Positions 1-32,335 of a stretch of 32,335 nucleotides of DNA are shown here, piece after piece. The stretch spans positions 1-32,335 of the forward strand of contig JAEOUH010000007.1 in NCBI GenBank assembly GCA_016839365.1. Direction: 5' to 3'. The notes beneath the pieces are model-generated. The model did not search any database and was not told where the DNA came from. It saw only the letters and a list, made by a program, of their open reading frames with translations. A program made the translations under genes and the position numbers. The DNA is from Candidatus Hermodarchaeota archaeon. GTDB taxonomy: Archaea; Asgardarchaeota; Hermodarchaeia; Hermodarchaeales; Hermodarchaeaceae. How positions within the stretch are numbered: the first letter of the stretch is position 1; every line of letters starts with the position of its first letter.

Positions 1-3000
1 AGGTGGGTTGATTTACCTTTACCCAGGTCAGTTGACATCTTCCGCATCTTACGGACCAGCCATGGAATGGCAAACACTCGGGTGTAAGCGAGCCAAGCGA
101 TGAGGATGATGATACCAATTATGGCAGCGATCAAACCCAGTCGGAGGCTGACTACGACGATGGGATGAAGGGCGACATTAACATTGACTTGACGTGTGGC
201 AACAGAGTAGATTAAGCCGGTTTCTGCTCGGAATTCCATAAGATAAGTGGTTTCGCCAGGAAAAGTGACCGAGGGCAGTGTATAGGTTCCATCTCCGTTA
301 TCCGTGAGAACCCAGCCGTGTTCATCGGTAACGAAGGGAATTATTACGGTAACCGTAGAACCAGAAATCGAGGTGTTATGATCCATATCCCAAAGGGTTA
401 TTGTGAATGTGTAAGCAGTACCGGTGATAGCTTGGATGTTTTGTTGAATTCCTCGGATTTCTGTTCGAACCAAAGTGACGGTGACTGGGAGTTGTAGGAT
501 TTGGGCGGTTTGATAGTTTTGCCGCGATAATGTGACATCGAGGTAGTAGTGGGCGGGAGAAACCTGGGTCATGTTGATTACAGTATAGTAAAGGCCAGTT
601 TCGCCATCGTAAGCTAGGGTACCACTTCCCAGTAACCAAGAATATGATCCGATTGCGCTTAATACCGTGTTGTTAGCATAATCGGTGTAGTTGAAGTAAA
701 GGTAAAGAACATCACTACGTGGGACGGTCCAAGGCTGGGAAATATTCAGCCAAGTGATGGCGCCGGTGTCGGGGAAGTACATCCAGGCATTCACAAGATT
801 TAGCTGAGTGGGTCGTGATTCGATGTAGATGGTGGCTGAACTGACTACGAATTCAAAACTGGGTGGATTCGCAGCAAAGGTTGCCATATAGACTGAACCG
901 GATGAAAAGGCCGTACTGGGCAACGTAATTGTGTACCATCCGGGTGTCCCATTCGCAAGCATGATGCCGGAGAACGGACCCCAGAAGTATTCAACAGCAG
1001 CCCCTGTGATTGGAGTGTCGTTGAATAGATTTCGGAAGTAAATATTTACTGTGAAGTTTAACCCCCAATAGACAACATAGGTGGTAGTTTCGGGCTCGAG
1101 GGCAGCTGGAAGCAGGGTAAGAATCAAGCTAATTGCCCGAGATTGGGAATTAACATTGGGGGAGGAAGCCGTGATGTAGATAGTATAGGATCCAGCAACT
1201 AATCCGGTGGTGTCAATTGTGACATTATAGATCCCCCCACCTACTTCAAAGTAGATGCCGTTTAGAGACCCAACGGAATAAGTGACGACTGCGCCTAGGA
1301 CTGGACCCCCCAGTAAAGTAGTATAATTCACCGGGAGACTGAAGGAGGATCCAATGGAAAAGTTCAGTGAATAGCGACCCGTTGGCACCGTATCGAGGAA
1401 ACTGGGAATTTGCTTGACATTGACGACTATCGATGCAAAGCTTTGAGCACAATTTGTACGGTTGACAAAGGCAGTCACATAGTGAACACCAATCGTTCCT
1501 GAAGAGGATAAGAACCAGGTGCCATAATAGCCTCCAGGTCCACTGGTATTACTGAAAGCACCTCCGATCCAGGAGAAGGTGACGTTGGCATCTGTGACAG
1601 GGTCACCGAAGATGGTTTCCACATAGATTTCAACCCAGAAGTTTTCACCATAGACAATATTAATGGGATCTGCCACCGTGACAGTCAGGTCAAGAGGGAG
1701 GGGATTAACGTAGAATTGGACAATGATTTGGCGGGTATTATAGAACGTTTTACTTACTGTTATAGTGACCGTATGAAGCCCAATACCGATGTTATCAGTT
1801 CTGAGGGTGAGAACGTACATGTCAGTAACATAGTATACATCTCCCCAGTCGCATGTAACCAGTGCCCCGGTAATGCCGATGCCCCCGTGATCTGTGTCAT
1901 TGTAGAAGAGGGGAATGCTGGTGTTTTGGCTCCAATAGATATTGGTCGGGTTGGTGAAGTCCAGATCGGTGAGAATTTCGCGAACGGTGACAGTAATATA
2001 GAATTGCTGAAATTGGTACCGTTCTTTGTAAATGGTGATATTGAGCACGAATGAGCCTAGGGAACCCGGACCAGTGCTGTTCAGCTCAATCTCATACCAG
2101 CCACTTCCAGTCTCAGTGATAGTATAATATCCAGCGGTCCAATTCGCAGTGACTTCTAGGTAAGGGACACAGCCAGTAATTCCCAAACTGTCAGCTTTTC
2201 GGAGATATTCAATTTGGATCGTAGCATTGTCCCGCCAGGGGACATAGACACCTGCGGCTTGTGGTGAATTAACTATGGTTTCAGCTACAACATCTATGAG
2301 GATGAAGCACGAAGCATCATCATAATGGCTTTTACTCGCATTCACGCGAATCCAAAACTGTCCCACATCACCGGCTTCAAGGGCATTAATCTCAGCTTCC
2401 CAGTATCCAGTTCCCGATACATAATGGAAGCTGATTGTGCCAGTTGTCCAGTTACCTTCAACTACCGCTGGGGGTTCAAGCCAATCATCGCTATCGATGT
2501 CTAAGTAACGGACTTTGGGGAACAAGGGCTGGTCTTCGTAGAAGGTTTCAATAATTGGCTCACGGGGTGTGAGACTTGTTGAATGGCGTACTGTGTAGGA
2601 GTAACTCAATTCTCCTGCTTCAGTCGAATTATCCCATCTTACGTAGATGCTATAGGTTCCTCCTGTTGTGTTCCAGCCATCATTATAGATGTTGGAAGAA
2701 TACACCCAACCGGCTGCAGTGGGAACAACCAGTTCAGTGTACCAGATGGCACCACCTGGTTGAAGGATTGTTATGTTGGCTTGGGTACCTGTTACACCAA
2801 AAGGAGGATTATCTGATCCATCAAGAATCCGAGCGGCAACACGAGTTGTATTATCTGCTCGGATTGCGGATGTAGGGGACCAGCCTCCGTCCCAAATTTG
2901 TAGTTCAGTTGAGTCAACATAGTTATGTGACTTTGCTTGAATCATCCAGTAACCATCAGGGCTAATGGTGATCGTTGTCGCTGGTATTGAGAAATAACCA

Positions 3001-4349
3001 TCTCCAAGATCCCCCCCTTGACATTGTCCTACTTTGTTAATGGTTGGAAGTTGGGGTTCGGAAAGAAAAGTGATGTCCCAGTCAACGGGGATGGTGAAGT
3101 TGAATACATCATTCCAGTATTTAGATGGCAAAGCAAGTTGATAATAAAAGGTCCAGGTTGTGTTTTGACCACTTTTGGCATTAAACCCTACACCAATCGC
3201 AGAGGGGTTTTGAGCATATACGGTTGAAGAGGTTTTGTTAGCAAAAAGGTTCAGGTCACATAAAGCGGTGACTTCAATATCCAAATCGGGATTGGGTGGA
3301 TTTGGAGTGGGTGCCCAGACTAGATTCGATAGGACCGGACTGGATGTCCACACGGAAGCGGGGATCTGTCTAATAAAACCGGTACCACGGCTGCCTTGAT
3401 CTTCAACAGCCAGTCCGTTCATGTAAAGATTAATTTCTGAAGGATAGACTTTGGTTTGCATGTAGAGCCAGACATTATCAAATTCGACGCGCATCCAGTT
3501 GTTGGAGCTGTAGCCGACGCTCATTGTAGAGAACATCCCGATCTCGAGTTCAACTGCACTATTGGGGAGATCAAATAAACCAGTATTAAGTTCGAGAAAA
3601 CCAGTATTATGCCAACTAGTATCTCCAACGGATTGAAAGCCTTTGGCCCAAACTTGTGAGCCATTAATGCGAACATACACATTGAAGAGGGCATTGCTTC
3701 CCCACGCACTGTCTACACGATAATCCATCTTCACAGCGATCCAAGCGAGATCGGATCGATTAACCGAAAAGGTTTGAGTCCACCAAGTTCGATCATTATT
3801 ATCATACCGATAATAGGAGCCATCCCAACGACCATCTTCTTGAACTCGAACGTATCCGTTACCATCAGGTCCACCACTTTGCCATGTTTGTGTGAACGTG
3901 TTGGCGCCACCTAAGTCATTGTATCCGCTAGTCCAGGAGGTAGCGGCCCCGTTGAAACTGGGATTTAACGCCCAAGTTCTATTTTCATATAGATCATAAA
4001 TGGAATAATCAAGCTGGTAACCGGTCCATCCCGGTGGGAGCACGACACTGGCAGAGTCTGTTCCAGGTGTCTGAGTCGCACTATCATAGAATAGAAATAC
4101 ATCTTGAGATCCGTCGGTTCGGTTTGCGACTTCATGAACTGATCGAGCTGTACCGATTCCATTGTAATCCGGACCAGGTACGGGAGGTGAGTTTCCCGGA
4201 GAAGAAGGCGCATATTCTGGTGCGGCGAGGGGATTATTGGTTGGAGAAGGCTGGAAAGCCTCGGGGGATGTCATTGAATGTACTGGTTGAGCCAGTAATG
4301 GAATTAGAAAACAACAAATAGCAAGGAGTATCATATACCGGGATTTCAT
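1..4349 (-). CDS. Giant secreted single-pass surface glycoprotein with Ig-like repeats (at least 1449 aa; 3' end runs off the window)
   Basis: Not in the ORF track because there is no stop inside the window. ATG at 4349 gives MKSRYMILLAICCFLIPLLAQPVHS (signal peptide) and a Pro/Ser-rich linker. The same frame reads ...ADPINIVYGENFWVEIYV... at ~1650 and ...GLIAAIIGIIILIAWLAYTRVFAIPWLVRKMRKMSTDLGKGKSTH at the window edge. Beta-rich ~100-aa repeats (D..N.PI.GA...G.Y.I.I...G.Y) and many N-X-S/T sequons. Confidence 0.9.
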   Translation of the reverse strand, partial: MKSRYMILLAICCFLIPLLAQPVHSMTSPEAFQPSPTNNPLAAPEYAPSSPGNSPPVPGPDYNGIGTARSVHEVANRTDGSQDVFLFYDSATQTPGTDSASVVLPPGWTGYQLDYSIYDLYENRTWALNPSFNGAATSWTSGYNDLGGANTFTQTWQSGGPDGNGYVRVQEDGRWDGSYYRYDNNDRTWWTQTFSVNRSDLAWIAVKMDYRVDSAWGSNALFNVYVRINGSQVWAKGFQSVGDTSWHNTGFLELNTGLFDLPNSAVELEIGMFSTMSVGYSSNNWMRVEFDNVWLYMQTKVYPSEINLYMNGLAVEDQGSRGTGFIRQIPASVWTSSPVLSNLVWAPTPNPPNPDLDIEVTALCDLNLFANKTSSTVYAQNPSAIGVGFNAKSGQNTTWTFYYQLALPSKYWNDVFNFTIPVDWDITFLSEPQLPTINKVGQCQGGDLGDGYFSIPATTITISPDGYWMIQAKSHNYVDSTELQIWDGGWSPTSAIRADNTTRVAARILDGSDNPPFGVTGTQANITILQPGGAIWYTELVVPTAAGWVYSSNIYNDGWNTTGGTYSIYVRWDNSTEAGELSYSYTVRHSTSLTPREPIIETFYEDQPLFPKVRYLDIDSDDWLEPPAVVEGNWTTGTISFHYVSGTGYWEAEINALEAGDVGQFWIRVNASKSHYDDASCFILIDVVAETIVNSPQAAGVYVPWRDNATIQIEYLRKADSLGITGCVPYLEVTANWTAGYYTITETGSGWYEIELNSTGPGSLGSFVLNITIYKERYQFQQFYITVTVREILTDLDFTNPTNIYWSQNTSIPLFYNDTDHGGIGITGALVTCDWGDVYYVTDMYVLTLRTDNIGIGLHTVTITVSKTFYNTRQIIVQFYVNPLPLDLTVTVADPINIVYGENFWVEIYVETIFGDPVTDANVTFSWIGGAFSNTSGPGGYYGTWFLSSSGTIGVHYVTAFVNRTNCAQSFASIVVNVKQIPSFLDTVPTGRYSLNFSIGSSFSLPVNYTTLLGGPVLGAVVTYSVGSLNGIYFEVGGGIYNVTIDTTGLVAGSYTIYITASSPNVNSQSRAISLILTLLPAALEPETTTYVVYWGLNFTVNIYFRNLFNDTPITGAAVEYFWGPFSGIMLANGTPGWYTITLPSTAFSSGSVYMATFAANPPSFEFVVSSATIYIESRPTQLNLVNAWMYFPDTGAITWLNISQPWTVPRSDVLYLYFNYTDYANNTVLSAIGSYSWLLGSGTLAYDGETGLYYTVINMTQVSPAHYYLDVTLSRQNYQTAQILQLPVTVTLVRTEIRGIQQNIQAITGTAYTFTITLWDMDHNTSISGSTVTVIIPFVTDEHGWVLTDNGDGTYTLPSVTFPGETTYLMEFRAETGLIYSVATRQVNVNVALHPIVVVSLRLGLIAAIIGIIILIAWLAYTRVFAIPWLVRKMRKMSTDLGKGKSTH

Positions 4350-4544
4350 TTAGGTGCACCCACCGTTATGGAAGCCTGCAGACTAATTGCTGGCGTAGCC
4401 ACTTAAGCTAGACTCACGAAGGGAATTTAAATAGATTTCCTGAAGTTTCTAATTGAAAAAAGCCGATTCAAATTTCGCATCTTTCACTTGCGCTAGTTTT
4501 CTTCTGAGATGATTGCCCCCTCTAATGTGAACCACGCATTAGCT

Positions 4545-7500
4545 CTATTCTTCGTCCTCATCAAGCGTCTCATACTGTTCTTTGAGGGTTTCGAAGACCT
4601 CTTCGCGTTCTTCAGGCGGTAAGCTGCTTATCTGTTTAAAGAGCGTCTTCTTCTCGCGTTCACTGAGTGCAGGAATAGCGTCGAGTCGGGCTTGGATGAT
4701 CTGCTCTTCCGCAGTTGTGTCCAGGAGACCCTCAGGTAGTGTTCTTGGCGCGCGTTCGAAACGGGTTCCATCGGCCATCTGGCGTTTCAGGTCTTCAAGG
4801 AACCAGACCCGGTCCTTGACGGGGATGCGCTTCATTTCTTCGAAGAGTTCAAGTTTTTGATCTCGGCCAAGGCCTTCGAGTTGGTCGAGTTCATGCCAGA
4901 TATCGATTTCTTCGGCTTCGCGTTCATCCACAGCTATGGCTAGGGGGACAGCTGTGGCGACGAAGGTGATTTTTACGCTATCATAGGCATCTTCCATGAA
5001 TTCGGTCATTTGATCAGGGCGCGTGGAAATACGGCGTTGGTCGCTACCGGACAGTTTGGGAGTCTTTCCTTTGCCAAGGGTAGTGGACATTTTCCGCATC
5101 TTTCGGACCAGCCATGGAATCGCAAAGATTCGAGTGTAAGCCATCCATGCGACGAGGAGGAGGATTCCGATGATGGCGGCAATGAGTCCGTAGGTAATGA
5201 TGTTACGAGTATATTCTGGGGTTCGTACGACTAATTGAAGGTTGTAGGTTCCGGTTTCGTGGTTATCCATAATGGCATTGATATTGAGTTCCCACACCCC
5301 CTCAAAGAAGACAGAAAGCCCTACGGCCTCATAAACGCCAGGTTCAATTTCTAGCATTTGGATGGGCTGAGGGTTAATGCCTGATATTTGAAGGTAAACA
5401 GATGCCCCTGAAATTGGAATCTGGTGAGCAAGGTCAGTAAAGTTAATTCGGACTCGAAAGAGATCACCGACATTGAGTTGATAAAATGATGTATTGAGGC
5501 TGGGATGAAGAAGATAGACTTCTGTGGGAATATTACGAACTTCAATCGTGAAACTCAGAATTGCTACCTCAAAGTTTTGCCCGCCAAAGCCCGCTGCAGC
5601 CGCATATGAACCGATGGGCACCGTGCTTGAATTGATGACGACCTGATAGAGGCCATTGCCGATGTATTCAATATTTTGATAGCCCACAATGTAGCTGATT
5701 TGCCCAGTTGCATCATGAATCGGTTGACCATTCATCCCAGTATAGTTGAATGTTAAAACAAGCAGGTCATTAATGGGCACCCATATCTCGTCAAGAGGTG
5801 TTTGGCGCATGCCCCAAATGCTTTGAGTGTATGCGTCGATAAGATTGGCTTCGGTGGGTTGCGGGGAGATTAGAAGCAGGATTTGGGCTGTGGCATCTTC
5901 ATAGGCGGCGATTTGAGCACGTATAGTGATGGTATAGGTTCCCACAGATTGATTCTCAACTTGAATGGTTATCGAATACCATCCATCTGTTCCATTGGGG
6001 AGTAAGGTGCCAGAAAAGCCTATTCCAAAATATTGGGGTGTTGCACCAAGAATTGGTTGGTTTTCCGCCGTATCGTTAAGATACACCGCGAATGTGAACG
6101 TGTCGTTCCAAAACACATTATGAGAAGTGAATTCGGGAATAATTTGCACCTCTCGGCCACGGATGAGAATGCTAACAGAAAGAAAAGCTTGCCAATAATC
6201 AACAGGTGCATTGGCATCTAGGAAGAAGCGAAGCTGGTAAGTCTCGTTGACCAGATATTTCGATGCCTCAAAGACCATCGAATAGTTACCAACCTCACTA
6301 GGGACAGAGGTAAGTTTGCCATAATCTACCATGTCTGCTGTTGAATTAAATATTATCCAAGTCGCAGTACCAAGAATAGAGGTTGCATTTACATCGATTC
6401 CTTGGCCAGATGGTGTTGAATCCAAATCCTTGTAAAAGACAACGAATGTTCGGCTTACATTATATGGGACTTCGACGAAGGGGACGGTTGTTGGCGCCTT
6501 AAGCTCTATTTCTGTTCGATGTTCTCGGGCTACGATCCCAATTGCCACATAGGTGTTTCCGGTATCACTCACAGTAATTGGAGCTGTTTGGTTATGATTC
6601 CGGAATTGATTGATGTAGCGAACATTGATATCATATTGATCGGGGGGAAGGTAGGCTGAAGCGGAGGGAGTGGTGTTCAAAGCAAAAACGGGAGCCGTTG
6701 ATGTGGCGTTATCGAGGAAGACTTCTGCGTATGTTGGAAGCAGACTATCATCAAACCAATCCCTAACCTCCAACGTCACGTAACTTAGTTGGCATTCAAT
6801 GGTAAGGGACCAGCCACGTTGGATGGTATGATCTAAGGCTATACTTGTGGTGTTTACGGTAAAGGTAATGCTTCCACCATAAGTCGAAAGGAGAGAATAG
6901 TTGGAAATTACCGTGTAGGTATCCGACGGTAATTTGAGAAAGACGATTGTGGCAACATCAGTCATGCCAGTCCGAACGAGGTGGCTTGTACTATTATAAA
7001 CGTAGATTGACACATTCGAGATATCGGTCCCCGCAACATCCTTGGTGATGCATGTCAGAACATTGTGTGCATAGAACTCCTCTTCACCGAGTTCTAACGA
7101 AATGGGTTGATTGACCTGCATTGAAAGAGAACGAGTTTCAGTAAAGTTGGTGCCAAAGGCTGAGGTATACAGGGTGTAATCATAGACGAAATGGTCTCCG
7201 TCGGGCATTACGAAGAAATCACCTTGGTGTCCTTCACGCAGAATCTGCTGCAACATAGTATTGTCTCCCATTCCTGTTACGGCAAGGGAGAGTACTTCCC
7301 AACCGACAGGGTTGACTTTCGCTATGAGTCCAACGGAGGGATCACTTCCACTTGCATTATCATACCAAGTCATCCAAGGCTCAACAGGAAAGTCTCGGCG
7401 ACGTCCATCTACAGATTCATTGTAGAGCCCGTATTTGGAGCCGTACCATGATTTACGGTTTTGTAGGGCATCAATGATGCCAGGGGTTCCAATCCCACAG

Positions 7501-8732
7501 GTAAAGGTCATAATGTGTGGCCAGTCCCCATAGTTTTTGACAGCACATTGTTGACCCGATTCTTGAGGATTAGCTTCAATATCGAGGAGTATTTTTACAA
7601 ACAGATTATCCCCGTGCCAATAGAAGGTGTAGGTAATGGTATAGTTAAAGAACCCATGGCTTCCCCAGCTCCTCGAATAAGAGTCTTGATACGGATCGGA
7701 GGGATAAACGGAGGAGCTGGTTTCGTAGCCTCCATCACTCGTGACAATCTTGATTCGGGTGAAGAGTGGTCCATCATCAAGGATCCAGACACCCGCCCCA
7801 TCCACCCAGGCTTCAGCTGGGTTATCTGGGGCAACGTTTGCACGGTTATTTGATTCCATTCCTGGATTGACCAAATATGGGTCAAGGGCGAATTCTCCTA
7901 AAAGCATGTATTGATCGGCGGATGTGCCGTTAGAAGTATCGAACGCGTCAGCATCACCATATCTAGCGGTGATTAAGCCACAGCAAGGTCCACCCCAATC
8001 AGATCCCCCACGGAGGGTGTCGACGAGGAGGATTGCTGAATGTTCGTATTGGCTGGCTGATGATCGGATGAAGATTGTGTCAACCCCAGTGTAATTTGTT
8101 GAGGTGACATCAGAATAGACCCAGGGCATGATAGTATCATCTGTTACGGGCCCATCAGCGGGTATGGCGTCAATGTGGTCAGTATAGGAGGGAGGTGTGA
8201 TTGGGTCATCGTCATAGTAGAGGTAGAACACTTCTTGGTGGTTCTGAGTGATGTTAACAAGGAAACAAACTGTACAGGAATCATAATAGCTACCTGTTTT
8301 GGAGACGTTCCAGATTTGGGATGGGACCTCATGCCAGGTTGTTAGATCCCAATAGGCAACTGCAATGATATTTTCCCGGGCTGTGTTAGGCGAAAAAGTA
8401 AGGTAGACATGGACGGGTTCCATTGTTCGGGAGGCGAGATTAGGTTCGAGGATTGTGATTTTCCGGCGATAATCGTATGAAGTGTTCCACCACTCTACAA
8501 GTGTTTCCCGTCCGGTTCCAAGTGGATTATCGGGTAATGGTGGTGAATTTTCATTAGTCGGCATGACAATGAGAACGTCAGATGGAGGGACAGGTTGCGT
8601 ACCAGGAGCGGAGGGGGTATACAATCCGCTTTCTGATAAAGTGGTTTGCTCAGGTAGAGTAAAAGTTGGAACTATAAACTGGCCTAGAAAGAATACGAGA
8701 AAAAGCCCGAGGGCTAGATGATTTTTACGCAT
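4545..8732 (-). CDS. Giant secreted single-pass surface glycoprotein: DUF2341-like N-terminal region, Ig-like repeat stalk, TM helix, ~190-aa cytoplasmic tail
   Basis: 1410-aa ORF. The likely start is ATG 8732 (MRKNHLALGLFLVFFLGQF signal peptide, AAGGAG upstream) rather than 8777. WWNTSYDYRRKITI resembles the WWN..W.YR..ITI motif that precedes DUF2341 domains. TM helix YGLIAAIIGILLLVAWMAY is followed by a basic then acidic helical tail. Confidence 0.9.
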   Translation of the reverse strand: MRKNHLALGLFLVFFLGQFIVPTFTLPEQTTLSESGLYTPSAPGTQPVPPSDVLIVMPTNENSPPLPDNPLGTGRETLVEWWNTSYDYRRKITILEPNLASRTMEPVHVYLTFSPNTARENIIAVAYWDLTTWHEVPSQIWNVSKTGSYYDSCTVCFLVNITQNHQEVFYLYYDDDPITPPSYTDHIDAIPADGPVTDDTIMPWVYSDVTSTNYTGVDTIFIRSSASQYEHSAILLVDTLRGGSDWGGPCCGLITARYGDADAFDTSNGTSADQYMLLGEFALDPYLVNPGMESNNRANVAPDNPAEAWVDGAGVWILDDGPLFTRIKIVTSDGGYETSSSVYPSDPYQDSYSRSWGSHGFFNYTITYTFYWHGDNLFVKILLDIEANPQESGQQCAVKNYGDWPHIMTFTCGIGTPGIIDALQNRKSWYGSKYGLYNESVDGRRRDFPVEPWMTWYDNASGSDPSVGLIAKVNPVGWEVLSLAVTGMGDNTMLQQILREGHQGDFFVMPDGDHFVYDYTLYTSAFGTNFTETRSLSMQVNQPISLELGEEEFYAHNVLTCITKDVAGTDISNVSIYVYNSTSHLVRTGMTDVATIVFLKLPSDTYTVISNYSLLSTYGGSITFTVNTTSIALDHTIQRGWSLTIECQLSYVTLEVRDWFDDSLLPTYAEVFLDNATSTAPVFALNTTPSASAYLPPDQYDINVRYINQFRNHNQTAPITVSDTGNTYVAIGIVAREHRTEIELKAPTTVPFVEVPYNVSRTFVVFYKDLDSTPSGQGIDVNATSILGTATWIIFNSTADMVDYGKLTSVPSEVGNYSMVFEASKYLVNETYQLRFFLDANAPVDYWQAFLSVSILIRGREVQIIPEFTSHNVFWNDTFTFAVYLNDTAENQPILGATPQYFGIGFSGTLLPNGTDGWYSITIQVENQSVGTYTITIRAQIAAYEDATAQILLLISPQPTEANLIDAYTQSIWGMRQTPLDEIWVPINDLLVLTFNYTGMNGQPIHDATGQISYIVGYQNIEYIGNGLYQVVINSSTVPIGSYAAAAGFGGQNFEVAILSFTIEVRNIPTEVYLLHPSLNTSFYQLNVGDLFRVRINFTDLAHQIPISGASVYLQISGINPQPIQMLEIEPGVYEAVGLSVFFEGVWELNINAIMDNHETGTYNLQLVVRTPEYTRNIITYGLIAAIIGILLLVAWMAYTRIFAIPWLVRKMRKMSTTLGKGKTPKLSGSDQRRISTRPDQMTEFMEDAYDSVKITFVATAVPLAIAVDEREAEEIDIWHELDQLEGLGRDQKLELFEEMKRIPVKDRVWFLEDLKRQMADGTRFERAPRTLPEGLLDTTAEEQIIQARLDAIPALSEREKKTLFKQISSLPPEEREEVFETLKEQYETLDEDEE

Positions 8733-8892
8733 CCCAAATCGCTCCTTTATGGAGTTGTGTGGAAGGTCGGTATCCACTAGCCGTGAAATGCGCTTTAACG
8801 CTTTTGTCTGCGTAGAGCAAAGATTTCGAATACTGTGGAATCTGCGAGGTATCGAATAGGGCTAGTTGAGTGTGAATTGGTTATGGAAGAGC

Positions 8893-9657
8893 CTATTTAT
8901 CCACCACTTTGGGATCACGTTTTTCAAAGAAGGCTTTGACTCCTTCTTTGGCATCTTCGGATTCAAAGGCTTCGCCGAAGTAGCGAGCTTCGAGCTTCAA
9001 ACCGTCTTCGATTGGCATATACAAAGCGCGTTTCATGGCTTTCTTTACGAGCTTGATTGCGACAAGACCCCGTTGCGCAATCCTTTCGGCTAAGTGCATT
9101 GCGATTGGAATGAGTTGGGATTGTGGAACGACTTTGTGAACGAAACTACCCATTTCAGCTGCGGGAACGATATCGCCGGTGAAGATGAGCTCCCTGGCGC
9201 GTTGGGGATCCATCCAGCGTTGGAGTCGTTGGGTTCCACCCCATCCTGGGATGATACCGAGTTTAATTTCGGTTTGTCCAAAACGGGCGGTTTCTGATGC
9301 TATAACGAAGTCGCAGGCTTGGCAGAGCTCCATCCCACCACCTAGACAGAATCCGTTCACGGCCATGATGAGGACTTTGCTATGGTTTTCTAAGAAAAGA
9401 GTAAACTCTTGACCCATCCGAGCGGTTTTTTCAGCACCCTTCGCATCCAAGCCTTTGAACTGTTTAATGTTTGCACCGCCAATGAAGAATTTGTCTCCAG
9501 CACCAGTGATGATGATGACTTTCGTGTCATCTTGATCCAATTCGGTAAGCATCTCTTTGAGAGTGGTGAAAATCTCTTGATCAAGGGCGTTTGCAGGTGG
9601 ATTATTGATAGTAATAAGCGCAATTTGGTCCTCTTTCTTTAATTCAACTTTAGACAT
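8893..9657 (-). CDS. Enoyl-CoA hydratase/isomerase (crotonase family)
   Basis: INNPPANAL, FIGGANI, GGGMELCQACD and QTEIKLGIIPGWGGTQRL; both catalytic Glu are retained. AGGAG RBS upstream. Confidence 0.95.
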   Translation of the reverse strand: MSKVELKKEDQIALITINNPPANALDQEIFTTLKEMLTELDQDDTKVIIITGAGDKFFIGGANIKQFKGLDAKGAEKTARMGQEFTLFLENHSKVLIMAVNGFCLGGGMELCQACDFVIASETARFGQTEIKLGIIPGWGGTQRLQRWMDPQRARELIFTGDIVPAAEMGSFVHKVVPQSQLIPIAMHLAERIAQRGLVAIKLVKKAMKRALYMPIEDGLKLEARYFGEAFESEDAKEGVKAFFEKRDPKVVDK

Positions 9658-9724
9658 CTGATAGTGTCTCCTGAAAGGTATATGATGGTCTTACCGGTTC
9701 AATGTCCCTTTTACCTGTTTGGTT

Positions 9725-9880
9725 TGCTAAAGGGATGAATAACCGTTGTCCGAAACTTACCCATCTAGGACACCCGAATGGCGCTCGGTTCCTGCATCAT
9801 CGATGGGCATTGGTCCAGAGGACCTGTAACCTCCCACCTCATGACAGGCGTTTAACGTCTCCGCCCAACTGGCGGCGACC
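9725..9880 (-). ncRNA. Putative TnpB omegaRNA (scaffold overlapping the tnpB 3' end plus a guide from the right flank)
   Basis: Minus-strand hairpins CCGCC-agttg-GGCGG, GGTCC-tct-GGACC and CCATTCGGG-tgt-CCTAGATGG lie in the last ~140 nt of the element. It is established that TnpB omegaRNAs derive from this region. Predicted guide starts TTATTCATCCCTTTAGC at 9742. Confidence 0.6.
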
Positions 9881-11041
9881 CCTGCTAAATTATTACTAGC
9901 ATTCAGGTCACGATCTATTGTAAGTCCACATTGGTCACATCTATAAACCCGTGTAGATAACCGCAGATTGGTCTTAACGTAACCACACTGTGAACACCTC
10001 TTCGATGAGGGGAAAAATCGTGGTGCTATTATCAGACTCGATCCATACCAAGCTGTTTTATATTCGAGCTGGCGCCGAAATTCATAAAAACTCGCATCTG
10101 CCACCGCATTTGCTACTTTATGGTTCTGCAATAAACCTCTCACATTTAGATTTTCAAGAACCACTACTGACTTGGTTTTCGCCAGCAGGGTCGTCGCTTT
10201 GTGAATAGCATCTTTACGAATGTTCGCAACCCGCGCATGGAGCTGCTGTAGCTTGCGTATTAACTTAGAACGATTCTTGCTCATTCCCTGTTTTCGTGAC
10301 ACGGACCTATTCAGCCTTTTGAGCTTCCGTGCGAAGGCTTGTAGTGCTCGGGGATTCTCTACGACGGTGCCATCAGACACTGTAGCCAAATGATGAATTC
10401 CAACGTCTACCCCTATAATTGGACCTGAATTTTCCACATCATTAATCCTTTCTTTTACCTGAAGCGACACAAACCAGCGACCAGCCTTTTCTGAAATGGT
10501 GGCCGAGAGGATATGAATGCGATCTGACTCGGAAGGCAGATAACTGCGTTCCTTCAAACGGAGCTGTCCAAGGCGTGGTAATTGAATGGAATTCTTGAAC
10601 ACGCGGATGACTCCTGTCAAACGGAAGGATCCAAGACCTTCCTTCCGGGACTTGAATTTCGGAAATCCCGGGGGCCCTCCATTTTTAACTCGACGAAAGA
10701 AGTGGTGAAACGCTCGGTCTAAATTGCGGAGTGCTTCTTGGGGTGCGCATTTGGATACCTCATACATCCAAGGAAAATGAGTCTGTTTAAGCTGGTTGAG
10801 TTTGCGGTGTAAGGCTATAGCATTGGGTGATTTCCCAGTCTGTTGGTAATCATTTATTTTTCGCTGTAGACCCCAGTTGTAAGCAAACCGGGCACAACCG
10901 GCATGCTTTCGGCAGAGGGTCTTCTGCCGATTATTCAGCTTGAGTTCGGTTTTATAACCACGCTGAATAATCATAGTTTCATCCCTCCTGTTTCCTAGTC
11001 TTTGCCTTCATTCGATGTTTCATATTGTGAGTATAAAAGGA
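9743..11041 (-). mobile_element. Non-autonomous (tnpB-only) IS607-like element; left boundary uncertain
   Basis: No tnpA fits in the 144 bp upstream of tnpB. The minus strand just after the ORF reads GATGCAGGAACCG...GGGTAAGTTTCGGACAACGG, ending in GG at 9743, which matches my recollection of IS607-type right ends. The left end is guessed at one of several upstream GG sites. Confidence 0.65.
9757..10974 (-). CDS. tnpB: RNA-guided endonuclease TnpB (IS200/IS605/IS607 OrfB)
   Basis: N-terminal GYKTELKLNNRQ...AGCARFAYNWGL; PGFPKFKS; RuvC-I GVDVG, RuvC-II VLENL, RuvC-III DRDLNA; Zn finger CSQC...CDQC. GGAGGG RBS. Confidence 0.97.
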   Translation of the reverse strand: MIIQRGYKTELKLNNRQKTLCRKHAGCARFAYNWGLQRKINDYQQTGKSPNAIALHRKLNQLKQTHFPWMYEVSKCAPQEALRNLDRAFHHFFRRVKNGGPPGFPKFKSRKEGLGSFRLTGVIRVFKNSIQLPRLGQLRLKERSYLPSESDRIHILSATISEKAGRWFVSLQVKERINDVENSGPIIGVDVGIHHLATVSDGTVVENPRALQAFARKLKRLNRSVSRKQGMSKNRSKLIRKLQQLHARVANIRKDAIHKATTLLAKTKSVVVLENLNVRGLLQNHKVANAVADASFYEFRRQLEYKTAWYGSSLIIAPRFFPSSKRCSQCGYVKTNLRLSTRVYRCDQCGLTIDRDLNASNNLAGVAASWAETLNACHEVGGYRSSGPMPIDDAGTERHSGVLDG

Positions 11042-11118
11042 CCAAGAAAAATTACCTGTTAATACCCTGACCTTTATAGAAGAAATATGGGGATTCATTA
11101 ACAGCGAGGTGTACTTCA

Positions 11119-12012
11119 ATGCGTTTTGGGATAACAGCTTTGGATTGGTCGACGGTGTTGAGCCAGCTCTCGTCGGATGGATTCTTCGATTTAAACAAGT
11201 TCGACTTTGCTGAGATAGCCCGAATAAACTACGAGCAGGGATTTTCTCTCTTGGAACTCACTCTTGATATCGGTTATGTGATTCCCGGAGCGTTATCCGA
11301 ACAACAGGTTTCAAAATTACAAGCTTTGAAAGAGGAACTAGATTTGACTTACACAGTCCATCTGCCCTTGTGGTCGATTGAACCCTCTAGTCCCAATCCC
11401 TTTATCCGTGAGGCCTCAGTCGCATGTCATATTGATGCCGTTCGCTTAATTGAACCATTGGAACCTGAAGTTTATGTAGTTCACAACGCGGGGTGGATTG
11501 GAGCCGAATTCGGGGAATTCGACATTGGCGGAAAGGATCAACCAATCATACCGATGATATTAGGGGATATAGCTGAACAGAGTATTCGTGAACTCATTCA
11601 ACAAACAAATGTGCCATCACGGAAATTTGCCTTAGAATCAATCGAATTTCCATTTGAAGTAACATGGAAGATTGCAGAAAGGTTGGACACATCGATTTGT
11701 CTTGATACTGGCCATATACTCTCTGGACAGTCAGGAGCAACTGATGTCGTCGATTTCGTCAACCGATACCATAACCGGTTATTGGAAATCCATCTGCATG
11801 ATGGAGATCTAAGGAAAATGGCTGGAAGAAAATTTCCGTATTATGATCATCGAGTTTTAGGCGAAGGTGATTTACCCACAGTCGAGTTTCTCACTGCCCT
11901 TGAGGACCGAGGATTTCTTGGGCCGATAATCTTCGAATTGAACCGTAAAGATGCCCTGAAATCCTTGGAAGTTATCCGAAAACTTTTACCTAATCTGGCG
12001 ATTGAGTGTTAG
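11119..12012 (+). CDS. Xylose-isomerase/AP-endonuclease-2-like TIM barrel metalloenzyme (possibly CbiR-like phosphodiesterase)
   Basis: Metal-ligand motifs YTVHLP, VVH, ALES, CLDTGH, EIHLHD, DH..LGEG and IIFE. GAGGTG RBS. Confidence 0.8.
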   Translation: MRFGITALDWSTVLSQLSSDGFFDLNKFDFAEIARINYEQGFSLLELTLDIGYVIPGALSEQQVSKLQALKEELDLTYTVHLPLWSIEPSSPNPFIREASVACHIDAVRLIEPLEPEVYVVHNAGWIGAEFGEFDIGGKDQPIIPMILGDIAEQSIRELIQQTNVPSRKFALESIEFPFEVTWKIAERLDTSICLDTGHILSGQSGATDVVDFVNRYHNRLLEIHLHDGDLRKMAGRKFPYYDHRVLGEGDLPTVEFLTALEDRGFLGPIIFELNRKDALKSLEVIRKLLPNLAIEC

Positions 12013-12035
12013 TAGGTTGTGGGGGAAACCCGTCG

Positions 12036-12935
12036 GTGAAACGCTTCGTTGATTTACATACACATACAACAGCTTCTGATGGAACTGAGTCGCCGACACA
12101 AGTGGTCAGCAAAGCCCATGCTGTTGGATTAGTGGGGGTCGCAATTACAGATCATGATACGATTCACGGCGTCGAGGAAGGATTACGCGCAGGCACAAAT
12201 CTGGGAATTGAAGTCGTCCCCGGAGTAGAAATCAGCTGCAATTGGCACACTCACCACGTCCATTTACTTGGTCTTTACCTTGACAATCAAAACCAAGAGT
12301 TACTTAGCTTGCTTGAATGGATGCGACTTGGACGTGAACAACGCTTACCCAAAATGATTGCTAAACTCCGAGAGTTGGGCATCGATGTTGATCAGAGGGA
12401 AGTAGAAAGAGAGGCGAGGGGTGAATCCTTTGGGCGCCCTCACCTTGCGAGGGTTCTACTCCGTCACAACTATGTGACCTCCATCGAGGAAGCGTTTGAC
12501 AAATACCTTGGATATGGTCGTCCTGCATATGTGGAGCGCCCACGACCCACTATTGATCAAGGCATTCAAATTATACTCAATGCCAAAGGGGTTCCCGTAG
12601 TTGCTCATCCTCTCACTGTTGACGTGGGACCAAAGGACTTAATCACTGATTTAGTGGGTTTACGCGTCCAAGGCATCGAGTACTACTACCCATACGAGCA
12701 AGTTGCCGGGAAACCTGAGACGTGGTATTCCAACATTGAACCCAATTGTGCAGACCTCATGCAACTGGCCAAACAGAATAATCTGATCATCACGGGTGGT
12801 TCAGATTACCATGGCCGAGCCCCGAACAAAGCGGATTTGGGTTCACTTCCGGTCCCCGTTGAAACACTGGAAATGCTTCGACGCCGGTACAAAGAGCTGT
12901 TTGGTTTCCTACCGACATCGCGTGGACCGGCTTAG
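12036..12935 (+). CDS. PHP-domain phosphoesterase (TrpH/YciV-like)
   Basis: DLHTHTTASDG, AITDHD, GVEIS, VHLLG, GRPHLA, AHP and TGGSDYHG. GTG 12036 is a more likely start than 12006. Confidence 0.92.
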   Translation: MKRFVDLHTHTTASDGTESPTQVVSKAHAVGLVGVAITDHDTIHGVEEGLRAGTNLGIEVVPGVEISCNWHTHHVHLLGLYLDNQNQELLSLLEWMRLGREQRLPKMIAKLRELGIDVDQREVEREARGESFGRPHLARVLLRHNYVTSIEEAFDKYLGYGRPAYVERPRPTIDQGIQIILNAKGVPVVAHPLTVDVGPKDLITDLVGLRVQGIEYYYPYEQVAGKPETWYSNIEPNCADLMQLAKQNNLIITGGSDYHGRAPNKADLGSLPVPVETLEMLRRRYKELFGFLPTSRGPA

Positions 12936-12947
12936 AGGATGGCAAGG

Positions 12948-12955
12948 TTTAAAAA
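12948..12955 (+). promoter_or_regulatory. Candidate TATA box for the structured leader and beta-CASP gene
   Basis: TTTAAAAA just after the PHP stop and ~45 nt before the first strong hairpin. Confidence 0.45.
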
Positions 12956-12977
12956 CCCCTGTTGATTTGACAAATCC

Positions 12978-13200
12978 AGACAAGAGATACGTGTTCCACG
13001 TCGTGTCTCGATTATTTGATTTACATGATTGGAATCGAGACGTAACGACGGTAATTCACCTGCACGAAGACTTGGTGAGAACTGTGTCTTCAGATGAGGT
13101 AGCGTGAAAGAAACACCTAGCTTACCCGGTTCACCTGAATCAGTAGAGCTCGATTCAGAGTTGTGGGTTTACTTGTCACACTTACCCAACCAGAGGGAAT
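12978..13200 (+). ncRNA. Putative structured 5' leader or ncRNA of unknown class
   Basis: 15-bp stem (12999-13013/13033-13050, 3-nt bulge); GAAGAC/GTCTTC (13066-71/13086-91) inside TTCAC/GTGAA; CTGAATC/GATTCAG (13135-41/13152-58). Confidence 0.45.
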
Positions 13201-13208
13201 GAAAGATC

Positions 13209-14522
13209 ATGACCAAAGTAACCTTCCTTGGCGGATGCCGCCAAGTTGGAGCATCAGCGGTTCTCGTTGAACAAGCAGGTGCCCGTGTTGTTATGGATTA
13301 TGGCACCGCCTTCAATGGAGTCCAACGTGTACCCCTACCTGTCTCCACACGTAACCTCACTAGCGTCTTGACGCATGCGCATTTAGACCATAGTGGGAGT
13401 CTGCCGCTAATTACAGGGAGTCAAACTAATCAAGTTCCCATGTATTCAACGGCGTTAACAAAAGAGCTAGTAAGACTACTTCTCATGGATATGCTTCGGA
13501 TCGGAGGAGACTCTTTGGCCTTCGAACAGCCAGAAATCCAAGCCCTTCTCCAAAACACACAGATTTTAGGCTATTGTAAACCAGTTCAAATTCACCCGAA
13601 AGTCCAAGTCACACTCCACGATGCGGGACATATTCCTGGCAGTGCCACAATCCTTGTTGAAACCGAAGCTAATGGCGGTGGCGATGCCCGCATCCTGTAC
13701 ACAGGTGACCTGAACACAACCGATACCCGTTTAGTCAAAGGAGCTCCAAATCTACGGGGTTTAGGCGAGCTCGATGCGATTATCATTGAAAGCACTTATG
13801 CTCGAGAAAATCATCCATCACGTCGTAGTGTTGAGAGGGAGTTTACTGACACCGCGCGTTCAACATTAGAATCGGGAGGCACAGTATTAGTGCCATCCTT
13901 TGCCGTTGGACGGGCTCAGGAAATTCTGACAGTCCTTAACGAGCATCGGCATCGAGGGTTAGACTATCCTATCTTCATCGATGGGATGGCCAAAAAAGTC
14001 ACAAGGATCATGCAACAACACGCCAAGTCCTTTACAGGCGGTATAAAAGTTAGCAAAGCGGCCCAACGAGCTTCCTTTATCCGCAACCAAGCCGATCGAA
14101 AAGCAGTGCTTGATGAGCCAGCAATTATCATCGCCCCCGCTGGAATGCTCAAGGGTGGAACCGCACAGATATATTTGAAAGGTATCGCTAGCAAGTCCCA
14201 AAGCAGTGTTTTGCTTGTTGGAAAACAGCTTCCAGGGACACCTGGCTTAGAATTGGTCGAAACAGGTAAAATAACATTACGTCACAAATATGCCGAACCC
14301 AAAGTTCTCAAGGTGAAAGCCCAGGTGAAATCCTTTGATTTCTCCTGTCACGTTGGGCGCCGAGAAGTATTAAACTACCTCAAAGGGGCACAGGGGAATC
14401 CTAAGATCTTCACGGTGCATGGAGAACCCGCATCCTGTGAAAACCTCGCTCAGACACTCCAAAGGCATTTTGGTTTCGATGCACAAGCGGCGACCTGTGG
14501 GGAATCGATTCTATTCAACTAG
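13209..14522 (+). CDS. MBL/beta-CASP ribonuclease without KH domains (aCPSF2-like)
   Basis: Motifs DYG, THAHLDHSG, AGHIPGS, YTGD, ESTY, PSFAVGRAQE, FSCH and VHGE. No N-terminal KH domains, so not aCPSF1. Confidence 0.9.
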   Translation: MTKVTFLGGCRQVGASAVLVEQAGARVVMDYGTAFNGVQRVPLPVSTRNLTSVLTHAHLDHSGSLPLITGSQTNQVPMYSTALTKELVRLLLMDMLRIGGDSLAFEQPEIQALLQNTQILGYCKPVQIHPKVQVTLHDAGHIPGSATILVETEANGGGDARILYTGDLNTTDTRLVKGAPNLRGLGELDAIIIESTYARENHPSRRSVEREFTDTARSTLESGGTVLVPSFAVGRAQEILTVLNEHRHRGLDYPIFIDGMAKKVTRIMQQHAKSFTGGIKVSKAAQRASFIRNQADRKAVLDEPAIIIAPAGMLKGGTAQIYLKGIASKSQSSVLLVGKQLPGTPGLELVETGKITLRHKYAEPKVLKVKAQVKSFDFSCHVGRREVLNYLKGAQGNPKIFTVHGEPASCENLAQTLQRHFGFDAQAATCGESILFN

Positions 14523-14543
14523 TAAACTTTGAATCGCTAGCTG

Positions 14544-16199
14544 TTAAGCGTCACGGAGCTCTCGACGAAGAATCTTTCCAACTGCAGATTTCGGTAGATC
14601 TTCTCGAAATTCGATGATGCGTGGGTATTTGTAGGCGGCCATTTCTTGTTTAGCCCAGTCTCGAATTTCGTCTTCACTGATTGATCCTTTGAATTCAGGT
14701 TTTAGAGAGATAAATGCCTTGACTTCCTCTCCTACACGTGGTTCGGGAATGCCAACAACGGCACATTCAGCAACTGCGGGGTGCCGATACAGTAGGGCCT
14801 CAACTTCAGCGGGAAATACCGAGTACCCACTGCGTTTTATAAGGTCTTTTTTCCGGTCGCCAATATACAGATAACCTTCATCGTCAAATCGTCCCACATC
14901 ACCGGTATGGAGCCATCCTCCTCGAAGCGTCGCTGCAGTAGCTTCGGGGGCGTTCCAATAGCCTTGGAAGATTTGTGGTCCCTTCGCTAGTATTTCTCCC
15001 CATTCTCCTATTGGGAGTTCTTTAGTGTCGTCAGTTTGGTCAACGATTTTGATGTCAGTATTGAAGGTGGGAATTCCAACTGCTCCTGGACGCAGAACCC
15101 CTTGAGGGATGAGAGTGAGAATGGGTGAAGTTTCAGTCATTCCATAACCTTCAACAATGTAGCTTCCGGTCTCGTTTTGGAATTGCTCCAACACCTCAAC
15201 GGGTAATGAGGCGGCGCCTGAGAAACAGTTTTCGAGACTACTGATATCATATTTCTTTAGCAGAGGACTAGCTAGCAACGATACATACAGAGTTGGGACA
15301 CCCACTAACACAGTTGCTTGGTACTGTTGGATACTTTTCAGAATCTCTTTAACATCTGGGCGGGGAATGAGCACAACGGAGGCTGCGATGAGAGCAGAGA
15401 GCACGATGATGCACGAAAATCCAAAGGCATGAAAGGCCGGTAATACTCCGATGAAACATTCTTCACCTTCCCGCACAGTAAACCATTGACTTCCAACTTT
15501 TGCATTGAACATGAAGTTTCGATGGCTAAGCATCGCGCCCTTTGGGGGTCCCGTGGTTCCCCCCGTATATAACAAAGCAGCAGTGTCATTTTTGGTGACA
15601 GCAACCGATGGAGCACGAATGGAGTGGCCTTGTATCAGATCTTGAAAGAGACGAATATCATTGCCTGAGGGTAACTTGGGATAGGGAATCTTGCGAGCTA
15701 GCCGTCCTAGAATTGCTTTTGTCTTACTCAGGTATTCTCCAGTTCGCGTATAGATCACTGACTGAAGAGATGTATCTTGTTTCCCCGCCTCGATAACCTC
15801 ATGAAAGAGATCCAAGCCAACGAGATGTTTAACCTCAGCCGAGTTGAGTTGGTAATGTAATTCATGTTGCTTGAAAAGAGGATTAATGGGGGTGACAATG
15901 GCACCTGCTTTGAGTATTCCAAAAAGTGTCAATGGGGCTTGGGGAATGTTTGGGAGCATGAAAGCTACACAGTCTCCTTTTTTCACACCCAAATCGATGA
16001 GCGCATTTGCGAGCCGGTTGGAAATTTGATCAATTTCCCGAAAAGTAAGGGTCTTACCCTGGAAATGATAGGCAGGATGATTTGGGTACTGCCTTGCGGT
16101 AAAGCTCAAAGTTTCATGAATGGTTGTGTCAGGTACCTCTATGTCAAAAGGGAAGCCTTCTGGCCAGCTTCTATGCCAAAATCGGTTTATATTTCTCAC
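14544..16199 (-). CDS. fadD: Long-chain-fatty-acid--CoA ligase
   Basis: AMP-binding motifs YTGGTTGPPKG, EGYGMTETSP, WLHTGD, DRKKDLIK and LPKSAVGKILRR. GTG start. Confidence 0.93.
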   Translation of the reverse strand: MRNINRFWHRSWPEGFPFDIEVPDTTIHETLSFTARQYPNHPAYHFQGKTLTFREIDQISNRLANALIDLGVKKGDCVAFMLPNIPQAPLTLFGILKAGAIVTPINPLFKQHELHYQLNSAEVKHLVGLDLFHEVIEAGKQDTSLQSVIYTRTGEYLSKTKAILGRLARKIPYPKLPSGNDIRLFQDLIQGHSIRAPSVAVTKNDTAALLYTGGTTGPPKGAMLSHRNFMFNAKVGSQWFTVREGEECFIGVLPAFHAFGFSCIIVLSALIAASVVLIPRPDVKEILKSIQQYQATVLVGVPTLYVSLLASPLLKKYDISSLENCFSGAASLPVEVLEQFQNETGSYIVEGYGMTETSPILTLIPQGVLRPGAVGIPTFNTDIKIVDQTDDTKELPIGEWGEILAKGPQIFQGYWNAPEATAATLRGGWLHTGDVGRFDDEGYLYIGDRKKDLIKRSGYSVFPAEVEALLYRHPAVAECAVVGIPEPRVGEEVKAFISLKPEFKGSISEDEIRDWAKQEMAAYKYPRIIEFREDLPKSAVGKILRRELRDA

Positions 16200-16309
16200 A
16201 TCCTATAAGAAACCAAATCTGTTTATTCTTTGAGTCACATTGACTTTAAATGCTGATGAATCCGTCTTTTGGACTCCAGCACTGCTTTTCTTGAATCGAT
16301 TAGTACTTG

Positions 16310-16349
16310 TAGAATGAAGAAAAGAGCGGGGGAGGACTTGGTATCCTCC
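16310..16349 (-). terminator. Hairpin plus pyrimidine tract after the 16367 gene
   Basis: Minus strand GGAGGA-taccaag-TCCTCC followed by CCCGCTCTTTTCTTCATTCT, 17 nt after the stop codon. Confidence 0.55.
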
Positions 16350-16366
16350 ATTTGACCAGGCAAGTT

Positions 16367-17146
16367 TTATGACAGCGTTGCCGTTACGGAGCCAATATCA
16401 GCATGGGCTGTGATGTCAATCGAATTAAAGGTTGACCCAAAGTCTGAGGTTTCGTATTCGGTTGCACTCACTTCTGACCATGGGCTACTTGGAGTGATAT
16501 CTACGAATCCGATATCAGAGGTGCCTGTGAAGCTGCCACTTGCACCAGAGGGAAGCGCCACATCAATGTTAATCGAACCTGTAGTTGTTGATAGAGTAAG
16601 GGTAATGTTTCCGTTAAGGGTCGCGGTACTTGTAAGGTCGAATTGGACAATGCCTGCTGTGGCTTCGAGGCTGACATCATCCAGATGCGCATATTGGCCT
16701 GCAATCACGTGGATGCTGCCTGCGTTTGTGTCAGTATTGATTGTATAATTGGCACCACTACCAAGGAAGATATCTGCCGCAGCTGCAGCATAGGTAAAGG
16801 TAATCGTGTTCGATGCATAGGACACTGTGGGATCTCCATGTTGATCAACTGTCAACTGATTCGCAGTCACTTCCATCCTGTAAATCAGAGTGGCGTTATC
16901 AACGAAAGTAATATTCACTGCACCGGCTGCAAGATTAATATTTAGCGTGATTAACTCGGGTGGTGTTGGTGCCGCTTCATCGAAGTGATACTCTATCGGT
17001 TGATTTTCGTATTGCCATCGTAGGGCATTTTGCCAGAATAACCAACCACCGATGGCTCCAGCACTGATGATCACAATGGCAACGACGGCAACAATAATGT
17101 AGATTGTCCGGTTGCTCCCAGTTGTCTGAGTCGTTTCATTTGACAT
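16367..17146 (-). CDS. Membrane-anchored beta-strand-repeat protein (DUF4097/adhesin-like)
   Basis: N-terminal TM (IYIIVAVVAIVIISAGAIGGWLFW) followed by repeated (T/A)xxGx(I/V)x(I/V) strands (AAGAVNI, NAGSIHV, TAGIVQF, TTGSINI, DIGFVDI, DIGSVTA). Start ATG 17146 follows a CAGGTG RBS-like site. Confidence 0.7.
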   Translation of the reverse strand: MSNETTQTTGSNRTIYIIVAVVAIVIISAGAIGGWLFWQNALRWQYENQPIEYHFDEAAPTPPELITLNINLAAGAVNITFVDNATLIYRMEVTANQLTVDQHGDPTVSYASNTITFTYAAAAADIFLGSGANYTINTDTNAGSIHVIAGQYAHLDDVSLEATAGIVQFDLTSTATLNGNITLTLSTTTGSINIDVALPSGASGSFTGTSDIGFVDITPSSPWSEVSATEYETSDFGSTFNSIDITAHADIGSVTATLS

Positions 17147-17342
17147 GATAAATTTACACCTGATCGGTGTGTGATTACCGGGGGGCATCGAAAATCGTCA
17201 TTAAAAACATTCGCTATTTCCATATACCCCAGTATTGATGATTGGGTAATTCCTTTTGACATTCGTAACCCTTTTCGTTTTTAAGCCTCCTTTCATTTGT
17301 TAATCCTACCCCCAAAATCATTCTAGCTTTGAGGTTGAACTG

Positions 17343-18131
17343 ATGACGGAAACTGTCCTGTTAAAAAAGGAACCACAACAAAAAATTGCTTGGTTGATTT
17401 TAAATCGTCCCGAAAAACTGAACGCCATCAATGAGGAGCTCGCCCTTCAGCTTCAGCAAACGCTGGCAAAGGTTGAACTTGACAAAGAGATTCGTGTTCT
17501 GATAATAACTGGCGCAGGAGAGAAAGCATTCTCCGTTGGTGCCGACTTGTCCGTTTTCATGAGTGGGGTAACCCCACTTTATGCCCAATATATCGCCTCT
17601 AAGGGTCATGAGCTGCTTGCGATGATAGATCGGTTACCTCAACCAGTCATAGCCGCAGTCAACGGTTATGCGTATGGTGGAGGCTGTGAAATCGCTTTGG
17701 CGTGTGATTTTCGCTTGGCTTCCCAGCGAGCGAAAATTGGACTTACTGAAGTTAATTTAGGGTTACTTCCAGCATGGGGAGGAACCCAACGATTGCCCCG
17801 GATCATCGGATTGACAAAGGCCCGTGAGGCAATCTTGTTTGGAAAACAATTCAATGCTGAAGAAGCGTTGAAAATCGGGTTGGTCGATCGAGTCTACGCG
17901 GATGAATCCTTTGAAAAAGAAGTCAGAACTTTTGCACAAGCCCTCGCAGAACGAGCACCAATTGCAATGCAACTGGCAAAACAATGTCTTCATTATGGCA
18001 CACAGGTTCCGCTTGAAATCGGCTTGGCGTATGAAGCGCAAGCATTTGCGAAAACGTTCACAACAAAAGACATTTTTGAGGGAATGACAGCATTCTTGCA
18101 AAAACGCAAACCTGAATTCAAAGGCGAATAA
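17343..18131 (+). CDS. Enoyl-CoA hydratase/isomerase (crotonase family)
   Basis: LNRPEKLNA, AFSVGADL, GGGCEIALACD and LTEVNLGLLPAWGGTQRL. GAGGT RBS. Confidence 0.95.
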   Translation: MTETVLLKKEPQQKIAWLILNRPEKLNAINEELALQLQQTLAKVELDKEIRVLIITGAGEKAFSVGADLSVFMSGVTPLYAQYIASKGHELLAMIDRLPQPVIAAVNGYAYGGGCEIALACDFRLASQRAKIGLTEVNLGLLPAWGGTQRLPRIIGLTKAREAILFGKQFNAEEALKIGLVDRVYADESFEKEVRTFAQALAERAPIAMQLAKQCLHYGTQVPLEIGLAYEAQAFAKTFTTKDIFEGMTAFLQKRKPEFKGE

Positions 18132-18143
18132 ACATCCGTAAAG

Positions 18144-19322
18144 GTGACTTGTTTGAAAGAACTCCGAGAAACTGTAATTGTCGATGCTATCCGAACACCC
18201 ATTGGACGGAAAGATCGTGCATATGCACATACCCGGCCCGATGAATTAGCGTCTCATGTCCTTCGTGAAATCACGAAACGAACGAAGGTTGATCCCAAAG
18301 ACGTTGACGATGTGATAATGGGTTGTAACACTCAAACTGCCTGGCAAGGGGCAAATATTGGTCGCTTAGCGCTGTTGGGTGCTGATTTTCCATATACTGT
18401 ACCTGGCTGCTCAATCAATCGAGCTTGTGGTTCGTCCCAGCAAGCAGTGAACTTCGCTGCCCAGTCTATATCCACATACAACGCGGACATCATTATTGCA
18501 GCTGGGGTAGAGCATATGTCTTGGCTTCCCATTGGTGCTGATTTTGGTGAAGCTTGGGCAGCTTTCAATCCCGAGCTCCTCAAAAAATACCAGTTCATTC
18601 CAATGCCTATGAGTGCGGAACGGATGGCTGAAAAATATGAGATTCCCCGAGAGGACCTTGATAAGTTCGCCTTGTGGAGTCATCAGAAAGCCGTGGCTGC
18701 TTGGGAGGCTGGCAAATTTACGAACGAAGTCGTGCTAACGCCTGCAAAGCAGGAGGATGGAAGCTGGATCACAATCGAGAAGGACGAAAGTCCACGTCCC
18801 ACAACCTCATTGGAAAAGCTGGCAACGCTTCCTCCGCTGTTTGGTGGCGTAATAACCGCAGGAAATAGCTGCCCGATCAACGATGGGGCAGCAGCAGTTA
18901 TGCTCATGTCACGAGAAAAGGCAGATGAACATGGACTGAAGACCCGCGCAATTGTGAAATCACAGGCTGTGGTTGGCACTGAGCCCGTCATCTGCTTGGA
19001 GGGTCCAATCTTCGCTACACCACCTGCCTTAGATCGGGCAAATCTCACCATTGATGATCTTCATGCGATTGAGGTTAACGAAGCATTTGCGAGTGTTGTA
19101 ATCGCAGCCGGTAAGATGTTGGGCTTTGACCCCCTCACCGACCCGCGTTTGAATGCCCATGGAGGATCGATTGCGTTGGGTCATCCACTAGGTGCATCCG
19201 GTGCTCGAGTAATCACAACCCTACTCAATGTCATGGAACATAATAACGGCCAGTTTGGACTAGCCACGTTTTGTTGTGGGCTCGGACTGGGAACAGCAAC
19301 GATAATTGAAAGGGAAAAATAA
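18144..19322 (+). CDS. Acetyl-CoA C-acyltransferase (canonical thiolase)
   Basis: NRACGSS (catalytic Cys), NEAF, GHPLGASG and CCGLG. The start may be TTG 18153 after AAGGTGA. Confidence 0.95.
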   Translation: MTCLKELRETVIVDAIRTPIGRKDRAYAHTRPDELASHVLREITKRTKVDPKDVDDVIMGCNTQTAWQGANIGRLALLGADFPYTVPGCSINRACGSSQQAVNFAAQSISTYNADIIIAAGVEHMSWLPIGADFGEAWAAFNPELLKKYQFIPMPMSAERMAEKYEIPREDLDKFALWSHQKAVAAWEAGKFTNEVVLTPAKQEDGSWITIEKDESPRPTTSLEKLATLPPLFGGVITAGNSCPINDGAAAVMLMSREKADEHGLKTRAIVKSQAVVGTEPVICLEGPIFATPPALDRANLTIDDLHAIEVNEAFASVVIAAGKMLGFDPLTDPRLNAHGGSIALGHPLGASGARVITTLLNVMEHNNGQFGLATFCCGLGLGTATIIEREK

Positions 19323-19346
19323 GTGAACACCCCTTAGGAAAGGGAC

Positions 19347-20558
19347 GTGGAAGCTATGCTGAACGCGTCATCGAAGCGAGTGAAGATTGTTGCTATCATA
19401 TTCATTGTTGTATTTGTCGGAGTTGGTTTCGGACTCGGTCTGTTTGTTAACGACTTTTTAGCAACTAGCTTCGAGGAAAAAGACCTCCCCCCAATTCCGA
19501 AGTACCAGGTCGTGGAACGTGATCACCCGTTACCAATCAAAGGCACGATTGCATCAATAACGGTTCCGTCTGGCACTCAGACAGATGACCATGATAACCG
19601 GTCAGCTTCGTTGTTTCAGGACACCATAATGACTCAAACAGTGTACCAATTTGTGGAAGCTGAACTGGCGATTCAGCAAAATGTGACCGATAGTCTCCCA
19701 GCTTGGGTGGCACGTGGTTTGGTGATCGTCGTCATCATTATGTTCATTTTGGGCATGGGTCCAGTTCAACAGCGAATGCCTAACTATCCGGGGAAACCCG
19801 TTGCTCGGTTGCTCTGGCTTGCCACGTTCTCCCCCTGGCGTATACAAGAGCAGGGGACTGATTTCCTCCGACAGGGATTTCCTATCCTCATTTGGGTATT
19901 CTCCGTGATTCTACTCGGTGTTGGTGCGTTGACCTTCTTCATGGCACCCTTACTCCTGCTCACACTTTTCCAAATCATCCTCTTTGTCGTGGTGATGCTC
20001 CTTGTCTTCTTCGTGGCTAATCGCATCAACGAAAAAGGCTCTTACATGATGGCGGCGCTTGCGCCGATGACCCTGCTGATCGCTGTGCTAATGGTCCTGG
20101 GTGGTATTCAGGGCTTTTCTTTCTTCTTCTACCTCTTCTGGACCAACCCCAGTATCCAGGTACTTCTCATTTCTATCGGATTGCTGACCATTGGGTGGCA
20201 GCTGTTCACCATAATCGTCATCAGCATGAAGAGTCTCGAATTTAGCCTTGTGTCTTCGCTAGGAAGACTCCTGATTGTCCTTGGATTCCTGTTCATGATG
20301 ATCGGAGTTTTCATTGGTTCGATTGGCTTAGAAATAACAATCACAACATTGATCCCTGAACTCGTCTTCTTACCCTTAGGACTCTCCGAAATCTTGGGAA
20401 TTGTCACCCACCTTAACATCCCCACATTCTTGCCCTGGTACATCACCATCGCAGGTGCAGATCTACTCATCATTGGTGTAGTTCTATGGGGAATTGATTA
20501 TCTATGGCGTCGCCGCCAACAACAAGAACCCACAGAAGCCCCCAAAATCGGAGGCTAA
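19347..20558 (+). CDS. Uncharacterised multi-pass membrane protein
   Basis: N-terminal TM, ~85-aa soluble segment, then about 8 hydrophobic helices. Starts 24 bp after the thiolase stop; its stop overlaps the convergent gene's stop. Confidence 0.75.
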   Translation: MEAMLNASSKRVKIVAIIFIVVFVGVGFGLGLFVNDFLATSFEEKDLPPIPKYQVVERDHPLPIKGTIASITVPSGTQTDDHDNRSASLFQDTIMTQTVYQFVEAELAIQQNVTDSLPAWVARGLVIVVIIMFILGMGPVQQRMPNYPGKPVARLLWLATFSPWRIQEQGTDFLRQGFPILIWVFSVILLGVGALTFFMAPLLLLTLFQIILFVVVMLLVFFVANRINEKGSYMMAALAPMTLLIAVLMVLGGIQGFSFFFYLFWTNPSIQVLLISIGLLTIGWQLFTIIVISMKSLEFSLVSSLGRLLIVLGFLFMMIGVFIGSIGLEITITTLIPELVFLPLGLSEILGIVTHLNIPTFLPWYITIAGADLLIIGVVLWGIDYLWRRRQQQEPTEAPKIGG

Positions 20559-21241
20559 CTGATCTGCGCGAGTAGTCCATGAATGAATTGCCGGACAGCG
20601 GATTTCCCCCGATACACTCCGTAGTGCCCTTCACAGAGGATGTCTGCTTGCAAGGCTTGGACTAACTTCATGGAGGTCCGCCACTGTTTAACATCACTCC
20701 CCCATGCCGTATTGAAAGGGCCATGCAGATCTTGCCCAAAAAGCACTCTTCGGTCTCCGTCTTTGAAATACAGTACAATACTTCCAGGTGTATGTCCAGG
20801 AATATGGAGATACCGGAGTTCTCCCTTACTAATAGGTACTTCACCAGCATCCTTGCGGAGGGGAACATCAATGGGGGTTGGTGGAACATTCATATGATAA
20901 TAATTCGCCGCCGTGGCAATGGGATCCCCCTGACTGATGGCACGAACAGCTAGTTCATGGGCTGCAATTTTGAACTTCAACCGTGCCTGAAGGGGAGCCG
21001 CACCCCCAACATGGTCTGCATGTTCATGCGTTAACACCAACAGCTCAATCTTACTCGGGTCCAAACCCAACGTTTTGATATTGGCCAGTATTCGGTCTGT
21101 GCTGCGTCCAAGACCTGCATCAATCAAAACAAGATGTCCGTTCAAGTCGACGAGGTAGACAAACGCATCTTCTGGGTCTGTAATGTTTGGTCCACCAATA
21201 CAGTAAGTATTGCGTGTGATTCGTTGAGGTGTAGTGTCCAC
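20555..21241 (-). CDS. MBL-fold metallo-hydrolase
   Basis: LIDAG, THEHADHVGG, PGHTPGS, LFGQD and CEGH. Confidence 0.92.
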   Translation of the reverse strand: MDTTPQRITRNTYCIGGPNITDPEDAFVYLVDLNGHLVLIDAGLGRSTDRILANIKTLGLDPSKIELLVLTHEHADHVGGAAPLQARLKFKIAAHELAVRAISQGDPIATAANYYHMNVPPTPIDVPLRKDAGEVPISKGELRYLHIPGHTPGSIVLYFKDGDRRVLFGQDLHGPFNTAWGSDVKQWRTSMKLVQALQADILCEGHYGVYRGKSAVRQFIHGLLAQIS

Positions 21242-21360
21242 GGATTTAACCCTCGATTCATTAATGGCAGGAAAGGAATTATGTTCTTCAAGGTGCTGAA
21301 GAGCAAAAAGCCTTTTCTAGCTTCGAAGTAAATTGACCACCTCACAGGTGAGCGAATCGA

Positions 21361-22284
21361 ATGCCCTTCATCATGTGCCCACAATCGTTAACGGATCACA
21401 TAGATTTGATTGACGTTCAAGGATGGGATTTTCAACACACAACCGCCAGCCTCATAATCCGAGGGAAGGAAACGGCGATTATTGAAACTGGACATCATCG
21501 GTGTGGTGAACAAATCCTTGCAGCATTACAGTTACGGACGATTCCCCTAGATACTGTTCGCTTCATCTGTGTGACCCACCGGCACGGGGATCATTGTGGC
21601 GGAGCCACACCCTTAGCATCTGCGTTAATAGAAGCACAAGTTGTGGGACATAAGTATGCCATTGCGACACTCTATGAGCCCAGCCGGTTAAATCGTGGTG
21701 CCCAGGAATTATTTGGTAAATTCGCTCAACCGATTCACCCCCTTCCGGATTCTGTCGCAACCTGGGAGGTTGATAATGGTGATCAATTCGAGCTCGGGGA
21801 TGACGTAAGTGTCGAAATCATTGGCACACCCGGTCATACCTCCGATCATCTTGCCTATCTCGAGGATAGCTCTCGAACCCTGTATATGGGTGATGCGATG
21901 GGCTTGTTGGGTCCCAAGAATTTCACCGTGACTCCGACTTCCTTTCCTCCGAGCTTCAAGTTTGATGCTTACAAAGCATCCATTGAGAAATTACAAGGAT
22001 ATGATCCTGCAGTCCTTGTATTCTCGCATTTCGGCGCCGTCACAGGGTCGGATATTCCCGTGATTTTCCATCGCGCCTTAGCGACCTTGGATTCGTGGAA
22101 AGAAACCATTGAGCAAGCCTGGCATACCGAACCAACCAAGGTAGCGGTAATGGATGCGATTCGAGACCGGTTCCTTCAGGAACTCGAAGTCTTTCCCCCA
22201 GAAGCTCGCTCCCTCTTCATCGAAGTAATGGCCAAAGGGCTAGCCAAGAGCCTCATTCCGAACAGCGATGAACTAATAGGCTAA
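21361..22284 (+). CDS. MBL-fold metallo-hydrolase
   Basis: IIETG, THRHGDHCGG, PGHTSDH, YMGDA and FSHFG. Confidence 0.92.
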   Translation: MPFIMCPQSLTDHIDLIDVQGWDFQHTTASLIIRGKETAIIETGHHRCGEQILAALQLRTIPLDTVRFICVTHRHGDHCGGATPLASALIEAQVVGHKYAIATLYEPSRLNRGAQELFGKFAQPIHPLPDSVATWEVDNGDQFELGDDVSVEIIGTPGHTSDHLAYLEDSSRTLYMGDAMGLLGPKNFTVTPTSFPPSFKFDAYKASIEKLQGYDPAVLVFSHFGAVTGSDIPVIFHRALATLDSWKETIEQAWHTEPTKVAVMDAIRDRFLQELEVFPPEARSLFIEVMAKGLAKSLIPNSDELIG

Positions 22285-22326
22285 AATTGGTAAAACCGAA
22301 GCGCTCAAAACCAGAAATTCAGAGGA

Positions 22327-22626
22327 ATGTATGTTATGCCAACACCACCAGATGCCATTACACGGGCCATTGCTAATTTCAATCGACTCCGTAGCCCTGA
22401 AGCTTTCGCCGAGTTCATCGGCTTTGACAACAACGAAATCTACATCCGATTCACTGGATCATTTTGCCGAACCTGCGGTATGCTGGACTACTTTGAAGAT
22501 CTAATTTTTGAGCTCGATGACCGCTCACCTATTAGCCTTGCCGTCGTTGACTTCGAAGCCGAAGATGATGTGACCTTTCAGGTCCGATACCGGCTCACAT
22601 ATCAGAAACCAAGTTGTGCTCGCTAG
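22327..22626 (+). CDS. Small acidic CxxC protein, NifU-C-terminal-like
   Basis: IYIRFTGSFCRTCG resembles the V.V.L.G.C..C signature of NifU-like domains. AGAGGA upstream; co-directional with the MBL gene. Confidence 0.65.
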   Translation: MYVMPTPPDAITRAIANFNRLRSPEAFAEFIGFDNNEIYIRFTGSFCRTCGMLDYFEDLIFELDDRSPISLAVVDFEAEDDVTFQVRYRLTYQKPSCAR

Positions 22627-22730
22627 ACATCCTGATGTTTTTTCCAGAATATGCAATAATCATTGTATTCTACCAAATAGTGTCACAATAACATGTGAAA
22701 GGGTCAGAATAGCACGATTCCTCTTGTTTC

Positions 22731-23013
22731 ATGCGAATTTTAGTTGCTGCACAGGTGCTGTATTCCTTTAGCACTTCAGTTGTTAGGACATTTTCTGACA
22801 GAAAAAAATTAATTCTTGTAGGAGTGGACTTAATAATAGAAAAAGGCTCCTCTGTTGGAAGGCTGACGCGTCGTCTTTGTGATAGAGGAAGCCAACCGCA
22901 ACAATCCCCCCATCGTTCGTGCACTCATTGAAGCTGGTCTGCGTATCGTGGAGCTCCATGAACGCGTGCCCAGTTTTGAAGATGCTTACATAAAAGTCAC
23001 CAGCGGTCGATGA
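22731..23013 (+). pseudogene. ABC-2-type transporter ATP-binding subunit with a large internal deletion
   Basis: The frame starting at 22731 reads VVRTFSDRKKLILVGVDLIIEKGSSVG, like the pre-Walker-A strands of ABC ATPases. A different frame (22867-23013) reads FVIEEANRNNPPIVRALIEAGLRIVELHERVPSFEDAYIKVT*, like the ...SLED.Y tail of ABC-2 ATPases, ending 4 bp before the permease ATG. No Walker A/B or signature motif is present. Confidence 0.75.
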
Positions 23014-23017
23014 ACAT

Positions 23018-23758
23018 ATGCTGAAAAAAGCGTGGGTAATGGCTCGTACTGAAATCCGTATGGTCTTCAAGAGTCGCCAAGTTAAATCCATCCCTGTGAT
23101 GATAGTCATATCCTCTGTCATGTTTTCTGTGTTTATGGTGTGGTTTACCATTGCCATGCCTGCACTCCCGGATCCTTTCCTTTACCGTTTAATGATGGCT
23201 TCCACAATGGGTCTGGTCGTCGTCATGTTGCCGGTGATATTACCCGTAATGATTGCGGCTGATTCCATTGTAGGCGAGAAGGAGCGACGCACCCTAGTTC
23301 CCTTACTGGCTACGCCGCTTACCGATTCAGAGCTGTTACTTGGCAAGTGCCTTACCGCCATTGTTCCGGGTTTGGTAGTCGCTTATGCTAACTTCGTCTT
23401 GGCCATTGGCATAATGAACGGGATGTTCCTCTTTATGGCACCCTTCTTATTGTGGGTGTGGCCCACTCTACTGGATGTCGTCCAAGGGTTAATTATGCCC
23501 CCACTCTTCTCGGCTCTGGCTGTTGGGTTTACTGTCATCATCTCGGGTCGGGTCAGTACGGTCTATGAAGCATATCAAATCAGTACACTCATAGTTCTTC
23601 CCGCAATGCTCGTTCCCTACATTGGACTCCTTCAAGGTTCAGGATTCGATTGGCTAATCCTGATCCTCGTCGCTGGTATCCTTGGCATCGCGGACTATGC
23701 GGTCTTCCGGTTGTCTCTTAACCTTTTCAGTCGTGACCGCCTTATCAGTCGTCTCTAA
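23018..23758 (+). CDS. ABC-2 type transporter permease
   Basis: Six TM helices; AADSIVGEKERRTLVPLLATPLTDSELLLGK signature. Confidence 0.92.
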   Translation: MLKKAWVMARTEIRMVFKSRQVKSIPVMIVISSVMFSVFMVWFTIAMPALPDPFLYRLMMASTMGLVVVMLPVILPVMIAADSIVGEKERRTLVPLLATPLTDSELLLGKCLTAIVPGLVVAYANFVLAIGIMNGMFLFMAPFLLWVWPTLLDVVQGLIMPPLFSALAVGFTVIISGRVSTVYEAYQISTLIVLPAMLVPYIGLLQGSGFDWLILILVAGILGIADYAVFRLSLNLFSRDRLISRL

Positions 23759-23827
23759 CTGAGAACGGCGCCGTTTGCGGCGGATTTAATTATAACCGAT
23801 CTTGATACCCCAAAGGCAACATAATCG

Positions 23828-23835
23828 TTTAAAAA
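23828..23835 (+). promoter_or_regulatory. Candidate TATA box for a stand-alone intergenic transcript
   Basis: TTTAAAAA ~30 nt before the first stem, in a convergent intergenic region with no + strand gene downstream. Confidence 0.4.
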
Positions 23836-23859
23836 TTGAACTTCATAGAACCCGCGATA

Positions 23860-24050
23860 AGGAATGCCACCCAAAAGACCACACACAACACCGAGTTCAG
23901 GGTGTGGCGAAGCCTGACGATGCTCAGCCAGTGTGATATGTGACATGGGCTAACAAGTGCGTTTCTGCTGGGCTTGGGTTCGCAAGGACTTATAGTTCGG
24001 AGTGGCACGGGCTGGGCTCATCAACCCAAAAGTGTCATAATACACTTTTC
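23860..24050 (+). ncRNA. Putative stand-alone structured ncRNA of unknown class
   Basis: Closing stem TGCCAC/GTGGCA (23865-70/24002-07); CCACAC/GTGTGG (23879-84/23902-07); GNRA hairpin TGGGTTC-GCAA-GGACTTA (23975-92, G-U pairs favour the + strand); terminal AAAAGTGT/ACACTTTT hairpin (24028-49). Confidence 0.5.
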
Positions 24051-24057
24051 CAGAGCT

Positions 24058-24097
24058 ATAAAAAGAGAAGAGCGGAGCAACCCGGGGGGGGCTGCTC
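24058..24097 (-). terminator. Hairpin plus U-tract ending the thiolase/DUF35 operon
   Basis: Minus strand GAGCAGCCC-ccccc-GGGTTGCTC (9 bp, one G-U) immediately after the stop, then CGCTCTTCTCTTTTT. Confidence 0.7.
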
Positions 24098-24098
24098 A

Positions 24099-24569
24099 CT
24101 AAGCGGGCTTGAAGTACTTGATATCGGTTAGGGCACCCTTCCGTTCCTTCTTCGCCTCAAAGACAGCTGTGACCTTGGAGCCAATTTTGAGTGATTCAGG
24201 CTTGATTTCACCAATACGATGAATTAGCCCACCATCGGTCTTGTCAATTTTCACAAAGGCCAAGATTTCTGGTTCTGGAAGGGCTTGTCCATCACGATCA
24301 AAGTAGGTAATCGTGTATGATTCGATAACCCCCTTGGAGGGCACTTCCATGAAGCTAGCGAGTTCAGTAAAGCAGTTGTCACAGTAGAGGCGCGGAGGCA
24401 TGAAGGTGATGTTACATTTCTCACACCGAGTTGCCAGCAGCTTCTCCTCATCCCGCAAGGCGATGTAGAAGCGTTCGCCAGCTACCCCAGCCGTGTAGAT
24501 GTAGTCACATTCCATGTCTCCGATTTGATGACGGATTTTCCGTGGATCGCGGATTTTATCAAACGACAT
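24099..24569 (-). CDS. Zn-ribbon/OB-fold protein (DUF35 family)
   Basis: RCEKC...PPRLYCDNC Zn ribbon followed by an OB fold (GVIESYT...IGSKVTAVF). Confidence 0.92.
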   Translation of the reverse strand: MSFDKIRDPRKIRHQIGDMECDYIYTAGVAGERFYIALRDEEKLLATRCEKCNITFMPPRLYCDNCFTELASFMEVPSKGVIESYTITYFDRDGQALPEPEILAFVKIDKTDGGLIHRIGEIKPESLKIGSKVTAVFEAKKERKGALTDIKYFKPA

Positions 24570-24573
24570 TGTC

Positions 24574-25092
24574 TCAGTCCTCCATAGGTTCCCAGTAGAG
24601 AATGTCAGTCACGGCGCCTTCCCGTTCTTCGGGAGGCTTCCAGACCGCTTTCACTTTCATCCCGACATCGATTTTCTTCGGGTCAACATTGCCCAGTAGG
24701 TGCAGAATACCAACTCCTGGACTGGCACCATCGATGTCAATCACTGCAACGAGAATCGGCTCTTTGATCCGGTTGGCATCAGCATCAAGATACGATAGGG
24801 AAAACGTGTTCACTGTTCCCGTGTCCTTACAGTACACCCATTCATCGGTCGCGACGAAACACTGTTCGCAGAACATCCGCGGAGGTACAATAATCCGCTT
24901 GCAACGACTACACCGACGACCGATAATGCGACCTTCTTTGAGTTCATCGAGATACCGTCCATAAGCTATTCCGGCGCTCCACGCATACTTCGCATTCGGC
25001 CGCCATTCGAAGGTAATGATTTTATCCGATTTGAGTTCCTTCCCAGAGACGGGTGTTCCCGGGAGTTCTTTCATGTCTTTACTCATTGTCAT
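24574..25092 (-). CDS. Zn-ribbon/OB-fold protein (DUF35 family)
   Basis: RCSRC...PPRMFCEQC; GTVNTFS...VGMKVKAVW. AGGAGGG RBS. Confidence 0.92.
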   Translation of the reverse strand: MTMSKDMKELPGTPVSGKELKSDKIITFEWRPNAKYAWSAGIAYGRYLDELKEGRIIGRRCSRCKRIIVPPRMFCEQCFVATDEWVYCKDTGTVNTFSLSYLDADANRIKEPILVAVIDIDGASPGVGILHLLGNVDPKKIDVGMKVKAVWKPPEEREGAVTDILYWEPMED

Positions 25093-25098
25093 CCCTCC

Positions 25099-26268
25099 TT
25101 AGCTATCCCTCTTGAAGACGCAGACCGTTCCGACCTGCATCAAATCACCCCATGCCTGACACACACCTGTTTCTGCCTTGGGGACTTGGCGCTTCCCAGC
25201 CTCATCACGAAGCTGCCAGAAGGCTTCACAACACTTCATCAGTCCAGCTGCGGCAATCGGATTACCCACACCGAGTAACCCACCTGAAGGGCAAATAGGC
25301 AAATCACCGTCACGCGCGGTGACCCCCTCCACTGTCAACTTTGGCGCCTGCCCCTTCTCCGCCAGCAGCAGACCCTCCATATGATGCAGCTCCTTATAGG
25401 TAAATGGATCATAGGGTTCAGCGAAGCTGACTTCTTGGGGTGGGTCATTGATTTTCGCCATTTTGTAGGCCATTTTGGCGGCTTTGGCGACGTATTGGGG
25501 GAAGTAGAGGTCGCGGTTGGTCCAGTAGGCGCTGTCGAGTGACCATCCGACGCCATCGAGCCAAACGGGTGCATCAGTGTATTTGCGGGCGACATCTTCG
25601 GAAGCAAGGATGAGAGCTGCGGCGCCGTCGCTGGGCGGGCTGATGTCAAGGCGGTTGACTGGGTAAACCATGATTTCGGAGTTGAGAACATCATCAACGG
25701 TGATTTTGGCAGCAAGTTGTGCGCTGGGATGGTCCAGAGCGTTCCCCTTGTTTTTAACAGCCACTTGGGCGATGTGTTCTTTGGGGATGCCGTGAACCTT
25801 CATGTAGCGGTGCATTTCTAGGGCGAAGATCCAGACGAGGTTAGGGTTGAGTGGTCGGCTGATGATTGGGTCCCAGATACTGCGGAAGGCGGTTTGTGGG
25901 TGGGGGAAGCAGGGGCTCATTTTTTCTTCGCAGACCACGAGGCAGGTGTCGTGCATACCTGAGGCGATGTGCCACCAGCCACCGATTGGTGCAAAGACAC
26001 CAGTGCCACCGCCGACGTAGACGTGAGTATATGGTTTTTGGGTTGCACCTGCACCGTCGAGGAGGTTTTCCGATTTCATATGGATACCATCGAAGGCATC
26101 GGGGGCGGTTCCCATAACCACGCTGTCGATTTCGTTGCGAGACATGCCAGCGGATTCGAGGGCCATGTTGGCGGCGTAAAATGAGAGTTCCTTGCCGGAT
26201 TCTTTAAGGCGTCGGCGATAGAGGGTGATTCCGGCGCCTATGACGGCTACGCGTTTTCTAATGTTCAT
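25099..26268 (-). CDS. SCP-x-type thiolase-fold protein lacking the catalytic Cys (Ltp3-like)
   Basis: Thiolase-fold motifs VAVKNKGNA, SPPSDGAAA, EPYDPF and PSGGLLGVGNPIAAAG. The nucleophile position reads YVGGGTG. Start ATG 26268 after AAGGAGG. Confidence 0.88.
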   Translation of the reverse strand: MNIRKRVAVIGAGITLYRRRLKESGKELSFYAANMALESAGMSRNEIDSVVMGTAPDAFDGIHMKSENLLDGAGATQKPYTHVYVGGGTGVFAPIGGWWHIASGMHDTCLVVCEEKMSPCFPHPQTAFRSIWDPIISRPLNPNLVWIFALEMHRYMKVHGIPKEHIAQVAVKNKGNALDHPSAQLAAKITVDDVLNSEIMVYPVNRLDISPPSDGAAALILASEDVARKYTDAPVWLDGVGWSLDSAYWTNRDLYFPQYVAKAAKMAYKMAKINDPPQEVSFAEPYDPFTYKELHHMEGLLLAEKGQAPKLTVEGVTARDGDLPICPSGGLLGVGNPIAAAGLMKCCEAFWQLRDEAGKRQVPKAETGVCQAWGDLMQVGTVCVFKRDS

Positions 26269-26285
26269 TCTATATTCCTCCTTGG

Positions 26286-27437
26286 TTAGTTTTCGTTGCT
26301 TAATACAGCGACACAACCGCTTGCGGTAGGAACGCCACGCCAGCTCTGAGCGAGAGCAGTTTTAGCGTTTTTAATTTGTCGTTTGCCAGCGTGTCCACGC
26401 AGCTGATATACACACTCTAAGACCGACTGTAATGCGGAGCCTTCGAGGAGGTTTCCTGCGCCTAGTCGTCCGCCTGAAACGTTGACGGGGAATGCGCCAT
26501 CGCGATTGAATTCGCCGGCTTCTGCGAGTTTCCCGGCTTTGCCAGGTTCGCACAGTTGAAGGGCTTCAAGGTGTTGAAGTTCCTTGTACGAGAAATAGTC
26601 ATCAACTTCAGCAAAGTCGAATTCTTTGCGGGGGTTTTTAATGTCTGCGCGTTTGTATGCACGATCCCGTGCGAGGTTGGTATATCCCGCAGCGCCCCAA
26701 TCTCGTGCTTCGAGCCACGGTGTATCAGAACACCAACCCAGTCCCTTGATCCAAATAGGATGATCGGAGAGTTCTTTGGCTTTCTTTTCGGAAGCGAGGA
26801 CTATGACGATCATGCCATCGGCCAGTGGGCTGATGTCGCGTTGGGTTAGGGGATGGGAGACCATCGTGGAGTTGATGACTTCATCAACTGTCATATCTGC
26901 AGGAAATGCAGCCAACGGATTGTCCATGGCGTTGCGTTTGTTTTTCACAACGACGGCTGCGCATTGTTCCCGCGTTGTTTTGGTCTCATGCAAGTATCGT
27001 TGCATTTCCAATCCCGCGATAAAGTAGGGGTGGACGTTGAATGCACGATTATAGACTGGGTCTAAGGCATGAGTCAAAATACCATCAAAGGTGAGCATAT
27101 CCGAGGCCTTGCTATGCGCCTCGATTGCTACCACGTCAAATAATCCGGTTTCAATCTGCATGGTACCGTTTGCCAGTGCAAGCAGACCGTCACCTCCAAT
27201 CGTACACACGGATCGGAGAACGGCACCGAGTTGGTCGGGGACAAACTCATCAAAGATGGAATACCCTTCCCAGTAGTCTTCAGCTGCAGTAAGGAAGCTG
27301 CCAATGTCTTCGCGGGCGTTGACGCCTGCATCCGCGTAGGCTTTAACAGCTGCTTCAAACATCTGTTCCTTAAACGAAACCTCTGCCGTTACCGAATTAA
27401 ATGATGTGCACCCAATTCCAATTATTGCCACTGTCAC
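26286..27437 (-). CDS. SCP-x-type thiolase-fold protein lacking canonical catalytic residues (Ltp4-like)
   Basis: VVKNKRNA, SPLADG, EVDDYF and NVSGGRLGAGN. The nucleophile region reads CTIGGDG. GTG start. Confidence 0.88.
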   Translation of the reverse strand: MTVAIIGIGCTSFNSVTAEVSFKEQMFEAAVKAYADAGVNAREDIGSFLTAAEDYWEGYSIFDEFVPDQLGAVLRSVCTIGGDGLLALANGTMQIETGLFDVVAIEAHSKASDMLTFDGILTHALDPVYNRAFNVHPYFIAGLEMQRYLHETKTTREQCAAVVVKNKRNAMDNPLAAFPADMTVDEVINSTMVSHPLTQRDISPLADGMIVIVLASEKKAKELSDHPIWIKGLGWCSDTPWLEARDWGAAGYTNLARDRAYKRADIKNPRKEFDFAEVDDYFSYKELQHLEALQLCEPGKAGKLAEAGEFNRDGAFPVNVSGGRLGAGNLLEGSALQSVLECVYQLRGHAGKRQIKNAKTALAQSWRGVPTASGCVAVLSNEN

Positions 27438-27946
27438 AATAGATCACTCTGAATTTGTTAATGAAATTGGAACATTATTTCGAGTAGTCGGGTTGAGGGT
27501 TGGGTTCTCTCTTTTCAAAAGTCTTATGGCTGGTTCTCATTTTCTTTGAGTGAAGCTTTCGCTTCTTTACATCTGAGTTTCATTTGTTATCTCAAAGAGT
27601 TCAATTTATTTTTTGTTATCCTCTCCTTCTTTTAGCGCATATAAAGAGTTCAAATCATGTGAAGAATTTAGATAGAATAACGTGTTTCGGGAGTTTTGAG
27701 AATATCATGAAAACGATTTGAATAAAGAATGAATGGCTTTGGACTCAAAGTTTAGCAATGATCCAACAACTTGTAAAATTGCAACCTCTATCTCTGTGTT
27801 AATACTGAAAGTCTTTATAGCCCATTTGGATACTAGGCTTCGAGTTCGTCTTGGATAACAAGAGTCGTACAAATTTTTCTTGATACAGATTTGGGAGCAG
27901 ATTATTCATGAACTTTTTGTTCTCTGAAGAATGGAAAGAGCCAAGG

Positions 27947-28792
27947 ATGAATCGTATTCTTGTCCCGGTTCAAGGATTTCCTGCAGAAGTGAGTGCGATT
28001 AATTTAGCATTCTACTTGGCAGAATTTTCAAAGGCAAGAATTTCCGTCTTACATTGCAAAGAACGCTTTAGCCAAATAAGTGAATATTGGCTTAATCGTT
28101 TATCAGGACACGTAAAATCTCTTTCTGTTCTTTTGCAAGTTCCATTCAGTTTTGAGGAAATAACACGTTTTCGAGCTTCGGATGCTATTCTGAAATCAAG
28201 TCATAAACAAGAATGCGATTTGATTATCATGACAGCTGCACAAAAGTCTCATCACAAGTACATATACGGATCCACAGCTCGTCGAGTTGCAAGGAAAACT
28301 AATGTTCCACTGTTAGTCATTGCATCGTGGTTGGAGGATTTCGCTAAACACCAAGAACCAGTACTTCGAAAAATCCTAATTCCGATTCGAAGTAAACGTC
28401 AAGACTTTTCAGCTCTTCAATTAGCTGCGGCTTTGAAGAAAAGTTCTGCTGCCAAAACAGCTGAACTAATTGCACTGAATATTACCCTTTTACCTTTGGT
28501 AACAAGTTTAACAGCAACAGATGCACCTGAAATCCGGATTGAACGAGAACGCTTTATCCAGGATGTGACTGTTTTTTCCAAACAAACCGGAATCAAAATT
28601 TCACCTGTACATGTAGCAGCTAGGGAACTTAGTGATGCAGCCATTGAGATTGCAACCGAAAAACAAGTTGATCTAATTATTTTAGGCATTCATCAGAAAC
28701 CACACAGATTTGGTGGTTTTCTGGGTAGAGTATCTCGTAAAATTGCGACCGAGTCTAACGCGGCGGTTGTCATGATTTTTGGAATGAATTAA
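27947..28792 (+). CDS. Universal stress protein with two USP domains
   Basis: RILVPV...DLIIM...YGSTARRVARKTNVPLLVI, then KILIPI...DLIILG...LGRVSRKIATESNAAVVMI. ATG 27947 is preferred over 27908. Confidence 0.88.
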   Translation: MNRILVPVQGFPAEVSAINLAFYLAEFSKARISVLHCKERFSQISEYWLNRLSGHVKSLSVLLQVPFSFEEITRFRASDAILKSSHKQECDLIIMTAAQKSHHKYIYGSTARRVARKTNVPLLVIASWLEDFAKHQEPVLRKILIPIRSKRQDFSALQLAAALKKSSAAKTAELIALNITLLPLVTSLTATDAPEIRIERERFIQDVTVFSKQTGIKISPVHVAARELSDAAIEIATEKQVDLIILGIHQKPHRFGGFLGRVSRKIATESNAAVVMIFGMN

Positions 28793-28822
28793 TCAAGCCA
28801 AATAAATCCGAGCTGAGCAAAC

Positions 28823-30250
28823 ATGACTCCTAGAACTCAAAAGTCCAAAGAAGAAAAAGAACAAGTGAGTTTGGTTAGGACACTTGGGTTTTGGGGGAGT
28901 TTTGGAATGGGATTTGCTGATATTGGTGCAGATATTTTCCTAGCTCTCGGAGTCGTTGTTGTGTGGGCTATGGGTGCGGCCCCACTTGCGTTTCTCATTG
29001 CATCCATACTGTATGCGTGTACAGGTCTCAGCTATACTGAACTTGCATCCACTTACCCTATTGCTGGTGGAGGGTCTGTATATGCGCGAAAAGCATTTGG
29101 AGACATCGCAGGCTTCATTGCAGGATGGGGATTACTTCTTGATTACACCATCTGCATCCCACTATTTGCTTTAATCTCAATTGGCTATCTAGGATTTTTC
29201 TTTCCAACAATTATATTCGCGCATATCCTAATCGGACCCTTTCCTATCAGTGTGATGGGTATGATAGCCGCCATTCTCATGGTTTTTCTTATCTTCTTGA
29301 ATTATCTAGGAATTCGAGAAAGTGCAAACCTAAATATTGTGTTTGTAACCCTCTGCCTTGTAGGACTCGGTCTCCTATTGGTTATTGGATTTGTGACCGT
29401 ATGGAACTGGGCATTTTTATTATCGCAAATTCAGTGGGGAGTGGCTCCCACAGTTAGCAGTTTTCTTTACTCAATTAGTGTTGCCACAGTTAGTTTCATC
29501 GGACTAGAATCTATTTCAGAAGCTGCTGAAGAGACTAAAAATCCTGGAAAAACAATTACCCGATCAACACTTGCCCTTATCGTTTGTATAATTTTTTTCA
29601 CTGTGACCGTGTCACTTCTTGCATTGGGGATTGTGCCATGGCCACTCATCGCTGAAGGAACAGCAAATCCCTTGGCAGTTGTTGCAAGCTACTTACCTTG
29701 GGCGTTTATTCTTGCCCCTTTCATTGCGATTATTGGTGTAACAATTAGCTATGTTAGTGCTAATGCTGGAATTGTGGGTGTAAGTCGAGTATCCTATGAG
29801 ATGAGCCGATCTAAGCTTATTCCTCAATGGTTTAATAAATTGCATTCAAAATATCGTACACCTTACCGCAGCATAGTTCTTTTCTCTGCAATTGGTGTAG
29901 GATTTGCATTTCTTGGTGATCTAAATTTACTGGTTGACTTGTATGCCTTTGGGGCTTTGATTAGCTACATTATGGTGAATCTTGCATTAATTCAACTCCG
30001 GAATACTCAACCTAATATACATCGACCCTGGCGAGTCCCAGGTACAATCACCATACCATGGCGTGATGGCAATAAAATAGAAGTACCCCTACCAGCGGCG
30101 ATTGGCGTTATTTCATGTGCGGCTGTGTGGCTAATTGTTGTTTTGTTTAAGGAATTCGGACGCTTAGCGGGATTTGTCTGGTTTCTAGTAGGCTTCTTAC
30201 TTTATGTTATCTATCGAAAATCTCGTGGCATGTCATTACAGACCCATTAA
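28823..30250 (+). CDS. APC family amino-acid permease
   Basis: About 12 TMs; IGADIF, SYTELASTYPIAGGGSVY, FIGLESISEAAEETKNP, SRVSYEMSR and HSKYRTP. Confidence 0.93.
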   Translation: MTPRTQKSKEEKEQVSLVRTLGFWGSFGMGFADIGADIFLALGVVVVWAMGAAPLAFLIASILYACTGLSYTELASTYPIAGGGSVYARKAFGDIAGFIAGWGLLLDYTICIPLFALISIGYLGFFFPTIIFAHILIGPFPISVMGMIAAILMVFLIFLNYLGIRESANLNIVFVTLCLVGLGLLLVIGFVTVWNWAFLLSQIQWGVAPTVSSFLYSISVATVSFIGLESISEAAEETKNPGKTITRSTLALIVCIIFFTVTVSLLALGIVPWPLIAEGTANPLAVVASYLPWAFILAPFIAIIGVTISYVSANAGIVGVSRVSYEMSRSKLIPQWFNKLHSKYRTPYRSIVLFSAIGVGFAFLGDLNLLVDLYAFGALISYIMVNLALIQLRNTQPNIHRPWRVPGTITIPWRDGNKIEVPLPAAIGVISCAAVWLIVVLFKEFGRLAGFVWFLVGFLLYVIYRKSRGMSLQTH

Positions 30251-30440
30251 CTCACGTAAGGGTTGTTTGTCTTCATGGAATTGATATTTGTATATCGATT
30301 TATCGACGAATACATCATAATTGGTTGTTCAAGAAGGCACATACGCCTTCCTAGTGAGGAGGTTTTGAGAGACAACGCAAATGATTATATGACCGCTTCT
30401 TTGTCTTGTGTAGCAACCAACGACCGAGGTTGGTCTGAAT

Positions 30441-31511
30441 ATGGTTGATCAACGAATCAAGGAACACGCTCGTATCTTGGTTGAATATTCCACGAATGTG
30501 CAGGCAGGGGATATGGTTTACCTGATTTCAGCCCTAGACGCACATCAATTAGCAGTTGAAGTTGTCAAGAAATGTGCTGAGCGAGGAGCAGCAACTTTGA
30601 CGATAATGGATTCGTCAGAAATTAACCACGGTTATATGGATACAGCGACAGATGAAGCATTAGATGTGTTTCCGAAGCACCAGATGGAGGCCATTAAGGC
30701 TTCAGATGTTCTCATCAGATTGGCTTCGCCATCGAATACTCGCGCAATGGCTGGAGTGGACCCGAAACGGCTTATGCGGCGGCAAATAACTACTAAGTCC
30801 ATCTCCGAGGAAGTACTCAACAAGCGTTGGTGCTTGACTCTTCACCCGAATCAAGCCCTTGCCCAGGAGGCAAAAATGAGCTTGACAGAGTATCAGGACT
30901 TTGTTTATGGAGCGACATTGCTGGACTGGGAAAAGGAGGCAAAATTGATGCGAAAGCTGCGAGACAAACTTCAGGAACACTCAACTATTCGATTTATTGG
31001 GAAAGACACCGACTTGAAGGCCTCAACTAAAGACCGATTATGGGTGTCTGCTGAAGGCACAAACAATATGCCTAGTGGTGAAGTGTTCACCAGCCCCAAG
31101 GAAGAAACCGTTGAAGGGAAAATCTATTTCGATATCCCCTTTCTCTACGCAGGCACCGAAATTCAAGGAGTCTATCTCGAATTCGAAAAAGGGAAAGTCA
31201 TCAACCACTCCGCAGAGAAAGGACGAGAAGCCTTGGAAGCAGCGCTCAATTCTGATAATGGCTCCCGGTATATGGGAGAAATGGCGATAGGGACGAACCG
31301 GGGAATCAAAAAATATACCTTGAACATGCTCTTTGACGAAAAAATCGGTGACACAATTCATTGTGCATTGGGAAATGCATACCCCGAATGTAAGGGAACC
31401 AACCAAAGTGCCGTTCACGTTGACATCATCAAAAGCATGAAAGACGACGGGAAGATCATGGCCGGTGATTTTGTCATCTACAATCGAGGTAAATATTTTT
31501 GGGAAAAATGA
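30441..31511 (+). CDS. Aminopeptidase, peptidase family M29 (AmpS/AmpT-like)
   Basis: NMPSGEVFTSP, GEMAIG, LFDEKIGDTIHCALG and SAVHVD. GAGGT RBS. Confidence 0.93.
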   Translation: MVDQRIKEHARILVEYSTNVQAGDMVYLISALDAHQLAVEVVKKCAERGAATLTIMDSSEINHGYMDTATDEALDVFPKHQMEAIKASDVLIRLASPSNTRAMAGVDPKRLMRRQITTKSISEEVLNKRWCLTLHPNQALAQEAKMSLTEYQDFVYGATLLDWEKEAKLMRKLRDKLQEHSTIRFIGKDTDLKASTKDRLWVSAEGTNNMPSGEVFTSPKEETVEGKIYFDIPFLYAGTEIQGVYLEFEKGKVINHSAEKGREALEAALNSDNGSRYMGEMAIGTNRGIKKYTLNMLFDEKIGDTIHCALGNAYPECKGTNQSAVHVDIIKSMKDDGKIMAGDFVIYNRGKYFWEK

Positions 31512-31607
31512 ACAGCTATCCTGAGAATACATTCTCATCTTTCTGTGTGAAAAACCAGTAGATGAGTACCGCTTTTATGGGTTGAACATGCATTTCGCTT
31601 TGATTCT

Positions 31608-32335
31608 ATGACGTTTCATGACTTGGTGCACCATGGTGTCGATTACGGCACCACTCAAGGAGCCAAATACATCGAGCTTCGCTACGTGAACAACGTGGTG
31701 GAAGGATATAGTACGCGAAATGGTGATATCCTTGCAGCAGGATTAACCGAGACTGCAGGAATCGGCATCCGTGCACTGGCTAGTGGTGGCATCGGCTTTG
31801 CTGCCACATCACGATTAGTAAAACCCGGAATTGAACGTGCTGTGGATGCAGCCATTCAACTAGCTCGAGCCTCTAAACGAAAAACGCCTTTACAGTTCTC
31901 TGAAGAACCGAGTGTTCAGACGAAATGGGAGGTTCCTGTCAAAACTCCGTTTATAGATATTCACTCCGAGGACAAACTAAATCGGGTCTTAGAAGTGGAC
32001 AAAGAACTCACAAGTACAGTCGGCGACAAGACCCTTCCCTACCGCGTAATTGTCACCGCACTAGAGACCCAGCGAAAATACATTGCAACGAGTGAAGGAA
32101 CCCGAATAGAATCCAATTTGAGCCTTGCCCGATACCTTGGATTACTCACAGCACAAGGAGAGAAGGGAACCGAACAACGCAGTGTAATGCATGGAGAAAC
32201 TGGCGGATGGGAATTTATTGACTCCCCAAAATTCGTCCAACGAATTATTGCCGAAGCAAAGGAAGTGAAAGAAGTTGCAGACAAAGCGGAACATATCACC
32301 TTTGACCAACCCATCGACATGCTCATCGGTCCAGA
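31608..32335 (+). CDS. tldD: TldD/PmbA family metalloprotease (3' end runs off the window)
   Basis: Not in the ORF track (no stop in the window). Reads MTFHDLVHHGVDYGTTQGAKYIELRY...GIGIRALASGGIGFAAT...KYIATSEGTRIE...GETGGWE, typical of the TldD N-terminal half. The HExxxH motif would lie beyond the window. Confidence 0.85.
   Translation, partial: MTFHDLVHHGVDYGTTQGAKYIELRYVNNVVEGYSTRNGDILAAGLTETAGIGIRALASGGIGFAATSRLVKPGIERAVDAAIQLARASKRKTPLQFSEEPSVQTKWEVPVKTPFIDIHSEDKLNRVLEVDKELTSTVGDKTLPYRVIVTALETQRKYIATSEGTRIESNLSLARYLGLLTAQGEKGTEQRSVMHGETGGWEFIDSPKFVQRIIAEAKEVKEVADKAEHITFDQPIDMLIGP

Follow-up and report, generated by a model that had tools for sequence, protein, structure and literature searches.

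Adjacent giant surface proteins of a Hermodarchaeota genome and the transmembrane and cytoplasmic module that they share with an Asgard family

Haloarchaeal S-layer glycoproteins and the Methanosarcina-type surface proteins have a signal peptide, a very large beta ectodomain rich in sequons and, near the C-terminus, a single transmembrane (TM) helix, and are held by short anchors, either of the PGF-CTERM/archaeosortase type or made up of the TM helix and a few basic residues. A different arrangement is seen in the RsgI proteins of Clostridium thermocellum, multi-paralogue polysaccharide sensors with an N-terminal cytoplasmic anti-sigma domain, each gene adjoining that of its sigma factor. Models of eukaryogenesis invoke contacts between cells, a role for which the complex surface proteins of Asgard archaea are generally considered. 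Cultured Asgard cells are without an S-layer and carry an amorphous coat of such proteins (PMC9834061; bioRxiv 10.1101/2025.11.06.686947). Here we describe P0001 and P0002, giant type-I surface proteins encoded side by side in an uncultured Hermodarchaeota-type Asgard archaeon; they belong to a multigene family and bear different heads on long beta-rich stalks (Table 1).

The tandem pair and its ectodomains

Because the first base of the window (the whole stretch of 32,335 nucleotides analysed, C14:1-32335) is also the end of the contig, gene 1 is cut at its 3' end, which remains open, and its last ~162 codons are missing. A public conspecific copy of the protein, P0027, is 99% identical, 1606 aa long and has the N-terminus MILL; translation of gene 1 probably begins at the second ATG, at 4334. 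The likely start of P0002 is the ATG at 8732, giving 1395 aa, and its orthologues, of 1395-1414 aa, start at the equivalent methionine. The organisation given in the preliminary description was borne out: the genes form a tandem pair, and inspection by eye shows in each protein a signal-peptide-like N-terminus, then a Pro-rich linker, a large ectodomain and a single TM helix. The description had named as refuting a tail 1 that ends just beyond the window without the shared domain; this does not apply to the public copy, as P0027 contains the complete tail module.

Table 1. Features of the two genes, in window coordinates
Feature	Position	Strand	Remarks
Gene 1, P0001, giant type-I surface protein	3..4349	-	1449 codons within window
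Gene 1 TM helix and basic juxtamembrane helix (GLIAAIIG...LGKGK)	15..140	-	42 codons
Gene 1 ectodomain: Pro-rich linker, Trp/Asn-rich beta head, stalk	141..4274	-	
Gene 2, P0002, complete giant type-I surface protein	4545..8777	-	ORF from GTG at 8777, stop 4545-4547
Gene 2 three-helix bundle 2, degenerate copy, after disordered linker	4548..4721	-	A1, AF2
Gene 2 three-helix bundle 1 (EEREAE..IW.EL..LEGLG..QK.ELFEEMK.IP.KDRVWFLEDLK.QM)	4770..4931	-	A1, AF2
Gene 2 cytoplasmic linker (TPxLS...R...R)	4932..5063	-	Alignment A1, AF2 tail model
Gene 2 TM helix and Pro-started cationic amphipathic juxtamembrane helix	5064..5189	-	42 codons, 36/42 identical to gene 1
Gene 2 stalk, beta-rich, sequon-rich	5190..7037	-	Last ~490 residues colinear with gene 1 stalk, ~30% identity
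Gene 2 head, residues 96-580: N-terminal beta-sandwich and galactose-mutarotase-like beta-supersandwich	7038..8492	-	AF2, Foldseek, VIA

The two heads are as unalike as first supposed, BLASTP finding no similarity between them. That of P0001 is 50-70% identical to the heads of the 2300-aa array members and 27-39% identical to those of Helarchaeota- and Thorarchaeota-named giants. The head of P0002 (80% identity among orthologues) gave a confident AF2 model (pLDDT 81, pTM 0.88) that matched the PL26 exo-rhamnogalacturonan lyase in Foldseek (E 2e-8), and in VIA aligned with OpgD (9e08_A; Z 16.5, 252 aligned residues, rmsd 3.6) and PL26 (5xqj_G; Z 16.1, 341 aligned residues). It is predicted to have the galactose-mutarotase-like beta-supersandwich fold of the PL26/OpgD carbohydrate-active type, and an alignment of P0002-type heads from Asgard homologues (A2) contains many invariant Trp, Asp, His and Asn positions. 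PL26 (PcRGLX) and the beta-1,2-glucan-active OpgD/OpgG (GH186) have the same N-terminal beta-sandwich and supersandwich; the C-terminal part of GH38 is likewise counted among the carbohydrate-active proteins with such a supersandwich. The P0002 head differs from PL26 and OpgD in sequence, with just 9-11% identity and no Pfam match, and lacks the extra domains of PL26. The earlier description of one head as DUF2341-like (PF10102) is not supported for P0002: searched at a threshold as loose as E<=5, neither residues 80-330 nor residues 331-580 match a Pfam family, and none was reported for the whole protein at E<=0.1.

Towards the membrane the two proteins begin to resemble each other, and the colinear but weakly similar stalk ends noted beforehand were recovered by BLASTP over the last ~490 residues (31% identity, E 2e-47). 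The Ig-like repeats claimed for the stalks were not confirmed. Self-BLAST finds no repeats within the stalk of either protein, and the claim comes down to shifted-register alignments between the two and a weak Invasin_D3 (PF09134) match in P0001 (17.5 bits against a cut-off of 33); the same domain is matched at 35.9 bits (E 1e-8) in a paralogue on another contig, C46, and is present in the precomputed annotation of several homologues. N-x-S/T sequons number 33 in the full-length copy of protein 1, where composition predicts 16.4, and 29 in the whole P0002 ectodomain, where 11.6 are expected. Sequons are thus enriched 2-2.5-fold in the ectodomains, with none in the tails, in keeping with the type-I topology. 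The family members are probably N-glycosylated.

A shared membrane and cytoplasmic module under purifying selection

At the membrane the similarity rises abruptly, and the 36/42 identities previously counted between P0001 and P0002 in the TM/juxtamembrane block are confirmed; a TM-plus-juxtamembrane profile matches the gene 1 block at C14:9-131 with E 1.4e-21. Compared in 40-residue windows, P0002 and P0027 are 15-42% identical along the stalk and 85% identical across the TM/juxtamembrane block; the figure is 42% for the linker, rises to 70-77% over bundle 1 and falls to 31-39% over bundle 2. Similarity along the proteins is therefore not uniform.

As defined by alignment A1, the module begins with the TM helix, which has a small-residue face, and a juxtamembrane helix that starts with Pro, is cationic and amphipathic and spans about 16 residues. 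A linker leads from there to an acidic three-helix bundle, behind which lies a second, degenerate one. Its signature is Y/W-x-R-h-F-S/A-h-P-W/K-h-h-R, followed by K-G-x-x-P, the linker and a bundle with R-x-W/G-F...Q, and is fitted by P0002 over its full length, by P0027 fully and by P0001 up to the contig end. The family-wide invariants lie in the cytoplasmic interface, with its aromatic/Arg belt at the inner membrane surface, in the juxtamembrane helix and in bundle 1, whereas conservation of the TM helix is limited to the array subgroup, whose members have near-identical TM sequences. In P0002, 172 residues follow the TM helix, and its linker is modelled as two short helices and then a hydrophobic extended stretch up to a conserved Pro (A1, AF2 tail model). 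Bundle 1 (helices 94-109, 116-128 and 131-147; pLDDT ~80-85) is the most conserved cytoplasmic element, with invariant L108, L122, M126, I129, W136, F137, D140 and Q144; though ~100 residues from the membrane, it is conserved as strongly as the juxtamembrane helix. One or two degenerate copies follow it, bundle 2 being variable, duplicated or absent among paralogues. The AF2 model of the whole tail (pTM 0.30) supports individual helices only and not the relative placement of domains. In VIA, bundle 2 retrieves only protein-A-type three-helix bundles (Z<=6.8). Three-helix bundles are generic, and this fold is uninformative on function. The tails are acidic (D+E 43 against K+R 30), their basic residues clustering beside the membrane.

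The motif is not confined to the pair. At least five proteins of this 84%-complete genome carry it, three of them cut at contig ends, and the genomes of relatives each encode 1-9 copies, in proteins of 1400-7100 aa whose genes often lie in tandem arrays. It is present in 18/18 genomes of its own family, f1, with more distant matches in 70/76 genomes of f6 (Thorarchaeota-named members, in which the plan of the module is still recognisable) and 1/1 of f26, and weak ones in 7/68 of f9; it was not found in the other families sampled. Among 1.84 billion representative proteins its profile has only 84 matches at E<=1e-3, nearly all of which stop no more than a few dozen residues short of the C-terminus; the exceptions include at least one false positive, a bacterial GA-module repeat protein. 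Sequence searches of Pfam, NCBIfam and the PDB and structure searches with Foldseek and VIA relate the module to no known family, in line with the suggestion that it was undescribed. Nor does a known sorting family account for it. An archaeal surface glycoprotein in which basic residues come after a TM helix superficially recalls a C-terminal anchor signal of the archaeosortase PGF-CTERM type; however, P0002, P0027 and the tail have no NCBIfam match at all, Pfam sorting-signal models do not match either, a PGF-like motif is absent before the TM helix of P0001 and P0002, and ~170-250 conserved residues come after this helix rather than a few basic ones at the extreme C-terminus, which makes such a signal extremely improbable.

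The genes being tandem paralogues, the local identity might instead have arisen because one gene was recently duplicated from, or converted by, the other. The DNA of the block differs at 27/126 positions, divided 7/1/19 among codon positions 1/2/3, so that the differences lie mostly at third positions (19/27), as originally remarked. Its pS is 0.56 (dS about 1) and its pN 0.096, against 0.77 and 0.51 in the stalk, and codons for the same residue are identical in DNA at 15/32 sites in the block versus 47/123 in the stalk (Fisher p=0.42). Between the A and B paralogues pS is alike within genomes (0.69; 0.56-0.89) and between them (0.71; 0.53-0.87), the tails cluster across genomes by paralogue type and not by genome, and orthologues of each type retain the block across species. 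Recent copying is thus highly improbable and, as judged from these substitutions, already contradicted at this locus; the attribution of the conservation to selection at the protein level stands, and strong purifying selection acts on the shared module.

A proposed coupling of the coat to the cell interior

We lean modestly towards the view that these observations jointly describe a variable-headed surface family whose shared TM/cytoplasmic module couples the coat to the cell interior. The juxtamembrane helix would rest against the anionic head groups of lipids in the inner leaflet. Bundle 1 would dock either a single partner common to all, cytoplasmic or associated with the membrane, or else the tails of adjacent molecules. 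As bundle 1 is near-identical in all paralogues, a common partner is likelier than paralogue-specific cognate ones. Such docking could couple the variable coat to the interior for positioning, retention or signalling, as the tails of integrins and cadherins do. The gene neighbours are metabolic and differ between Hermod-type and Thor-type loci; since no partner was found, be it of the membrane, cytoskeletal or ESCRT-like, the function of the module is one that we infer.

A passive anchor, in which the TM/juxtamembrane segment is a stop-transfer, positive-inside and interfacial-helix element holding very large ectodomains and the bundles provide solubility or spacing, would suit the cationic amphipathic helix immediately past the TM helix, the aromatic/Arg belt and the occurrence of a similar short motif on giants with quite different distal tails. 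Topology rules, however, require charge and not sequence, and the P, W and V-R of the juxtamembrane helix and the W-F..D...Q of bundle 1 are invariant through saturated synonymous divergence, the latter far from the membrane; we regard this explanation as doubtful, although stop-transfer and topology constraints on such ectodomains could in part underlie the conservation of the basic segment.

An ordering of the non-crystalline Asgard coat from inside, by homo- or hetero-oligomers of neighbouring tails and TM helices, appears distinctly unlikely. Several paralogues are co-encoded, Asgard cells are without an S-layer (PMC9834061), the TM sequences of array members are near-identical, and the outer half of the TM helix has a small-residue face (G-24, A-21/-20 and G-17, numbered from the conserved Pro; small residues make up 51-77% at these positions). 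Against self-assembly, the small-residue pattern varies across the family, only W22 being invariant, and no coiled coil is in evidence.

Transmembrane signalling, in which engagement of a glycan by the head makes the tail capture or let go of a cytoplasmic regulator, much as in the RsgI sensors, or in which regulated proteolysis frees the tail, has in its favour the carbohydrate-active-type fold and invariant polar and aromatic positions of the P0002 head. Moreover, in Helarchaeota-named proteins homologous to the P0001-type head the C-terminal end is a cytoplasmic winged HTH (PF24409, E 8e-8 to 3e-5), preceded by a region with one weak longin-like match. The C46 paralogue is followed by a conserved protein in which about nine PAS domains are present, and also by a dual-specificity phosphatase. 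Against signalling, this PAS/phosphatase synteny was seen in one genus only, no adjacent gene codes for a regulator, no DNA-binding, kinase or anti-sigma domain can be recognised in the acidic tail, and the near-identity of bundle 1 across paralogues argues against cognate-specific regulators, so that signalling of this kind seems unlikely. Of the modular receptor system first proposed, the modular part holds, with one TM/tail module shared by at least five paralogues with different ectodomains; "receptor" is an analogy only, since the carbohydrate-active-enzyme-like head of P0002 makes anchored glycan-binding or glycan-cleaving proteins equally possible. This modelled head hints at what at least one family member may bind or cleave.

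The family is a concrete molecular candidate for the Asgard coat in Hermod- and Thorarchaeota-type lineages, and its conserved, folded intracellular module makes surface-interior coupling in Asgard archaea a testable question.

Comparison with other Asgard giants and with known systems

A similar post-TM motif is found on giants of other Asgard lineages that bear other tails. The tail of Loki/Sigyn-labelled giants is ~290 residues long and contains a conserved C-terminal helix; in the Helarchaeota-named giants with a P0001-type head the motif is absent, a possibly longin-like region and a winged HTH being present instead. We raise as a tentative idea, itself unlikely in our estimate, that Asgard giants use a common juxtamembrane code (aromatic-x-basic...P-x-h-h-R-K-h...K-G..P) before lineage-specific cytoplasmic modules, through which the coat is wired to intracellular machinery; these modules may be the three-helix bundles in the Hermod-/Thorarchaeota type and the ~290-residue tail in the Loki/Sigyn-labelled one. 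If true, the wiring would lead to the cytoskeleton, to trafficking or GTPase platforms, or to gene regulation, and the lineage closest to eukaryotes would possess a prokaryotic precursor of the way in which eukaryotes couple receptors to adaptors.

With the S-layer-type glycoproteins the family shares its overall plan and a likely role as the outermost cell coat; it departs from them in having multi-paralogue arrays with different heads and, in place of a short anchor, 170-250 residues on the cytoplasmic side that form a conserved and folded module. RsgI likewise presents several paralogues in which different carbohydrate-related ectodomains are joined to a common single-TM cytoplasmic module, but in the opposite topology, and the family described here is without an adjacent regulator or a detected anti-sigma domain. 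Integrins and cadherins follow the same logic, being type-I proteins with a basic membrane-proximal segment, a tail under purifying selection and paralogues with different ectodomains. This likeness is one of analogy only, as Pfam, PDB, Foldseek and VIA reveal no relationship in sequence or fold and the tail of the Asgard proteins is a pair of three-helix bundles.

Selection on the membrane segment and anatomy of the tail

The two giant proteins encoded at the start of the contig, P0001 and P0002, share a type-I architecture: by eye, each begins with a signal-peptide-like segment and a proline-rich linker, continues into a long beta-rich ectodomain, and has a single hydrophobic helix close to the C-terminus. 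BLASTP aligned their final ~490 residues at 31% identity and found no similarity between the heads, and a 42-residue transmembrane plus juxtamembrane (TM/JM) block is identical at 36 positions, as the preliminary description of a near-invariant segment beneath different heads had claimed. Its further claim, that this reflects protein-level selection rather than recent copying, is borne out by substitution counts along the pair: 1) In the block 27 of 126 nucleotide positions differ, distributed 7/1/19 by codon position, and Nei-Gojobori counts give a pS of 0.56 (dS about 1) and a pN of 0.096, against a saturated pS of 0.77 and a pN of 0.51 in the aligned stalk. 2) Among residues that the two proteins share, the DNA codon is the same for 15/32 in the block and for 47/123 in the stalk (Fisher p=0.42), with no excess of silent identity. 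3) When the block was also drawn from orthologues of both gene types (A and B) in other genomes, A-B pairs showed a pS of 0.56-0.89 (mean 0.69) within one genome and 0.53-0.87 (mean 0.71) across genomes, with pN about 0.10 throughout. Hence, the synonymous divergence and the within- versus between-genome comparison rule out gene conversion or recent duplication, and the block is under purifying selection without concerted evolution. The TM/JM/bundle module as a whole is under strong purifying selection. A mostly passive anchor is a less likely rival to the general reading given below.

A public full-length copy of P0001 (P0027, 1606 aa) matches it at 99% identity across 1444 residues and extends 162 residues further, ending in the module that also forms the P0002 tail. 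Thus, protein 1 does have the shared tail domain, and does not stop short of it as the preliminary description had allowed. In 40-residue windows P0027 and P0002 are 85% identical in the TM/JM region, 42% in the linker, 70-77% in bundle 1 and 31-39% in bundle 2. An alignment (A1) of 25 tails, taken from this genome and from relatives, revealed family-wide invariant residues: 1) on the membrane side, W22 at the inner TM end and P32, V35 and R36 in the JM helix; 2) in the linker, L53 and R64; 3) E96; 4) in bundle 1, L108, L122, M126, I129, W136, F137, D140 and Q144. R27, I31, W33, R39, R60, P89, I104, K119 and R134 are nearly invariant, and the remaining TM positions are conserved among array paralogues only. 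The AlphaFold2 model computed on A1 (mean pLDDT 73, pTM 0.30) has a single unbroken helix across TM and JM (residues 2-46). Two short helices and a hydrophobic stretch in extended conformation then lead to a first three-helix bundle (94-147), which a disordered linker joins to another such bundle (164-220).

Across the 125 different TM/JM segments collected, positions +2, +3, +6, +9 and +13 from the conserved proline are hydrophobic, with basic residues between them; the regular expression used for collection itself fixed positions 0, +2 to +4 and about +9, and left -7, -5, -3, +6, +13, +15, +16 and +19 free. This pattern is that of a cationic amphipathic JM helix closed by K-G-x-x-P. The tail contains zero sequons and is net acidic. 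Sequons number 29 in the P0002 ectodomain (11.6 expected) and 33 in that of P0027 (16.4 expected). In its outer half the TM helix has one face lined by small residues, beside which we place a second rival reading, self-assembly of the coat through TM and tail contacts. Our general reading, to which we give slightly better than even chances, is that the JM helix would rest against the inner leaflet, and that either a single partner shared by every paralogue or the tails of neighbouring molecules would be bound by bundle 1; such binding would couple the surface coat to the cell interior.

Distribution of the module and organization of the arrays

The search for paralogs with the membrane segment and tail, proposed in the preliminary description, revealed a multi-paralogue family with different, conserved heads. 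Five proteins of this genome carry the module, namely P0001, P0002, a 2310-aa protein on contig C46 and two cut proteins on contigs C58 and C23. With the P0002 tail as protein query it is present in 14/14 genomes of the genus and 4/4 of the sister genus, with up to 8 matches (up to 9 per genome with the A1 profile), often in tandem arrays and in open frames of 1400-7100 aa. Among 301 genomes of the phylum, the A1 profile matched 18/18 genomes of the Hermod-type family that includes this genome (f1), 70/76 of the family with Thorarchaeota-named members (f6), 1/1 of f26 and, weakly, 7/68 of f9, and none of the remaining families sampled. The module is restricted to two related Asgard lineages. 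The distant matches are NCBI-named Thorarchaeota with the same TM-JM-bundle-bundle plan. Against 1.84 billion representative proteins the profile returned only 84 matches at E<=1e-3, which in nearly all cases extend to the C-terminal end; the short proteins among them are probably fragments. The profile matched the repeat proteins P0095 and P0123, the latter being a bacterial GA-module protein and hence a false positive.

The closest public homologues of P0001 and P0002 are all annotated as hypothetical proteins and come from Asgard MAGs with mixed labels (Promethearchaeota, Hermodarchaeota/Hermodarchaeia, Thorarchaeota and Hodarchaeota), and when 185,579 species genomes were scanned with a pattern, the loci recovered belonged to MAGs that for the most part are titled Hermodarchaeota, Candidatus Hermodarchaeum yapensis among them. 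The window opens contig C14 of a 2.2 Mb, 84%-complete genome. The C58 gene is the final member of the same array, since the genes downstream of it (a nitroreductase, a 184-aa ORF and an ADP-forming acyl-CoA synthetase) are those that follow the array in two relatives; this points to an array split by the assembly at its repeated tails. The assembly is evidently interrupted by the repetitive tails and stalks of the family: three contigs begin or end within its giant genes (window 1-3; C58:1-1609; C23:1-2370), and at least one member of ~2100-2300 aa, present in relatives, is absent between the C14 and C58 genes. The remainder of the window holds largely beta-oxidation-type metabolism genes.

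Features of the giant-gene arrays and their neighbours
Feature	Contig	Coordinates	Strand	Remarks
Two long ORFs	C14	3-8777	minus	
P0001 ORF	C14	3-4349	minus	open-ended at contig end
P0002 ORF	C14	4545-8777	minus	complete; likely start ATG at 8732
Enoyl-CoA hydratase	C14	8893-9657		beside OrfB/TnpB-type gene
OrfB/TnpB-type gene, IS605 family	C14	9757-10974	minus	OrfB_IS605, Cas12f1-like TNB, HTH_OrfB_IS605; ~1 kb upstream of array
184-aa ORF (P0186)	C58	2528-3079 (L094:2528-3079)		four Cys, helical C-terminus
PAS protein, 1146 aa	C46	74736-78173 (L095:14736-18173)		about nine PAS domains, no output domain; after 2310-aa giant
Dual-specificity phosphatase	C46	78273-78737 (L095:18273-18737)		after PAS protein and 2310-aa giant

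Neighbouring genes and the tails of other Asgard giants

Hermod-type arrays are preceded by the enoyl-CoA hydratase and the TnpB transposase and followed by the same three genes as the C58 member. Thor-type arrays lie beside a convergent cluster of lipid type: downstream of tandem ~2590-aa giants, LPG_synthase_TM, PHP, UbiA prenyltransferase and DUF362 genes occur in 10/10 genomes (loci L109-L118), and the cluster includes a metallophosphoesterase and a SLOG protein in 9/10 sampled genomes and a Ras-like GTPase in 7/10. The neighbours are metabolic at both kinds of loci and differ between them, and no gene neighbour common to both was found; since the partner search by neighbourhood failed, we place less confidence in any specific partner than in the general reading. 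The only co-distributed candidate is P0186, which has no match in Pfam or PDB and no known domain. At least 14 Hermod-type genomes, drawn from the two genera, have it ~1.7 kb past the last array tail, and its family is present in 16/18 genomes of f1, 23/26 of f6 and 0/107 elsewhere, hence only in the two families with the full tail module. This range could be explained by shared ancestry alone, and as P0186 is not adjacent to giants in Thor-type genomes and relatives share such labels, we regard it as a weak lead. The PAS protein on C46 is likewise present behind the orthologous giant at six related loci. In a third rival reading the tail would act in signalling, sequestering or releasing a regulator.

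The P0002-head homologues were retrieved through head similarity alone and their tails then read. Where a C-terminal TM helix is present, the cytoplasmic tail behind it differs from the module and measures 48 to ~300 residues; a conserved helix LVLLEQKRYKAERS...LRRKML closes many of these tails. Even so, these proteins have a post-TM motif similar to that of the module, F/Y-x-x-P-P/W/K-h-h-R-K-h...R/K-G. P0150-P0171, labelled Sigyn, Loki or Hod, have a ~250-300-residue tail with a proline-rich middle, in which that C-terminal helix is near-invariant, behind the similar post-TM motif RFKYPPMIRKI; it looks like another undescribed Asgard tail family. Profile-profile comparison of the module with the Loki/Sigyn-type tails matched only 36 columns, the TM end and JM (E 5.5e-4, probability 30%), so the match is suggestive of a JM motif that is homologous between Asgard classes; with the Hel-type tails there was no match. 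Hermod- and Thor-type sequences were combined into a TM+JM profile, which matched f1 (17/18), f6 (72/76), f9 (40/68), f2 (4/4), f20 (3/3) and f26 (1/1), and had no match in f4 (0/29), f21 (0/21), f13 (0/11) or f27 (0/11). Helarchaeota-named giants with a P0001-type head (P0175, P0177, P0179 and P0181) have yet another cytoplasmic tail, with a ~110-residue post-TM region that is longin/roadblock-like by eye (a single weak Pfam match, Fuz_longin_1, E 0.043) and a C-terminal winged HTH (PF24409, E 8e-8 to 3e-5).

Heads and relationship to known families

Conservation among orthologues is 80% in the P0002 head (residues 96-580), close to that of the tail, and 69% in the stalk, where it drops to 55% beside the membrane. 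Asgard proteins with Sigyn-, Loki- and Hodarchaeota labels contain homologues of the head at 35-52% identity, and in the alignment of these (A2) Trp, Gly, Asp, Asn and His are invariant at many positions. The AlphaFold2 model on A2 (pLDDT 81, pTM 0.88) combines an N-terminal beta-sandwich with a galactose-mutarotase-like supersandwich. Foldseek matched it at E 2e-8 to the PL26 exo-rhamnogalacturonan lyase and to GH38, and VIA to OpgD/OpgG (Z 16.5, 252 aligned, rmsd 3.6) and to PL26 (Z 16.1, 341 aligned, covering model residues 4-470). Hence, on the modelled fold, the head is predicted to be a carbohydrate-active-type domain, a candidate for glycan cleavage or for binding alone. ESM Atlas leads were PcRGLX (0.83-0.90), later upheld by the fold search, and Big_1 (0.83). 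The earlier DUF2341-like assignment of this head is dropped, as it has no Pfam match. The P0001 head is a different beta domain, 50-70% identical to 2300-aa array members and 27-39% to Helarchaeota- and Thorarchaeota-named giants.

The preliminary view of the system as undescribed agrees with our searches for the tail: 1) Pfam gave no match above cut-off for the whole proteins or all 25 tails, the best below it being DUF3106, BET, CSTF_C and HeH (E about 0.004-0.01), and NCBIfam gave no match. 2) The tail profile had no match among PDB sequences (best E 0.39). 3) With the tail model Foldseek found nothing at E<=0.001, and VIA gave Z<=6.8, the chance range for helical models, with protein-A-type three-helix bundles or long single helices on top. 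4) A full-text literature search found no paper describing the module. Readings of the bundles as helix-hairpin-helix, SAP or HTH were dropped, as they have no tool support and the tail is acidic; identity of the TM/JM segment with known sorting signals is rejected, NCBIfam and Pfam having no match.

Cultured Asgard cells have no S-layer; their coat is amorphous and made up of as yet unidentified 'complex surface proteins' (PMC9834061; PMC12993045; bioRxiv 10.1101/2025.11.06.686947). A membrane-anchored surface glycoprotein is a kind of protein already known from archaea; the resources searched contain no description of the conserved folded cytoplasmic module, its use by multiple paralogues with swappable heads, or the recurring JM motif.
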